64,000 nt of DNA from Spirochaetia bacterium (GTDB taxonomy: Bacteria > Spirochaetota > Spirochaetia > UBA9216): the NCBI GenBank assembly GCA_963675665.1, contig OY776510.1, positions 1,472,001 through 1,536,000 of the forward strand, in the 5' to 3' direction. Below are positions 1 to 64,000 of the stretch, piece by piece. How positions within the stretch are numbered: position 1 is the stretch's first letter; every line of letters begins with the position of its first letter. The translations under genes were made by a program, and so were the position numbers. The notes below the pieces were generated by a model, which saw only the letters and a program-made list of their open reading frames with translations, had not been told where the DNA came from and ran no database searches.

Positions 1-2
1 TA

Positions 3-284
3 AAAGCAAATTATCCCAGCCTGAGTCCGGGAACTGTTTACCGGAATCTGGGCATACTTGTCGAACTCGGACTTGTAGACAAACTTGATTTCGGCAGCAC
101 GTTCGACAGGTTTGAGGCAAAGAAGGGCGATCATTATCATTTTATCTGTGAGAAATGCGGAGCTGTGATTGACCTGGAAATACCGATAAAATCTAATCTG
201 AATGCTGAAGTTGAAGCGATTGCCGGTTTTAAAACAAATAAACACCGAATTGAATTTTTTGGAGTTTGCGATTCGTGCAGCTGA
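3..284 (+). CDS. Fur-family regulator, PerR-like (5'-truncated by window edge)
   Basis: Hand translation KANYPSLSPGTVYRNLGILVELGLV...HYHFICEKCG...FFGVCDSCS*: Fur HTH motif TVYRNL, HxHxxCxxC and C-terminal CxxC; directly upstream of katG. Confidence 0.9.
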   Translation, partial: KANYPSLSPGTVYRNLGILVELGLVDKLDFGSTFDRFEAKKGDHYHFICEKCGAVIDLEIPIKSNLNAEVEAIAGFKTNKHRIEFFGVCDSCS

Positions 285-298
285 TTTTTTTAACATAT

Positions 299-317
299 AA
301 TAGTAATCGTTCCGAAT
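299..317 (+). promoter_or_regulatory. Possible PerR/Fur-type operator upstream of katG
   Basis: AATAGTAATCGTTCCGAAT is an imperfect AT-rich dyad between the Fur-family gene and katG; resemblance to Per boxes is by eye only. Confidence 0.4.
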
Positions 318-386
318 AGCGCAATATATTTTACGCTGGTAAACATATTGTGCAAACTAATTCAGCCGAAAGGCATACAGGAGTAA

Positions 387-2585
<2,199 letters not shown>

Positions 2586-2608
2586 TTAACATCAGGTTGG
2601 GAGAGGTC

Positions 2609-2641
2609 TCCGGCGGTGAGGTTTTATTCCTCATCGCCGGA
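2609..2641 (+). terminator. GC-rich hairpin after katG (terminator or mRNA-stabilising stem)
   Basis: TCCGGCGGTGAGG-TTTTATT-CCTCATCGCCGGA, 13-bp stem with one G-U pair; no U-tract follows. Confidence 0.5.
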
Positions 2642-2649
2642 ATAATACT

Positions 2650-3021
2650 ATGAAAAAAAATATTCTGCTGGTATCAGGACATCTTTCGCTGTTATTCGGA
2701 ATTACCGGTATTTTTGTTCCTGTTCTTCCGACCACACCCTTTCTCCTGATTTCAGCTGCCTGCTATATGAAAGGTTCCGGCAGGATGTATAACTGGCTGG
2801 TGAATCATAAAGTTTTGGGAACATTCATAAAACAGTATTTTGAATACAGGGCTGTATCGCAAAGAACAAAATTGATCTCTATTGCGTTTCTATGGACGGG
2901 AATATCTATTTCAATTATTTTTTTCATCGAGTCGGCTTTAGTCAGAATAATAGTCTCCGCTGTTGCAGTCGGCGTTACAATCCATATTGCTAAAATTCGT
3001 AATCTGGATAAAAAAGATTAA
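2650..3021 (+). CDS. YbaN/DUF454 family membrane protein
   Basis: GIFVPVLPTTPFLL signature, WLVNHKVLG, hydrophobic helices. Confidence 0.9.
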   Translation: MKKNILLVSGHLSLLFGITGIFVPVLPTTPFLLISAACYMKGSGRMYNWLVNHKVLGTFIKQYFEYRAVSQRTKLISIAFLWTGISISIIFFIESALVRIIVSAVAVGVTIHIAKIRNLDKKD

Positions 3022-3066
3022 GGTGAAATCAGGTTAATTTTTTGTCAGCTAATGTATAATAACTGC

Positions 3067-3435
3067 ATGAGCCTTTATTGGAGAGATATTGAGATTGTCC
3101 CCGGTATGATGCTGGACGTGGACTTCCTTCATCATGAAGTATTTAATAAAAAAGGAGAGCTGGTCAGAATCATGTGGAAGATCCTTTTTTTCGACAGCAG
3201 GACCGGCGATGATGCCTATATTGACTTTTCTTCCGGCCGGAAATACCCGATGGAGAAGGTCGTAAGGAAGAAAAGTCTGCAGAAAAAACTTGGGCGGGAA
3301 GAATTGCTCCAGCTTCCTTCAGGCACCGATTTCATGGTTGTTCAGGAATACCACGACGGTGAAGCTGCATTTAAACGATGTTATAATCTTGATATGCTGC
3401 ATGATATCCGGAATATCCGGGTTGCCGGTTCTTAA
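3067..3435 (+). CDS. Hypothetical protein (start moved to ATG 3067)
   Basis: Open frame; TATAAT at 3055-3060 overlaps the listed start and lies 6 nt before ATG 3067 (MSLYWRDIE). Confidence 0.65.
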   Translation: MSLYWRDIEIVPGMMLDVDFLHHEVFNKKGELVRIMWKILFFDSRTGDDAYIDFSSGRKYPMEKVVRKKSLQKKLGREELLQLPSGTDFMVVQEYHDGEAAFKRCYNLDMLHDIRNIRVAGS

Positions 3436-3481
3436 CCGGGCGGGATGTTTACAAGTCATGTTGTTAGTTTTCCTTTAAAAA

Positions 3482-3495
3482 GGGAAACGTTTCCC
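3482..3495. promoter_or_regulatory. LacI-family operator 1
   Basis: Perfect palindrome GGGAAACGTTTCCC upstream of the LacI gene; same core as the site at 4599-4610. Confidence 0.8.
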
Positions 3496-3512
3496 AATTG
3501 CCCGAAAAAACA

Positions 3513-3541
3513 TTGATAAAAGTTTCTAAAATAAATATGAT
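3513..3541 (+). promoter_or_regulatory. Sigma70 promoter of LacI gene (leaderless geometry)
   Basis: TTGATA-17-TATGAT, 6 nt before ATG 3548; no SD sequence. Confidence 0.65.
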
Positions 3542-3547
3542 GTAAAT

Positions 3548-4510
3548 ATGAGTGTTACGATTAAAGATATTGTTAAGATATCCGGATACGGTCTCGGTAC
3601 GGTGTCCAGGGTTTTAAACGGAAGCCAGGGTGTAAAGGATTCGACCAGGGAAAAAATTCTTGAAGTTGCGCGAAGACTGGACTACAAACCCAACAAAATG
3701 GCTAAAATGCTGGTGTCCGGATATAATACAAACTCGACAATCGGAATTATTCTGCCCAAAATAACCCATAAATTCTCGTTGAAAATATTAGAGGGAATAT
3801 ACGCTTACGTAAATGAAAGAGGTTACAGTCTTCTGATCTTTAATGTCGGAAAGCAGCGTGAAGCAGTCTTCAGGCAGATTATGTATGCTGATTTTGCAGG
3901 TTTGCTGTCATTGGTAGATCCGCTTACGGATAACGAAAAAACCATGCTGAAAGATCATAATAATGATTTCATTTATCTGGATCTTCATGAGAAGGGCGAA
4001 AACTCCATTTTTTTTGATAATATGCATGGTGGTCAGCTGGCGGCGGATTATCTACTGGATAAAAATTGTAAAAAGATCAGTTTTATTGGAGATTTATCTG
4101 AATCCCAGCAGGAAAAGGAAAGATTTTCCGGTTTCAAGGCAAGACTGGATGATGCCGGAATGGAGATCTGTGACGAATATCGAATCCCCTATGATGAAAC
4201 TGAAGCCTATAACGTGACCAAGGATATCATTACGAAAAAAAGGACCGACGGAATTTTCTATTATTGCGACGTTCTGGCTCTGGGCGGACTTAAAGCCAAA
4301 CAGGAACTGTCTTCAGATATACGGCTGATTGGTTATGACGATATCAGTCCGACCGAATATGTAAATTTATCCACGGTCAGACAGGATGCTTCCGAACTGG
4401 GAGAGCTGGGAGCCGAGAAGATAATTGATCTTATAGAGCGCAGAAACCAGAGAAATGTAGAACCTGTAAACATCTGTCTCAAGCCGGAACTGATAGACAG
4501 GGGCAGCTGA
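3548..4510 (+). CDS. LacI-family transcriptional repressor
   Basis: TIKDIVKISGYGLGTVSRVLN HTH, YKPN hinge, IGYDD and LSTVRQ motifs. Confidence 0.95.
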   Translation: MSVTIKDIVKISGYGLGTVSRVLNGSQGVKDSTREKILEVARRLDYKPNKMAKMLVSGYNTNSTIGIILPKITHKFSLKILEGIYAYVNERGYSLLIFNVGKQREAVFRQIMYADFAGLLSLVDPLTDNEKTMLKDHNNDFIYLDLHEKGENSIFFDNMHGGQLAADYLLDKNCKKISFIGDLSESQQEKERFSGFKARLDDAGMEICDEYRIPYDETEAYNVTKDIITKKRTDGIFYYCDVLALGGLKAKQELSSDIRLIGYDDISPTEYVNLSTVRQDASELGELGAEKIIDLIERRNQRNVEPVNICLKPELIDRGS

Positions 4511-4556
4511 TTAACCAGTAGTATGATGATAAATCCCGAATAATTACAATTTTTAT

Positions 4557-4585
4557 TTGACAAAGGGAATAAGTCGGGGTATTAT
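4557..4585 (+). promoter_or_regulatory. Sigma70 promoter of the sugar operon
   Basis: TTGACA-17-TATTAT. Confidence 0.75.
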
Positions 4586-4598
4586 CTTTCAATGGAAC

Positions 4599-4610
4599 GG
4601 AAACGTTTCC
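4599..4610. promoter_or_regulatory. LacI-family operator 2
   Basis: Perfect palindrome GGAAACGTTTCC just downstream of the predicted transcription start. Confidence 0.85.
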
Positions 4611-4637
4611 ATTTAAATAAACCGAAATGATATGTAA

Positions 4638-5981
4638 ATGATTAGCGATTCTGATGCGTTTAAAACAAACAAAGCCCCCCATATTATTATGGTTACAAAC
4701 CATGGAGTTCATGAATGGAAGATTGTTCCCGGGCTGAAGGATACCGGAGGTCAGAATATTTTTGTCAATCAATTTGCCGATGCGCTTGTGCTGTTCGGTT
4801 TTAAAGTGACCATTGTAAACCGGGGAGGGTATCCGCACCCGGTTACCGGAAAAATGCAGACCGGAACGGAGTTTAAAGACGAATCACGGCGGATTATCTA
4901 TCTTGAAGACGGCCACCCCGGGTTTATACGAAAAGAAGATATGCATGAGCAGGTGACAGCGCTGTCGGATAACCTGCTGAAAATGATTGAGGCAGAATCT
5001 GTTCCGCCGAAAATGATTATCTCGCATTACTGGGATGCGGCCGCTGTTGTTGTCAGGGCATTGGAAAGAATTGAAACACCCGTAAAGCATATCTGGATTC
5101 CTCACTCGCTGGGCGGGATTAAAAGAAAGAAAACAACTGAAAAAGAAAATGAAAATTTACGAATGGCAGAGCGGCTAAAAGCTGAAAATGAAATACTCAG
5201 GTCTGTAGAAACAGTTGTAGCAACCTCGGAGAAAATAAGGATTTCGTTAAGGCAGGATTACGGGTTTAATGGAAAAATTGCATTTATTCCCCCGTGTATT
5301 GAGGTTGAACGTTATCATCCGTTTCAAGTCGATGCTGACGATCCGGTTTACAGGATCCTTGCTGAGGGTGTTTCTGGTAATAACGCGACAGATTTTCATA
5401 ACGGTTTAATCGTGACTGAAATCAGCCGTACGGATAAAACAAAACGCAAGGATATATTAATCAGGGCTTTTGCTGAAATAGCTGACGAATTCCCGCTGTT
5501 ATTTCTTGCGATAACGATCGACAGACAAAGCCCGACGGGCAAAGAGTTGCTTAAACTGATTGACAAGCTGGGGATTGTTTCAAGAGTTGCAGTTCTCGGT
5601 TCAGTCTGGGAATACCTGCCTGCGCTGTACAATATTACGGATGTTTACTGTTCCCCGTCGGTCATGGAAGGCTTCGGAATGTCGGTTCAGGAAGCGGCAG
5701 CCTGCCGGACGGCTGTCGTAACCAGTGATTTAATTCCGTTTGCCGTTGAGTATCTTGTCGCTCAAAGTTCTGACGCCGCAGGCGCCGGGGCGCTGATTGT
5801 TGAAGCGGATGATATTCAAGGTTTTGCCGTGGCCCTGAGAAAGGTCCTTTCCAATACAGGATTCCGGGATGAAACGGCGGAAAATGCATACAGACGGACA
5901 ATACCTGATTTCACCTGGAACAGGGCTGTTTCCGGTTTTTTCCGGGATATCGGGTTTAAACCTGAGGAGACCGGCGTATGA
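4638..5981 (+). CDS. GT4 glycosyltransferase, sucrose-synthase/SPS/MfpsA-like
   Basis: DTGGQ loop, SHYWDA, PHSLG and EGFGMSVQEAAA (Ex7E). Confidence 0.85.
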   Translation: MISDSDAFKTNKAPHIIMVTNHGVHEWKIVPGLKDTGGQNIFVNQFADALVLFGFKVTIVNRGGYPHPVTGKMQTGTEFKDESRRIIYLEDGHPGFIRKEDMHEQVTALSDNLLKMIEAESVPPKMIISHYWDAAAVVVRALERIETPVKHIWIPHSLGGIKRKKTTEKENENLRMAERLKAENEILRSVETVVATSEKIRISLRQDYGFNGKIAFIPPCIEVERYHPFQVDADDPVYRILAEGVSGNNATDFHNGLIVTEISRTDKTKRKDILIRAFAEIADEFPLLFLAITIDRQSPTGKELLKLIDKLGIVSRVAVLGSVWEYLPALYNITDVYCSPSVMEGFGMSVQEAAACRTAVVTSDLIPFAVEYLVAQSSDAAGAGALIVEADDIQGFAVALRKVLSNTGFRDETAENAYRRTIPDFTWNRAVSGFFRDIGFKPEETGV

Positions 5982-7054
5982 ACGGCGGCATCGGTTTTGA
6001 TTTCATGAAAAGTTTAACCCAGAGTGAAGATATTACTTCGCTCACCGCCGATAAACTGGTTTCGTATTTCCGCGAAGACGAACAGATCTGCAATTATTTA
6101 CCTGAGATACAGGTTGCCAGGGATCCGAGAACTGATAACTATGTTGTTTTTAATGCAAAGCGGGCGTCCCGGCCCAAAGATAATACGCAGTCTGCAAACA
6201 GGGAGATTCCCGAATGCGTAATCTGCAGCGGAAAAACCACCGGCATTCTTGATCTGAAAAAGTTGAGCAGCGGGTACACCTTTATAAATAAGAACCTTTT
6301 CCCGATTCTTTATCCCCATGATTACCCGGTGCAGGCAGAGATGTCCGCAGGGTTTCACTTCCTTCAGTGGACAAGCTCTTTTCATGATAACGACTGGACC
6401 AATATGCCGGTAAAGGATCTGGCTGTCGTACTTGGCCGGACTGCCGCCGTTGAGGGATGGCTGCTTGAAAACAGCAGCCGGTTTTTCCAGGAAACCGGAA
6501 AAGGGTGGGTCTCCGTAATCAAGAATTACGGTAAAGCAGTCGGCGGCTCACTTAAGCATGATCACCAGCAGATAGGTTTCAGCTCGGTAATGCCGGGAAG
6601 AGTAAAAAGGAATATTGATTTCCTGAATGAAAACGGAATGAGTTTTTCGTCTTATCTGCTTGCGAAAAATCCGTCGTCCCTGACGCTTAAGGATTACGGA
6701 ACAGTAAAGCTTGTTGTTCCCTACTATATGGAACGTCCGCTGAATATGACGCTGATAGTAAAGGAAAGCGGAAAGGATTTTCTTTTTCAGCTTGATGACA
6801 AAGAGATTTCAGATACGGCTCAGGCCTGGTCTGATGCTGTTTCCGCAATTATGGAAATAATGCCGGCAATCGGCAGAGAGCCCGCATTTAATATTGTTTC
6901 CAATACCGGCGCGGGAATATATTTTGATTTTCTGCCCTTCACCCAGGAATTCGGAGGGTTTGAGCATTCCGGACTTTACCTCTGCCAGATGACCCCTGAT
7001 CAGGCACATCGGCTGATCAGCGAAAAGATTGAAAAGCGGAGTTATTCAGCATGA
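5978..7054 (+). CDS. GalT-like HIT-superfamily sugar-1-phosphate nucleotidyltransferase/NDP-sugar phosphorylase
   Basis: RDP..RASRP, CxxC, NLFPIL and KNYG..VGGSLKHDHQQ (HxHxQ). Confidence 0.8.
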   Translation: MNGGIGFDFMKSLTQSEDITSLTADKLVSYFREDEQICNYLPEIQVARDPRTDNYVVFNAKRASRPKDNTQSANREIPECVICSGKTTGILDLKKLSSGYTFINKNLFPILYPHDYPVQAEMSAGFHFLQWTSSFHDNDWTNMPVKDLAVVLGRTAAVEGWLLENSSRFFQETGKGWVSVIKNYGKAVGGSLKHDHQQIGFSSVMPGRVKRNIDFLNENGMSFSSYLLAKNPSSLTLKDYGTVKLVVPYYMERPLNMTLIVKESGKDFLFQLDDKEISDTAQAWSDAVSAIMEIMPAIGREPAFNIVSNTGAGIYFDFLPFTQEFGGFEHSGLYLCQMTPDQAHRLISEKIEKRSYSA

Positions 7055-7686
7055 TAGGCGACAAACTGGTTATAAAGAAAAAGCATACAGACAGGGCCGT
7101 CGAGATTACCGGGATCCTTAAACAAAATTATAAAAAGAACCGGGTGGTAAGCGTTTCCGGGGAATCCGGCGCCGGAAAGTCCGAAATGGCGCTTGAAATC
7201 CGCCGGCTTTTAACCGGGGACGGCATAAAAGCGGAGATTCTTCAGCAGGACGACTACTTCGTTTTTCCGCCGAAAACAAACGCCCGAATGCGGAGGAATA
7301 ATATTGAGCAGGTGGGTCTCTACGAGGTTAAACTCGATTTTCTTGATTCAAATCTGCGATCATTCAAGAAGGGCGAAGGGATCATCTATAAACCGCTGGT
7401 TGATTTTGACGCCGACAGCATTTCCTGTGAAGAGCTTGATCTTTCCGGGACAGAGGTCCTTATAGTTGAAGGCACCTTTACGTCCAGTCTTGATTTTGTT
7501 GATTACAGGATTTTTATTGATTGTAATTTCAGGCAAACTTTGGAGGCAAGGAGAGAGCGGAACCGGGAAGAGTTCGACGGGTTTATTGAAGATGTTCTTG
7601 TGCGTGAACATGAAATAATTAAAGAGCATAAATCATTGGCTGATATTGTGATTGCTTCTGATTACGGAAGCATAACCATAAAGTAA
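7051..7686 (+). CDS. Uridine kinase/PRK-like P-loop kinase
   Basis: GESGAGKS Walker A, QDDYF and LIVEG motifs. Confidence 0.8.
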   Translation: MIGDKLVIKKKHTDRAVEITGILKQNYKKNRVVSVSGESGAGKSEMALEIRRLLTGDGIKAEILQQDDYFVFPPKTNARMRRNNIEQVGLYEVKLDFLDSNLRSFKKGEGIIYKPLVDFDADSISCEELDLSGTEVLIVEGTFTSSLDFVDYRIFIDCNFRQTLEARRERNREEFDGFIEDVLVREHEIIKEHKSLADIVIASDYGSITIK

Positions 7687-7709
7687 ATAAAAAATCTTAT
7701 GGAGGTAAG

Positions 7710-9008
7710 ATGATGAAGAAAGTATCGTTAGTGTTGCTGATAATATTGACGGCAATACCTCTGTTTGCGGGAGGGCAGCAGGAAGCTGCTGAAGCAGACG
7801 GACCGGTTACTATCGAAGTATGGTTCCACTCCGGTAAGGGGGAAGAACGCGAAGTACTGAATACCCAGATTGAGGAATTCAATTCGATGCAGGACGAGGT
7901 GTTTGTTAATGCAACAATGCTGCCCGAAGGTTCATATAACGACCAGGTAAGCGCCGCTGCCCTTGCCGGCGATCTTCCGGACTTGCTGGATTTTGACGGA
8001 CCCTACGTTTATAACTATGCATGGGCCGGGCACATTATTCCGATGGACGGGTATATCTCCGCTGAAATGAAAGCCGATATACTTCCTTCGCTTATCGCCC
8101 AGGGAACTTACGAAGGAAAACTGTATGCGCTTGGAACATTCGATTCCGGCTTAAGCATTTGGGCAAATAAGGCCTATCTTGAAAAAGCAGGGGTGAGAAT
8201 ACCGACTTCAATGGAAGACAGGTGGTCTTTTGCTGAGTTTAATGATGCTCTGGCAAAACTGAAAGCTCTTCCCGAAACTGATTATGTAATTGATCTCAAG
8301 ATGGATTATGGCCAGGGTGAATGGTATGCGTACGGATTCTCCCCGATTGTTCAGGCTTTCGGCGGGGATTTGATTGACCGAAGCGATTACCAGTCTGCCG
8401 AAGGCGTCATAAACGGGCCCGAAGCAGTTGCTGCAATGGAATGGTTCCAGGATCTGTTCAACAAAGGATACGCAGTTGCACAGCCCGCAGGAGATGATGA
8501 TTTTTACGGTAAGAAAAACTGTGCATTGGCGCTGGTAGGACATTGGATGTGGCAGCCGCACAGCCAGGGACTTGGAGATGATCTGGTTCTGTTGCCGATG
8601 CCGGAAATGAAAAAAACCGCTGTAACCGGAATGGGTTCATGGTGCTGGGGTCTTACCTCGCAGAGTAAGAATCCCGACGCAGCCTGGAAATTTCTTGAAT
8701 ATATCATGCAGCCCAGCCAGACCTTGTTCATGAGCAATGGAAACGGGGCTGTTCCGGCAAGAATATCCGCCCTTGCACGCTCATCGCTATACGGTAAAGG
8801 CGCTCCTCTGGAAGTTTTTACCCAGCAGTTAAATTCAGATGTTGCAGTTCCGCGGCCGGTCACGCCTGCTTACCCTGTAATATCAAGCGCTTTTGCCGAG
8901 GCAGTTCAGAATATCATTACCGGCGCTGATGTAAAATCAGAACTCGACAGAGCCGCTGCAATAATTGACCAGGATATCGAAGACAATTCAGGATATCCTC
9001 TTAAATAA
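7710..9008 (+). CDS. Carbohydrate ABC transporter solute-binding protein
   Basis: Signal peptide ending FAGG; PDLLDFDGP; family-1 SBP features; RBS GGAGG. Confidence 0.92.
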   Translation: MMKKVSLVLLIILTAIPLFAGGQQEAAEADGPVTIEVWFHSGKGEEREVLNTQIEEFNSMQDEVFVNATMLPEGSYNDQVSAAALAGDLPDLLDFDGPYVYNYAWAGHIIPMDGYISAEMKADILPSLIAQGTYEGKLYALGTFDSGLSIWANKAYLEKAGVRIPTSMEDRWSFAEFNDALAKLKALPETDYVIDLKMDYGQGEWYAYGFSPIVQAFGGDLIDRSDYQSAEGVINGPEAVAAMEWFQDLFNKGYAVAQPAGDDDFYGKKNCALALVGHWMWQPHSQGLGDDLVLLPMPEMKKTAVTGMGSWCWGLTSQSKNPDAAWKFLEYIMQPSQTLFMSNGNGAVPARISALARSSLYGKGAPLEVFTQQLNSDVAVPRPVTPAYPVISSAFAEAVQNIITGADVKSELDRAAAIIDQDIEDNSGYPLK

Positions 9009-9019
9009 ATAAAAAAATA

Positions 9020-9048
9020 GTCCCGTACTTTTATGTACGGGACCTTTT
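9020..9048 (+). terminator. Hairpin between SBP and permease (partial terminator or stabiliser)
   Basis: GTCCCGTAC-TTTTAT-GTACGGGAC followed by CTTTT. Confidence 0.6.
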
Positions 9049-9062
9049 CCCAAGGAAAAAAA

Positions 9063-9980
9063 ATGAGTAAACAGGAAAAAATCCAGAATTTAAGAAAAAA
9101 AGAAGAACTTTCAGCATGGCTGTTTTGTGCGCCGGCGCTGATTTTGCTTTTTGTTTTTTTAATTTTACCGTTTATTCTGGCATTTATATTTTCTTTTACC
9201 GATCAGCGGCTTATACCCAATAAAAATCTGCCAACTGCATTTGTCGGGTTAAGGAATTTTATAAGGCTTGCCCAGGATTCGAATTTTCATACGGCATTGA
9301 AAAATAATTTTATATTTGTAATAGTCGTTGTCCCGGTTCAGACCGCTTTTGCCCTTGGGCTGGCCATGCTTATAAACCAGAAAGTAAAATTCGTGAATTT
9401 TTTCAGAACGGTTTATTTCAGCCCGGTTGTAACTACAATGGTAGTTGTTGCAATTGTCTGGTCGTTTCTTTATCACCCTGAAGCGGGGTTTATAAATAAA
9501 ATAATAAGCTTTATCAGCTTTGGAGCAGTTACTGAAATCTCCTGGCTGAAAGATCCCGATTATGCAATGGCAGCCATTATAATTCTTTCCGTCTGGCAGG
9601 GGGTAGGTTTCCAGATGATAATCTATCTTGCCGGTTTACAGGATATACCCCAGGAGTTGTATGAATCGGCAATGATGGACGGGGCCGGACCATGGAGACG
9701 GTTCCGTAATGTGACAATTCCCCAGCTTCGTAATACAACCATTTTTGTCGCCACATCAACGACAATCCTGGCCTTTAAGTTGTTTACGCAGGTTTGGGTT
9801 CTTACCAAGGGAGGGCCTCAGAACGCGACAATAACATCGATTGTTTATCTGTACAAACAGGGATTTAAACAGCTGAAGGTAGGTTATGCATCATCCATTG
9901 CGATAATCTTCTTTTTAATCGTTCTGATCATATCGCTTATACAGCGGAAATTTATAAAAGAGGAGAGAGCAATTGACTAA
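9063..9980 (+). CDS. Carbohydrate ABC permease (MalF/UgpA type); start moved to 9063
   Basis: EAA loop LYESAMMDGAG; AAGGA upstream of ATG 9063; the listed start falls inside the hairpin. Confidence 0.92.
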   Translation: MSKQEKIQNLRKKEELSAWLFCAPALILLFVFLILPFILAFIFSFTDQRLIPNKNLPTAFVGLRNFIRLAQDSNFHTALKNNFIFVIVVVPVQTAFALGLAMLINQKVKFVNFFRTVYFSPVVTTMVVVAIVWSFLYHPEAGFINKIISFISFGAVTEISWLKDPDYAMAAIIILSVWQGVGFQMIIYLAGLQDIPQELYESAMMDGAGPWRRFRNVTIPQLRNTTIFVATSTTILAFKLFTQVWVLTKGGPQNATITSIVYLYKQGFKQLKVGYASSIAIIFFLIVLIISLIQRKFIKEERAID

Positions 9981-10821
9981 TCATACAGGTAAAATGGTAA
10001 AAAAAACCTTACAGTACATTTTAATGTGCGCTCTTGTTGTTTTCTTTCTGTTTCCGATTGTCTTCATGTTTGTCTCTTCCCTGAAAAATAATGAAACGCA
10101 GATTATCAGCGATATGAGCAGTTTTAAAGGATTTATTCCGTACGGCGATATCGGGTTTAAAAACTATAAAGACGTTTTTGATCAGATGAGATTCGGCCGG
10201 TTCCTGTTTAATTCAGTCTTTATTACCACCACAGCGGTAGTATGCGGATTAATTGTAAACAGTCTTATTGCTTTCGCGCTTGCAAGGCTCAGGTTTAAAG
10301 GCAGAAATCTGCTTGTTGCTGTAATTATTGCATTGATAATAGTGCCTAATGAAGCAGTGGTTATACCTTTACTTTTTATAGTTAATAAATTCGGCTGGAT
10401 AGACAGTTATCATGTTCAGATAATACCCTATATAGCGGACCCCTTTTCGATATTTCTCTTCTATCAGTTTTTTATCTCTCTGCCCGGGGCCCTCGATGAA
10501 GCCGCAAAGATCGACGGAGCTTCATCATTACAGGTTTTTGTCAAAATTATTGTGCCGCTATCCAAACCTATTTACGCAACTGTTGCAATTCTGCAGGGAA
10601 TTATGCGCTGGGGAGAATTTCTCTGGCCGCTGATAGTAACCCGGGGAGAGGAATACCGGCCCCTGCCAATCGCAATTCAGCAGTTTTTCAGCCAGGATCC
10701 CAAAGTCTGGGGAGACCTGTTTGCTTTTGCATCAATGATTACAATTCCGCTTCTTATACTCTTCCTTGTTTTTCAGAAATGGTTTGTTCAGTCGGTTGCT
10801 TCAAGCGGGATAAAAAGCTGA
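9973..10821 (+). CDS. Carbohydrate ABC permease (MalG/UgpE type)
   Basis: LDEAAKIDGAS EAA motif; TTG start after AGGAG. Confidence 0.92.
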   Translation: MTNHTGKMVKKTLQYILMCALVVFFLFPIVFMFVSSLKNNETQIISDMSSFKGFIPYGDIGFKNYKDVFDQMRFGRFLFNSVFITTTAVVCGLIVNSLIAFALARLRFKGRNLLVAVIIALIIVPNEAVVIPLLFIVNKFGWIDSYHVQIIPYIADPFSIFLFYQFFISLPGALDEAAKIDGASSLQVFVKIIVPLSKPIYATVAILQGIMRWGEFLWPLIVTRGEEYRPLPIAIQQFFSQDPKVWGDLFAFASMITIPLLILFLVFQKWFVQSVASSGIKS

Positions 10822-10875
10822 AAAACGGTTTTTAACAGGGGGCTCCGGGTAACCGTCTCGTGAAACTGTCTTGGA

Positions 10876-12030
10876 TCAAATCGAAACAAGTGAGCCGAGC
10901 CCCATCAGGACCGCCATAATTATAAGAATGACAAGTATTATGGGATGGCCCCATCTGCCCAGAGTCCATTGAGGGTCTTTGACCGGGCCCTCTTTCTTCG
11001 CCATTAAATACAGCGGAACAGTCACAAAAACGAGAATCAGCGCGACAATGCCCGCTGCTATCGTCAGAAACCCGATAAAGCTGAATAAGCCCGTAAATGT
11101 GAGCAGAAGCGGCGGCAGGGTGGCCGACAGCCATGACAGACGTGCGCCTGCGCCAGTTCTTTCACTGATTATGTCGGCGAGCGCAAGCGAGACAGACCAG
11201 AAGCTGGTCAGCATGGCAAGGATGATGAAAAGCGATCCGGCTGTCTGTACCACTTTTCCTGCGGCCTGCCCGATGCCGACTATCGCTATCCCGGTAACGG
11301 ATCCGGATATACCCATTGCTGTTATTGTGAAAAAGAAAATCAGCATGCAATTAAGGCTTGTCCCCAGGATCACTGCGCCGACCGCAGCCTTTCTGTTGTG
11401 AGATAGCCCCTTTACTGCCTGGGGTACTGCAAAAAAGGAAAATAAGCTGTACATCACCATTCCGTAGAGAGCAAGGACGGATTTTGCACCGCCGGTGAAT
11501 GAAAGGTCAATACTGAAAGGAATCTTTACGGTTCCCGTGAGAATAATTATAACCATGATAATAATTCCGAAGAGCGCGTATTTTTCGAAAATTCCCACGT
11601 TTTTAAGACCGAAGAATATAACGGCTGCCGAGAGCAGGTAGAGACTTGTTCTCGAAATCGGGTTGGGCAGTCCTGTGAGTTCCGCCAGGATCTCCCCGCT
11701 GCCCTGCAGGTAGGCTGAAAGATTTGCCAGAAACGAGAGCAGCAGAAAAACGAATAAAACCTGGAGCACGTAAAGACCGATCCTGCCCCGGAATACATAA
11801 CGGCGTATTAATTCGACTATCTGGTTGTCGCTTCCGTCGCGGAACATTACTTCCACCAGCATAAGGTGAATAAGCAGGTTGAAGCCGTATGCGGCAAGCA
11901 GTATCAGTAAAAATGAAACAAAACCGCTTGCAGAGGCAAGAAACGGAACTGCCATGATTCCGCCCCCTACGCCTGATCCCATCACAATCGATGAGGCTTC
12001 AAGAAACGACAATTGACGGCTTTTTTTCAC
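10876..12030 (-). CDS. Aromatic/hydroxy amino-acid permease (HAAAP/TyrP-like)
   Basis: GSGVGGGIMAVP TM1 motif, LTSF motif, many TM helices. Confidence 0.75.
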   Translation of the reverse strand: MKKSRQLSFLEASSIVMGSGVGGGIMAVPFLASASGFVSFLLILLAAYGFNLLIHLMLVEVMFRDGSDNQIVELIRRYVFRGRIGLYVLQVLFVFLLLSFLANLSAYLQGSGEILAELTGLPNPISRTSLYLLSAAVIFFGLKNVGIFEKYALFGIIIMVIIILTGTVKIPFSIDLSFTGGAKSVLALYGMVMYSLFSFFAVPQAVKGLSHNRKAAVGAVILGTSLNCMLIFFFTITAMGISGSVTGIAIVGIGQAAGKVVQTAGSLFIILAMLTSFWSVSLALADIISERTGAGARLSWLSATLPPLLLTFTGLFSFIGFLTIAAGIVALILVFVTVPLYLMAKKEGPVKDPQWTLGRWGHPIILVILIIMAVLMGLGSLVSI

Positions 12031-12042
12031 TACGCATGCTCC

Positions 12043-13173
12043 TTACAATGCAGCTATCTCAATGTACGGGGCCTGTCCTGCCCGGTAGAGATCTTCAACA
12101 AGTCCGCCGGGGAGGTCCCCATCCAGAGAAAACATAAATATGCTGCTTTTGTATGAAATGTGTCTGTATTTTTTTAATGTCTCAAGCAGCGGGTTCTTTT
12201 CAGAGAGACCTGCAAGAAGATAGTGTTTGCCGCGCTCCACGGCAATGTTATAGATGCTCTCGAGAAGGGCTTTAAACACTGAAGGCTCATTGTCTTTTAT
12301 ACAGACAAATGCCGCGTATGCCGATTTAATACAGCCGCCGATTTCCGGGAGGGGATGAAGGCCTGTAAACGGTCTGAGCAGGCTTGCCGCTGTATTAAAA
12401 AACGGTTTGATTAGCCGCAGCGAACGGGCGTATGAAGTAACCGCGGTTTGCTTGTAGGCGGACTGGTCCCAGTAGCCTGTTGTTCCGATGATTTCCTGAC
12501 CATCGAATGCAATTCTCATATCCTCCAGTCTGAATCCCCGGGTTAAACCGTTTTCGGTGAAGTCTTTCCTGCAATAACAGGGGTGCAGCATTTTGCGGGA
12601 GCCTTCGCGGTTTAAAAAGTCTATAATGTCGTCAAGAAGGCCGGGCGAGCCTTTACGGATCACCGGTGATGTTTTTTCCGACTTCTTTTTTCCCCCTACT
12701 GAGATCCCGGCGGTATAGATTTCACCGATCCCGGCTGACCTGGGAAAAGACGGTCTGGGGCGTTCGCTGAAAATCCGTCTTGCCGTCGCATTCCCTTCCG
12801 AAACTACCGAGAAATACAGTTTCGGTTCCGTTTCCGCCTCTTTCTCACGCAGAAATCCCATTGCCTTCAGCGGCAGAAAATGGCCCGTGTATTTTCCCGC
12901 TACCCTGAGGCTGCCGAGGTAGCCGACGGTTTTCACTTTGCCGTTTATATACCTTGGCATATCGGCTGTTACCAGAAGAAATGCCGGCTCTCCGTTCTCA
13001 TCATTTCTTCCAAGGTAAACCCTGTGGCTGCGGCCGGAAACAGTACAGCCGTGAAAAAAATCAGGCTCCCGTCTGAAAGATGCGCCGATCCTGCCGGGCA
13101 TGGAGCATTCGGCAAGCATTTTTCTGATGTCATTATCATCATCTGTATCTGCCAAAAAAAAACTGAATTTCAT
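12043..13173 (-). CDS. GNAT-fold protein (tandem-GNAT-like)
   Basis: FRREPDFF, YINGKVKTVGYLGSLRV acetyl-CoA-binding strand, WDQSAYKQ; coupled to the radical SAM gene. Confidence 0.6.
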   Translation of the reverse strand: MKFSFFLADTDDDNDIRKMLAECSMPGRIGASFRREPDFFHGCTVSGRSHRVYLGRNDENGEPAFLLVTADMPRYINGKVKTVGYLGSLRVAGKYTGHFLPLKAMGFLREKEAETEPKLYFSVVSEGNATARRIFSERPRPSFPRSAGIGEIYTAGISVGGKKKSEKTSPVIRKGSPGLLDDIIDFLNREGSRKMLHPCYCRKDFTENGLTRGFRLEDMRIAFDGQEIIGTTGYWDQSAYKQTAVTSYARSLRLIKPFFNTAASLLRPFTGLHPLPEIGGCIKSAYAAFVCIKDNEPSVFKALLESIYNIAVERGKHYLLAGLSEKNPLLETLKKYRHISYKSSIFMFSLDGDLPGGLVEDLYRAGQAPYIEIAAL

Positions 13174-14504
13174 TCGCTGTACCCGAGATGCATGCCCTGC
13201 TTTTTAAAAGTTTCCTGTCTGAAAAGCGGGTTATACAGGCAGTAAATGCCCAGCTGTAACGGATTCCTCATATTGGTTTTCAAGTCAAAGGCTCTCCTGA
13301 ATATTGAGCCGGGACTGTTGAACACGCTTCGGCAGCGCAACCCCGCCCCGGTCAGCTGCCCGGGTGTCATTTGCGCCGGGATATAGGACGCGTGATTAAA
13401 CCGGTATTCGGGATGGAGCCACCATTTTCCGTCATACAGCAGGCGGTTTTCACGTTTCAGCTTTCGGTAAAACTCTGTGCCTGGGTACGGCATAAGGATA
13501 TTGAATGCCGCGAATGTAAAGCGGTTCTCCAGCGAGAAATCAAGCATCCTTTCGATTGATTCCGGACTGTCCCCGTCGTAGCCGAGAGTGAAGGCTGCCC
13601 AGGTCTGAAACCCGAAGTCGCGGAGAATCCGGATCTGTGTTCTGTAATCACCGGATGCCGCCGAGATATTTGCTGCTTTGCCGGTTCCGGACAGGTTTTC
13701 AGCGGAAAGCGATTCAAAACCGATTACATTTCCGAGGCAACCGCTTTTTCTCATCAGAGTCAGAAGTTCCCTGTCTGTGGTTATATCCATGCTTGCCTGT
13801 GAGACCCATTTTATCTTAAGCGGTATCAGCGCCCTGAACAGTTCCTTCGCCGCATGGTGATCGGCAGTGATATTATCATCCACAAAGAACAGGGTTTTAC
13901 GATCCTGTAATTCTATTTCGCGTATAACCTCGTCAATATTCCGTTTGTAATGCTGTCGGTGGAAATAGGAGCTGACCGCGCAGTATGAACAGGAATAGCG
14001 GCAGCCGCGGCCGAACTGCAGCAAGGTTATCGGCAGGTATCCCTTGTTCTTAAACAGATCCCTTCTGGTCATTGTTCCCGGCTGCGGTATACCCGGCGGA
14101 CCGTTATAGCGGGGTTTCAATACCCCCCTTCGGGCGTCGTCTATTACCTCAGTCCAGACTGTTTCAGCGTCGCCGGTCAGAATTGAATCGGCATGGGAAG
14201 CCGCTTCGTCCGGCACAAGTGTGATATGCATTCCGCCGAGAATAACGGGAACGTCCCTCTTTCTGAATTCTTCGCTGATCTCATAAGCACGTCTGGCGGT
14301 GTATGTTTCGACGGTTATCGCGACAAGATTGTATTTCCGATCAAAAGGAATTTCCTCGCAGCGGTCGTCGGAAAGTTCGACTTCCACATCCGGGGGTGTA
14401 AGTCCGGCAAGAACTCCCAGCTGAAGGGGCTCCATTCTTGCTTCGTCAACAAAGAGACTGTGCTCGAGCCGGCCGATATTCGGACGGATCAACAGAAGTT
14501 TCAT
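13170..14504 (-). CDS. B12-binding radical SAM protein
   Basis: N-terminal cobalamin-binding domain (VILGGMH), RGCRYSCSYC, FFVDDN, IGFES, PYPGT. Confidence 0.92.
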   Translation of the reverse strand: MKLLLIRPNIGRLEHSLFVDEARMEPLQLGVLAGLTPPDVEVELSDDRCEEIPFDRKYNLVAITVETYTARRAYEISEEFRKRDVPVILGGMHITLVPDEAASHADSILTGDAETVWTEVIDDARRGVLKPRYNGPPGIPQPGTMTRRDLFKNKGYLPITLLQFGRGCRYSCSYCAVSSYFHRQHYKRNIDEVIREIELQDRKTLFFVDDNITADHHAAKELFRALIPLKIKWVSQASMDITTDRELLTLMRKSGCLGNVIGFESLSAENLSGTGKAANISAASGDYRTQIRILRDFGFQTWAAFTLGYDGDSPESIERMLDFSLENRFTFAAFNILMPYPGTEFYRKLKRENRLLYDGKWWLHPEYRFNHASYIPAQMTPGQLTGAGLRCRSVFNSPGSIFRRAFDLKTNMRNPLQLGIYCLYNPLFRQETFKKQGMHLGYSE

Positions 14505-14533
14505 CCATCACCCCCGAGAGGACACCTCCTTGG

Positions 14534-14562
14534 ATTTTAGGCTCCGGGGGTTAACCCGTCAA
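14534..14562 (-). promoter_or_regulatory. Sigma70 promoter of the radical SAM operon
   Basis: Minus strand TTGACG-17-TAAAAT. Confidence 0.65.
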
Positions 14563-14630
14563 GGTTTTTATTTTACCGTATAACTGTTCGCTCCGGTCAA
14601 TTATTTGAATTGTCTCAAGGCTGACAATCT

Positions 14631-17141
14631 TTACCTGACTACAACATTAACCAGCTTGTCCGGCACGGCAATAACCTTAACGATCTTTTTACCCTCGGTA
14701 TAGGCCTGAATCTTCTCCTGCGCAAGGGCAAGGCGCTCAAGTTCGGCCTTTGCGGTTCCTCTTGCAAGTTCAATCTTGTCGCGAAGCTTGCCGTTGACCT
14801 GGATAACAACAGTCACCTGGTCTTCTATCGTCATGGCTTCATCCCACTCAGGCCAGGGCTGTTTTGCAACAGAAGGCTCATTTCCCAGCTTTTCCCACAA
14901 CTCTTCGGCAATATGCGGGGCATATGGAGAAAGCAGCAGCAGAAAGCACTCCCATACCGATTTATAAACCTTGTCTGTCTTGAACTGCTCATTGATAAAA
15001 ATCATCATCTGGCTGATGGCCGTGTTGAACTCAAGGTTTGCCGTATCATGGGTTACTTTCTTTATCGTTTTATGAAGCAGCTTCTCAAGCTCTTCGGGCG
15101 CCTCTTCGTCTACAACCGGCTTCCCGGTGACGCGCCAGACGCGGTCGAGGAAGCGGTGCACGCCCGTAAGGCCCTTCGTCTGCCATGGTTTTGAAACCTG
15201 CAGCGGTCCCATGAACATCTCGTACATCCGCATCGAGTCGGCCCCGAATTCGGCTATTATGTCGTCGGGATTGATTACGTTCTTAAGGCTCTTGCTCATC
15301 TTCGCAATTACCTGTTCAACCGCCTCGCCGGTCGCTTTTTCGATGTATTCGCCCTCGGCCTTCTCTTCAACCTCGTCAACCGGAACCAGCGACTTGTTCG
15401 GCCGCTGGTAGGCAAACGACGTAATTAGCCCCTGGTTTATCAGCCTTGCGAAAGGTTCCGGGGTTTTAACAACGCCAAGATCAAACAGCACCTTGTGCCA
15501 GAACCGGGCGTACAGCAGGTGAAGCACCGCGTGTTCCGCGCCGCCAACGTAAAGATCTACCGGCATCCAGTAGTCCTGCACGGCTTCGTCGGCAAAGGTT
15601 GCGGTGTTGTGCGGGTCAAGAAAGCGCAGGTAGTACCAGCATGAACCGGCCCACTGCGGCATGGTGTTTGTTTCGCGTTTTGCAGCGGCCCCGCAGACGG
15701 GACAGGTCGTGTTGACCCACTCGTCAATCCTTGCCAGCGGCGATTCTCCCGTGCCCGAGGGTTCGTAACTGTCGACGGCCGGAAGCTCAAGCGGCAGATC
15801 TTCTTCAGGTACAGGCACAATGCCGCATTCCGGGCAGTGTACCAGAGGTATCGGCTCTCCCCAGTAGCGCTGGCGGCTGAAAATCCAGTCGCGAAGTTTA
15901 TAGTTCACAGCCGCTTTGCCAAGCCCGCGCTCTTCAAGCCATGCCGTTATTTTATCGATTGCCTCCTGTTTGCCCAGGCCGTCGAGTATGCCGGAGTTGA
16001 CATGCGGGCCGTCGCCGGTGAAAGCTTCCTCATCGACATTTCCGCCCTGAAGTACTTCTATGATCGGCAGGCTGAAAACCTTTGCAAACTCCCAGTCGCG
16101 TTCGTCATGCGCCGGGACCGCCATAATAGCTCCGGTACCGTAGCTTATAAGAACGTAATCGGCAACCCAGACGGGAATCTTTTCCCCGTTGACCGGGTTG
16201 ACGGCATAACTTCCCGAGAACACACCGGTTTTTTCCTTCGCAAGATCAGTACGTTCGAGATCGGATTTCAGCGAAGCCTGCCGTATATAAGCTTCAACAG
16301 CAGCACGGTGTTCATCGGTAGTCAGTTTTTCCACAAGCGGATGCTCCGGGCTGACAACCATGTAGGTTGCGCCGAAGAGAGTATCCGGGCGCGTAGTGTA
16401 GACAACCAGCTCTTCATCAATTCCGTCGAGACTGAACTTTACATCAGCCCCGGTTGAACGGCCTATCCAGTTGCGCTGCATTGTCTTGATCGAATCGGAC
16501 CAGTCCAGGTCATCAAGCCCCTCAAGCAGTTTGTCTGCATATTCGGTGATCTTCAGAATCCACTGGCGAATATTCTTCTTCTCAACCTGGGCCCCGCAGC
16601 GGTCGCATGTGCCGTCGTTGACTTCTTCATTTGCAAGACCCGTCATGCACGACGGACACCAGTTAATCGGAGCCGCCGATTCATATGCCAGGCCTTTTTT
16701 ATAAAGCTGAAGAAAAATCCACTGCGTCCAGCGGTAGTATTCCGGCGTATGGGTTTTAATCTCACGGCTCCAGTCGTAACTGAACCCCAGACTCTTTATC
16801 TGTTTTGTGAAATGTTCAATATTCTTTTCGGTAGTCGTCTTCGGATGAGTACCTGTTTTAATAGCATAGTTTTCAGCCGGCAGACCGAAAGAGTCGTAAC
16901 CCATCGGGTGAAGCACATTATAGCCGTTCATCCTCAGGTATCTGCAGTAGATATCGGTAGCCGTATAGCCCTCGGGATGCCCCACATGCAGGCCTGCCCC
17001 CGACGGGTATGGGAACATGTCCAGTACGTACATCCGTTTCTCGGGCGGAAAAGACGGGTCTTCCTCGACTCTGAAAGAGTTGTTCTCTTCCCAGTAGTTC
17101 TGCCATTTAGGCTCAATTTCAGTAAAAGGGTATTTGCTCAT
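14631..17141 (-). CDS. leuS: Leucine--tRNA ligase
   Basis: [14 protein letters not shown] (HIGH), KMSKS and CP1 editing domain [12 protein letters not shown]. Confidence 0.99.
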
Positions 17142-17147
17142 GGCCGT

Positions 17148-17176
17148 ATATTACCGCTTAGATAAAGTCTTGTAAA
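17148..17176 (-). promoter_or_regulatory. leuS promoter (leaderless geometry)
   Basis: Minus strand TTTACA-17-TAATAT, 6 nt before ATG; no SD sequence. Confidence 0.65.
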
Positions 17177-17188
17177 TACTGAGATTAC

Positions 17189-17314
17189 GGGCGGCTGCCC
17201 TGCGTTCCGCAGTCCACCGGGCTTTACGCTGCAACGGCCCGAACCCGGCTTTTTTTCCCGGCTACCTCCGGGCCGCCGGAAAGCCGGGGCCGTTTCCGCT
17301 GCAATCCCTGCCGC
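17189..17314 (+). ncRNA. Flavo-1-like structured RNA / REP-like element
   Basis: GC-rich nested stems: GCGGC/GCCGC ends, AACGGCCC/GGGCCGTT and CCCGGCTTT/AAAGCCGGG, with blocks GGGCTTTACGCTGC and TTCCGCTGCAATCCCT that resemble Flavo-1 as I recall it. Confidence 0.55.
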
Positions 17315-17379
17315 GGGGGCTTAATAGTTAAATCGGATACCAATATGTATATTAGGTTTAACGTGTAAGGTAAAATAGC

Positions 17380-17408
17380 TTGACAAGTTGTATTGTTTGG
17401 CCGATAAT
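17380..17408 (+). promoter_or_regulatory. higBA promoter (leaderless geometry)
   Basis: TTGACA-17-GATAAT, 6 nt before the in-frame GTG at 17415. Confidence 0.65.
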
Positions 17409-17414
17409 GAATAT

Positions 17415-17723
17415 GTGGAAGCATATTTCAAAAACAAGGAATTGGAAAAGCTTTATACAACAAATAAAAGTAAGAAATACAAACTCGAACAACATGTAAT
17501 AAGTAACTTCTTTGAAGTTGTGGCTATTATCGCAGCCGCAAAGGATATCTATGATTTCAGGGAAAAACCGTCTTTGAATTTTAAAAAAATGAAAGGTTTT
17601 CAAAACAGGTACTCTTTCAGGATCGACAGAAAATACCGGCTTGAGACTGAAATTGAATGGGAGAATGAGAACAAGACGGTAGGAATTATCGGTATTGATG
17701 AAGTAAGTAATCATTACCAATGA
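17415..17723 (+). CDS. higB: HigB-like (RelE/ParE superfamily) toxin
   Basis: F.NKELEKLY, PSLNFKKMKG, YSFRIDRKYRL and C-terminal SNHY; toxin-first order with the downstream HigA. Confidence 0.85.
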   Translation: MEAYFKNKELEKLYTTNKSKKYKLEQHVISNFFEVVAIIAAAKDIYDFREKPSLNFKKMKGFQNRYSFRIDRKYRLETEIEWENENKTVGIIGIDEVSNHYQ

Positions 17724-17758
17724 TAATAAGGAGGAATGATAAAAAGTCTTCATGAGCT

Positions 17759-17911
17759 GGTGAATTGATATACTGCCTTAACTTTAATTGAGGCAGTAAG
17801 GTTACTGTTCGACATTTTTACTGGTCCGCGAGACCGTTTAGGAGATTGAAGAGCCGTAACCGAAACATTCAATGGTCTGCGAGACCGGATAGGAGAATGG
17901 AACAATTCACC
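17759..17911 (+). ncRNA. Putative IS110 bridge RNA
   Basis: Closing stem GGTGAATTG/CAATTCACC; hairpin TACTGCCTTAA/TTGAGGCAGTA; two arms each capped by GGTC-YGCGA-GACC with internal loops carrying AGGAG that match the junction sequences. Confidence 0.75.
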
Positions 17912-17946
17912 GTATAGGCACTGCTTCAAACTATTGGAGATAGAAC

Positions 17947-19059
17947 ATGAAGATGAGTATTGGCGTGGATCTTCACAAAACGCAGTTTACAGTATGCCTT
18001 TTAAGTGAAGACCGAAAAATTGATCAATTGGGAATGTATCCGACCAGCGGAAATGGTTATGGAGCATTTCTGAAAATGCTGGATGAATATTGTGAAGAGG
18101 AATATGAGTTGAGAGCAGCGGTGGAAACAACCGGGAATGCCCGTTATTTCCGCAATAAACTGTTAAAGGCTGGAGTCGAAGTGGTTGTAGTGAATACTTT
18201 GAAATTCAAGGTAGTGAATGAATCTGTAAAAAAGACAGACAAACATGATGCACGCACCCTGGCGGAGTTTCTTGAGAAAGACATGCTGCCTGAATCGATA
18301 TTATGTTCCCAAGAGAGTGAGGATATTCGAAGGGTGCTGAAATCCAGGTCGATACTGGTAAAATCTGTTGTGTCGTTAAAGAACCAGGTGCATGGCTTAT
18401 TACTTGGTTATGGAATAGAGACCAAACGCGGACAGCTGCAGAGTAAAAAAGAAAGGCAGCGAATCCTGAACGGTCTCGAGGACCACGACTTTTACGGAAG
18501 CGCTGCCAAAACGGTAATACCGTTACTGGATATGATAGATAATCAGGCATCGCAAGTCAAGCAGCTTGAAAAGGTTTTGGCTGAGCTTGTGGAGGACGAT
18601 GAAGATGTTGAGCTTCTGCAGACAATACCAGGCGTGGGTCTAATAACAGCAGCAACAGTAAGAGCCTATACAGACGATATCGGCAGATATGATAGTGCGA
18701 AGAAATATGCAGCAAACGCCGGGCTTGTGCCATGGGTGCAGAACTCAAATATGACAATACATCATGGACATATAACAAAGCGTGGGCCTGTAGAACTGAG
18801 GACAGCCTTCGTACAGATGGTGATGGGAATGGTTCGTATGCAAAAGAAGACCGGGACGTACCGAATAATGACGAAGTATGCAGCGATGAAGAAGCAGAAA
18901 GGCTCGGGTAAGAGTGTAATAGCTGCCGCCCGCAAGATGAGCACTTTGGTATATACAATTTTAAAAACCAGAGAGCCGTTTGATCCGATGAAAATGGCTT
19001 TTAGAAAAGAATACAGGGAAATGCAGGCAGCAGCATGGGAAGCTGTAATGGTCGGTTGA
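17947..19059 (+). CDS. IS110-family DEDD recombinase/transposase
   Basis: IGVDLHK (D), AVET (E), KTDKHDA (DD), TIPGVG, AGLVP..NS catalytic-Ser region, ARKM. Confidence 0.95.
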   Translation: MKMSIGVDLHKTQFTVCLLSEDRKIDQLGMYPTSGNGYGAFLKMLDEYCEEEYELRAAVETTGNARYFRNKLLKAGVEVVVVNTLKFKVVNESVKKTDKHDARTLAEFLEKDMLPESILCSQESEDIRRVLKSRSILVKSVVSLKNQVHGLLLGYGIETKRGQLQSKKERQRILNGLEDHDFYGSAAKTVIPLLDMIDNQASQVKQLEKVLAELVEDDEDVELLQTIPGVGLITAATVRAYTDDIGRYDSAKKYAANAGLVPWVQNSNMTIHHGHITKRGPVELRTAFVQMVMGMVRMQKKTGTYRIMTKYAAMKKQKGSGKSVIAAARKMSTLVYTILKTREPFDPMKMAFRKEYREMQAAAWEAVMVG

Positions 19060-19121
19060 TATCCGACTAGATCATAAGCTTATATTTTTAGCTTGTGGTT
19101 GACTTTTTATAGGAGAAAACG

Positions 19122-20237
19122 ATGGCAATGATCAGGGATTTAAAACCGGCAGTTTTGATTGGAGCCGGGGATATTATAAAAAGGGAACTTGAATATAACG
19201 GTTGGTCACAGGAAGATCTCGCAGAAATTACCGAGCTTTCAGGAAAAACAATCAGCCAGTTAATAAACAATAAACAACGGGTTACGGTTGAGACAGCAAA
19301 GCTGCTTTCTAATGCATTGGGCTCAAGTCCTGAATTCTGGCTGAATCTGGACAACAATTACAGGCTGCAGCTTGATGATGAAACCGATAAGGAATCAGCA
19401 GTAAAGACGAAGGCTGAAATTCGCAAGTATATGCCGGTTGCAGAAATCTGCAGGAAAGGCTGGTACTGCAGCGACAATACAGCTGAAGGATATAAGTCAG
19501 TATATAAAGATATCTGGAACCGGGATGATATTGATTTTTTTGTCTATGATAATCCGGATATCGAATATTGCGCGCGCAGGTCGAAAGAAGATGAGCAGTT
19601 CACGCAATACTACTCTCAGACCTGGGCGAGGATAGCAAAAAATCATGCAGAGAAAATTGATGTACCTGATTATAATCAGGCTCTGTTAAAAAAAATCTCC
19701 GAAACTCTATCCGAATACACAATTCAACCAAATGGAGTCAGGCGAATAATAAACGATTTAAATTCAGCAGGCGTCAAGGTTTTTGTTCAATCCCATCTAT
19801 CCAAAACATACCTTGACGGAGCCTGTTTCTTTGACGGAAAAAATCCGGTGATTGTTTATACCGCGCGATACGACAGGCTAGATAACTTCTGGTTTACGCT
19901 TGCTCATGAGATCGCCCATGTGCTTCTTCATTTATCTCCTGATAATGATAAATGTTTTCTGGATAATCTCGATTCTGAGAATACAACAAAAAAAGAAAAA
20001 GAGGCTGATGCAGATGCTGAAAAAATGCTGAAAATCAGGGAGATCCTGAAATTGGCAAAGCCGTACAGCAAATATCTTTCCGAAGCGAATCTTCGAAATA
20101 TTTCCGGACAACTGAAAATAGAAGTCTCGGTTATCCTGGGGGTTCTTCAACATCACGGAATAGTGGATTACAGGAAACTGAACAAGTTTAAAACAAAGGC
20201 AACACCTATCTTACCTGTGGAAATAATGATGGGATGA
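19122..20237 (+). CDS. higA: HigA antitoxin fused to ImmA/IrrE-type metallopeptidase
   Basis: XRE HTH (WSQEDLAE...FWLNL) plus RLDNFWFTLAHEIAH (HExxH) and E.EAD. Confidence 0.9.
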   Translation: MAMIRDLKPAVLIGAGDIIKRELEYNGWSQEDLAEITELSGKTISQLINNKQRVTVETAKLLSNALGSSPEFWLNLDNNYRLQLDDETDKESAVKTKAEIRKYMPVAEICRKGWYCSDNTAEGYKSVYKDIWNRDDIDFFVYDNPDIEYCARRSKEDEQFTQYYSQTWARIAKNHAEKIDVPDYNQALLKKISETLSEYTIQPNGVRRIINDLNSAGVKVFVQSHLSKTYLDGACFFDGKNPVIVYTARYDRLDNFWFTLAHEIAHVLLHLSPDNDKCFLDNLDSENTTKKEKEADADAEKMLKIREILKLAKPYSKYLSEANLRNISGQLKIEVSVILGVLQHHGIVDYRKLNKFKTKATPILPVEIMMG

Positions 20238-20255
20238 ATAATAAGGAAATTCTGT

Positions 20256-20339
20256 CTAATTATTAACAAGGCCGAATTGGTCGCTATTTGAGTTTAGTAA
20301 TTGTATAAACTCTCTGAAGTCTTTCGGGATATTCAGCAT
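20256..20339 (-). pseudogene. N-terminal remnant of a nucleotidyltransferase-like gene
   Basis: MLNIPKDFREFIQLLNSN resembles the start of the nucleotidyltransferase family that normally follows the adjacent small gene, but the frame stops after 27 codons, before the expected GG..A motif. Confidence 0.55.
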
Positions 20340-20469
20340 AAAATTGTTTCCTAAGGAATTCAACGGCGTTAAGGCGTTCAACAGGGCTTTTCGACAGCCA
20401 GTATTCCCTGTCGGGGTTTGCTGTTGAGGCGTCATGCAGGTTTTTCTTTGTAACTGTTTTAACAATCAT
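20284..20469 (-). CDS. Small protein, usual partner of a nucleotidyltransferase (TA-like pair)
   Basis: DREYWLSKSPVERLNAVEFLR...RLQRV pattern; extended -10 TGTTATAAT 6 nt before ATG 20469. Confidence 0.7.
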   Translation of the reverse strand: MIVKTVTKKNLHDASTANPDREYWLSKSPVERLNAVEFLRKQFYAEYPERLQRVYTITKLK

Positions 20470-20612
20470 TAATTTATTATAACATATTGAGATCAATATG
20501 GAATCTGCAATCTTTTAAAACTTAAATTAATACTTCCCCCGCGCTGTTTGCCGTTGTATAATCCTGACATAATAAAACGATGGCCCGCGGAGCCCGGACT
20601 CAAGGAAGCAGC

Positions 20613-22067
20613 ATGTTCGAACAGACCTTTAAAAATATTGATGACATTCTCTACAAGGATTCAGGCGCCGACAGCGAGCTTGATTACATCGGGCAAACCT
20701 CATGGGTGCTGTTTCTCCGCTACCTCGACGAGCTTGAGCAGGTAAAGTCCGATAAGGCTGAACTTGCCGGTGAAGAGTATCGGTATATTCTCGATTATGA
20801 ATACCGCTGGCCTGTCTGGGCAATGCCGAAAGGAGTCGACGGAAGGCTTGATCATCACAGGGCCTTGACCGGGCCGGATCTTGTAAGTTTTGTGGATGAA
20901 AAGCTGTTTCCGTACCTGGCTTCATTCAAGCAAAAGGCGGACAGCCCCCGGACAATCGAATACAAAATAGGTGAAATATTTTCGGAGCTTAAAAACCGCA
21001 TCCAGAGCGGTTACAATTTGCGCGAGATTATTGAATACATAGACGGCCTTGAGTTCAGGACACAGAAAGAGAAGCATGAGCTGAGCCATCTGTATGAAAC
21101 AAAGATAAAGAACATGGGTAACGCCGGGCGCAACGGCGGGCAGTATTACACGCCAAGGCCCCTTATTCGCGCGATAATCAAAATCATTGATCCGAAGATC
21201 GGTGAAAAGGTCTATGACGGGGCAGCCGGTTCCTGTGGGTTTCTCTGCGAGGCCTTCGATTACATCTATGAGCGCATGGAAAAGACTACGACCAACTTGA
21301 AGACCCTGCAGGAAGACACCTTCTTCGGCAAGGAGAAGAAGAACCTTGCCTATGTAATCGGCAACATGAATATGATCCTGCACGGAATCGAGGCGCCTAA
21401 CCTTGTGCACACAAATACCCTGGGCGAAAACATCCGCGATATCCAGGAAAAGAACCGCTACCATGTTATCCTTGCAAACCCTCCATTCGGCGGAAAGGAG
21501 CGTAAAGAAGTACAGCAGAATTTTGATATTAAAACAGGCGAAACAGCCTTTCTTTTTCTGCAACATTTTATCAAAAACCTCAAAGCCGGCGGACGGGCTG
21601 CGGTAGTAATTAAGAATACGTTTCTGTCGAATACCGACAACGCCGCAATCAGTTTGCGCAGGTATCTGCTTGAAAGCTGCAGCCTTCATACTGTGCTCGA
21701 CATGCCGCAGGGCACCTTCCTCGGTGCCGGTGTGAAAATCGTCGTGCTGTTTTTTCAGAAAGGCGAGCCCACAAAAAACATATGGTATTATCAGCTTGAC
21801 CCGGGCCGGAGCCTGGGTAAAACCAACCCGCTGAATGATGGCGATCTGGCTGAATTCGTTGAATTACAGCCTTCAGGTGCCGAAACGGAACGCAGCTGGA
21901 ACCTTAAAATAGCCGACGTAAAAGAAGATACGTTCGATCTGTCGGTAAAAAACCCCAACACGCCCGAAGAAGAACCCCTGCGCAGCCCTGCTGAAATCCT
22001 CGCCGAGCTGGAATCGCTCGACGCCGAAACAGCTGCAATCCTCAAATCGCTTAAGGAGCTGGTGTGA
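20613..22067 (+). CDS. hsdM: Type I restriction-modification methyltransferase
   Basis: GQYYTPR, DGAAGSCGFL and ANPPF (N6-adenine); start MFEQ after AAGGAAG. Confidence 0.95.
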   Translation: MFEQTFKNIDDILYKDSGADSELDYIGQTSWVLFLRYLDELEQVKSDKAELAGEEYRYILDYEYRWPVWAMPKGVDGRLDHHRALTGPDLVSFVDEKLFPYLASFKQKADSPRTIEYKIGEIFSELKNRIQSGYNLREIIEYIDGLEFRTQKEKHELSHLYETKIKNMGNAGRNGGQYYTPRPLIRAIIKIIDPKIGEKVYDGAAGSCGFLCEAFDYIYERMEKTTTNLKTLQEDTFFGKEKKNLAYVIGNMNMILHGIEAPNLVHTNTLGENIRDIQEKNRYHVILANPPFGGKERKEVQQNFDIKTGETAFLFLQHFIKNLKAGGRAAVVIKNTFLSNTDNAAISLRRYLLESCSLHTVLDMPQGTFLGAGVKIVVLFFQKGEPTKNIWYYQLDPGRSLGKTNPLNDGDLAEFVELQPSGAETERSWNLKIADVKEDTFDLSVKNPNTPEEEPLRSPAEILAELESLDAETAAILKSLKELV

Positions 22068-22132
22068 AAAAGCGAAAAAGCTGTGAACTACGTAATATTT
22101 ACAGAAAACATTACGTGAAGGAGGCTGAATAA
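22064..22132 (+). other. 22-codon linker ORF between hsdM and hsdS
   Basis: GTG overlaps the hsdM stop (GTGA) and TAA overlaps the hsdS ATG (TAATG); MKKRKSCELRNIYRKHYVKEAE; AAGGAG upstream. Confidence 0.45.
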
Positions 22133-23334
22133 TGAAGGCGGGCTGGCAGGTCAAACGGCTGGGAGAAGTTTCTGAGATTAAGCCTCCTAAACGGGAAGCG
22201 AAAAGTATGCTCAAGGATGAAGATCTTGTCTCGTTTGTTCCGATGGATGTTCTTGGAATCGATCAGAAATATTTTTACCCTAACCAAACACGAAAACTGT
22301 CGGCAGTAGCAGGAAGCTACACATATTTTAAAAATAACGATGTTCTGCTCGCCAAAATAACTCCCTGTTTTGAGAATGGAAAATTGGGGATTGCAAAAAA
22401 TCTTGAAAATGGAGTTGGTTTCGGATCCAGTGAATTTATTGTTTATCGACCGAGTCAGAACGAATTGTTTTCTGAGTTCCTTTATTATTTTTTGAGCCAA
22501 CCGTCTTTCAGGGAAGAGGGAAAGAAAAGAATGTCCGGAGCAGTAGGACATAAACGAATCCCGAAAGATTTTTATGAACAACTTGAAATCCCCATCCCCC
22601 CTCTTCCCGAGCAGAAACAAATCGTCGCGAAACTTGATGAAGTTTTTGCGGCAATTGATAAAGCCAAAGCCAATATTGAGAAAAACATAGAAAACGCGAA
22701 AGAATTATACCAGAGCAAGCTTAACGAGGTTTTTTCACAGAAGGGCGAGGGCTGGGAATTCACGTCTCTGGGAAAACTTTTATTTGTGAAAAGTGGAGGA
22801 ACTCCTCTAAAGAGTAAAAAGGAATTTTGGGTTGATGGTATAATTCCTTGGTATTCATCAGGTGAATTAAATAATGTCTATACAAACAGATCTAATAATT
22901 TTATTACCGAGATAGGTTTAAATAATTCTAACGCAAAATTATTTCCTAAAGGTTCATTATTGATTGGAATGTATGATACTGCGGCTTTAAAAATGTCCAT
23001 CTTGGATCGTAATGCTGCATTTAACCAGGCTATTGCCGGAGTAAAGCCCACTGAACAAATTAATTTATTATTCATCATGTACTATATTAACTCAATTAGA
23101 AATGTATTATTAAATGAGAGAAGAGGAGTACGTCAAAAGAATTTAAGCCTAAAAAAAATTTGTGACATAAGAATTCCTTTATTTAAATTACAGAACCAAA
23201 ATAAAATGGTTGATGTTATTAATAATTATCAAAATAAAATAATTGTATTAGAAAAGGCTTACACCGCCAAACTATCCGCTCTCGACGAGCTTAAAAAAAC
23301 CGTATTACAAAAAGCATTCAGGGGAGAACTATGA
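22132..23334 (+). CDS. hsdS: Type I R-M specificity subunit
   Basis: Two TRDs, AKITPCFENGK, IPIPPLPEQKQIV spacer, SGGTP, LQKAFRGEL end. Confidence 0.95.
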   Translation: MKAGWQVKRLGEVSEIKPPKREAKSMLKDEDLVSFVPMDVLGIDQKYFYPNQTRKLSAVAGSYTYFKNNDVLLAKITPCFENGKLGIAKNLENGVGFGSSEFIVYRPSQNELFSEFLYYFLSQPSFREEGKKRMSGAVGHKRIPKDFYEQLEIPIPPLPEQKQIVAKLDEVFAAIDKAKANIEKNIENAKELYQSKLNEVFSQKGEGWEFTSLGKLLFVKSGGTPLKSKKEFWVDGIIPWYSSGELNNVYTNRSNNFITEIGLNNSNAKLFPKGSLLIGMYDTAALKMSILDRNAAFNQAIAGVKPTEQINLLFIMYYINSIRNVLLNERRGVRQKNLSLKKICDIRIPLFKLQNQNKMVDVINNYQNKIIVLEKAYTAKLSALDELKKTVLQKAFRGEL

Positions 23335-23471
23335 ACCCGACCGAAACTGAGATTATCCTGTACCGCACCGCCGACGTGGTTGCAGTTACCGAGGAATCCT
23401 CGACAACTGCCGCAGACAAAGAAGATATCAGGGAACTGGAAGAGCTGGAGCGGAGGCTGACAGATGAATGA
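23331..23471 (+). pseudogene. Internally deleted RhuM-family gene (46-aa in-frame remnant)
   Basis: MNPTETEIILYRTAD / VVAVTEESSTTAAD / KEDIRELEELERRLTDE: RhuM-like N-terminal and internal blocks joined to a C-terminal-type helix; overlaps the hsdS stop and the hsdR start. Confidence 0.65.
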
Positions 23472-25806
23472 AGCCCAGACCCGTTATGATCTGATTGACA
23501 CCGCCCTGAAGGAGTCAGGCTGGGGTGTGGTTGATGGCAGCCGCATACGGGTGGAGTATCCGATAACCGCCGGCAGGTTGACCGGAGGGGGGCGGAGGGC
23601 AAAAGCCCTGTCGGCTGATTATGTGCTTCAGTTTAAAAACCGTAACATTGCCGTAATTGAGGCGAAGGCCGATACCGTCTATTACACCGACGGCGTTGCC
23701 CAGGCCAAGGATTACGCCGGGCGTCTGCATATCCGCTATACTTATTCAACAAACGGCAGGCGGATATATCAGGTTGATATGGAAACAGGCTCCGAATGTG
23801 ATGTCGACAGTTTCCCTTCGCCTGATGAGCTTTGGAATATGTGTTCTCCTGCGCCTTCGAACAAGTCTGCTGCCGACGTGGTTGACTGGCGAAGCCGGCT
23901 GTTTGCCGTCCCCTTTGAAGACCGTTCGGGCACATGGCAGCCGCGATACTACCAGGACAACGCGATAACCCACGCCCTTGAGGCTGTGGCCGACGGCAAA
24001 AAACGAATCCTGCTTACGCTTGCAACCGGCACCGGAAAAACCGCAATAGCGTTTCAGATTGCCTGGAAGCTGTTTCACGCAAAATGGAATCTGCTGCGCG
24101 ACGGCAGCAGAAGCCCCCGGATACTTTTTCTGGCTGATCGTAACTTCCTTGCAGATCAGGCGTTTAACGCCTTCAACGCCTTTGAAGAAGATGCTCTTGT
24201 CAGGATTGCGCCGTCTGAAATCCGTAAAAAGGGCAGGGTCCCTAAAAACGGCGGCATCTTCTTTACGATATTTCAAACCTTTATGAGCGGTCCCGACGGT
24301 TCACCGTATTTCGGCGAGTATCCGAAGGATTTTTTCGACTTCATAATCATAGACGAATGTCACCGCGGCGGGGCCAAAGACGAGGGCGCCTGGCGCGGGA
24401 TCCTTGAATATTTCAGCCCGGCAATCCAGCTTGGGCTGACCGCCACCCCCAAACGCGATGTAAATCGCGACACCTACGCCTACTTCGGCGAGCCGGTTTA
24501 TATCTATTCGCTTAAAGACGGAATAAACGACGGTTTCCTGACCCCCTTCAGGGTAAAGGAGATTGCAACAACCGGCGACACATATGTCTACACGCCGGAC
24601 GACACCGTAATAGAGGGTGATATTGAAGAGGGGCGTGAATATTCCCAGGCCGAGCAGAACCGTATAATCGAGCTGATGGATATTGAGCGTTTCCGTGTCA
24701 GACAGTTTATGCAGATGATTAACCGGAACCAAAAGACCCTCGTGTTCTGCGCTACCCAGATTCATGCCGCAGCCGTGCGCGATCTGATCAACCAGGAAGC
24801 CGACAGCACAAATCCGTTCTATTGCTGCCGGGTAACCGCCGACGACGGAAAACTGGGAGAAGAGCATCTGCGTGATTTTCAGGATAACGAGAAAACAATT
24901 CCTACAATTCTGACCACCTCGCAAAAACTCAGCACCGGTGTGGACGCGCCTGAAATTCGCAATATCGTATTGATGCGATCCGTAGATTCGATAGTCGAGT
25001 TCAAGCAGATTGTCGGTCGGGGCACAAGGCTGTTCGACGGCAAGGACTATTTTACAATCTATGATTTTGTAAAAGCTCACAAGCATTTTCATGACGATGA
25101 ATGGGACGGCGAACCTCTTGAACCCGAACCTCCAGCCGATAGAGAGCCGAAAAAAGATATGCCCGGGTTTTATATGCCCCGGGGTGATCAGGACGGCGGC
25201 GAGGATGAAACAAGGCAGCGCTACATGATTCGGGTAAAGTTGTCTGACGACAATATTCGTGAGCTGGACGCAATGGTAAAAACAAGTTTCTGGAGCCCTT
25301 CGGGGAAACCGGTATCGGCACAGGAGTTTATCAGACAGCTGTACGGAGATCTTCCCTCGTTTTTCAGCGATGAAAATGAGCTGAGACGCATATGGAGCCT
25401 GCCTGGTACCAGAAAGCGTCTTCTTGAGGAACTCTCCGAGAAGGGATACACGGCAGCGCAGCTTTCCGATTTATCAAAACTTGTGCGCGCTGAAGATTGC
25501 GATCTGTTCGACGTCCTTTCATATATTGCATGGCACCGACAGCTTGTGCCCCGTCTTGAACGGGCCCGGCAGGCAAAGATTCATTTTGATTCGTATAATC
25601 CCGGCCAGCAGGAATTTCTTAATTTCGTGCTCGAACAGTATGTAAAGGTCGGAGTATCGGAACTTGACGAATCAAAACTTTCTGATATCCTGATCCTGAA
25701 ATATTCAGCAATTGAAGATGCCAAAGCCGCGCTCGGAGAGATCCGGGATATCCGCGATACCTTTATAGGTTTTCAGCAGAATCTGTACAAAGATGGAGTC
25801 GCATAG
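23464..25806 (+). CDS. hsdR: Type I restriction endonuclease R subunit (EcoEI-like)
   Basis: ADYVL...IEAK nuclease motif, ATGTGKT, DECHR, LTATP, QIVGRGTR. Confidence 0.95.
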   Translation: MNEAQTRYDLIDTALKESGWGVVDGSRIRVEYPITAGRLTGGGRRAKALSADYVLQFKNRNIAVIEAKADTVYYTDGVAQAKDYAGRLHIRYTYSTNGRRIYQVDMETGSECDVDSFPSPDELWNMCSPAPSNKSAADVVDWRSRLFAVPFEDRSGTWQPRYYQDNAITHALEAVADGKKRILLTLATGTGKTAIAFQIAWKLFHAKWNLLRDGSRSPRILFLADRNFLADQAFNAFNAFEEDALVRIAPSEIRKKGRVPKNGGIFFTIFQTFMSGPDGSPYFGEYPKDFFDFIIIDECHRGGAKDEGAWRGILEYFSPAIQLGLTATPKRDVNRDTYAYFGEPVYIYSLKDGINDGFLTPFRVKEIATTGDTYVYTPDDTVIEGDIEEGREYSQAEQNRIIELMDIERFRVRQFMQMINRNQKTLVFCATQIHAAAVRDLINQEADSTNPFYCCRVTADDGKLGEEHLRDFQDNEKTIPTILTTSQKLSTGVDAPEIRNIVLMRSVDSIVEFKQIVGRGTRLFDGKDYFTIYDFVKAHKHFHDDEWDGEPLEPEPPADREPKKDMPGFYMPRGDQDGGEDETRQRYMIRVKLSDDNIRELDAMVKTSFWSPSGKPVSAQEFIRQLYGDLPSFFSDENELRRIWSLPGTRKRLLEELSEKGYTAAQLSDLSKLVRAEDCDLFDVLSYIAWHRQLVPRLERARQAKIHFDSYNPGQQEFLNFVLEQYVKVGVSELDESKLSDILILKYSAIEDAKAALGEIRDIRDTFIGFQQNLYKDGVA

Positions 25807-25814
25807 AAGGATAA

Positions 25815-26180
25815 TTGATGAACAGATCTGAAAGGATACTGATAATTATTGCCGCCGCCGGTTTTGCCGTCGGGATCGTAACGCATACTGTTGAATTAAT
25901 ATCCGGGGGCTGGCTTCCCTATACATCTGTTCCGCTATGGAAAAATATTTACTGGACATCCCTGACTTTCCTGGATCCCCTTGTAATTGTTTTGCTGTTT
26001 GCAAGGCCGCTTCCCGCGCTGGTTCCGGCAAACCTGGTAATCATTTCAGATGTGATCATAAATACCGGGGTATTCAATTATTTCGGGCACTACAGGATAA
26101 TCATGCAATGCGCATTCTGCGTATACGTGATGGCGGTTTCAGTTTATTTTCTGACAAAGAAGAGGATGCGTAACGTATGA
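25815..26180 (+). CDS. Hypothetical membrane protein
   Basis: About four hydrophobic segments; YWTSLTFLDP motif. Confidence 0.7.
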   Translation: MMNRSERILIIIAAAGFAVGIVTHTVELISGGWLPYTSVPLWKNIYWTSLTFLDPLVIVLLFARPLPALVPANLVIISDVIINTGVFNYFGHYRIIMQCAFCVYVMAVSVYFLTKKRMRNV

Positions 26181-26641
26181 AACTTGTATACAGGGTCCTT
26201 GTCGCCGCAGCTGTTCTTCCTCTTGTTGCAGCAGGCGTAATTCCTTCCGTTATCATTATTTTTGATCCCTGGCGACAGCGATTGTTTATTCCCGGGTTTA
26301 TCGTTCTTTCCGCCGGCATCGCGTTAACAGCAGTTTGTATCCGTGATTTTTATAAGCGCGGCGGCGGGACTCTTGCCCCCTGGGATGCTCCGGTAAACCT
26401 GGTTGTTACCGGGCCGTACCGTTATTGCCGCAATCCGATGTATGGCGGTGTTTTGATAACCATAGCCGGCCTTGCGCTGTTTTTTTCTTCACCGTTGCTG
26501 TTGCTTTACAACATCGCAGCCGGATTTATTTTCCACATGAGGATAATAAAATATGAGGAACCTGAACTGCAGAGATTGTTCGGAAAGCGCTGGGTGATCT
26601 ATACCGCCATGGTTAACCGCTGGTTTCCGGGATTCAAATAA
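26177..26641 (+). CDS. Isoprenylcysteine carboxyl methyltransferase/PEMT family protein
   Basis: GGTLAPWD..LVVTGPYRYCRNPMY, EEPEL..FG, VNRW. Confidence 0.88.
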   Translation: MKLVYRVLVAAAVLPLVAAGVIPSVIIIFDPWRQRLFIPGFIVLSAGIALTAVCIRDFYKRGGGTLAPWDAPVNLVVTGPYRYCRNPMYGGVLITIAGLALFFSSPLLLLYNIAAGFIFHMRIIKYEEPELQRLFGKRWVIYTAMVNRWFPGFK

Positions 26642-26707
26642 CAATTTGTTTTTGGAATCTCCGTTTTTTTAATTGATCGCATAAAAGAAATTCATATAAT
26701 TGTTTGT

Positions 26708-27937
26708 ATGGACAGGATTGGCTGGAAAGAACTCTTTAAGGGATTTGAAGATAGAGAGATGGAACATCAGTATCTGATGAGCCTCCAGAACCCGAAAGAG
26801 TTGAGGATTATCATGGTTTTCGGTATCCTCTTCTATCTTTTATTTCTTGTTATTGACTATATTCTTTTTTCAGAGTATTTCTGCAGTTTTATTGTTATCC
26901 GCTGTGCAATTTTCCTTCCGGTTATGGCTGTTATTTTTTCACTCTCTTATACGCCGTTTTATGAAAAACATTCCCGGCTTCTTATCAGTACTATAGTTTT
27001 TGTGGCGGCTGCCGGAATTATTGCAATGGTATATATTACGCGTGAAAGTGAATATGCTGAACTGTATTATTACGGTGTCTCAATAATCATTATATTTTTC
27101 TATGGAACAGGAAAAATTACATTATCATTTTCAATAATAATCGGACTGCTTGTATATATACCGGCAGTTATTGTTGATATTTTATTCATACAGAATGATT
27201 TTGCCAGGATTATAACCAGGGTTATTTATCTTTTATCAATGGTCCTTGCCGGATCGGTTACCACCGGTGTAATACAGCGCACTTCCCGAAGTAATTTTCT
27301 GAAACAAAAAAGAATTGAAGAACTTTCAATGACAGACCCTCTTACCGGATTAAAGAACCGGTTGTTTTTTGAAACTATAATCAGGAATGAACTGACGGAT
27401 TATATAAGAACTCCCGAAAATCTCGATAGGCCGCCTGAGGCAAGACAGCATGACAGGGATCCTGAAAGCTGCTATGCCCTGATTATGCTTGATATCGATT
27501 ATTTTAAAATAATAAACGATAAATACGGCCATGACACAGGAGATCTGTTTCTCAGGGAATTCTGTGACAGAGTAAAAGAGGTAATAAGGACGGACGATGT
27601 CTTTATAAGATGGGGGGGCGAGGAATTCCTGCTTATATTGCGGCATGCCCGGAAAAAATTCATCGCCAGGTTGAGCAACAGAATCTCCGCAGCTGTATCG
27701 GCACCATTCAGGTTGAAGAACAATGAAATCAGCGCGACGGTTTCCGGGGGATTATTAATTGTGCCGCCGAAATCGGTAAAGTTGGTTCAGAGTATAGACA
27801 ATATGATAGAGTTGGCCGATAAAGCCCTCTACTATTCAAAGAATAACGGAAGAAACAGATTTACCGAGAACGTGATTAAAACAGATGAATCAGGACAATT
27901 TAAAAATATTATGCAGCCGCTGAACTGTGATTACTGA
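26708..27937 (+). CDS. Membrane diguanylate cyclase (GGDEF)
   Basis: N-terminal TM helices, TDPLTGLKNR, DIDYFK.IND.YGH, RWGGEEF with RxxD (RTDD) I-site. Confidence 0.92.
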   Translation: MDRIGWKELFKGFEDREMEHQYLMSLQNPKELRIIMVFGILFYLLFLVIDYILFSEYFCSFIVIRCAIFLPVMAVIFSLSYTPFYEKHSRLLISTIVFVAAAGIIAMVYITRESEYAELYYYGVSIIIIFFYGTGKITLSFSIIIGLLVYIPAVIVDILFIQNDFARIITRVIYLLSMVLAGSVTTGVIQRTSRSNFLKQKRIEELSMTDPLTGLKNRLFFETIIRNELTDYIRTPENLDRPPEARQHDRDPESCYALIMLDIDYFKIINDKYGHDTGDLFLREFCDRVKEVIRTDDVFIRWGGEEFLLILRHARKKFIARLSNRISAAVSAPFRLKNNEISATVSGGLLIVPPKSVKLVQSIDNMIELADKALYYSKNNGRNRFTENVIKTDESGQFKNIMQPLNCDY

Positions 27938-28043
27938 ACACCTGTTATACCTTACCAAATGAATAATATATAGATAAAAAAATATCAATATCCCGCTTTA
28001 TTATATTGACTCCTGATTATTTTCATGTTTTCATAGGTTTATG

Positions 28044-28183
28044 GGTTCTCCGAACCGTACCCCCTAAAAGCAAAAGCCGGTATCTGACGGCTTAAAGTTC
28101 ATGGAGTCCGGTCGCGTACCGTCTGCCGACGGTCAAGGGTATATCTGTAAACGGGTATGCCTCCCGTGTTTGGAAAGGGGAAC
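28044..28183 (+). ncRNA. Molybdenum/tungsten cofactor (Moco) riboswitch
   Basis: CTCCGA...CCTAA...CATGG...AGGGT-GTAA loop-GCCTCCCGTGTTTGGAAAGGGG consensus blocks, P1 GTTCTC/GGGAAC, upstream of a Mo/W transporter. Confidence 0.85.
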
Positions 28184-28255
28184 GGAATTTACAGTCGGAT
28201 ATTCTGCTTATTCCTTCCCGATGCCCATCGTATTCATCGTGAGGAGGAAATAAAG

Positions 28256-29305
28256 ATGAAGAAAAAACTGATTGTAATGATCCCTGTCCTTTTACTGATC
28301 GTCAGTATGCTGCCGGTATTTGCCGGAGGACAAACCGAAAAACTGCCTGCGGCAGAACCTGTTACTGAAGCCGCCGCACCTGTCGCGGAAGCGGCCTTGC
28401 CCGAATTATCCGGAATTGTAACCATTTTTCATGCAGGAAGCCTGGCTGTTCCCCTGGAAGCTATCGAGAAAGAATTCGAGAAGATGTATCCTGATGTTGA
28501 TATACAGCGTGAAGGAGCGGGAAGTCAGGCGTGCGCAAGAAAGATTACCGATCTCGGCAAGCCGTGCGACATTATGGCTTCAGCCGACTACAAGGTTATC
28601 GACAAGCTGCTGATTCCCGATTATGCGGACTGGAATGTACGTTTTGCGACAAACCAGCTTGTACTCTGCTATACCGGCGACAGCGTCGATGCCGACAAGG
28701 TCAACGCCGACAACTGGTATGAAATCCTGCAGAAAGACGGAATTATATGGGGACATTCCGATCCCAATCTGGACCCGTGCGGATACAGATCGCTGATGGT
28801 TCTCCAGCTTGCGGAAAAATATTACGGTATCGACGGCCTGTATGACGACTGTATTGCCAACAGGCCCGAAGAAAATATCAGGCCGAAATCGGTTGAGCTT
28901 ATTTCGCTTCTGCAGAGCGGTAATATGGACTATGCCTGGGAGTATCTTTCAGTAGCAGTTCAGCATAATCTGAAATACATAATTTTGCCGGATGAAATCA
29001 ACCTCGGTAATTATCAGTTTGATGATACATATGAAACCGCCGTTGTAGAAGTGTCCGGAAAAGACCCGGGAACAACAATGGAGATTGTGGGACAATCCGT
29101 TACATACGGCGTGACCATGATAAAGGATGCCCCGAACCGTGATGCTGCTGTGGCTTTTCTTGAGTTTATGCTTTCCAAAGACGGCGGGCTTGCGATACTT
29201 GAGAGCCAGGGACAGCCTCCGTTTGTTCCTGCACGGGTACCGTCCTCAGAAATGCTGAATGCTGTTCCTGCCGAACTGAAAACTCTTCTTGAAGTGAAAA
29301 ACTAG
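28256..29305 (+). CDS. wtpA: Tungstate/molybdate ABC transporter binding protein (WtpA type); start moved to 28256
   Basis: [34 protein letters not shown]; GAGGAGG before ATG 28256; signal peptide. Confidence 0.9.
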
Positions 29306-29315
29306 GTTTTATTCC

Positions 29316-30104
29316 ATGCTTACCCGAAAGGAGCCGTTTTTCTGGCTGACCGTGTCGTCTGCGGTCCTCGTTCTTGTACTGATTTTGCTGCCTCTTGTTC
29401 AGCTGATGACGGCTCCCGACGGGAAAATGCTTATTGAAACCATCAGGGATAAAAATGTTCTGCGTTCAATCTGGCTGAGTATTTATACAGCCGGACTGGC
29501 TGCCCTGATTTGTTTTATAATGGGTGTGCCGCTGGCATATCTTCTTGCGCGGACCGAGTTCTTCGGCAAGCATCTTGTGGAAAGCATAATCGATCTTCCC
29601 ATTGTAATTCCTCATCCTGTTGTAGGCATAGCCATACTCGGCGTGGTAGGCAAGACCCATCCGCTGGGCAGGCTGCTGTACAGTCTCGGTATCAGGATGA
29701 TGGGATCTGTTCCGGGAATAATTACGGTCCTTGTTTTTGTGGGGCTCCCGTTTTTTATCAATTCGGCAAAGGACGGCTTTGAGAGCGTCTCTCCGCGGCT
29801 GGAAAATGTATCCCGCAGTCTCGGAGCACCAATGGGAAGCACCTTTTTCAGGGTCACTTTTCCACTTGCCTGGCGCAGTATTCTTATAGGTTTTGTAATG
29901 GCCTGTGCCAGGGCCGTCAGCGAATTCGGGGCCGTTGTTGTTGTGGCATATCATCCGATGATAGCGCCTGTGATGATCTATGAGCGGTATGAAGCTTACG
30001 GTCTTTCATATTCCCAGCCGCTGGCATTCTGGCTGGTGTTATTCTGTCTTATTCTGTTTCTGATAATAAGGACCCTGACGCTGAAGAGGAAGATGCCGTT
30101 ATGA
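29316..30104 (+). CDS. wtpB: Tungstate/molybdate ABC permease
   Basis: DLPIVIPHPVVG, RSLGA, ARAVSEFGA. Confidence 0.9.
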   Translation: MLTRKEPFFWLTVSSAVLVLVLILLPLVQLMTAPDGKMLIETIRDKNVLRSIWLSIYTAGLAALICFIMGVPLAYLLARTEFFGKHLVESIIDLPIVIPHPVVGIAILGVVGKTHPLGRLLYSLGIRMMGSVPGIITVLVFVGLPFFINSAKDGFESVSPRLENVSRSLGAPMGSTFFRVTFPLAWRSILIGFVMACARAVSEFGAVVVVAYHPMIAPVMIYERYEAYGLSYSQPLAFWLVLFCLILFLIIRTLTLKRKMPL

Positions 30105-31138
30105 TTCGAATAGAAAACCTTGACGTTGTCTTCGACAATTTTGAACTTCACGGAATTAATCTCGATATAAAACAAAACGAGTTTTTTGTTCTTATGGGGC
30201 CCACCGGGGCGGGGAAAACTGTACTTATCGAATCAATTGCCGGAATCACACCGGTAAAATCGGGCCGAATCGAATTATCCGGCCGCGACATAACCCGTCT
30301 GCCGCCTGAAAAACGCGGTGTGGGTATAGTGTATCAGGATTACGCCCTTTTTCCGCATATGAGCGTTAAGGAAAATATTCTCTACGCGGTAAAATACCAT
30401 TCTCTCGAAAAGGCGCCGGCGAAAGAACGCCTCGAAAAACTTTGCGGAGATCTCGATATAAAACACCTTCTTGACCGGTATCCGTCAACCCTCAGCGGCG
30501 GGGAACAGCAGCGGACGGCGCTTGCCCGGGCCATGATGTTTGAACCGGAGGTGCTGATGCTTGATGAACCGCTGTCGGCCCTTGACCCCGGGTTCCGCCT
30601 TGAGATTCAGGAGCTGCTGCGAAGGCTGCGTGATACTACCGAGATTACATTTCTTATGGTGACCCATGATTTTTCCGAGGCCCTGTCGCTTGCAGATCGC
30701 GCAGCCGTAATGAACAACGGACGGATCGAGCAGATCGATGAAGTGCAGAATCTGTTCAGAAAGCCGGCGACTGAGTTCGTGGCAGGCTTTGTGGGCATGA
30801 AAAACATAATACATGCCGATATCAGCGGCAACCTGGCAACAGCCGGAGAGTTAAAGATTGAACTTGCCGAAACTGCTGAATGTCAAAAAGGCATATTAGC
30901 TGTAAGACCGGAAGATATTGTTCTGTACGGAAAGCCCCCTGAAAACGTACAGGTAAACTCCTTTAAGGGAAGGATAGCCGCTTCTGTTGATCGCGGGTTC
31001 TTTTTTGAGGTTGTTATAAATTTTTCAAATCACGATTTTACAGCCCTTCTGACAAAGGGCGCGGCGGGAGAACTTGATCTGAAAGCCGGAGAGCATGTAT
31101 TTTTTTCCTTTAAACCGGAATCAATTCACTGTTTTTGA
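30101..31138 (+). CDS. wtpC: Tungstate/molybdate ABC ATPase with TOBE domain
   Basis: GPTGAGKT, LSGGEQQR, LDEP, C-terminal TOBE-like region. Confidence 0.9.
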   Translation: MIRIENLDVVFDNFELHGINLDIKQNEFFVLMGPTGAGKTVLIESIAGITPVKSGRIELSGRDITRLPPEKRGVGIVYQDYALFPHMSVKENILYAVKYHSLEKAPAKERLEKLCGDLDIKHLLDRYPSTLSGGEQQRTALARAMMFEPEVLMLDEPLSALDPGFRLEIQELLRRLRDTTEITFLMVTHDFSEALSLADRAAVMNNGRIEQIDEVQNLFRKPATEFVAGFVGMKNIIHADISGNLATAGELKIELAETAECQKGILAVRPEDIVLYGKPPENVQVNSFKGRIAASVDRGFFFEVVINFSNHDFTALLTKGAAGELDLKAGEHVFFSFKPESIHCF

Positions 31139-31212
31139 TTCCCGGTACAGATTTGAAGGATGTGAAGATCTTTATTGACCTGATGCGATATGCCGCCTAA
31201 TATTATCAATAT

Positions 31213-31596
31213 ATGAAGATGACTAAAAACAAACGGTTGATTCTTGATATTCTTGAAAAAGAAGACCTGCCTCTTAATGCATTACAGATTCATAAGCATT
31301 GTGACTTCGGACCGGATCTGGCAACAGTCTATCGGAATCTTCAATCGCTTGAAAAAGACGGAGCTGCCGAATCTTTTGTGTTTGAATGTGAAGACAGGGG
31401 AATCGAGCGGTATTATTCAGTAAAAAGAGAAAAGCACATACATTATCTTCACTGTGAATCATGTCATAGATTTCTTCCTTTAAATATTTGTCCCTTTGAT
31501 TCAATTTCGAATGTGATTGAAGATAAATATGATTTTAAAATACATCAGCATTTTTTTATGGTGAAAGGATTATGCAGTGAATGCAGAGAAAAGTAA
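31213..31596 (+). CDS. zur: Fur-family regulator, probable Zur
   Basis: LATVYRNL, HIHYLHCESC, C-terminal CSEC; adjacent to a Zn/Mn ABC operon. Confidence 0.8.
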   Translation: MKMTKNKRLILDILEKEDLPLNALQIHKHCDFGPDLATVYRNLQSLEKDGAAESFVFECEDRGIERYYSVKREKHIHYLHCESCHRFLPLNICPFDSISNVIEDKYDFKIHQHFFMVKGLCSECREK

Positions 31597-31637
31597 AAAT
31601 GATTTTTTTGTTGACCTGCTCTGTTGATATTATTATG

Positions 31638-31662
31638 TTATTTGCAAATGATTTGCAAATAA
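31638..31662. promoter_or_regulatory. Zur-type operator
   Basis: Perfect 12-1-12 inverted repeat TTATTTGCAAAT-G-ATTTGCAAATAA overlapping a TTGACC-17-TATGTT promoter (31611-31639). Confidence 0.85.
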
Positions 31663-31674
31663 AGAGGTGAAGCA

Positions 31675-32655
31675 ATGAAAAAGTTGATTTTTACATTCTT
31701 TCTATACTTTTGCGCGGCTGTATTTATTTTTGCCGGCGGGGCAAGCGAAAGCAAGGCTGATGGACTCGCGGACAAGGGCGGCAGGCTTAAGGTTATAGCC
31801 ACTACAAGTATAATCACGGACGTCGTGAAAAACATCGCCGGAGACAAGGCAGATGTTGCCGGTTTGATTCCTCTGGGTCAGAATGTTCACGGATATGTTC
31901 CAAAGCCCAGACAGATGGTAATGATAGAAGATGCGAACCTGATTTTTGTGAACGGTCTTAACCTTGAAGAACAGATGCTTGAGCTTGTCTACAGTAACTC
32001 TGAGGCCCCTGTTGTTGAGGTTTCCGAAGGCATCGATGTTATCCATGAGGATGAAGACGAGCATCAGGAAGGTGAACAAGAGGAAGGTGAAGAACACCAT
32101 CACGCAGAAGGCGATCCTCACACCTGGATGAGCCTGCGGAATGCAGAGGTCTGGGTTCGCAATATTGCGGAAGCTTTAACGGAAGCCGATCCTTCAAACG
32201 GCAGCTATTACAATGAAAATGCCGAAGTATATTTAAAAGAAATCAGGGAGCTGGATAATGATATTGCGTCGGCAGTTGATGATATCCCCGTAAACAGGAG
32301 GATGATTATTTCAGATCACGCGGTTTTCAATTATTTTGCAAGGGATTACGGCTTTGAGGTTTCGGGGACAATTCTCCCTTCATTTTCTACAAACTCTGAG
32401 GCTTCCGCGAAGCATTTGGGTGAACTTGTAGATATAATAAACAGAAAAGACATAAAAGCGATCTTTGTAGGCGCTTCGGCCGGGGAAGATCTGACAAAAC
32501 TCGCTGAGGCATTGTCTGAAGAGAGCGGAACTGATATTAATATAATAACTATCCTCACCGGCTCTCTGGCTCCTGAAGGTTCATCGGGCGATACCTATCT
32601 CGGCTACTTCAGATATAATGCCGAAAAGATAGTTAAAGGACTTTCAACTGAATAA
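31675..32655 (+). CDS. znuA: Zn/Mn ABC transporter binding protein
   Basis: VH.Y.P.P, NGLNLE, His/Glu-rich loop, DPHTW, HAVFNYFA. Confidence 0.9.
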   Translation: MKKLIFTFFLYFCAAVFIFAGGASESKADGLADKGGRLKVIATTSIITDVVKNIAGDKADVAGLIPLGQNVHGYVPKPRQMVMIEDANLIFVNGLNLEEQMLELVYSNSEAPVVEVSEGIDVIHEDEDEHQEGEQEEGEEHHHAEGDPHTWMSLRNAEVWVRNIAEALTEADPSNGSYYNENAEVYLKEIRELDNDIASAVDDIPVNRRMIISDHAVFNYFARDYGFEVSGTILPSFSTNSEASAKHLGELVDIINRKDIKAIFVGASAGEDLTKLAEALSEESGTDINIITILTGSLAPEGSSGDTYLGYFRYNAEKIVKGLSTE

Positions 32656-33457
32656 TATATTCTGTTACGGAAAAAGCTGCGATAAACCCGTTGTCCCTGA
32701 TACGCCGGCCCTCGATATACGGGGGCTGTCTTTCGCGTATCCGAAGACGGGAAAAAAAGTACTTGAAGATATCTCTCTTAAAATCAACCCGGGTGAGAAA
32801 GTAGCCCTGGTAGGACCGAACGGGGCCGGCAAATCAACATTGATGAAGGTCATTCTCGGGCTTGAAGAAATTCGGGAGGGACATATTGAGATCTTCGGAA
32901 CAAAAGCCCACGGGTGCAGACACAGGGTTGCCATGGTTCCGCAGAAAACAGCCGTCGACTGGTCTTTTCCGATTAATGTGCGTCAGGTCGTAAGTATGGG
33001 AAGGTATGTCCATCTAGGTTGGTTCAGGAATCTTCGAAAAATCGATAATGAAAAAGTTGATGAAGTGATGGAAATTATGGATATAACCGACCTTTCCGCA
33101 AGGCAGATAGGCGAGCTTTCAGGCGGACAGCAGCAGCGGGTCATGCTTGCGCGAACGCTTGCCCACGATGCCGATCTGCTTTTGATGGATGAACCTTTAA
33201 ATCATGTCGATATATCAACGCAGGAGTTGATGTTTCATACTATAGAAGAGCTTTGCAGTAAAGGCAAAACAGTTATAGTCAGTACTCACGACCTGGGCAT
33301 CCTTACCGTTCATTTCAGCAGGGCGCTTTTTCTGGATAAAACTGTTATTGCGGACGGTCCGGTAAAAGAGGTTCTCACGCCTGAAAACATTGCGCGCGCC
33401 TACGGTTTTGAATTTCATGAAAACTATACTGATCTCGGGAGGCCTGGCTGTGATTGA
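32648..33457 (+). CDS. znuC: Zn/Mn ABC ATPase, probable CTG start
   Basis: Walker A GPNGAGKST lies upstream of the listed start; frame open from stop 32630-32632; CTG 32648 is 7 nt after AAAGGA; LSGGQQQR. Confidence 0.85.
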   Translation: MNNIFCYGKSCDKPVVPDTPALDIRGLSFAYPKTGKKVLEDISLKINPGEKVALVGPNGAGKSTLMKVILGLEEIREGHIEIFGTKAHGCRHRVAMVPQKTAVDWSFPINVRQVVSMGRYVHLGWFRNLRKIDNEKVDEVMEIMDITDLSARQIGELSGGQQQRVMLARTLAHDADLLLMDEPLNHVDISTQELMFHTIEELCSKGKTVIVSTHDLGILTVHFSRALFLDKTVIADGPVKEVLTPENIARAYGFEFHENYTDLGRPGCD

Positions 33458-34283
33458 TATAATTCTTGAACCGCTCGGTTACGGATTTTTCCGCTGGGGG
33501 CTGATTGCAGGAATTATTACGGCAATAGCATGCGGCGTGCTCAGCGGTTTTATTGTATGGCGCGGTATGGCTTTCATCGGCGACGCCATGGCCCATGCGA
33601 TACTGCCCGGTATTGTCCTCGCGGTTATCTTCGGCTTTCATATATTACTGGGAGCGCTTGGGGCCGCGCTTGTTTCCGTTGTCGGTATAGGCGTGATATC
33701 CGGTCGAAAAGGTTTCAAGGAAGACACCGCAATCGGAGTGATCTTTGCCGGGGCGTTTGCCCTGGGAATTCTTCTGATGAGCATGGTTTCGTCAATGAAA
33801 GACCTGTCTCATATTCTGTTCGGAAATATTCTCGGCATATCAAGATTTGATCTCATCCTTATTTCCATTGTGGGCGTGCTGGTTGTTCTTGCAGTGTTTC
33901 TTTTTTATAAGGAAATCCTGGTTACCAGCTTCGATCCGACTCATTCCACGGCTATAGGACTTTCGCCGAAATTTATTCATTACAGTTTGCTTATATTGAT
34001 AGCGGCCACCACGGTAATAGCCGCCCAGACTGTAGGAGTAGTGCTTGTTCTGGCGCTGATGGTTACCCCGGCGGCAACAGCGTCGCTTCTTGTGAAAAAT
34101 CTGCCCCGGATTATTTTACTCTCGGATATTTTTGCAGTGATCTCGGTAATTCTCGGGTTTTATTTGTCTTATTACTTTGATCTTGCTTCCGGAGCAACAA
34201 TCGTTATTGTTCTGACTGCTTTTTTTCTGGTTTCCTTTCTTGTTTCAGTTTTCAACAGGGGTTTTTTCAGACGAAAATCCTGA
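33450..34283 (+). CDS. znuB: Zn/Mn ABC permease; start moved to GTG 33450
   Basis: GDAMAHAILPG, LFGNILG, PAATA; GGGAGG RBS. Confidence 0.9.
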   Translation: MIDIILEPLGYGFFRWGLIAGIITAIACGVLSGFIVWRGMAFIGDAMAHAILPGIVLAVIFGFHILLGALGAALVSVVGIGVISGRKGFKEDTAIGVIFAGAFALGILLMSMVSSMKDLSHILFGNILGISRFDLILISIVGVLVVLAVFLFYKEILVTSFDPTHSTAIGLSPKFIHYSLLILIAATTVIAAQTVGVVLVLALMVTPAATASLLVKNLPRIILLSDIFAVISVILGFYLSYYFDLASGATIVIVLTAFFLVSFLVSVFNRGFFRRKS

Positions 34284-34465
34284 TTTCAGTCAAAAGCGGC
34301 AAAATTTATCCTTATTTTTATAAAAATAGCAGCAGATTAATACTCAGGTTATATGGTAATTACAGCAAACCCGTGTGAAAATACATTTATTAAAAAAAGA
34401 AATGATAAAAAGTTATGATTTAAAAATCCAGTTCAGATAGTACAGTTAAAAATTATTGTACCGCG

Positions 34466-34504
34466 GACCGCTAGGGAATGGGCCTCCCCAGTGGTCTTTT
34501 TTTT
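34466..34504 (+). terminator. Intrinsic terminator
   Basis: GACCGCT-AGGGA...TCCCC-AGTGGTC stem followed by T8. Confidence 0.75.
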
Positions 34505-34629
34505 CCCCCTTCTCCTGCAATGTTCGTTGTGTGATACGGTTTTCCGTTATAATATATTTATATAGGGTTCGTCTTTCCGTAGGGGATCGGCGAAAATTAA
34601 AAATTTTTATTTATTTATAGGGGATTGGT

Positions 34630-35178
34630 ATGTTAAAAGTAGAATCACAAGGTATCAGTATGACAAAAGAAAACTGGGAAAAAGTATCAAGCAGAGTAAA
34701 AGCCGTTTTCAATTTCGGAATTGAAAAATCAGACTGGCTGGAAAATTGCCGTATGGCCAGATTAATAGCCGCAGTACCTTTTCTGGCCGGCTGCAACAAG
34801 GCGGAGGAAACCTCTTTTACAAATTTGGTGATTTATGTTCTGTCCATAGACGAGTCGTCGAAAGAGATTTATTTTCACAAGCCCGGAGACGACGCGGATC
34901 TTTACTCCAGATTGGCTCCCATAAATAATTTTCTGGGTGGAGATCAGAAAATTATACAATGCTGTATGGATTTAATTGCGCTCAATATGATAGCCGGTTA
35001 CAAGAGAGATATGAAGGAAGATGAAGCTATCGGAAAATATAATCCTTTAAATATCGGCAACTGGAATTATGATACAATGTCGGAAAAACTCGTTCAGGAT
35101 ATAAAAGCGGTCATTACATCGGAAATATCGTCGATATATACAATGGAAGATGCTCTTAGAGGTTTGTGGAGGATATAA
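34630..35178 (+). CDS. Hypothetical helical protein with DxxEDxxxGKYNP motif
   Basis: Open 182-aa frame, AGGGG RBS and TATAAT at 34548-34553; motifs PFLAGC and RDMKEDEAIGKYNPL. Confidence 0.8.
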   Translation: MLKVESQGISMTKENWEKVSSRVKAVFNFGIEKSDWLENCRMARLIAAVPFLAGCNKAEETSFTNLVIYVLSIDESSKEIYFHKPGDDADLYSRLAPINNFLGGDQKIIQCCMDLIALNMIAGYKRDMKEDEAIGKYNPLNIGNWNYDTMSEKLVQDIKAVITSEISSIYTMEDALRGLWRI

Positions 35179-35193
35179 TACCAGGGAGGAGAA

Positions 35194-35994
35194 GTGAGAA
35201 AATATTTTGGAACTGTTCAAAAAAGAGTAGGCCTGCTTATAAGTGTCCTTGATCTGATAGTAGTTATAACCAATTTTATTTTTGCAACAAAAAGGAGTGA
35301 TCTTTTTTTTGCATTAAAGGATATGGGAGTATGGCTGATGCTGCTGGTCGGCATCCCGTTTTTTCTCAGCATCTTTTTTGAAAACCGTTTCTATAAATTT
35401 CTTCAGTTTTCACTTTTCATATTGATAGGCTCCATCAATATCATGCAGGATTTTACAGAATTTTACGGTCCAAGTCTGTTTCTGATCAGTTGGCTTCTTA
35501 TGCGTCAATACGGCTTTCTGGATAAACACCGAATTCTCAAAAACTCACTCATGCTTGGAAGTCTTGTTGTATTGTCGCAGATATCGGCCAATGTAAATAC
35601 TGCTGAAGGCGCATATGCCGGGTTTTCGACTCTCTGGTATGCTTTGTTCCTCATCCTTATGCTGCTTGTCATCTGGCAGGACATTCTGAAGAACCAGGAA
35701 GATTTGAAAAAGGAAAACCGGTTTCTGAAAATAAACTATAAGGAACTTGAAGCGCAGCTGACAGAAATTGAAAGCGAAAAAAAACCCTATGATCTGAAAG
35801 CTGCGAAAATTTCACCTGCGGAAGAAAGGGTTATCAAGGTTCTTACTATCTATAAAGCAAGCAACAGGGAAATCGCCGAGCGCCTGGACATTGCAGAGTC
35901 CACAGTTAAACTGCATCTTTATAATATCTATAACAAAATAGGCGTGGACAACAGGTTTGCAATAATAGATTTGTGCAAATATAACTTTAGCTGA
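35194..35994 (+). CDS. Membrane-anchored LuxR-family regulator
   Basis: About six TM helices, a coiled coil, then SPAEERV...SNREIAERLDIAESTVKLHLYNIYNKIGV LuxR HTH; GGAGGAG RBS. Confidence 0.9.
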   Translation: MRKYFGTVQKRVGLLISVLDLIVVITNFIFATKRSDLFFALKDMGVWLMLLVGIPFFLSIFFENRFYKFLQFSLFILIGSINIMQDFTEFYGPSLFLISWLLMRQYGFLDKHRILKNSLMLGSLVVLSQISANVNTAEGAYAGFSTLWYALFLILMLLVIWQDILKNQEDLKKENRFLKINYKELEAQLTEIESEKKPYDLKAAKISPAEERVIKVLTIYKASNREIAERLDIAESTVKLHLYNIYNKIGVDNRFAIIDLCKYNFS

Positions 35995-36016
35995 GAAGCC
36001 GGGCTGATATAATTTT

Positions 36017-37561
36017 TTATCTTCGTATATAGGACAGCTCTTCGGGCAGGACTATGTTGTTGCCGTAGGAGTCTTCGCCGTATCCGTAATCGGCAAGGAC
36101 TTCAATATCGGCTAAAACCCGTTTGTCACCATGAAATGATACTATCAGATCTGTTTTCAGATCGATTTTACCCTGGGCCAGAAGGTTTGCTATGGCTCTG
36201 TTTGCAAATTCTGCCAGAGTCTCCTCCGGAATTGCCTCAATATCGGGCAGGGAAAAATCGGTCGAGTAATTAATAATCTTCTTTTCTTCGAGCAGTTCGA
36301 GAAAAATTTCTTTAAGGCCTTTTTCAAAATTCTTGTTATATTCAAAATTCGTAATAGATTTGAGCTTGCTTATATTCCGGGCCAGGTTTCTTCTTTTTTC
36401 GGCATTGATTTTTTCATTTACACGGAATAAATTCATCGGGCTGGAGGCATCATATTTTTCCCCGTCTATCAGCAGATATACATCGCTTCCGTAATGCTGT
36501 ACTATCTTGGCAATAAGGGTTGACGGTCTGACATGAAAGCCTCTGTAGATGGGTACTTTCACATTAATAGTCCCTTCTTCCGCGTATTTCTTGATAACCT
36601 TTTTACAAAGGTTCTTTCCGGCTGTTAAAAATTGCTCGGAATAATTTAGATAATAATTAATCAGAATATCAAGAAGTTGATAAGCGGTTATCGACACGTT
36701 CGGGTCTTCCCGGTTCTCTTTTTCCAGGGGTTTTATATGGCGTTCATAGTAGTGAATTATTCTTGACGCTGCTTCAAGAAGGTGAAAAACAATTGAAGCA
36801 TGTCCGCGTATCAGTTTTAGATCACTGTCAAGATCTTCAATATCGGTATTGGAAATGTAGGTGTCATACAGGCTTTGAAGGTTATGAAATTTACACTCAA
36901 GAAGTCTGATTGAATCTTCACTGACAAGATCGGGAACCACTTTATTATAGTCTTCGCTTTGAATGTTCCTGATGTTTTTTAGCAGAATACTTTTGCTTTC
37001 CAGATTAAGGTATGATGTTGCAAGACTGACAATTACCTGTTCAGGTTTATCAACCTGAATTTTCTGGAAGTTGGAATCAAGTCTCCCGGCAGGATAATCC
37101 GGTGCTTTATACAATCCTTCAACCATGACTGTATTACGTTTCAGTCCGGCTGCATCCGCGTTTTCAAGAAGGCTTGAAAAGAGCATATACATATAGGTTG
37201 AATATCTTTTAAGAATTCCGTCGGTATCTGCAAGGAATTTATCAATTCCGCTGAGCAGCTGGTAATGCGGGGACGTAGATTTCAGGTGAAGCGTTATATA
37301 TGAAACATCGGTAAAAAGTTTGACGGATGCTATATTGTTTCGAAAGGGTCTCCAGACAAGATTATTCTTTGCATTATAGTAATCCAGAGTTTCTTCGAGT
37401 CTTGTAGCTGCGGCGTTAGCGCGTCCGAGAAAACTTGTATTAATAATGTCTTTTTTATTATCTACCGAAAATGCATAGTTTATGGCGGAGTTTAAGGGCG
37501 CAAAAAGCCGGTTTATAAGCTTCAAAAATGCTTCATTGTTGAATTCGGAATTCCTGTCCAT
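36017..37561 (-). CDS. Large helical protein with HPr-like phosphocarrier domain
   Basis: RGFHVRPSTLIAKIVQHYGSDV...YDASS matches the HPr His15 and Ser46 regions. Confidence 0.75.
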   Translation of the reverse strand: MDRNSEFNNEAFLKLINRLFAPLNSAINYAFSVDNKKDIINTSFLGRANAAATRLEETLDYYNAKNNLVWRPFRNNIASVKLFTDVSYITLHLKSTSPHYQLLSGIDKFLADTDGILKRYSTYMYMLFSSLLENADAAGLKRNTVMVEGLYKAPDYPAGRLDSNFQKIQVDKPEQVIVSLATSYLNLESKSILLKNIRNIQSEDYNKVVPDLVSEDSIRLLECKFHNLQSLYDTYISNTDIEDLDSDLKLIRGHASIVFHLLEAASRIIHYYERHIKPLEKENREDPNVSITAYQLLDILINYYLNYSEQFLTAGKNLCKKVIKKYAEEGTINVKVPIYRGFHVRPSTLIAKIVQHYGSDVYLLIDGEKYDASSPMNLFRVNEKINAEKRRNLARNISKLKSITNFEYNKNFEKGLKEIFLELLEEKKIINYSTDFSLPDIEAIPEETLAEFANRAIANLLAQGKIDLKTDLIVSFHGDKRVLADIEVLADYGYGEDSYGNNIVLPEELSYIRR

Positions 37562-37668
37562 TAATTTAATTATCGTAGTATCTCTGTATACTTGTCAAAG
37601 AAATTTTGTATAATCAGCGTATCATTTGAAATATACGGCATGATATTGTTATTATGGAGTGTCCTGAA

Positions 37669-38058
37669 ATGATTCAAGTTACAGCTGCAGTAATTATAAA
37701 AAACGGAAAAATCCTTCTGTGCAGGCGTGCAGCAGGAGAAAACCTTGCCGGATACTGGGAATTCCCGGGAGGAAAACTCGAAACGGGTGAAAATCTGAAA
37801 CAATGTCTTGAACGTGAACTTTTCGAAGAACTTGGCGTTGAATCAACAGCCGGAGAAATAGTCGGCAGGAATATACACTGCTATGATGACGGTGAGATAG
37901 AACTTGTCGGTATTAAAACTGAACTGAAGTCCGAAAAGGCTGTGCCGACAGTTCATGACATGATGGAGTGGGTTCCGGTAGAACAAATTCCGGATTTCAG
38001 ACTGGCGCCGGCCGATATCCCCCTTGGCAAAATTGTAATGGAGAAGTTTAAAAAATGA
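37669..38058 (+). CDS. MutT/NudG-like Nudix hydrolase
   Basis: WEFPGGKLETGENLKQCLERELFEELG Nudix box; PAD motif; GGAG before ATG 37669. Confidence 0.92.
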   Translation: MIQVTAAVIIKNGKILLCRRAAGENLAGYWEFPGGKLETGENLKQCLERELFEELGVESTAGEIVGRNIHCYDDGEIELVGIKTELKSEKAVPTVHDMMEWVPVEQIPDFRLAPADIPLGKIVMEKFKK

Positions 38059-38579
38059 GTGTCCCCGATTTTCTGTTTGAGAGATGGACGGCGAAATATA
38101 TTCCTGATCTTGTAAAAAATGCTGATAATCCCAGGGTTGCGGAAACCCTCCGAAATATTTTCCCTAACCCTTACACAGAGGAAGATGCCGTATCATGGAT
38201 TAAAATATGCAGTGCAGCTGATGAAAGCCGTAATTTCGATCGGGCTGTTGTAATAGACGGTCGGGCAGCGGGAGGAATCGGGCTGATAATCGGGAACGAT
38301 GTTTATTCAAAAACGGCTGAACTCGGGTACTGGCTCGGCGAAGATTTTTGGGGGCAGGGCATAATGACGGCGGCTGTAAAGGAATTCTGCCGAATAGGGT
38401 TCGAACGGTTTGACATAGTAAGAATCTTTGCCGGCGCCTTTGCACATAATGCCGGGTCCCGGCAAGTTCTGGAAAAGGCCGGGTTCCGGCTCGAGGGCGT
38501 TCAGCGGATGAATATTTATAAAAACGGGAAATTCGGTGATTCATGTATGTATGCTCTGCTTAAAGACGAATTTGTCTGA
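38055..38579 (+). CDS. GNAT acetyltransferase (RimJ/RimL family)
   Basis: AELGYWLGEDFWGQGIMT, N.GS..VLEKAGF. Confidence 0.92.
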   Translation: MSVPDFLFERWTAKYIPDLVKNADNPRVAETLRNIFPNPYTEEDAVSWIKICSAADESRNFDRAVVIDGRAAGGIGLIIGNDVYSKTAELGYWLGEDFWGQGIMTAAVKEFCRIGFERFDIVRIFAGAFAHNAGSRQVLEKAGFRLEGVQRMNIYKNGKFGDSCMYALLKDEFV

Positions 38580-38602
38580 AGGTTTTTTATAAGGAGAAGT
38601 AT

Positions 38603-39433
38603 GTGTTCAAACTTGTCAGTGAGCTTCATAAAAATGAAATAACGGACCTGGTTGACCGCATGGCAGCTGATGCTGATGCGGATTATTCCGGGGATTTACT
38701 GAAACTGACGGAGGTGATCAGGGATGACATTCCTGAAAGGAAGCGAATCTCTTACGGCCGTTACAGCATTATTAAAGAGACAGGACTGTTTATATACCCG
38801 CTTCTGAAAACAAATAAAATCGATCCGAACCGTCTTGCCGAGAGATTATATAATAACAAAAATGCCGATCCTTTCATCAGAAGCCTGGGCATACAGCTTA
38901 TGTCCGTTGATGCTGAGAATACCGGAAACCTTGAAACCGCGCTTGATTATTTTGAAAAGGCGGCTTCGGATGACTCCTGGATAGTCAGGGAATGTTCAAG
39001 CGGGTTTGTACGAAAACTAATCAGGGGATACTCCGAAACAATGAAAAAGTGGTATCTTGAAATGGTCAGCTCGGAAGATACTTTCAGGCGCCGTTTCGCC
39101 GGTGAATCTCTGAGGCCGGTAGCGGACAACCGCTGGTTTAAAAAGCAACCTGAATTCGCCTGGAATGTGCTTGAATGCCTGTTTCACGAACCGGCTGTAT
39201 ATCCGCGCACTTCAGCCGGAAACAGTCTCAGCGACTGGATGAGGATTGACCCCGACCGGACTTTGCCGGTTGTAAAAGAGCTGGCGGCAAACGGTGATAA
39301 AAATTCTTACTGGATTGCATACCGGGCCTGTCGAAATCTTGTTAAAAAAGAACCCTTGATGGTAATGGATATATTGAAAACCGATCACTATAAATACAAG
39401 GATCGTGATTATCACAGGGCGGATTACGAATGA
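38603..39433 (+). CDS. HEAT-repeat DNA alkylation repair (AlkD/AlkC-like) protein
   Basis: W.VRE, RRFAGESLRP and YPRTSAGNSL.D HEAT-like repeats. Confidence 0.7.
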   Translation: MFKLVSELHKNEITDLVDRMAADADADYSGDLLKLTEVIRDDIPERKRISYGRYSIIKETGLFIYPLLKTNKIDPNRLAERLYNNKNADPFIRSLGIQLMSVDAENTGNLETALDYFEKAASDDSWIVRECSSGFVRKLIRGYSETMKKWYLEMVSSEDTFRRRFAGESLRPVADNRWFKKQPEFAWNVLECLFHEPAVYPRTSAGNSLSDWMRIDPDRTLPVVKELAANGDKNSYWIAYRACRNLVKKEPLMVMDILKTDHYKYKDRDYHRADYE

Positions 39434-40560
39434 TTAAAGAGGTGACCGCCAAATCGATTCTGCGAAAAAACAGGCATATTGATTCGTGGTTTCTTTGCTC
39501 ATACGGGATTAACCTGTATCGGGGCTGTACACATAATTGTACGTATTGTGACGGGAGGGACGAAAAATACCAGGTAGAAGGCGATTTCGGAAATGAAATT
39601 TCCGTTAAAATAAACGCCGTCGAACTGCTTGACCGCGAGCTCGATCCGGCACGCAAGCGCAAACCTTTCAATAACGGTTTCATGTTCGTCTGCGGGGGCG
39701 TGAGTGATTCGTACCAGCATTTTGAAAAACAGTACGGACTAACCGGGAGAACACTTGAATTGCTTCTGAAATACGGTCACCCGGTGCATATGCTGACAAA
39801 ATCTACACTGATAAAGCGCGATATAGGATTGCTCGGGCAGATAAGAGAACGAAGCGGCGCAGTAATCAGTTTCAGTTTTTCAACCGTTGACGACAAGCTC
39901 GGGCGCATACTCGAACCCGGCGTTCCTCCCCCGTCTGACAGACTGGAGACGGTTAAACTCTTCAAGGATGCAGGCTTCGCTTGCGGAATGTATCTGATGC
40001 CGGTAGTTCCATTTCTGACGGATTCAGCTGAAATGATTGAGGCCTCGGTTGCGGCGGCGAAAGATGCCGGAATTGATTTTGTCTGTTTCGGAGGCATGAC
40101 GCTGAAACCCGGACGGCAGAAGGATTATTTCATGGATTTTATCAGCCGGGAATTTAACGGATTGCTGCCGAAATATGAAAAGCTGTACGGCAATAACAAC
40201 AGCTGGGGGTCGCCGCCGGCGGATTATGCCCGGATTACCGGCCGTCTTTTTGACAGCGCGGCGACGAGATACCGAATGCCGAAGCGGATGCCGCCGTTTC
40301 TGTGGGCCCCGCTTGTAAGCCGTTCGGAACAGATTATAATTATTCTTGAACAACTCGGCTACCTGGCGGAGCTTAAGGAAAAGAATAATCCCTACACGAG
40401 AGCTGCATGGACCCTCGTTAAGACCGAGAAGCGGCTTGAGGAGCTGGGGACGGATGAACTGAAGCGGTTTTCCGGTATAGGCGGGTTTACCTCGAAAATT
40501 ATACGTGAAATTGCAGAGACAGGCCGCAGTGCATATTATGAAAAGCTGCTGATCGGCTGA
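39430..40560 (+). CDS. SplB/photoproduct-lyase-like radical SAM protein with C-terminal HhH
   Basis: YRGCTHNCTYC, SDSYQ, LTKS, LEPG.P.P..RL, and FSGIG HhH. Confidence 0.88.
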   Translation: MIKEVTAKSILRKNRHIDSWFLCSYGINLYRGCTHNCTYCDGRDEKYQVEGDFGNEISVKINAVELLDRELDPARKRKPFNNGFMFVCGGVSDSYQHFEKQYGLTGRTLELLLKYGHPVHMLTKSTLIKRDIGLLGQIRERSGAVISFSFSTVDDKLGRILEPGVPPPSDRLETVKLFKDAGFACGMYLMPVVPFLTDSAEMIEASVAAAKDAGIDFVCFGGMTLKPGRQKDYFMDFISREFNGLLPKYEKLYGNNNSWGSPPADYARITGRLFDSAATRYRMPKRMPPFLWAPLVSRSEQIIIILEQLGYLAELKEKNNPYTRAAWTLVKTEKRLEELGTDELKRFSGIGGFTSKIIREIAETGRSAYYEKLLIG

Positions 40561-40585
40561 AATTTGAAGATTACCGGAGGAAGAA

Positions 40586-40951
40586 ATGGTTGTAAAAGGA
40601 ATCAATTTCAAGGAGAAGTTTTTGCTTTTCAACGAGTTGTGGAGCCCGAAGTGTATTGCCCGGGTTGATAACTATATAATAAAGATTGCAAAGATAAAGG
40701 ATGACTTTTCATGGCATACCCATGAAACCTGTGATGAAGTCTTTATGGTACATGAAGGCAGCATGAGGATTGATTTGAGAGGTTCGTCGGTCGAACTTTC
40801 GAAAGGTGAACTGTTTGTAGTTGAAAAGGGGCTGGAGCATAAACCGCATGCCGACGAGGTTTGCGAGATTATAATGTTTGAGCGTGAAGATGTTATTAAT
40901 ACCGGCGACAAGGTGAACGATTTCACGAAAAATGAGATGGAGTGGATATAG
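40586..40951 (+). CDS. Cupin domain protein
   Basis: WSPK, WHTHETCDEVF, GELFVV..G.EHKP. Confidence 0.9.
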   Translation: MVVKGINFKEKFLLFNELWSPKCIARVDNYIIKIAKIKDDFSWHTHETCDEVFMVHEGSMRIDLRGSSVELSKGELFVVEKGLEHKPHADEVCEIIMFEREDVINTGDKVNDFTKNEMEWI

Positions 40952-41033
40952 CCGGGCGGAGTTTATAGAAAAACAGAAAAAATTTGATTTTTAAAACTTT
41001 ATCCATAAGATTAAGAATGACGGGTAAAGTAAT

Positions 41034-42053
41034 ATGAAAAAAGATAATAACAAAATCATGAACAGTACCGTTAAAAACATCAATTTAGCCGCTTTAATGA
41101 GTAATCTTCCCGGTATGGTTTACCGCTGCAAGAATGATGAAGACTGGACAATGGAATTTGTCAGCGACGGCTGCCTTGATTTAACGGGTTTTCCTCCGGA
41201 AGCACTGATCGATAACGCATATATTTCTTATGCGGGGTTGATTCATCCGGAAGATCGTTACAGCGTATGGAAAGGCGTTAACGAGGGAATAGAGAACAGC
41301 CGGCCCTTTAAATTAACATACCGTATAGTTACAAACGGCGGTCAGGAAAAGTGGGTTTTTGAACAGGGGCAGGGAATCTTTGAAGAAAGTAATATCCTTT
41401 ATGCAATCGAAGGATTTATCACCGATATCTCCGAGCAAAAAAATGCCGAGAGGCGGCTTTCCGAATCTCTGAAAGATAAAAGCCTTCTGTTGTCAGAAAT
41501 TCACCACAGGGTAAAAAATAATTTTCAGCTGATTATATCAATGCTTGAGCTTCAGAAAAGCTCTGCTCCCGGAGGTAATCGGGATGTTTTTAATGCTGCA
41601 ATTGAGCGGATAAGGGTTTTTTCCGATATGCATCAGGATCTTTATAATTTTGATAAACGCGATGTTATAAATTTCAGTGATCATATACAGAATAATTTCA
41701 AAAACCTTCTGTTGGCATTTCACAATTCTGTTGATAATATAGATCTTGAACTTGAGATGTCTGATGTTTATCTTGATTTTGATACGGCAATACCGCTTGG
41801 CTTGATGATAAATGAGATGATCTCGAATTCACTGAAACATGCAATCAGTGAGCAGGGCGGCTGGATCAAAATATTAATCGAAAAAGATTCTGAAGACGAG
41901 ATAAAAAGAATCAGTTATTCCGACAGCGGCCGGGATATGGGGGAATCTTCGGGCGGTTTCGGGCTGGTTCTGCTGGAAGCCATGGCGCTGCAGCTTGGTC
42001 TTGAAACAAGATTGATTCCGCAAGGTCATGTTAAATATGAATTTACAGGATAA
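41034..42053 (+). CDS. PAS-domain histidine kinase (HisKA_2 type)
   Basis: NLPGMVYRC...IHPED PAS domain; EIHHRVKNNFQ H-box; NEMISNSLKHA; GFG. Confidence 0.9.
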   Translation: MKKDNNKIMNSTVKNINLAALMSNLPGMVYRCKNDEDWTMEFVSDGCLDLTGFPPEALIDNAYISYAGLIHPEDRYSVWKGVNEGIENSRPFKLTYRIVTNGGQEKWVFEQGQGIFEESNILYAIEGFITDISEQKNAERRLSESLKDKSLLLSEIHHRVKNNFQLIISMLELQKSSAPGGNRDVFNAAIERIRVFSDMHQDLYNFDKRDVINFSDHIQNNFKNLLLAFHNSVDNIDLELEMSDVYLDFDTAIPLGLMINEMISNSLKHAISEQGGWIKILIEKDSEDEIKRISYSDSGRDMGESSGGFGLVLLEAMALQLGLETRLIPQGHVKYEFTG

Positions 42054-42077
42054 TTAACGGTCAAACAGGAGCTGTGA

Positions 42078-42677
42078 ATGAGGGTCAGTGTTTTACTGTC
42101 TCATCCCTATTCGGGAAGTTTTAACCACGCGATCTATAAACAGGTTTGCATTAGTCTGAAAAATGAGAATATAAAGGTTTTTTGCCATGATCTCTACGAA
42201 GAAGGATTTGATCCGGTGCTGACGGTCGGTGAACTCGGTAAGGCTCCAACCCGGGATGCTCTTGTCAGGAGGTATGCCGATGAATTAATGTTGTCGGATC
42301 TCCTGGTTTTTATCCACCCTAACTGGTGGGGGCAGCCCCCGGCAATGCTGAAGGGTTATATCGACAGGGTGATAAGGCCTCCGTATGCTTATGATATGCC
42401 GGAAGGTGCGGAAGGCGGTTTGCCGATTCCCGGACTTGAGGGTAAATACGGAATAGTTTTTAATACTTCAAATACCGAAGCAGGACGTGAAAAAGAATAT
42501 TTCGGCGATCCTCTTGAAAACATCTGGGAAAAGTGCGTGTTCGGGTTTTGCGGAATCAGGAAATACCATCGTAGAATGTTCCGAATTGTTTGCGACAGTA
42601 CCGAAGAAGAACGAAAAGGGTGGCTGCGTCAGGTCGACGATGACATCAGAAGAGTTGTAAAAGATTTAGATATATAA
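42078..42677 (+). CDS. Flavodoxin-like NAD(P)H dehydrogenase (quinone)
   Basis: HP..GSFN, DLY...FDP, PNWWGQPPAMLKGYIDRV. Confidence 0.9.
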   Translation: MRVSVLLSHPYSGSFNHAIYKQVCISLKNENIKVFCHDLYEEGFDPVLTVGELGKAPTRDALVRRYADELMLSDLLVFIHPNWWGQPPAMLKGYIDRVIRPPYAYDMPEGAEGGLPIPGLEGKYGIVFNTSNTEAGREKEYFGDPLENIWEKCVFGFCGIRKYHRRMFRIVCDSTEEERKGWLRQVDDDIRRVVKDLDI

Positions 42678-43106
42678 TGCTTCGGGCAGAGTCTCAACAT
42701 AAGCTTTAATTTCATCCCGTACACGGCGGTAGTGAGCAAGAGCCTCTTCTTCGGTTTCGGCAGTTTTTGCCAGGGAGGGAGGATCGTCGAACCCAGTGTG
42801 TATGCGGGTGGTTTTTCCTGGGAAAAACGGGCAGTTTTCATCGGCATGGCCGCAGACAGTTATAACATAATCAAAGACCATACCTTTATCTGTAAATTCA
42901 TTAACATTCTGACTTTTATGGTCTGAGATGTCCACGCCGGCTTCTTTCATAACCTGAACGGCATACGGATTAAGCCCGTGGGTTTCAATTCCGGCGGAAT
43001 AAACATCAATCAAATCGTTCTTTAATGCCCTGGTCCAGCCTTCAGCCATCTGGCTTCTGCATGAATTTCCGGTACAGAGAAACAGCAGCTTTATTTTATT
43101 GTTCAT
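42666..43106 (-). CDS. arsC: Arsenate reductase (thioredoxin-coupled, LMW-PTP fold)
   Basis: CTGNSCRSQMAEG, ITVC..ADENCP, FDDP, VRDEI; GGAGG before ATG 43106. Confidence 0.9.
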   Translation of the reverse strand: MNNKIKLLFLCTGNSCRSQMAEGWTRALKNDLIDVYSAGIETHGLNPYAVQVMKEAGVDISDHKSQNVNEFTDKGMVFDYVITVCGHADENCPFFPGKTTRIHTGFDDPPSLAKTAETEEEALAHYRRVRDEIKAYVETLPEALYI

Positions 43107-43271
43107 TTCAGGGTCCTCCCGGTTCAGTATTGTGAAAACAGTATAACGGCGGAATGGATTTTTCAAGGTGACCGGGGGGCCTGGTTTGTTAGATTATGGT
43201 TAAATATGGATTATCAGATATTCCCGTAAAAAATATGGAAATAGCAATGAAGTTATATTAGAATAACAGCC

Positions 43272-44129
43272 ATGACAGGATTTAATATTTCACTGATTGT
43301 AGCGGCGGCCGCAATAGCCGTTTCTTTTTTTTACGGATTGTTTACCAGGAATTATTCGACTGTAGACAGGCTCTGGTCGGTTCTTCCTCCCGTCTATCTA
43401 TTGATCTGGTTCCGGGATATCGGCTTTAACCCCCGTTATATTGTCGCCTTCTGTCTGGTTGTCTTATGGGGCTCCAGGCTCAGCGTCAACTTTGCCCTGA
43501 AGGGAGGGTACAGGTTTTCATTCAGGCGGGGGTTTACCGGTGAGGATTACAGATGGTCGATTCTTCGCGGTAGAATTAAAAACAGGGCTGTTTTTGAGCT
43601 TTTTAACCTGTTTTTTATAAGCGGGTTTCAATTGTTGCTGATATTTCTTTTTACGACACCGCTCTATTATTACGGAAAAAATAACAGCTCTGTTAATCCG
43701 TTTGAAATACTTCTGTACTGCCTTCATTTTGCTTTTTTGTTCTGTGAAACTGCCGCCGATATTCAGCAGTTGAGGTTCTATCGGCGTAAAAATACAGAAC
43801 CCTGGAAAAATCAGAAACGCTACAGGCTTGGTTTCAATACCTTCGGTCTCTGGCGCTACTCCAGGCATCCGAATTATGTCTGTGAGATGAGCCAGTGGGT
43901 TGTTGTATATTTATACCTCGTCGCCGCATCCGGGACGCTGCATATTACCGGGCTTGGAGCAGTGTTGCTGATTACCCTGTTTGCCGGCAGCACGGTTTTT
44001 GTCGAGTCCGTTACTTTATCAAAGTACCCCGAATACGGTGAATGGCGCAGGCTTTCATCAGTATGGATCCCGTTCAGATCGCTTGTGAAAAAAAAGCAGG
44101 GAGACGAATTCCTGTCTTCAGATAAATAG
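43272..44129 (+). CDS. DUF1295 (steroid 5-alpha-reductase-like) membrane protein
   Basis: VDRLWS, WG.RL, EDYRW, AD.Q, GLWRYSRHPNY. Confidence 0.9.
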   Translation: MTGFNISLIVAAAAIAVSFFYGLFTRNYSTVDRLWSVLPPVYLLIWFRDIGFNPRYIVAFCLVVLWGSRLSVNFALKGGYRFSFRRGFTGEDYRWSILRGRIKNRAVFELFNLFFISGFQLLLIFLFTTPLYYYGKNNSSVNPFEILLYCLHFAFLFCETAADIQQLRFYRRKNTEPWKNQKRYRLGFNTFGLWRYSRHPNYVCEMSQWVVVYLYLVAASGTLHITGLGAVLLITLFAGSTVFVESVTLSKYPEYGEWRRLSSVWIPFRSLVKKKQGDEFLSSDK

Positions 44130-44158
44130 GGAAAGGGTTGCAGGAAGACCTGCCCTGA

Positions 44159-46045
44159 TCATCTTATCAGGCTTAGCGAGAACCAGGGAACGTAGGTAAT
44201 AAGCAGAACCATTGCCAGGAGCACAAGAAAGAAAGGGATGACTCCCCTGTAAATCTTTGCCAGCGGCGTTTCAAACGCGTATGAAGCAAGAAATAGGTTA
44301 AGGCCGACCGGCGGGGTCAGATATCCCAGCTGAAGGTTTGCCAGAAAAATTATTCCAAGCTGTACAGGGTGAATGCCGTACATTTCTCCGAGAGGTATAA
44401 TCAGCGGTGCAACCACCATGATGGCTGAAAAAATATCCATCAGGCAGCCGGTAACAAGCAGTACAACATTCAGAAGCAGCAGGAAAACAAGCGGCGACTC
44501 TACATGAGCGCTGAAGAAATCTGTGAGCATCATGGGCACTTCAGCGTCCACTATAAAATAGGACAGACCTTTTGCCATGGCTATTATCATCAGGACACCG
44601 CCGATTACAGGCAGCGTTTTTTCCATTATTCTGCCCAGGTCCTTAAGTTTCAGTTTGCGGTAAATGAATACCTCAAGAATTATGGAATAAACAACGGCCA
44701 CCGCCCCGGTTTCAACAAGGGTTGTAATTCCTCCGAAATACAACAGCAGGATAATAACCGGGAGAGCAAGATCTCCGGCCGCCCTTTTAACGGCGCCGAA
44801 CCTGCCGGTTCTGTAATCATCGCTTGGCTCGTTTGCGGCGGAATTTCGGAATTCTTCCCTGTTCCGTCTTCTGTAAGAATGGACAATACCCATTACGGAT
44901 AATGCGATGACCAGCACCAGACCCGGAATTATTCCGCCGAGAAACATGTCCATTATGCTTATTTGGGCCTGAATGCTGTACATAATAATCGGCAGACTGG
45001 GCGGAAACAGCAGGCCGATGCTTCCGGCTGAGGTAATATATCCTTTTGTGAACCTTTCGGAGTATTCTCCGCTGTTTAGCATGATATATGAAAGAAGCCC
45101 TCCGAGAGCAAGTATTGTTACTCCGGAAGCTCCGGTAAAAGTTGTGAAGAATGCGCAGACGATAACTGCCATTACGGCCAGACCGCCGGGAAGCTTCCCG
45201 ATAAAGGCCCTGAAAAAATCCACAAGGCGCTCGCCGCTTTTTCCTTCCGATAATATAAACCCCGTAAGAGTGAAGAGCGGTATTGCCGGAATGGCAGTGC
45301 CGGTCAGCAGGTTATAAATTTCGTTAGGAATAACTTCCGGAACGCTCCATGTTCCGGCAAAAAAAACAAGGGCTGCGCCGCCGAGCAGAATAAATATCGG
45401 CAGGCCGAAGACGGTAAGAACAACAAGCAGAAGCACAATGAACAGGTCAGCGGTTTCAAAGAACATGTAATATCCGTCAAGCATGTTTTCAAGCCAGAGC
45501 GGCGGCATGAACGGGGTCAGGTAATACAGGTTCAGTACAGCCGGCAGCGCCAGAAGTATTCCTGTAACGATGCCGGCAGCCAGATGCACCTTTTTTGTGC
45601 TGCGGTCTGTTGTTATAAAACGGATTCCCGATACCGCAAACGATACCGCAATGATTCCGCTGAGAATATTCAGTGATATAAAACCGATTTTCTGATCACT
45701 GTCGAACCCGATTATCGAAAACGACACAGCGGCAACAGCGGCTGCTATTGATACGGCACTTCCGGTAACGGATACCACAGCGGGGATGAATGATTTAAAA
45801 CGGCCTTCCGGCAGGTTGTCCCCGAATCCGAGCGCAATATGCTGTTTTTCCCTTGTGCAAATCATTCCCGCAATCAATGCGGTCCATAAGGTAAGGTGAC
45901 GCAGCAGCTGATCATACTGCGGGATGCCGGAAGAAAAAAATGATCGGACGATCATCTGTATGCAGGGAATAAGGGCTACCGCAAGAAGAGCGGCCCCGGC
46001 CGCCCCGTTTTCGATTCGGCTGAATCTTCCGCCTTTTGTATTCAA
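44159..46045 (-). CDS. TRAP/TPAT transporter fused DctQ-DctM membrane subunit
   Basis: AIPLF, GSIGLLFPPSLP, GYLTPPVGLNLF, with an N-terminal DctQ-like helical region. Confidence 0.92.
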   Translation of the reverse strand: MNTKGGRFSRIENGAAGAALLAVALIPCIQMIVRSFFSSGIPQYDQLLRHLTLWTALIAGMICTREKQHIALGFGDNLPEGRFKSFIPAVVSVTGSAVSIAAAVAAVSFSIIGFDSDQKIGFISLNILSGIIAVSFAVSGIRFITTDRSTKKVHLAAGIVTGILLALPAVLNLYYLTPFMPPLWLENMLDGYYMFFETADLFIVLLLVVLTVFGLPIFILLGGAALVFFAGTWSVPEVIPNEIYNLLTGTAIPAIPLFTLTGFILSEGKSGERLVDFFRAFIGKLPGGLAVMAVIVCAFFTTFTGASGVTILALGGLLSYIMLNSGEYSERFTKGYITSAGSIGLLFPPSLPIIMYSIQAQISIMDMFLGGIIPGLVLVIALSVMGIVHSYRRRNREEFRNSAANEPSDDYRTGRFGAVKRAAGDLALPVIILLLYFGGITTLVETGAVAVVYSIILEVFIYRKLKLKDLGRIMEKTLPVIGGVLMIIAMAKGLSYFIVDAEVPMMLTDFFSAHVESPLVFLLLLNVVLLVTGCLMDIFSAIMVVAPLIIPLGEMYGIHPVQLGIIFLANLQLGYLTPPVGLNLFLASYAFETPLAKIYRGVIPFFLVLLAMVLLITYVPWFSLSLIR

Positions 46046-46048
46046 GGT

Positions 46049-47044
46049 TTAACGGCTCCTGAACTCTTCCAGCATCGAGGCGACTTCGTTATAGCGTTTT
46101 TCTGAAACAAAGCCCCCCGAACCGACAATTGCGGAGTATTTGTCATCAACCAGCTTTTCCCATCTGTTCAGTGTGTCCTCTTCAGGCTTGTTGATGACCA
46201 GTCCGTTATTCATCATGGTTTCGATTGCATTGTTTTCTATCCTGACCGCTTCATTGTAAAAACTGTCGGCTGTGTGTTCGGTAATCCGAAGAAGTTCTTC
46301 CCTGTATTTTTCAGGAATTTTTTTCCAGGCTTTTTCCGAGATTACCACACCTCCGAGAACGGGCGAAACCTTCAGATCCAGCATGTTATCGGCAATACCG
46401 AACCATTGATACGAAGCGGCCATCATCGGTGAAGCATACATTGAATCCACCATTCCGCTCTGAAGTGCCATCAGCGTATCGGGAAGATCGACCGGAATGA
46501 CATTAAAGCCCATTTTCTTAAATGAATCGGCAAGCTCCGGCTGGGTTATAGGGCCTGCAAATTTCATTTCCATCATATCTTCGGGATCAATTATCCGGTC
46601 TTTCGAGAAAAATTTAACCCATCCGGATTTTGACCATGCAAGAACAATAAAACCCTTTTCCAGAAAGGATTCATTAAATATTGGCGTTACCTCTTTCACA
46701 ATAAAGTCAAGCTCATCTTCCGTTTCAAGCATAAACGGCATGCTCATGGCAAATGTATCCGGCAGAATTGCGGTTATCCCGATTGATGACAGGACCGCCA
46801 TATCAATCTGTCCAATCCGCATTTTTCTTATTATATCAGCTTCGCCGCCGGCAATGCCCCCGGGATAAATCCTGATTCTTATTCTTCCGTCGGTTGCTTC
46901 GCGCCATTCTTCAGCCATTTCCTTGAGGGCCCTGTCCCATTCGGTGCCTTCCGGCAGCAGGCTGGACATCTTGAAGTTTAATGCGCCCAATCGGAAAACC
47001 GCGGCGACAATCAGTATAAAAATAATAAATAACCGTTTGTTCAT
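46049..47044 (-). CDS. TRAP/TPAT substrate-binding protein (DctP/TatP type)
   Basis: P.GT.W, IYPGGIAGGE.DIIRKMRIGQ, ALQSGMVD; start MNKRLF after GAGG. Confidence 0.9.
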   Translation of the reverse strand: MNKRLFIIFILIVAAVFRLGALNFKMSSLLPEGTEWDRALKEMAEEWREATDGRIRIRIYPGGIAGGEADIIRKMRIGQIDMAVLSSIGITAILPDTFAMSMPFMLETEDELDFIVKEVTPIFNESFLEKGFIVLAWSKSGWVKFFSKDRIIDPEDMMEMKFAGPITQPELADSFKKMGFNVIPVDLPDTLMALQSGMVDSMYASPMMAASYQWFGIADNMLDLKVSPVLGGVVISEKAWKKIPEKYREELLRITEHTADSFYNEAVRIENNAIETMMNNGLVINKPEEDTLNRWEKLVDDKYSAIVGSGGFVSEKRYNEVASMLEEFRSR

Positions 47045-47045
47045 T

Positions 47046-48062
47046 TTATTCCTCAATACTAATAAAAAATTCTTCAGCATGTTCGAGCATCCAGGCTGCT
47101 TTTTCCTGATATATTGTAATTACAAGCTCATTTTCAGGAACAAGATCCGGATCAATTAAAAGCGCTTTTTGAAGCAGATCGCGGTAAGTTCGGTAATCCT
47201 GAATCTTTACGCAGACTGACGCGGCATAGCTGCAGTATGTTCCGGGATTGTTTCCTTCGGCAAGTTCTATTGCCCTTCTGAAGTGAAAATCAGCCTTTTC
47301 ATCGGCCCTGTCACTGACACCCCTGCTGCTGTAGTAGTTTTCAGTGAATTTTCCGGCTGTTTCAGGCGCGTTTTTAACTGCATTAAAAATATGCGACGAC
47401 GGCATGCTGCTGTAAACCTGTATGAAAACATCATGAATCGCGCCTTTATTGAAGGTTTCATCCAGTTCCAGTGCGCGCAGCAGCATGGCGGTCGGTATGT
47501 AAAGCTTGTTTGCAAGTTCGAAATCAAAAGGATCGCAGCTGTATGCGGCTATCCATCCGCTGGCTGCCCAGTAAAGCATTCCGGCGTCATCAGGCGCGTC
47601 AGGAAGGGCAAGTGCTTTATCAAGCTCTTCATCTGCTACATAAGCTGCAAAGCCGGGGTGCTTCAGTTCAATGGCGTTCAACACGTAGTCTCGGCCCCTG
47701 AAGTACATTTTCTTCGAACGCAGGAGCATTTTTTCCTGTTCAAGATACTCTTCGTCGGGCAGCATTCCGGCCGGGGTCTGAATAAAGGCGTTTGCATACA
47801 TTATAAAGTTTTTGCCGGTGGCATATTGCAGATCGGCATCTTCCGGTTTTGACGCAAGAACCGCTTCGTAGAGTTTCAGAGCCAGCGGAAGAGCCTCGGC
47901 AATAAGCTGCGGATCATCATCCATCGTAAAAATACCGGTTCCGCCCGAGTCCGACGACAGCAGATCGGCCGCGGCATTCATGGCCATATCCTCTATTGAA
48001 ATACAGGACACCGTCAGGAAGAGTGTTATTGCCGCAACTGTAAATATTCTGAACAATTTCAT
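47046..48062 (-). CDS. TatT-like TPR lipoprotein (T component of TPAT system)
   Basis: Lipobox TVSC; DDDPQLIAEALP..LKLYE; YANAF; first gene of a T-P-QM operon as in Treponema TPAT. Confidence 0.85.
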   Translation of the reverse strand: MKLFRIFTVAAITLFLTVSCISIEDMAMNAAADLLSSDSGGTGIFTMDDDPQLIAEALPLALKLYEAVLASKPEDADLQYATGKNFIMYANAFIQTPAGMLPDEEYLEQEKMLLRSKKMYFRGRDYVLNAIELKHPGFAAYVADEELDKALALPDAPDDAGMLYWAASGWIAAYSCDPFDFELANKLYIPTAMLLRALELDETFNKGAIHDVFIQVYSSMPSSHIFNAVKNAPETAGKFTENYYSSRGVSDRADEKADFHFRRAIELAEGNNPGTYCSYAASVCVKIQDYRTYRDLLQKALLIDPDLVPENELVITIYQEKAAWMLEHAEEFFISIEE

Positions 48063-48137
48063 ATATAACAATTATATACTTTATATGTACGAAAAAAAAC
48101 CGGTTTAACAGAAAACTCACGATTCTCTCCATGTGCG

Positions 48138-48166
48138 TTGACTTGTCCGGGGGCAGAGGTTATCAT
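48138..48166 (+). promoter_or_regulatory. pepT promoter (leaderless geometry)
   Basis: TTGACT-17-TATCAT, 7 nt before ATG 48174. Confidence 0.7.
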
Positions 48167-48173
48167 TGCGGAT

Positions 48174-49403
48174 ATGAAAGACGATATACTTGAACGATTT
48201 ATCCGTTATGCACGAATAACAACTACATCGGATATGCATATGGATGTATGCCCTTCAACGGAATGCCAGTGGGATTTGCTTCGGCTTCTCGAGAAGGAAC
48301 TCGGTGAAATGGGACTGAAGGATATCAGCCTGAATGAAAACGGATATCTGATAGCCAGGCTTGAAGCCAATACCGATAAAAAAGTGCCTGTTATAGGTTT
48401 TATGGCGCACGTGGATACATCTTCGGATGTTTCAGGCACCGACGTAGATCCGCAGATTATCAATAACTACGACGGAACCCCGATTGTACTTAAAAACGGA
48501 ATTGTGATAGATCCTTCAGAGGATGAACACCTTGGGAAATACAAAGGCCATACGGTAATTACTTCGGACGGCACAACCTTGCTTGGCGCAGACGACAAGG
48601 CCGGTATTGCCGAAATAATGACGGCGTTAAAATATTTTATTGATAATCCGGAAATTATTCACGGCGCCATTGAAATAATCTTTACCCCCGACGAGGAAAC
48701 CGGGAAGGGCATGGACAGGTTTCCCCGTGAAAAGCTTGAATCGGTTTTCTGTTATACGCTTGACGGCGGAGAAGAGGGCGAGATAGATTCCGAATGCTTC
48801 AACGCTTATGCTGCGGAGGTAAAGTTTGAAGGGCGGGTAATTCATCTCGGAGATGCACGCGGAAGACTGGCTAATGCTGTTACAATGGCTTCATCATTTG
48901 TAAATATGCTTCCCCAGGCGGAAAGTCCCGAAGCGACTGATGAGCGTTTCGGTTATTACTGTCCTCTGGAGCTGAAAGCCGGTCTCGGCGATGCCGAGCT
49001 GGTGATATTTCTTCGGGATTTTGAACTGGCTGAAGTTGAACGCCGCATTGAGACTCTGAAAACCCTCGCGAAAGCGGTCGAGGCTATTTTTCCGGGCGGT
49101 AAAGTTCAGGTAGAGCCAAAAAAACAGTATTTGAATATGCGTGAACATATGGATAAAATACCTGAAGGCATGGACTATCTGCTGAAGGCTGCTGAAGAGG
49201 CAGGGGTGAAAACAACTTCCGAGATTATCCGGGGAGGAACAGACGGGGCCCGTCTGGCCGAAATGGGTATTCCCACTCCGAATGTATTTACCGGAGGACA
49301 TAATTACCACAGCCTGAAGGAATGGGCTGTTCTCAGTACAATGGAGAAATCCTGCAAAACGGTAATCAATCTGATTAAGTTGTGGGCCGGGGCTGAAGTA
49401 TAG
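48174..49403 (+). CDS. pepT: Peptidase T
   Basis: AHVDTS, GTTLLGADDKAG, FTPDEE, IRGGTDG, NYHS; start MKDDILERF. Confidence 0.96.
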   Translation: MKDDILERFIRYARITTTSDMHMDVCPSTECQWDLLRLLEKELGEMGLKDISLNENGYLIARLEANTDKKVPVIGFMAHVDTSSDVSGTDVDPQIINNYDGTPIVLKNGIVIDPSEDEHLGKYKGHTVITSDGTTLLGADDKAGIAEIMTALKYFIDNPEIIHGAIEIIFTPDEETGKGMDRFPREKLESVFCYTLDGGEEGEIDSECFNAYAAEVKFEGRVIHLGDARGRLANAVTMASSFVNMLPQAESPEATDERFGYYCPLELKAGLGDAELVIFLRDFELAEVERRIETLKTLAKAVEAIFPGGKVQVEPKKQYLNMREHMDKIPEGMDYLLKAAEEAGVKTTSEIIRGGTDGARLAEMGIPTPNVFTGGHNYHSLKEWAVLSTMEKSCKTVINLIKLWAGAEV

Positions 49404-49446
49404 TCCCGGGCGTGGTATACTTTTTACAGAAAAGGCGGACTGAATA

Positions 49447-50628
49447 ATGAAAAAAAGAGAAAAAAATATTTTAGCGGTTCTTTTTATTATCTTCCTGTGT
49501 TTTATTTCGGCGGCTGCGTTTGCTGCTGAACCATTGGGGCGGATTGTCTATATTGAAGGAATTGTCGACCTTCAGCGCGACGGCGAAATCCTTGAATTAT
49601 GGGATTCCGACATAGGAATGGAGATCTATAATTATGATTTGATCGAAACCGGCTACGACGGTTTTATAGAGATTGAAATTGTCAGCCATCGGACGCGGGG
49701 TTCCCTTATCAAGGTTGAAAGTGATACGGCCTTTTACTTTGACTCGGCCAAAATGGGCGGTTCATCTAAAACGAACGTGGCAATGATGTCGGGTTCGCTT
49801 TCGTTCAAGGTGCAGAAACTTACCGGAAATGAGGAACTCAACGTCAGAACCGAAAGTACCGTAATGGGTGTTCGCGGAACCGATTTCAAGGTCCAGAGGG
49901 CTCCTGAAGGTTCCGTGCTTGTAACCTGTGTTGAAGGAAAAGTGGCCTGTGAAGACGACCGGAACATGGAACGCTACGCAATGCCCGGAAGTGTCGTTGA
50001 AAAACGCTCCGGCAGCACGCTTTCAAGGGTCGATATTGATGTGGGCGACGAAAACCTTTACGGAATGTACTGGACAAACAAGCGCGAGGAAATCTTTCGT
50101 TCGGGCGCAGATACATTTATAAAGGGATACTCTGCCCAGTATAATAACTACCTGCCCAGATTTCTTGAAGCATATGATAATCTGCTTGCGGTAAAAAGCG
50201 TTCTCGAAACCTACGGCCTGGAAGAAAATCAGGGCGCAATGGGGTTTTCCTCGAAGATGATAACGGTTAAAGCCGAGACGTCCGACGAAATGATAATGAT
50301 GAGAAGTATCCTGCCTTTATTCGAACATGCCTTTTATGCTGTTCAGGTGCTTGAAAAGTACCATGATCAGGGAATAGGCCGCACCATGATCGAGAAAAAT
50401 TACTCATCGGACGATTTTTTCAGTGATTTTGCGCGCAGAAAGCTTGAAATAAAGAACAAGCTTGCCGATGTGCGGTACTGTATCAAGCTGTACATCAATA
50501 TCAGCAGGGCGGCAACTCCCGGCGGGCAGGACTCTCCTTCTTTCTTTGACGATATGATGATGGGGCCTAACCCGATGGGTACAGGCGGAATGCCCCAGGC
50601 CAATATGCCGGAAGGGATGTTCGATTAG
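49447..50628 (+). CDS. Exported FecR-domain protein
   Basis: Signal peptide, DLIETG, T..TVMGVRGTDF, CVEGKV. Confidence 0.8.
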   Translation: MKKREKNILAVLFIIFLCFISAAAFAAEPLGRIVYIEGIVDLQRDGEILELWDSDIGMEIYNYDLIETGYDGFIEIEIVSHRTRGSLIKVESDTAFYFDSAKMGGSSKTNVAMMSGSLSFKVQKLTGNEELNVRTESTVMGVRGTDFKVQRAPEGSVLVTCVEGKVACEDDRNMERYAMPGSVVEKRSGSTLSRVDIDVGDENLYGMYWTNKREEIFRSGADTFIKGYSAQYNNYLPRFLEAYDNLLAVKSVLETYGLEENQGAMGFSSKMITVKAETSDEMIMMRSILPLFEHAFYAVQVLEKYHDQGIGRTMIEKNYSSDDFFSDFARRKLEIKNKLADVRYCIKLYINISRAATPGGQDSPSFFDDMMMGPNPMGTGGMPQANMPEGMFD

Positions 50629-50649
50629 TAAAGTTTGTTTAACCGCGGA

Positions 50650-51777
50650 TCAGTCGAATATCCGCGGGACTCTTTTGGATATTGCGCAAAGCAGTTCATA
50701 GGGGATGGTTCCGGTAAGTTCCGTAAGGTCTTCAGCTGTTGCCGCCCCTTCCTCGCTACCGAAAAGAATTGCCCTGTCGTACAGGTTTACCTTCAATTCC
50801 GGTCCCAGATCCACCATCAGCTGATCCATGCAGATGGTTCCCGCAACCGGATATCTTTTGCCTTTTATCATTATTTCAGCTTTATTGCTCAGCAGTCTTG
50901 TGTATCCGTCGGCATATCCGGCGGGTATTGTCCCAATCCATGTCTCGGATGCTGTGGTATATCTTCGGCCGTATGAAATATCAGTTCCGGAAGGCACCTT
51001 TTTTATATACATCAGCCTTGATTCAAAACTCATAACCGGTTTCGGTATAAACCCGTGAGAATTCGGGCATAGAAGGCCCTGACGCCCTCCAGGCAGGTAT
51101 CCGTAGGCAAGAATACCCGGCCTTACCATGTCGAAGTGCGCTTCAGGATAATTCAGTATTGCGCCGGAATTTGCCGCATGTATAATACCGGGCTCCATCC
51201 CTGCGGCCCTTACCGAATCTACTGCCGATGTAAAATCTTTGATTTGTTTGCGGGTAAATTCAATATCATCCCCGGCGGCACTGTCGCTGACAGGGAAGTG
51301 GGTGCATATTCCTGCAAGAACAAGGCCCTTTGCGTTGGTAATTTCAGAAGCAAGAATCACCGCTTCATCGGTCCGGCACCCTATTCTTCTCATCCCGGTA
51401 TCGATTTTAAGGTGGATTCGGACTTTTCCTTCGCTGACGGCAGAAGAAAGTTTTCGAATTTCGTCGGATGTTGAAACTACGGCTTCAAGTTTTAATGAAA
51501 TAAGCGTTTCAATCTCTTCAGGAAGCACCGGGCTGAGAACTATAACAGGCGCGGTAATACCGTTTTGCCTGAGTTCTTCAGCCTCGCTTACGGCTGCCAC
51601 TGCCAGATACTCGGTGCCGAAACCCGCCGCAGCTTCGCTTATTCCGACTGCGCCGTGACCGTATCCGTCCGCTTTAACGGCAAGACATATTTTGACGTCC
51701 GGATTTATCATTTTCCGGACCCCATCAAGGTTGTATTTCAAATTCGCTGTGTGTATCAGTGCCCGCGTTGCTCTCAT
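50650..51777 (-). CDS. alr: Alanine racemase
   Basis: AVKADGYGHG (PLP Lys), DTGMRRIG, GYADG, ICMDQ, TIPYE. Confidence 0.98.
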   Translation of the reverse strand: MRATRALIHTANLKYNLDGVRKMINPDVKICLAVKADGYGHGAVGISEAAAGFGTEYLAVAAVSEAEELRQNGITAPVIVLSPVLPEEIETLISLKLEAVVSTSDEIRKLSSAVSEGKVRIHLKIDTGMRRIGCRTDEAVILASEITNAKGLVLAGICTHFPVSDSAAGDDIEFTRKQIKDFTSAVDSVRAAGMEPGIIHAANSGAILNYPEAHFDMVRPGILAYGYLPGGRQGLLCPNSHGFIPKPVMSFESRLMYIKKVPSGTDISYGRRYTTASETWIGTIPAGYADGYTRLLSNKAEIMIKGKRYPVAGTICMDQLMVDLGPELKVNLYDRAILFGSEEGAATAEDLTELTGTIPYELLCAISKRVPRIFD

Positions 51778-51784
51778 GCCGGTT

Positions 51785-51813
51785 ATTTTACCTTTTATTT
51801 ACATACATTACAA
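51785..51813 (-). promoter_or_regulatory. alr promoter (leaderless geometry)
   Basis: Minus strand TTGTAA-17-TAAAAT, 7 nt before ATG. Confidence 0.65.
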
Positions 51814-51865
51814 TGAATTCGTTGATTTGAGAAGTTAAAAGAGGTATACTTAAACTCGTAGAAGT

Positions 51866-53776
51866 ATGCGTAAATCTTTATTTTTTACCGGTTTTATTTT
51901 TCTCATTATCATATCGGGATGCAGCGATTTAACGTCGGGGCAGCAGGCCCTCAATGACGAACCCGTGGTTATAGAGACAATAGCCCGCGGTGAAATACTT
52001 CAGCCCGGCGAAAGCATTCCGGTAGAATACATTCTGAATGAAACGGAAACCCCGCCGGACAAACTCGTCATTACAGTAACTGATCAGGTCGGAAATATTG
52101 TTTTTGAAGAAACTTTTGAGGAAGATCCTTTGCCCGAATGGATTCCGGAAATAGAAACGGAACAGGGGTTTACCGATGGTCTGTATTCGCTGAGAATGGA
52201 TTTTTACACCGGAGACGAACTTTTTTTCTCTGAGACCAGAGAATTTTTCATAACGGCAGCAGTTCGAAGCATTGTGAGTATAACTTCCTATCCGCCGGTA
52301 CTTTACCCGGGCGGGGGAGGGTTGTTCTATGCCGATATCGACGGCTCGGAAGAGGACTGCTGGTTAAGGTGGATGCTTGACGGAGAGAAAATAGCGGAAG
52401 GAACTGTAACTGACGGTTACAGAAGTATTGAGATTGAGGCTCCCGACACGGAGGGTGTTTATAATCTCAGCCTTGAAGTCTTTCCTTTCGAACCTCCGGA
52501 AGGCGGATATGCTTTTAAATCGATCCTTAAAAAGGAAATTCCGCTTTATATTAATAAGCAACAGAAAGCCGGTGTAAACGAATTCGGACCTGCAAACGAA
52601 TTCAGCAGCCTGTTTCATTTCAGGGGAAGTTATCTTGATTCTGCCGGCGCCGATTTAGACAAAACAGATGAACTTTCACCGGTAGGTAATCCCGAGCTTT
52701 CTGTAAAAGACGGGTTATTCGGATATTATATGACCCGGCAAACCGGGTTTAAGACAGAGTCGTTGATGATTCCGGCGGGAAATGGGGAGTTGCAGTCGTT
52801 TTCAGTAATGATGTCGATGATTCCCTACGATTTGCCCGGCGATTCGTTCAGCGATAATCCCGACGAAATTTTTTATACCGGTTTTTCAGACGGAAGCCTG
52901 GAGGTCTCTGCCGGTGTTTTTCCCGACGGCAGAATGAAAGGCGAGATTGCCGTCGGCGGAGAGCGTTTCAGTCTGTACTCCGAGGCCCCTCTTCTTTCGG
53001 AAGATGTTTATTCTTCCGTCAGTTTTGCCGTAAAACCGGATGAAGAGAAGCTTGTACTTGCGTGGTATCTTGACGGTGTTCCCGAATCTGAAATGAGTTA
53101 TTATCCCGAACCGGGCGTTAAAGCTTCATGGACCGACTTGAAATTGTCGGAGAAACCTGCAGAGAGCCGGATTCTCGGCGGAAACGGCACCTCCGGACTT
53201 ATGGATGAATTCGGTGTATACCGGGGAGCTATTGATCCGGAGCAGTTCAGACGGGCAATGGAATATGAATACGGAAAATTTCTTATGTATGCCGAAGGTT
53301 TCGACGGAAGAACGGATGATTTGGGCTTCAGTGATCAAAATGTTTTTACCGAAAACAGCCGGCTGGTCATAGGTCCGGGATCCTCTGTGGATTTTCCTCC
53401 GATTTTCCCGGGTTATGAAGAAGTTGTTTTCATGATTGAAACATCAGGTGCAGGTTCACAACATGCTGATGCTGTGTTTTATATAGACAGGGAAACCTCA
53501 GGGATTATAAATGCCAGACTTGATGATGAAATAAAAAAATCGGACGGAATTTCGTTCAGCCTGATTTTTACAACAGACGCAGTTTCTCTTGACGGACTTG
53601 ATAATCAAAGTATAGGAACCGGACTTACCGGTGATTTCAGCGGGATAGGATTCCGGATTGTCAATAATGATCAGCAACAGATGCTTGAACTTGAAAGTAT
53701 TCTGATTATCAGAAAAAATATAAATGTAACGGAAAATAAAGTAAATATTCCGGCAGGAAAAACAATCAGAAGTTAA
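51866..53776 (+). CDS. Acidic beta-rich lipoprotein, possible ConA/LamG-like domain
   Basis: Lipobox ISGC; FHFRG...WYLDG...GLMDEFGVY pattern; promoter TTGATT-17-TATACT upstream. Confidence 0.65.
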   Translation: MRKSLFFTGFIFLIIISGCSDLTSGQQALNDEPVVIETIARGEILQPGESIPVEYILNETETPPDKLVITVTDQVGNIVFEETFEEDPLPEWIPEIETEQGFTDGLYSLRMDFYTGDELFFSETREFFITAAVRSIVSITSYPPVLYPGGGGLFYADIDGSEEDCWLRWMLDGEKIAEGTVTDGYRSIEIEAPDTEGVYNLSLEVFPFEPPEGGYAFKSILKKEIPLYINKQQKAGVNEFGPANEFSSLFHFRGSYLDSAGADLDKTDELSPVGNPELSVKDGLFGYYMTRQTGFKTESLMIPAGNGELQSFSVMMSMIPYDLPGDSFSDNPDEIFYTGFSDGSLEVSAGVFPDGRMKGEIAVGGERFSLYSEAPLLSEDVYSSVSFAVKPDEEKLVLAWYLDGVPESEMSYYPEPGVKASWTDLKLSEKPAESRILGGNGTSGLMDEFGVYRGAIDPEQFRRAMEYEYGKFLMYAEGFDGRTDDLGFSDQNVFTENSRLVIGPGSSVDFPPIFPGYEEVVFMIETSGAGSQHADAVFYIDRETSGIINARLDDEIKKSDGISFSLIFTTDAVSLDGLDNQSIGTGLTGDFSGIGFRIVNNDQQQMLELESILIIRKNINVTENKVNIPAGKTIRS

Positions 53777-53785
53777 GGATCAGTA

Positions 53786-55081
53786 ATGAAAAAATGTCTC
53801 CTTTCATTCCTGTGCGCAGTCCTGATGATATCAGCTGCAACAGCTCAGGATGTATCAGAAAAACAGGAAGTAGCGGTTTTTTCACTGAACTATACCGACT
53901 GGAGCATCCCCACCGGTGCGCTTGGTATGGTTGATCAGCAAATTGTTGAGGTTATTTCCAATCTCGGCCGATTTGATGTGAAAGGACTGAATTTCAGGCT
54001 CAGAACAACGGATATCTCTGAATTCACAGAGATGATCAAAAAAGCTAATGAATCCAATATAGTTATCGATGAGAAATTCAGACTGGGAGAGGAAACCTTT
54101 ACCGAGGCTGATTTTCTGGAACTGGTAGGCTCTTTTATAATAGTAATTCCGTCCATGACCTATTATAACGCTTTTTATTCTGAGGACGGATGGGAAGTGG
54201 AGTTACAGACATCATTCTCGTTCATCAAGGTCAAGGATTCGACTTCTATTGCCCAGTTTTCTATCGAGACTTTCGGTTCGGCGGACACACAGCAGGAAGC
54301 AACCTTAAATGCGGCGGAAGCCATTGCCCCGCAGCTGGAATTCGAGCTGAGAAGTATTGAGGAATTCAGACTAAAGACGGGAATTATAGAAATTCTCCCG
54401 TACGGGAACGTAATAATAGAGCTAGGCAGAAATATGGGACTTGCGAAAGGTGATGAATATTCGATAATCAGTTCTTCACTCCTTTCGTCGGGGCATACCG
54501 TAACCGACAATTCCGGTCTTCTGGTTATTACCGATGTAAAGAATGAAGTTTCTTACGGAAAGGTCATCTACAGCGACGGAAAAGCCTCTGTTGGTGATCA
54601 GCTAATGGAAAATCCGAGAATAGGAACAGATCTCTCTGCTTACGGGCATTTGTTTATTAATAAAACCGGGATAACCGGAGGAAGTATCGGGATTAAGTCG
54701 GCGGTTTCGAGAGGTTTTTACGATATGCGCCCATTTATGGGGGTTGAGTTTCCGATAGTCAGCGATCTTTTCACACAAACAGAGTCGGGTTTTCCAATGA
54801 CCCTTTATCTGGGCGGTGAATTTATGTGGTATCTCGGCAGACTTCAGATAGAGCCTTCGGTCTCTCTCGGCGGTACCGGGCTGATACCCGTTAATGAACA
54901 GCAGAGTTTCAGATTGACTCATGCCGGAGGTACGGCCGGACTGATGCTGAACTGGATGTTTATGGACAGTATGAGGTTGTTTCTGGAAGGAGGCTATTGT
55001 TACTGGTTTTCAATGGATTCTGCATCAGCGTCTTCTTACGGCGGGATTTTTGCCGGACTTGGTGTTACATTTAAAATGTAG
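53786..55081 (+). CDS. Exported envelope protein with C-terminal beta-barrel-like region
   Basis: Signal peptide; alpha/beta N-domain (LGRFDV); IELG..MGL.KGDEY; amphipathic strands ending GLGVTFKM. Confidence 0.65.
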   Translation: MKKCLLSFLCAVLMISAATAQDVSEKQEVAVFSLNYTDWSIPTGALGMVDQQIVEVISNLGRFDVKGLNFRLRTTDISEFTEMIKKANESNIVIDEKFRLGEETFTEADFLELVGSFIIVIPSMTYYNAFYSEDGWEVELQTSFSFIKVKDSTSIAQFSIETFGSADTQQEATLNAAEAIAPQLEFELRSIEEFRLKTGIIEILPYGNVIIELGRNMGLAKGDEYSIISSSLLSSGHTVTDNSGLLVITDVKNEVSYGKVIYSDGKASVGDQLMENPRIGTDLSAYGHLFINKTGITGGSIGIKSAVSRGFYDMRPFMGVEFPIVSDLFTQTESGFPMTLYLGGEFMWYLGRLQIEPSVSLGGTGLIPVNEQQSFRLTHAGGTAGLMLNWMFMDSMRLFLEGGYCYWFSMDSASASSYGGIFAGLGVTFKM

Positions 55082-55085
55082 TAGT

Positions 55086-55135
55086 AATGAAAAATATAGC
55101 CCAAGGTGCAAGCACCTTTTACTATATTTTTCATT
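55086..55135. terminator. Long inverted repeat after the 431-aa gene
   Basis: AATGAAAAATATAG/CTATATTTTTCATT enclosing AAGGTGC/GCACCTT. Confidence 0.55.
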
Positions 55136-55218
55136 TTGAAGTTTGTAAAATTGATATTTACAAACCTCAACTCCCAAATCTGCCTTCCATGGCAGGGAGT
55201 TTTTATTAGGAGAACTAA

Positions 55219-56592
55219 ATGTTATTTAAACAGCGTTGTAAAAACCAGAACTTTTTAATCATCTTAATTATTATTCTTGCAGTGTTTGGAGCTTCCTGTA
55301 CAACAACCGGTTCCTCCGATCAGGCGGTAACTTCCAGGGGTGATTTAAATCCGAATCCGGTTTACTACGCCGAAGGCAGCGGAGATTCCGCAATAGAAGC
55401 GATGAATGCCGCCAAAAGAAAAGCTGTAAAAGCCGCAGCGGCCGATCTGCTCGGAGAAGCGGCTTCTTCAGGGCAGGGCGAAGAACTCGATTCTTTCATA
55501 AATTCTATCAGTGATTTTACCCCGTATATAATCAGGGATTCACAGGAGAATATAGACAGCAGCAGCTCAGGCGGCTATTACTATTACCTAGGCATAAAAA
55601 TAAATCTGCAGGCCGTTGCTGAAAAACTCAAATCCGAAGATATTCTCGGAGGGCAGATTGACGGGCGTGAAGGAAATGAATACAGCCTGCCGGATCAGAA
55701 AAAGCCTTCTGTAAAGGTTGCAGATGCCGCCGGTGTTGAAGCAACAGCAGAAGCAAACGTAGCTGAAGAACAACGTGTAGTTGAAAGGATTATACCGGAA
55801 GCTACGGCTGAAGAGCTGGCCGTGATAAGGGAATATCTGGATTCGCTTACCTATATGGTGTATTTCGATGAAGAGTCGGCGGCGAACCCGTTTCTAAGCA
55901 GAACAGCAGTTACAAGTGCCAACAGGTTTCTCGATACCGAAGGATACGAGTATGTTGATCTCTCGCAAATCGAACGTATCAAGGCTGATCAGCAGCTGGT
56001 TTATGAAGAAGAAACCGGAGAAGCGGTCAGCATTATTCAGTGGATTGCGCATAAACTTAATGCGGATATCTACATTGAAATAAATCTCGATACAAACAGC
56101 AGCACGAAAAACGGCAGGTATTACGGAAGCGCCAATGTAGCATTAAACTGTTACAATGCATCGACTGCAGAGGGAAGAGGATCTGCATCCTACCAGACAA
56201 ATCCTCCGGCTTTCAGTACGGTTTCAGAGGAAGATGCACTGGCAAATGCTGTTTCTTCCGCTGTTTTCAAGGGCATGGCCGCGGCAGTTGCAGAAGCCGA
56301 GAATGAAACGGCCAAAGCTGTTTCAAAAGGTTTTAAATACAGTCTTGTCATGATAAATACATCCGACTCACGCATGATGAGGGACTTCGAGAAAAAACTT
56401 GAAAGACGGGTAAAAAGTGTCGACAGAATTTCTTTTTCTCCTGAAGAAAGTGTATTTGAGGTGTATCTTATTGGTAATATATCAGACCTCGAAGACTTCG
56501 TTTATGATACAGCGGAAAGTATTCCCGGTATGGAAGGAATTTTGCTGGTTATGCAGAGGGGGAATTCGATTACTTTTGATACAGGAATGTAA
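55219..56592 (+). CDS. Lipoprotein of unknown function
   Basis: Lipobox GASC; AGGAG RBS; LPP20-like A...AKRKAV N-domain and alpha/beta domain (LNADIYI). Confidence 0.75.
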   Translation: MLFKQRCKNQNFLIILIIILAVFGASCTTTGSSDQAVTSRGDLNPNPVYYAEGSGDSAIEAMNAAKRKAVKAAAADLLGEAASSGQGEELDSFINSISDFTPYIIRDSQENIDSSSSGGYYYYLGIKINLQAVAEKLKSEDILGGQIDGREGNEYSLPDQKKPSVKVADAAGVEATAEANVAEEQRVVERIIPEATAEELAVIREYLDSLTYMVYFDEESAANPFLSRTAVTSANRFLDTEGYEYVDLSQIERIKADQQLVYEEETGEAVSIIQWIAHKLNADIYIEINLDTNSSTKNGRYYGSANVALNCYNASTAEGRGSASYQTNPPAFSTVSEEDALANAVSSAVFKGMAAAVAEAENETAKAVSKGFKYSLVMINTSDSRMMRDFEKKLERRVKSVDRISFSPEESVFEVYLIGNISDLEDFVYDTAESIPGMEGILLVMQRGNSITFDTGM

Positions 56593-58046
56593 TGATGAAT
56601 AAAAAACATTTTGTACTGTTACTGCTGTTCACTTCATATATATTTATCTCCTGTGTTTCAGCACCGGCCCCGCCGGAATGGATAAACACGCCGCCGCCTG
56701 AAACTGCAGAGTTTGCATATTTTACGGGTATAGGCTCCGATCCTGACGGAGATCAGGGCACTGCAGCTTCCGAGGCTGCTTCTCAGATTGTTTCCGAGAT
56801 TACAAAGTATCTCGGCGTCAGGATAACCTCCGATACAACCGCTGAGGCCAAAGACGCATATGGAAAATTTGAATCTAAACTGACTTCTGTTGTAAACGAA
56901 AAATCATCAGCCAGGCTGGCAGGCCTTACTGTCAGCGATAAATGGATTGAGCAGGCTGAAACCGGAGTAAATGTCTATCTGCTTGCTCGTTACGGAAAAA
57001 CAGAACTTCTTGCGGAAAAGAAAAGACTTGAAGAATTGTTCAGGGAAAAACAGGAAGCTATCTCAGGACCCGAGAGCGAAGGCGATGATTTTTTCTCGGA
57101 GTCGAAGTATTACCGGGCATCTGTTCAGTATATTGAAGCCGCCCTGGCAGCATCAACCTCCGAACTTGAAAACGCGGATCTCAAATTTGAGCGAAATATC
57201 ACCAAAGCCCGTGAATCAATAGAGCGCATCAGCATCGAGAAGGTTTCAGGGCCTCAATCTGTCTATGTAGGTGATAATTTTACTGAAGAATTTACAGTAA
57301 AGCTTTCATCAGACGATATTCCCGTTGAAGGCCTTCCTGTTACGGCAAGTTATAAGGAAATGCGTACAAACGGAAGAAAAACGGTCCGGACACATACGAT
57401 TCTGACCGACAGCAACGGCTATGCATCGTTTAAACCGCCGGCGCCGGAGTGGGTCGGTCGTGAAGATATCATATTCTTTCTCGATATGAGGGCCGCTATC
57501 GAGCCGCTTGAAGAAGTAAGTTTCAAACTGCTCCAATATGTCGACGGGCTTGAACAGGCTGTTAACGCGCGCCGTACCTCTTTTAATTACGATGTATTGT
57601 CGAAGGCCGTTGAGGTCCCTACATGTATAATGGTGATGGACGTGGATCGCAGCGGCAATCCGCTGGACAAGACCGATACGGCAACAGGCATCCTGTCGGA
57701 ACTGGCCGATGCCGGGTTTGATATTATCATGCTGCCGGTTGATTTCAGAATGACTGCGATAAACGATACAGGACTTATTGATCTTGTCAGAGAACAGTAC
57801 GGAAATATGTATGAACGGCTGATATTCGGAACCGCAGAAATAAGCAGTTTTGAAGAAAACGGCAACTCTGTTATTGTCAAGGTGACCGGCCGAATAAAGG
57901 CTGTAGAGCTTGAAACAGGGCGGATACTGTTCTCGGCTTCGGAACAGAAACGCGCAATGGGAAGCAGTAACGCTTCGACCATCTCGGCGGCATTCAGCAG
58001 CCTGGGCCGTATGTACGGTGAAAAACTGGTTTCAGATCTTCCCTGA
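56592..58046 (+). CDS. LPP20-family lipoprotein
   Basis: Lipobox FISC, PPEWI..PP, YFTGIG, A...A...I pattern. Confidence 0.75.
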   Translation: MMNKKHFVLLLLFTSYIFISCVSAPAPPEWINTPPPETAEFAYFTGIGSDPDGDQGTAASEAASQIVSEITKYLGVRITSDTTAEAKDAYGKFESKLTSVVNEKSSARLAGLTVSDKWIEQAETGVNVYLLARYGKTELLAEKKRLEELFREKQEAISGPESEGDDFFSESKYYRASVQYIEAALAASTSELENADLKFERNITKARESIERISIEKVSGPQSVYVGDNFTEEFTVKLSSDDIPVEGLPVTASYKEMRTNGRKTVRTHTILTDSNGYASFKPPAPEWVGREDIIFFLDMRAAIEPLEEVSFKLLQYVDGLEQAVNARRTSFNYDVLSKAVEVPTCIMVMDVDRSGNPLDKTDTATGILSELADAGFDIIMLPVDFRMTAINDTGLIDLVREQYGNMYERLIFGTAEISSFEENGNSVIVKVTGRIKAVELETGRILFSASEQKRAMGSSNASTISAAFSSLGRMYGEKLVSDLP

Positions 58047-58048
58047 GT

Positions 58049-58789
58049 TCAGGAAAGATTGTTGATATTCAAAGCTGCGGGGTCATTGGAAATAATCCCG
58101 CTGACTCCGGCCTCAAGCAGTCTTTTCGCTTCAGCCGGATCGTCTGTCGTCCATGCAAAGACCGGTCTTTTACCGGTTCTTTTTTTTATCATGACATGTT
58201 CCGGTTTCAGTATATCAACAGAAGCAATCCATCTGCCTTCGCCGTGTCTCAGATACCACGGAAGTTCTTCGTTGTTGCAGTAAATGATTGCTGTGGGAAT
58301 CCCGGGAGCGGTTTTTTTCAGGTTTTTCAGCGGTATGGGATTAAATGAAGAAACTACAGTACGTTCTTCAAGCCGGTAGCTCTTTAAAAGATTTAGAAGT
58401 TTGTTTTCAATTCCTGTCGACGTTCTTGATCTGCTTTTAATTTCAATATCGTAATAAACCCTGTCTCCGAGCAAGTCAAAAACGTCCTGAAGCAGCGGCA
58501 GCCTTTCGTTTGAGAATTTTTCATCCTTCCAGCTTCCGGCATCAAGATGTTTAATGTCCGAATACCCGAGATCTTCAATTGTGCCCCTGAAGCCTGTAAC
58601 CCGCTCAAGATTATGGTCATGGGTTACTACAAGCTCGCCGGAACGGCAGAGATGAATATCAAGTTCTATCCCGGGAATTTTTCGGCTAAGCGCTTCCTGA
58701 AAAGCCGCAAGCGTATTTTCAGGCGCTGTACTTGAATAACCGCGGTGTGCAAACAGATAAGGTCCGGTTTCTCCGGGGAATATTTTCAT
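58049..58789 (-). CDS. Glycerophosphodiester phosphodiesterase (UgpQ/GlpQ family)
   Basis: AHRG..PENTLAAF, ELDI, HD..L.R, EIK, SSF, WT.D, GIISN.P. Confidence 0.95.
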   Translation of the reverse strand: MKIFPGETGPYLFAHRGYSSTAPENTLAAFQEALSRKIPGIELDIHLCRSGELVVTHDHNLERVTGFRGTIEDLGYSDIKHLDAGSWKDEKFSNERLPLLQDVFDLLGDRVYYDIEIKSRSRTSTGIENKLLNLLKSYRLEERTVVSSFNPIPLKNLKKTAPGIPTAIIYCNNEELPWYLRHGEGRWIASVDILKPEHVMIKKRTGKRPVFAWTTDDPAEAKRLLEAGVSGIISNDPAALNINNLS

Positions 58790-58795
58790 GCAGAA

Positions 58796-58896
58796 AGAAT
58801 AGCATCAGACAGTTGTTTCGGCAAGCGGTATGTTTCGACTGAAAATTACGATACTCCGGCGGAACGATTGAAAAATGACAGCTTTTTGATTATTCT
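58796..58896. promoter_or_regulatory. Divergent sigma70 promoters for GDPD and mnmE
   Basis: Minus strand TTGCCG-17-TATTCT-6-ATG; plus strand TTGAAA-17-TATTCT-7-ATG. Confidence 0.7.
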
Positions 58897-58903
58897 TTCT
58901 GCA

Positions 58904-60283
58904 ATGAAAGAACTGAACTATAATACCGATGATGCCGTTGCCGCCCTTGCTACGGGCTGGGAAGAGAGCGCAATTGCGGTTATCAGAACCAGCGGAAGCG
59001 AGAGTATAAATCTTTCCGCCGGGGTATTTTCCAATAAAAAAGGGCTGCTGAATGCTGAAGGCGGCACGATAGTTTACGGGTATGTTATTGATCCCGAAAC
59101 GGGAGCAAGAGTTGACGAGGTACTTGCGGCGGTGTTCAGGGCCCCGCGAAGCTACACGGGTGAGAATAGTGTGGAATTTTTCTGCCACGGGGGGATTCCC
59201 GCCGTATCAGCCGTTTTATCCGCGCTTATACGCGCCGGTTTCCGCGATGCCGCTCCGGGTGAGTTTACAATGCGCGCCTTTATTAACGGCAAACTTGACC
59301 TTACCCGTGCAGAAGCAGTGCATGAAATAGTTACGGCAAAAACTGCGAAGGCCCATTCGCTTGCGTTGAACAGGCTTTCCGGCGCGCTTGAAAAAAGGAT
59401 TGAAAAGCTGAAAAAAAGTGTGCTGAACATGTTGTCGGCAGTTGAACTTCTTCTGGATTATCCGGAAGACGAGCTTGACGGTCAGGCGGGAGAGTATCCG
59501 CTTGATTCTGAAGAGGTCGAGGCTCTCCGTGCAGAAGTCGACAGGCTTGCCGACAGCTTCAGGGCCGGAAAGGTTTTTCGCGACGGTGTGCCGGCAGCTC
59601 TTGCCGGACGTACCAATGCCGGAAAATCTTCTCTGTTCAATCTTTTGCTCAGGGAAGACCGGGCCATTGTTTCCGAGGTACACGGGACAACGCGCGATTA
59701 TATTGAATCATGGATAACGGTAAACGGCATACCGCTGAGGTTGTTTGATACTGCAGGGCTAAGAAGCCCGGACAACTCTGTTGAGGCAGAAGGTATAAAG
59801 CGCAGCGGGGAAGTGATTTCCGGTGCGGGAATAGTTGTATATCTGGTTGATTCGTCACAGGGGCTTAATGCCGAAGATCAGGCGTTTTTAAACAGTTTCA
59901 ACGGACAGGAAAGACTGATCAGGGTCTGGAGCAAGATTGATGCCGGCGGCGGTTCTGCCGCTGCTCCCGAAGGATTTATCCCGGTGAGTTCTGTTACCGG
60001 CGAAGGGCTGCAATTGCTGGAACAGGCCCTTTCTGAAGCGGCTCTGGGAAAAAAGGGTCTTGACGACAGTGTTGTAATTGACTCTCTACGGCAGCGTGAT
60101 TTACTTCAGCGTGCATCTGAAGCATTATCCAGAAGCAGAGACGCCGCTGAAGAAGAAGCTCCGGTTGATGCTGTCGCCATGGAACTTCGCGATGCGCTTG
60201 ACGCTTTGGGCGAGATAACCGGCGAGGTTAGCTCAGCCGACATTCTTGATAATATTTTTTCAAATTTTTGTGTAGGAAAATGA
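58904..60283 (+). CDS. mnmE: tRNA modification GTPase; start moved to 58904
   Basis: SYTGE, CHGG, GRTNAGKSS, GTTRD, DTAG, C-terminal FCVGK. Confidence 0.97.
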   Translation: MKELNYNTDDAVAALATGWEESAIAVIRTSGSESINLSAGVFSNKKGLLNAEGGTIVYGYVIDPETGARVDEVLAAVFRAPRSYTGENSVEFFCHGGIPAVSAVLSALIRAGFRDAAPGEFTMRAFINGKLDLTRAEAVHEIVTAKTAKAHSLALNRLSGALEKRIEKLKKSVLNMLSAVELLLDYPEDELDGQAGEYPLDSEEVEALRAEVDRLADSFRAGKVFRDGVPAALAGRTNAGKSSLFNLLLREDRAIVSEVHGTTRDYIESWITVNGIPLRLFDTAGLRSPDNSVEAEGIKRSGEVISGAGIVVYLVDSSQGLNAEDQAFLNSFNGQERLIRVWSKIDAGGGSAAAPEGFIPVSSVTGEGLQLLEQALSEAALGKKGLDDSVVIDSLRQRDLLQRASEALSRSRDAAEEEAPVDAVAMELRDALDALGEITGEVSSADILDNIFSNFCVGK

Positions 60284-60284
60284 T

Positions 60285-62171
60285 TTGAGTAACGCAGATT
60301 TTGACGCGATTGTTATAGGCGGAGGACACGCCGGTATAGAAGCATCACTGTCCCTGGCCAGGCTTGGTTTTGAGACGATGCTTATAACTCAAAGCCTCGA
60401 TACGATAGGAAGACTTTCATGTAATCCTTCGATTGGAGGGCTGTCCAAGGGGAATATTGTCCGCGAAATTGACGCTCTCGGCGGAGAAATGGCCAGGCTG
60501 ATTGATAAATCAATGATACAGTTCCGGGTCCTGAACAGGCGGCGCGGCCCGGCAGTTCAGGCCCCGCGGGCCCAGGCGGACAAATTTCTTTACAACAGGC
60601 TGGCGAAAGAAATTGTTGAAAATTGTAATAACCTTCATCCTTTTCAGGACACGGTAACGGATTTTATCCTAGATTCAGGCGGCACCCGCATAAACGGTGT
60701 TGTTACCGAGCGGGGCAGAAGATTCACCGCCCGTACAGTAGTAATGACCACCGGTACTTTCATGGAAGGGAAAATTTTCATAGGCGATTATGAAAGTCCG
60801 TCGGGACGTATAGGCGAGCCTGCGGCAATAGGGCTTGGGACCTCCCTGCGTCGTATCGGGTTTACGGTTGCAAGGTTGAAAACGGGTACACCGGCAAGGG
60901 TTTCATCGGCATCAATCGATTATTCCAGAATGGAAGAGCAGCCGGGAGACCCTGAAATTATACCGTTTTCATTTGTGAATGATGCGGTGGATCGTCCCCA
61001 GGTCCCGTGCTGGATTACCTACACAAATGAAGCCACGCACAGTATTATCCGCGCAAATATGGATAAATCCCCGCTTTACGGCGGCAAGATTGTAGGCACC
61101 GGGCCGCGATACTGTCCGTCGATAGAGGACAAGGTCGTAAGGTTTCCCGACCGCGACAGGCACCAGATATTCGTGGAGCCGGAAGGCCTCGGTTCGGATG
61201 AGATGTACCTGAACGGTATATCATCGTCGCTGCCCGAAACCGTTCAGGAAGCGTTTATCCGTACTCTGCCCGGGCTTGAGGATGTAAAAATCATGCGGCC
61301 GGGATATGCCGTTGAATATGATTACATTGAACCGCGCCAGCTGCTTCCGTCGCTTATGACCAAACGAATTGAAGGCCTTTTCAGCGCCGGACAGACAAAC
61401 GGAACTTCGGGTTATGAAGAAGCTGGCTGTCAGGGCCTGCTGGCCGGTATAAATGCGGCAATGTACATGCTCGGCCGCGAACCGCTTGTATTAAGCCGTT
61501 CAGAGGCCTATACAGGCGTGCTGATAGATGATCTGGTGACCCTTGGAACAAAAGAGCCCTACCGGATGTTTACATCACGTGCCGAATACCGGCTGTGTCT
61601 GCGCCATGATACGGCTGATATCAGGCTTATGCCGAAGGGGCGGGCCGTCGGGCTTCAATCGGAGAGTGCAATGGAAGCCCTCAGGGAAAAGATCTCTAAG
61701 ATTGATGAGATAAAGACCCTGCTTGCCGGGCGTAGAATTGGAAAAACAGAACTGGAAACTGCCGGGGGGAGGATCAACGGAATTGAGGAGCGACTTGGAG
61801 ACAGTTTTGAGAAATTGATGAGAGTTCCCGATTTTACCTTCTCGGATCTTCTGCTGCTTGAACCTGAACTTGGGAAATTCAACCGGCAGCTGCTTGAGCA
61901 GGCCGCAATTGATATCAAATACGAGGGCTATATCAACCGGCAGCAGAAACAGATAAACAGGTTCAGGCGGATGGAAAACCTGAAGATTCCGGCGGAGTTT
62001 GATTATGATTCAATTTCCGGCGTTTCTGTAGAATCGCTTGAAAAGTTTAAGAAAATCCGGCCGATGTCGGTAGGCCAGGCTTCGCGTATTTCAGGCGTTC
62101 GTTCATCGGATATTGCGGTGCTTCTCGTTGTTTTGGGTCGGAACACGGATAACGGAAATGCGGATGGATAA
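60285..62171 (+). CDS. mnmG: tRNA uridine 5-carboxymethylaminomethyl modification enzyme
   Basis: GGGHAG, SCNPSIGG, GPRYCPSIEDK, GQTNGTSGYEEA. Confidence 0.98.
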   Translation: MSNADFDAIVIGGGHAGIEASLSLARLGFETMLITQSLDTIGRLSCNPSIGGLSKGNIVREIDALGGEMARLIDKSMIQFRVLNRRRGPAVQAPRAQADKFLYNRLAKEIVENCNNLHPFQDTVTDFILDSGGTRINGVVTERGRRFTARTVVMTTGTFMEGKIFIGDYESPSGRIGEPAAIGLGTSLRRIGFTVARLKTGTPARVSSASIDYSRMEEQPGDPEIIPFSFVNDAVDRPQVPCWITYTNEATHSIIRANMDKSPLYGGKIVGTGPRYCPSIEDKVVRFPDRDRHQIFVEPEGLGSDEMYLNGISSSLPETVQEAFIRTLPGLEDVKIMRPGYAVEYDYIEPRQLLPSLMTKRIEGLFSAGQTNGTSGYEEAGCQGLLAGINAAMYMLGREPLVLSRSEAYTGVLIDDLVTLGTKEPYRMFTSRAEYRLCLRHDTADIRLMPKGRAVGLQSESAMEALREKISKIDEIKTLLAGRRIGKTELETAGGRINGIEERLGDSFEKLMRVPDFTFSDLLLLEPELGKFNRQLLEQAAIDIKYEGYINRQQKQINRFRRMENLKIPAEFDYDSISGVSVESLEKFKKIRPMSVGQASRISGVRSSDIAVLLVVLGRNTDNGNADG

Positions 62172-62802
62172 ACTTGACAAAGGTCTCCTGGAACTTGAAA
62201 TAAATCCTGCCGATTTGCAGTACAGCAGGCTTAAGGCTTACATCTCGGAGCTCGAGACCTGGAATACCCGTCTTAACCTTGTTTCGTATAGAAACACGGA
62301 AGAGCTTGTCGTCAGACATATACTTGACTGCCTTGCCGGTTTGAGCATTATCAGGGAGCTTAAAGGAGTTTCTGTCGCAGATATCGGCTCGGGAGCGGGG
62401 TTGCCGGGTCTTCTTCTGGCTATTTTCCTTGAGGACAGGGAGTTCTCGCTTTTGGAACGTTCCGGGAAAAAGGCAGGCTTTTTACGGGCTGCATCGGCCC
62501 TGCTGGGGCTGGTGGACAGGGTTAAGGTTGTCGAAAAAGATTTGCGTAATTTTAAAGGCAGTTTTGATATTGTAACTATGCGGGCTTTCCGCGAATTCGG
62601 CGAGTTTATTATGCCCCTGCGCATGATTACAAGCGATACCGGCACAATTGCCGCTTACAAGGGCCGGCTGGATTCGATTAACGGGGATTTGAAAAATGCA
62701 AAACTCGAGTTGGAATCAGTTGTTATTAAGAAAATTACCGTGCCGTTTCTGGACGAGGAACGGAATATGGTCCTTGTTCCCCAAAGGCACCGCTCAGCCT
62801 GA
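62164..62802 (+). CDS. rsmG: 16S rRNA G527 N7-methyltransferase
   Basis: WN..LNL, RHILDCL, DIGSGAGLPG, RAF, YKG; follows mnmG. Start could instead be 62158. Confidence 0.95.
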   Translation: MDKLDKGLLELEINPADLQYSRLKAYISELETWNTRLNLVSYRNTEELVVRHILDCLAGLSIIRELKGVSVADIGSGAGLPGLLLAIFLEDREFSLLERSGKKAGFLRAASALLGLVDRVKVVEKDLRNFKGSFDIVTMRAFREFGEFIMPLRMITSDTGTIAAYKGRLDSINGDLKNAKLELESVVIKKITVPFLDEERNMVLVPQRHRSA

Positions 62803-63999
62803 AGTGTCTATTTTCTTCATGAGATCAATAAGTTCTTCTTTTTCAAGCAGATCTATCAGTCTTGCTTCAACAAATGACTTGGCTCCCATGGAAAAAGAGC
62901 CTGCTGTTATGCAGAAGCCCCTTCCGGCTTTAACTTCCTTGATTCTGCCGTAGAGATCCCGTACAATCAGTTCTCCGACCTGTCCGTTTGATCTGATGAA
63001 TCTGAATATTACAATGTCTTCCCATTTTGCCGAACTGACTTCTACGATCATGTCAATGTAATCATTTTGCGGGGTAGACACCTCGAGCACCTTGATTCTG
63101 GTTTTGGGAAACATTAATGAGATTATCTTGCGGCACATGCTTATAAAGCGGCCCTTGTCTCCCATAAGAAAGATTTTCAGATTGAGATTGGAATCAAGTT
63201 CTCCATAACGTTTAAGAAGAGCTGCGGCATCCTTGTAGTTCTGATTATTTGCTACAATATCTTCAAGCGGGGGTATGGCGTTCGATATTTTTTCAGCCTT
63301 TATATAGCAGCTTGCAAGCCGGTACTTTAACTCAAGCTGCATTTCCATTTTCAGGCCGGGGTTTTTTAATCCGAGTTCAAAGTACATGGCTGCCTGATCA
63401 TAATTCCGGAATTTCATCGAAATTGTGCCGGAATATATGCATGCATGACCGCCGTACCTGGAATCGGTTCTAAGTACGGAAAAGGTTTTCAGCGCTGCAT
63501 CCGACTGTCCGAGATTATACAGGCATTCGCCGAGCGCGAAAGTAAGCTCTTTGTTTTCTGCATCCAGAGTCAGGGCCTTTTTGATCGTATCGGCCGCATC
63601 ATTAAATTTATTCATTTTGTACAGACTCAGTCCCAGATATTTGTAGGTCGAAACGTCATCGGATTTCTGGTTTCTTGCCTGACTAAGGAATGCGGCGGCT
63701 TTTTCATAGTTTTTTCTCATGTATTCCAGATAGCCGAGATTGTAATTTACAATGAAAATATCGGAGTTGACTGATCTGGCCAGCATGAAGCTTTTATATG
63801 CTGCCTTATACTGTTTGATATTGATGGCGCTTATTGCATGACGAAGGGTGATTTCAAATTCATTAAGGTCGTTGTCAGTTGCGCATAATTGAAGCAGAAT
63901 ATCATAGAGTTTACAGGATTTATCGTAATTTTTTTCGTTATAATGGAGATCTGCAAGGTACAGCAGGGCTGCCGGATCCTTGGGGTTTTGTGCCAGACG
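62794..63999 (-). CDS. TPR-repeat protein with C-terminal Mrr-like endonuclease-fold domain (5' end outside window)
   Basis: Frame stays open to the window edge; multiple TPRs; C-terminal VGELIVRDLYG...GFCITAGSFS.GA..F. Confidence 0.8.
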   Translation of the reverse strand, partial: RLAQNPKDPAALLYLADLHYNEKNYDKSCKLYDILLQLCATDNDLNEFEITLRHAISAINIKQYKAAYKSFMLARSVNSDIFIVNYNLGYLEYMRKNYEKAAAFLSQARNQKSDDVSTYKYLGLSLYKMNKFNDAADTIKKALTLDAENKELTFALGECLYNLGQSDAALKTFSVLRTDSRYGGHACIYSGTISMKFRNYDQAAMYFELGLKNPGLKMEMQLELKYRLASCYIKAEKISNAIPPLEDIVANNQNYKDAAALLKRYGELDSNLNLKIFLMGDKGRFISMCRKIISLMFPKTRIKVLEVSTPQNDYIDMIVEVSSAKWEDIVIFRFIRSNGQVGELIVRDLYGRIKEVKAGRGFCITAGSFSMGAKSFVEARLIDLLEKEELIDLMKKIDTSG

Positions 64000-64000
64000 C

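Follow-up and report, generated by a model that had tools for sequence, protein, structure and literature searches.

The 64,000-nucleotide stretch of Spirochaetia DNA analysed here (the window) carries at positions 17734–19115 a 1382-bp IS110-family insertion sequence, which separates the Shine-Dalgarno box of a higA-like gene from its start codon, and every other copy in the genome occupies a site of the same kind. We consider it likely that this is a ribosome-binding-site-homing element of the IS110 superfamily, guided by a bridge- or seek-type RNA of its own left end. Within this account, the reading of the Shine-Dalgarno half of the target by the guide is well supported, and the chances that the 5′ strand of the target loop also reads the ATG appear about even. 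The homing habit is common to a large group of relatives spread over several bacterial phyla.

More specifically, we propose a mechanism in which the donor loop would pair with the element's own ends, AUAGGAG with the right end and CAUUC with the GAATG of the left end, while the DEDD/Ser recombinase would exchange strands at a core inside the AGGAG shared by donor and target. In this way the element would insert behind the box and ahead of the start codon, and always with the orientation of the gene. A box at unchanged spacing would come from the right end, TTTTATAGGAG, while transcription from a host promoter would run on into guide RNA and transposase gene. The target-loop 5′ strand CAUUUUUA probably makes a weaker contribution, favouring A-rich spacers with an ATG at 6 nt.

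The insertion sequence, its sites and its miniature derivatives

The element and its junctions are laid out in the window as follows, with the basis of each assignment in brackets:

17726–17733, + strand: left target half ATAAGGAG, the original Shine-Dalgarno box of the higA-like gene (sequence; flanks of 15 copies)
17734–19115, + strand: the whole insertion sequence (15 copies with identical ends)
17734–17738, + strand: GAATG, the opening five bases, complementary to the arm 2 5′ strand CAUUC (end/guide combinations)
17739–17748, + strand: left subterminal inverted repeat ATAAAAAGTC (sequence; inverted copy of 19101–19110)
17947–19059, + strand: transposase gene, 370 aa, of the IS110-family RNA-guided type (PF01548, PF02371, NF033542, IS621 alignment)
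19099–19104, + strand: TTGACT, a possible −35 box with putative promoter function (sequence)
19101–19110, + strand: right subterminal inverted repeat GACTTTTTAT (sequence; invariant in homologues)
19109–19115, + strand: ATAGGAG, the final bases, identical to the arm 2 3′ strand and forming the replacement Shine-Dalgarno box (copies, homologues)
19116–19124, + strand: right target half, namely the spacer AAAACG and the ATG of the higA-like gene (sequence)

The 15 copies in the genome are 100% identical to each other, and all of them begin with GAATGATAAAAAG, finish with TTGACTTTTTATAGGAG and measure 1382 bp from GAATG to ...ATAGGAG; the element is a recently active, autonomous IS110-superfamily insertion sequence. 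As in the IS110 family generally, its tips are devoid of terminal inverted repeats and its insertion is site-specific. Each junction, including those of tandem elements, has a single AGGAG, with no target duplication beyond the short shared core.

The transposase gene has 213 nt of noncoding DNA upstream and 56 nt downstream of it within the element. Its product combines a RuvC-like DEDD_Tnp_IS110 domain (PF01548, E 9e-18) with a following Transposase_20 domain (PF02371, E 1.4e-17), and scores 216.8 bits against the NCBIfam model NF033542 ('IS110 family RNA-guided transposase'; cut-off 140). Similarity to the IS621 recombinase is weak (E 6e-15) and limited to the C-terminal half; in an alignment with the solved IS621 protein, D8, E60, D98, D101 and S267 fall on the catalytic residues D11, E60, D102, D105 and S241, if, on our reading, the IS621 residue numbers assume a chain numbering offset by 2.

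The locus in the window has a HigB-like toxin gene (17388–17723) to the left and an HTH/M78-peptidase higA-like gene (19122–20237) to the right, and the sequence passes from ...ATAAGGAG through the insertion sequence to AAAACG ATG. The first-pass annotation had placed the insertion directly behind the AGGAG of the higA ribosome-binding site, and the context is just as it was quoted there. Ahead of the HigB-like gene, at 17380–17408, there is a strong, near-consensus sigma-70-like promoter match, TTGACA-17-GATAAT (11/12). A search for terminator-like sites across 17300–19300 found none, which, together with the higB promoter, makes read-through from a host promoter across the element plausible; one transcript may span everything from the toxin gene through guide RNA and transposase gene to the antitoxin-like gene.

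The ends also suggest a promoter of the element's own. TTGAC of the right end is nearly invariant in the family, and GATAAAA of the left repeat is invariant across 25 homologues. In a circular form, the right-end TTGACT would lie 17 nt from the left-end TAAAAA (with TG before it), which would create a junction promoter. The left repeat with its two preceding bases, TGATAAAAA, is a possible extended −10 box. Another feature of the left junction (17733–17768) is that the host AGGAG is followed after 2 nt by the ATG of a 10-codon frame, MIKSLHELVN (stop at 17766–17768), which lies within the conserved left end of the element and has a spacing too short for good initiation.

Contigs (kind unrecorded) of four sequencing runs yielded no empty target site at this locus, just collapsed repeat contigs and one short joined form. 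The latter was seen in runs X1–X3, in contigs of 24 kb, 18 kb and 258 bases, in which 17726–17766 is joined to 19096 onward: a look-alike of the element's initial 33 bases (5 differences) is followed by TGTTTA and the final 20 bases. This joined form is a mini element of about 60 bp from a related strain or organism in the same sample. A search of 40 relatives' genomes for an empty higB–higA site found no orthologue of the higA-like gene start, with one 25-nt match at chance level (1/40).

The remaining sites follow the same pattern as the one in the window. In all 15 copies AGGAG ends the left flank, the gene has the same orientation as the element, and the next ATG opens an ORF of at least 80 codons; this ATG lies 6 nt after the element in 12 copies, 5 nt in two and 7 nt in one. 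The bias towards AGGAG, N5–7 and ATG at 15/15 insertions, with landing between box and start codon also at 66/76 sites of relatives, bears out the earlier proposal of an element programmed to a translation-initiation signal that leaves genes unbroken. Apart from AGGAG, the left flanks vary among the copies and the right end is constant, which argues that the element brings its own ATAGGAG and that the crossover falls inside the shared AGGAG; the core would be AG or any dinucleotide within AGGAG. Since the right end carries TTTTATAGGAG, the downstream gene retains a Shine-Dalgarno box with its spacing unchanged. When sites with at least two of three matches to UUU before AGGAG are considered, 14 of the 221 that precede an ATG-initiated ORF are occupied, versus 0 of the 825 that do not.

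The genome also has about 20 miniature elements of 100–143 bp (30 candidates from a pattern search, 20 of them judged genuine by eye), which couple the element's first 11 bases, GAATGATAAAA, to the ending TTTTATAGGAG. They contain three internal hairpins, lie at xxxGGAG sites 5–9 nt ahead of start codons, and sometimes stand in tandem; in three cases a full copy of the insertion sequence begins right behind a miniature. All of the miniatures are outside the window, for example:

G000:C1 2291902–2292007, 2400711–2400820, 3764694–3764801 and 2525929–2526038, + strand: miniature elements
G000:C1 2177197–2177505, reverse-complement coordinates: a tandem trio of miniature elements

Relatives were collected by a protein-guided scan that covered one genome from each species and yielded 80 loci, in Spirochaetia, Desulfobacterota, Dehalococcoidales, Bacteroidota, a Gracilibacteria bin and Lentisphaeria. 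Over these loci the right end TTGACTTTTTATAGGAG is nearly invariant, and its 17 bases are also matched in at least 117 metagenome stretches. Among the matches listed there were 213 loci, 91 of them with a near-full RNA match, which reduce to 76 unique sites and 47 distinct guide variants; the first ATG follows AGGAG by 4–9 nt in 66 of these 76 sites and by 6 nt in 34. Relatives from a Lentisphaeria genome with 33–40% protein identity still have the end CATAGGAG followed by N5–8 and ATG, and this sharing of both end and ATG pattern by such distant relatives indicates that the habit is old and clade-wide. One further observation concerns a copy from a Spirochaeta bin (L045, about 2600–2690), in which the right end ...GACTTTTTATAGGAG is duplicated at a distance of 22 nt, as if a solo right end had remained next to a full copy.

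The predicted left-end RNA and its guide strands

The noncoding left end folds into a multibranched structure, the parts of which are:

17759–17911, + strand: core of the putative bridge-type RNA (fold, covariation)
17772–17797, + strand: 5′ hairpin ACTGCCTTAA...TTGAGGCAGT (fold)
17800–17861, + strand: arm 1, target-binding, with outer stem GGTTAC/GTAACC, inner stem, internal loop and apical hairpin (covariation)
17813–17822, + strand: target loop 5′ strand CAUUUUUACU (CATTTTTACT), complementary to the sense-strand A-rich spacer and ATG in a tentative register
17836–17845, + strand: target loop 3′ strand GUUUAGGAGA (GTTTAGGAGA; GUUUAGGAG in RNA), with three variable bases that covary with the flank
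17862–17902, + strand: arm 2, donor-binding (end/guide complementarity, hairpin covariation)
17920–17929, + strand: ACTGCTTCAA, upstream of the transposase ribosome-binding site and able to pair with the 3′ arm of the 5′ hairpin (duplex energy)

The closing stem pairs GGTGAATTG (17759–17767) with CAATTCACC (17903–17911) and encloses the 5′ hairpin and both guide arms. Arm 1 ends in the apical hairpin GGTC-CGCGA-GACC (17823–17835), and arm 2 consists of CAUUC (17866–17870), an apical hairpin (17874–17886) and AUAGGAG (17889–17895). The fold and the sequences quoted for it in the first-pass annotation are all in place, and the helices withstand comparison with shuffled sequences and with homologues. 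The 213-nt left end has a folding energy of −64.2 kcal/mol, whereas shuffled versions average −45.6 ± 4.2 (z −4.45), and 0 of 200 shuffles did as well.

Conservation of the structure was assessed in an RNA alignment of this element and 24 homologues with 52–79% protein identity (25 sequences). The consensus fold retains the closing stem, both arm 1 stems and both apical hairpins; its 26 consensus pairs are paired in 96.3% of cells, and 10 of the 26 show changes on both sides. The covariation score of 0.322 was reached by 0 of 500 shuffles (0.191 ± 0.011), and sliding the partners relative to each other as a control lowers pairing to 20–45%. The arm 1 helix (87–101 with 135–149) is likewise paired at 96.3% and has three pairs changed on both sides, while the arm 2 hairpin has two such pairs in 11–12 of the 25 sequences. 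G-U pairs are frequent, for example U109-G124 in 24 of the 25 sequences, and on the opposite strand each of these would become A-C, so that the structure is consistent only with an RNA of the + strand. The left end is predicted to give rise to such a guide RNA. No family of Rfam 15 matched the region 17300–19500 at E up to 1, and the predicted RNA has the make-up of a bridge RNA, that is, a structured noncoding region with two internal guide loops that adjoins a recombinase gene.

A second helix can form between 17788–17797 and 17920–17929 (duplex −14.4 kcal/mol), and it beats shuffles (z below −2) in 22 of the 25 homologues, in which its sequences differ. This helix is incompatible with the closing stem unless the two form a pseudoknot, and it may switch the transcript between guide-RNA and mRNA forms.

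The correspondence between guide and DNA is supported for three of the four guide strands. First, the target-loop 3′ strand reads in the same sense as the left flank, and the flank changes along with the three variable bases of that strand: 131 of 192 match, against 73.2 ± 6.1 when the guides are permuted. In this element the 3′ guide is UUUAGGAG; the Syntrophales copies have the guide CAAAGGAG and the flank AAAGGAG in 8 of 9 cases, and the Oceanispirochaeta copies have UACAGGAG and ACAGGAG in 9 of 10. Second, the donor 5′ guide occurs with the element's start in 11 distinct combinations, five of them perfect, four with one mismatch and two with two, the perfect compensated end/guide pairs being GAATG/CATTC, GCACG/CGTGC, GTATG/CATAC, GCATG/CATGC and GAGTG/CACTC. 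Third, the donor 3′ strand AUAGGAG equals the final seven bases of the element in all homologues. The covariation between loop and target that was to be expected across homologues is thus clear for the left half of the target; for the right half it is weak.

Three variants (L071, L105 and L139) have target-loop 3′ strands that read not AGGAG but UUGAGAG, CCACGGAG and CACAGAG, respectively, and 5′ strands without CAU. The left flank of L139, CACAGAG, fits its own guide, and all three look to have been naturally reprogrammed away from ribosome-binding sites.

The start codon and the competing explanations

The first-pass annotation read arm 1 as AGGAG, a 5-nt spacer and ATG, on the premise that the guide strands correspond to the DNA strands as in IS621. 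The AGGAG half holds up through the left-flank covariation and the ATG half in part; the spacer does not, being 6 nt in 12 of the 15 copies, and the guide order relative to the transposase gene is the reverse of that in IS621, matching the IS1111 type instead. Its other support, an 11-base match to the katG ribosome-binding site, is a coincidence of A-rich spacers: the stretch AGGAGTAAAAA is indeed present at 379–389, but no element occupies the site, its left side reads ACAGGAG and its spacer measures 9 nt, so that it is uninformative on targeting.

It is possible, if somewhat short of probable, that the RNA reads just the Shine-Dalgarno half of the target, in which case the ATG and the A-rich spacer would be incidental, intragenic insertions would have been purged, and the CAU of the 5′ strand would be kept for the fold. 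Several observations are in keeping with this explanation. The middle bases covary weakly with the DNA, and the position-by-position covariation matrix of the right side shows no clean diagonal, just one cell at z 4.0. Spacers range from 5 to 9 nt in other genomes, where, among the matches listed, 6 nt is not enriched (22/61 against about 29%, p 0.14). Across the loop, an invariant UG is able to pair with the CA of CAU (pairs 100–136 and 101–135), so that conservation of CAU may be structural. The predicted 5-nt register suits just 2 of the 15 sites, and occupancy bears no relation to the matches in that register.

Against this stands, first, the 6-nt spacer of this genome, found at 12 of the 15 sites as compared with 28.7% of 976 background sites (p 6e-5): insertion leaves the spacing unchanged, so that selection should be blind to it and cannot prefer a 6-nt over a 7-nt spacer. 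Second, CAU is kept in 43 of the 44 variants with an AGGAG guide and lost exactly in the three (3/3) whose other guide is not of the Shine-Dalgarno type (43/1/0/3; Fisher p 2.5e-4, an overstatement because the guide variants are related). Third, in one of those three (L105) the sequence UCUGUG fits CACAGA at +3 to +8, in the same register.

Occupancy points the same way, as it rises with matches to UAAAAAUG set one base after AGGAG, that is, in the 6-nt register: both sites that combine 7/8 right matches with a full left match are occupied (2 of 2), as are 5 of the 36 with 6/8, but none of the 520 sites that have 2/3 left matches and no more than 2/8 on the right. Within the 6-nt sites, matches at the five middle positions average 2.9 in occupied and 2.05 in free sites (p 0.013). 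Weighing against a reading of the ATG, composition-controlled middle-base matches, among the matches listed, lie only slightly above chance over all sites (p 0.003), and for non-homopolymer guides they number 73 of 195 against 63.4 ± 5.4 (p 0.04).

Other pairings were tried and rejected. A 4-nt register copied from the donor loop gave no signal. A 'handshake' of the target-loop CAU with the ATG of the element's left end fails because CAU is unchanged where the left end is GCACG, and pairing of CAU with the AUG of ...GGAGAAUGAA is not general, this element and six others having AUUG or ACUG there. It also counts against the preferred account that the guide CU opposite the core is not conserved, being CU, AU or UU.

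An unlikely explanation is that the donor loop, AUAGGAG, directs most insertions to the right ends of family members, full copies and miniatures alike, in the manner of the 'half-match' recombination of IS621, so that the association with ribosome-binding sites would arise because family right ends contain AGGAG. Such recombination is reported for IS621, and 9 to 10 of the 15 left flanks here are TATAGGAG, which resembles the right end and fits the donor guide better than the target guide. The presence of miniatures at the sites explains this resemblance; three copies lie directly behind a complete miniature, and the miniatures themselves form tandem arrays. Yet the remaining five flanks (TTAGGAG in four copies, TAAGGAG in the window copy) are unlike the right end, flanks in other genomes (AAAGGAG, ACAGGAG) follow the target guide and not ATAGGAG, and the miniatures themselves occupy ordinary xxxGGAG sites.

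It is very improbable that there is no guide RNA at all and that a protein recognises AGGAG, the left end serving as protein-binding sites or a transposase mRNA leader: the subterminal inverted repeats would be plausible binding sites, but compensatory changes and strand-specific G-U pairs support the helices, the loop bases covary with flanks and ends, and the transposase belongs to an RNA-guided family.

Relation to known systems and wider implications

The RNA-guided reading preferred here, with its AGGAG-matching target loop, places the element between two described groups. With IS621 (Durrant et al. 2024, PMC11208160; Hiraizumi et al. 2024, PMC11208158) it shares the recombinase domains and catalytic residues, a noncoding RNA upstream of the gene, two internal loops for the target and the joined ends with loop strands that match each DNA strand, a core common to donor and target, and a right-end −35 that faces a left-end −10, here as candidate boxes. 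However, the 5′ strand of each IS621 loop corresponds to the left half (by bottom-strand pairing) and the 3′ strand to the right half (PMC11208160), whereas here, relative to the transposase gene, the right half is served by the 5′ strand, as complement of the top strand, and the left half by the 3′ strand. The present element further differs from IS621 in its subterminal inverted repeats, its weak protein similarity and its lack of an Rfam match, and its natural target is a ribosome-binding site where that of IS621 is a REP element.

The IS1111-type seekRNA elements (ISEc11, ISKpn4, ISPa11), as described by Siddiquee et al. 2024 (PMC11187229), have the same guide order, with the top-strand complement first in the RNA. 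They also have subterminal inverted repeats, usually of 11–13 bp, to which the perfect 10-bp repeats here compare, and end extensions of 7 bp on the left and 3 bp on the right, lengths that would apply here too (AGGAATG and AGG), if AG is the core and is counted with the left. In contrast, their noncoding region lies downstream of the gene, an upstream position being listed for just a few of them, and here it lies upstream.

The target itself has a precedent in IS900 of Mycobacterium avium subsp. paratuberculosis, an IS110-family element that seldom breaks genes and whose target motif is CATGNNNNNNTCTCCTT (PMC8141618); the comparison here is by target motif. Read on the opposite strand, the motif becomes AAGGAGA-N6-CATG, which amounts to a Shine-Dalgarno box, a 6–7-nt spacer and a start codon. 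As the motif is written, IS900 lies antisense to the targeted gene, whereas the family described here lies in sense and supplies a new box. The targeting of such a signal by an IS110-family element was therefore already known at the DNA level, in the opposite orientation. Earlier studies are said to have located IS900 insertions between ribosome-binding sites and start codons.

In the main texts covered, no paper ties a bridge RNA or seekRNA to a ribosome-binding-site target or reads the IS900 motif from RNA loops; the main text of PMC11208160 does not contain 'Shine' or 'ribosome', nor that of PMC11187229 'IS900' or 'RBS'. The miniatures, for their part, recall the small stem-loop repeats with ribosome-binding sites upstream of genes known as Neisseria REP2 and Borrelia IR-A/IR-B; those repeats (Delihas 2011, PMC3184786) are not known as derivatives of RNA-guided insertion sequences, whereas the miniatures here share both ends of the element. 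In the 'sequence-structure dual match' of ISPpu10, a stem-loop just 5′ of the target accompanies insertions (bioRxiv 10.64898/2026.03.19.712850). A GC-rich hairpin about 11 nt before the box in 5 to 7 of the 15 left flanks here is similar but, unlike the ISPpu10 case, belongs to resident miniature elements.

These observations bear on both the evolution and the use of such elements. RNA-guided IS110 and IS1111 recombinases are under development as genome-writing tools; in nature they are known to target repeats, among them REP elements, attC sites and transposon ends. The natural programme of the element described here would be a signal that stands ahead of most genes, and the replacement ribosome-binding site solves the problem of damage that such a target poses. 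This offers an RNA-level explanation for the old target motif of the IS900 type and suggests a natural route to tag or trap genes at their starts. The hybrid layout, an upstream RNA with an IS1111-like guide order and end repeats, bears on the relationship between the subfamilies, and the miniature derivatives indicate that a single genome can have many of its 5′ leaders remodelled by such elements.

We put forward, tentatively, a broader picture: a deep, multi-phylum clade would carry a two-part guide to translation starts, AGGAG and a CAU for the ATG at a fixed distance. Together with their miniatures, these elements would be mobile 5′-leader cassettes that enter behind host promoters, are transcribed by them, equip the gene with a new ribosome-binding site, and leave behind, on dozens of genes, structured leaders that may serve host regulation.
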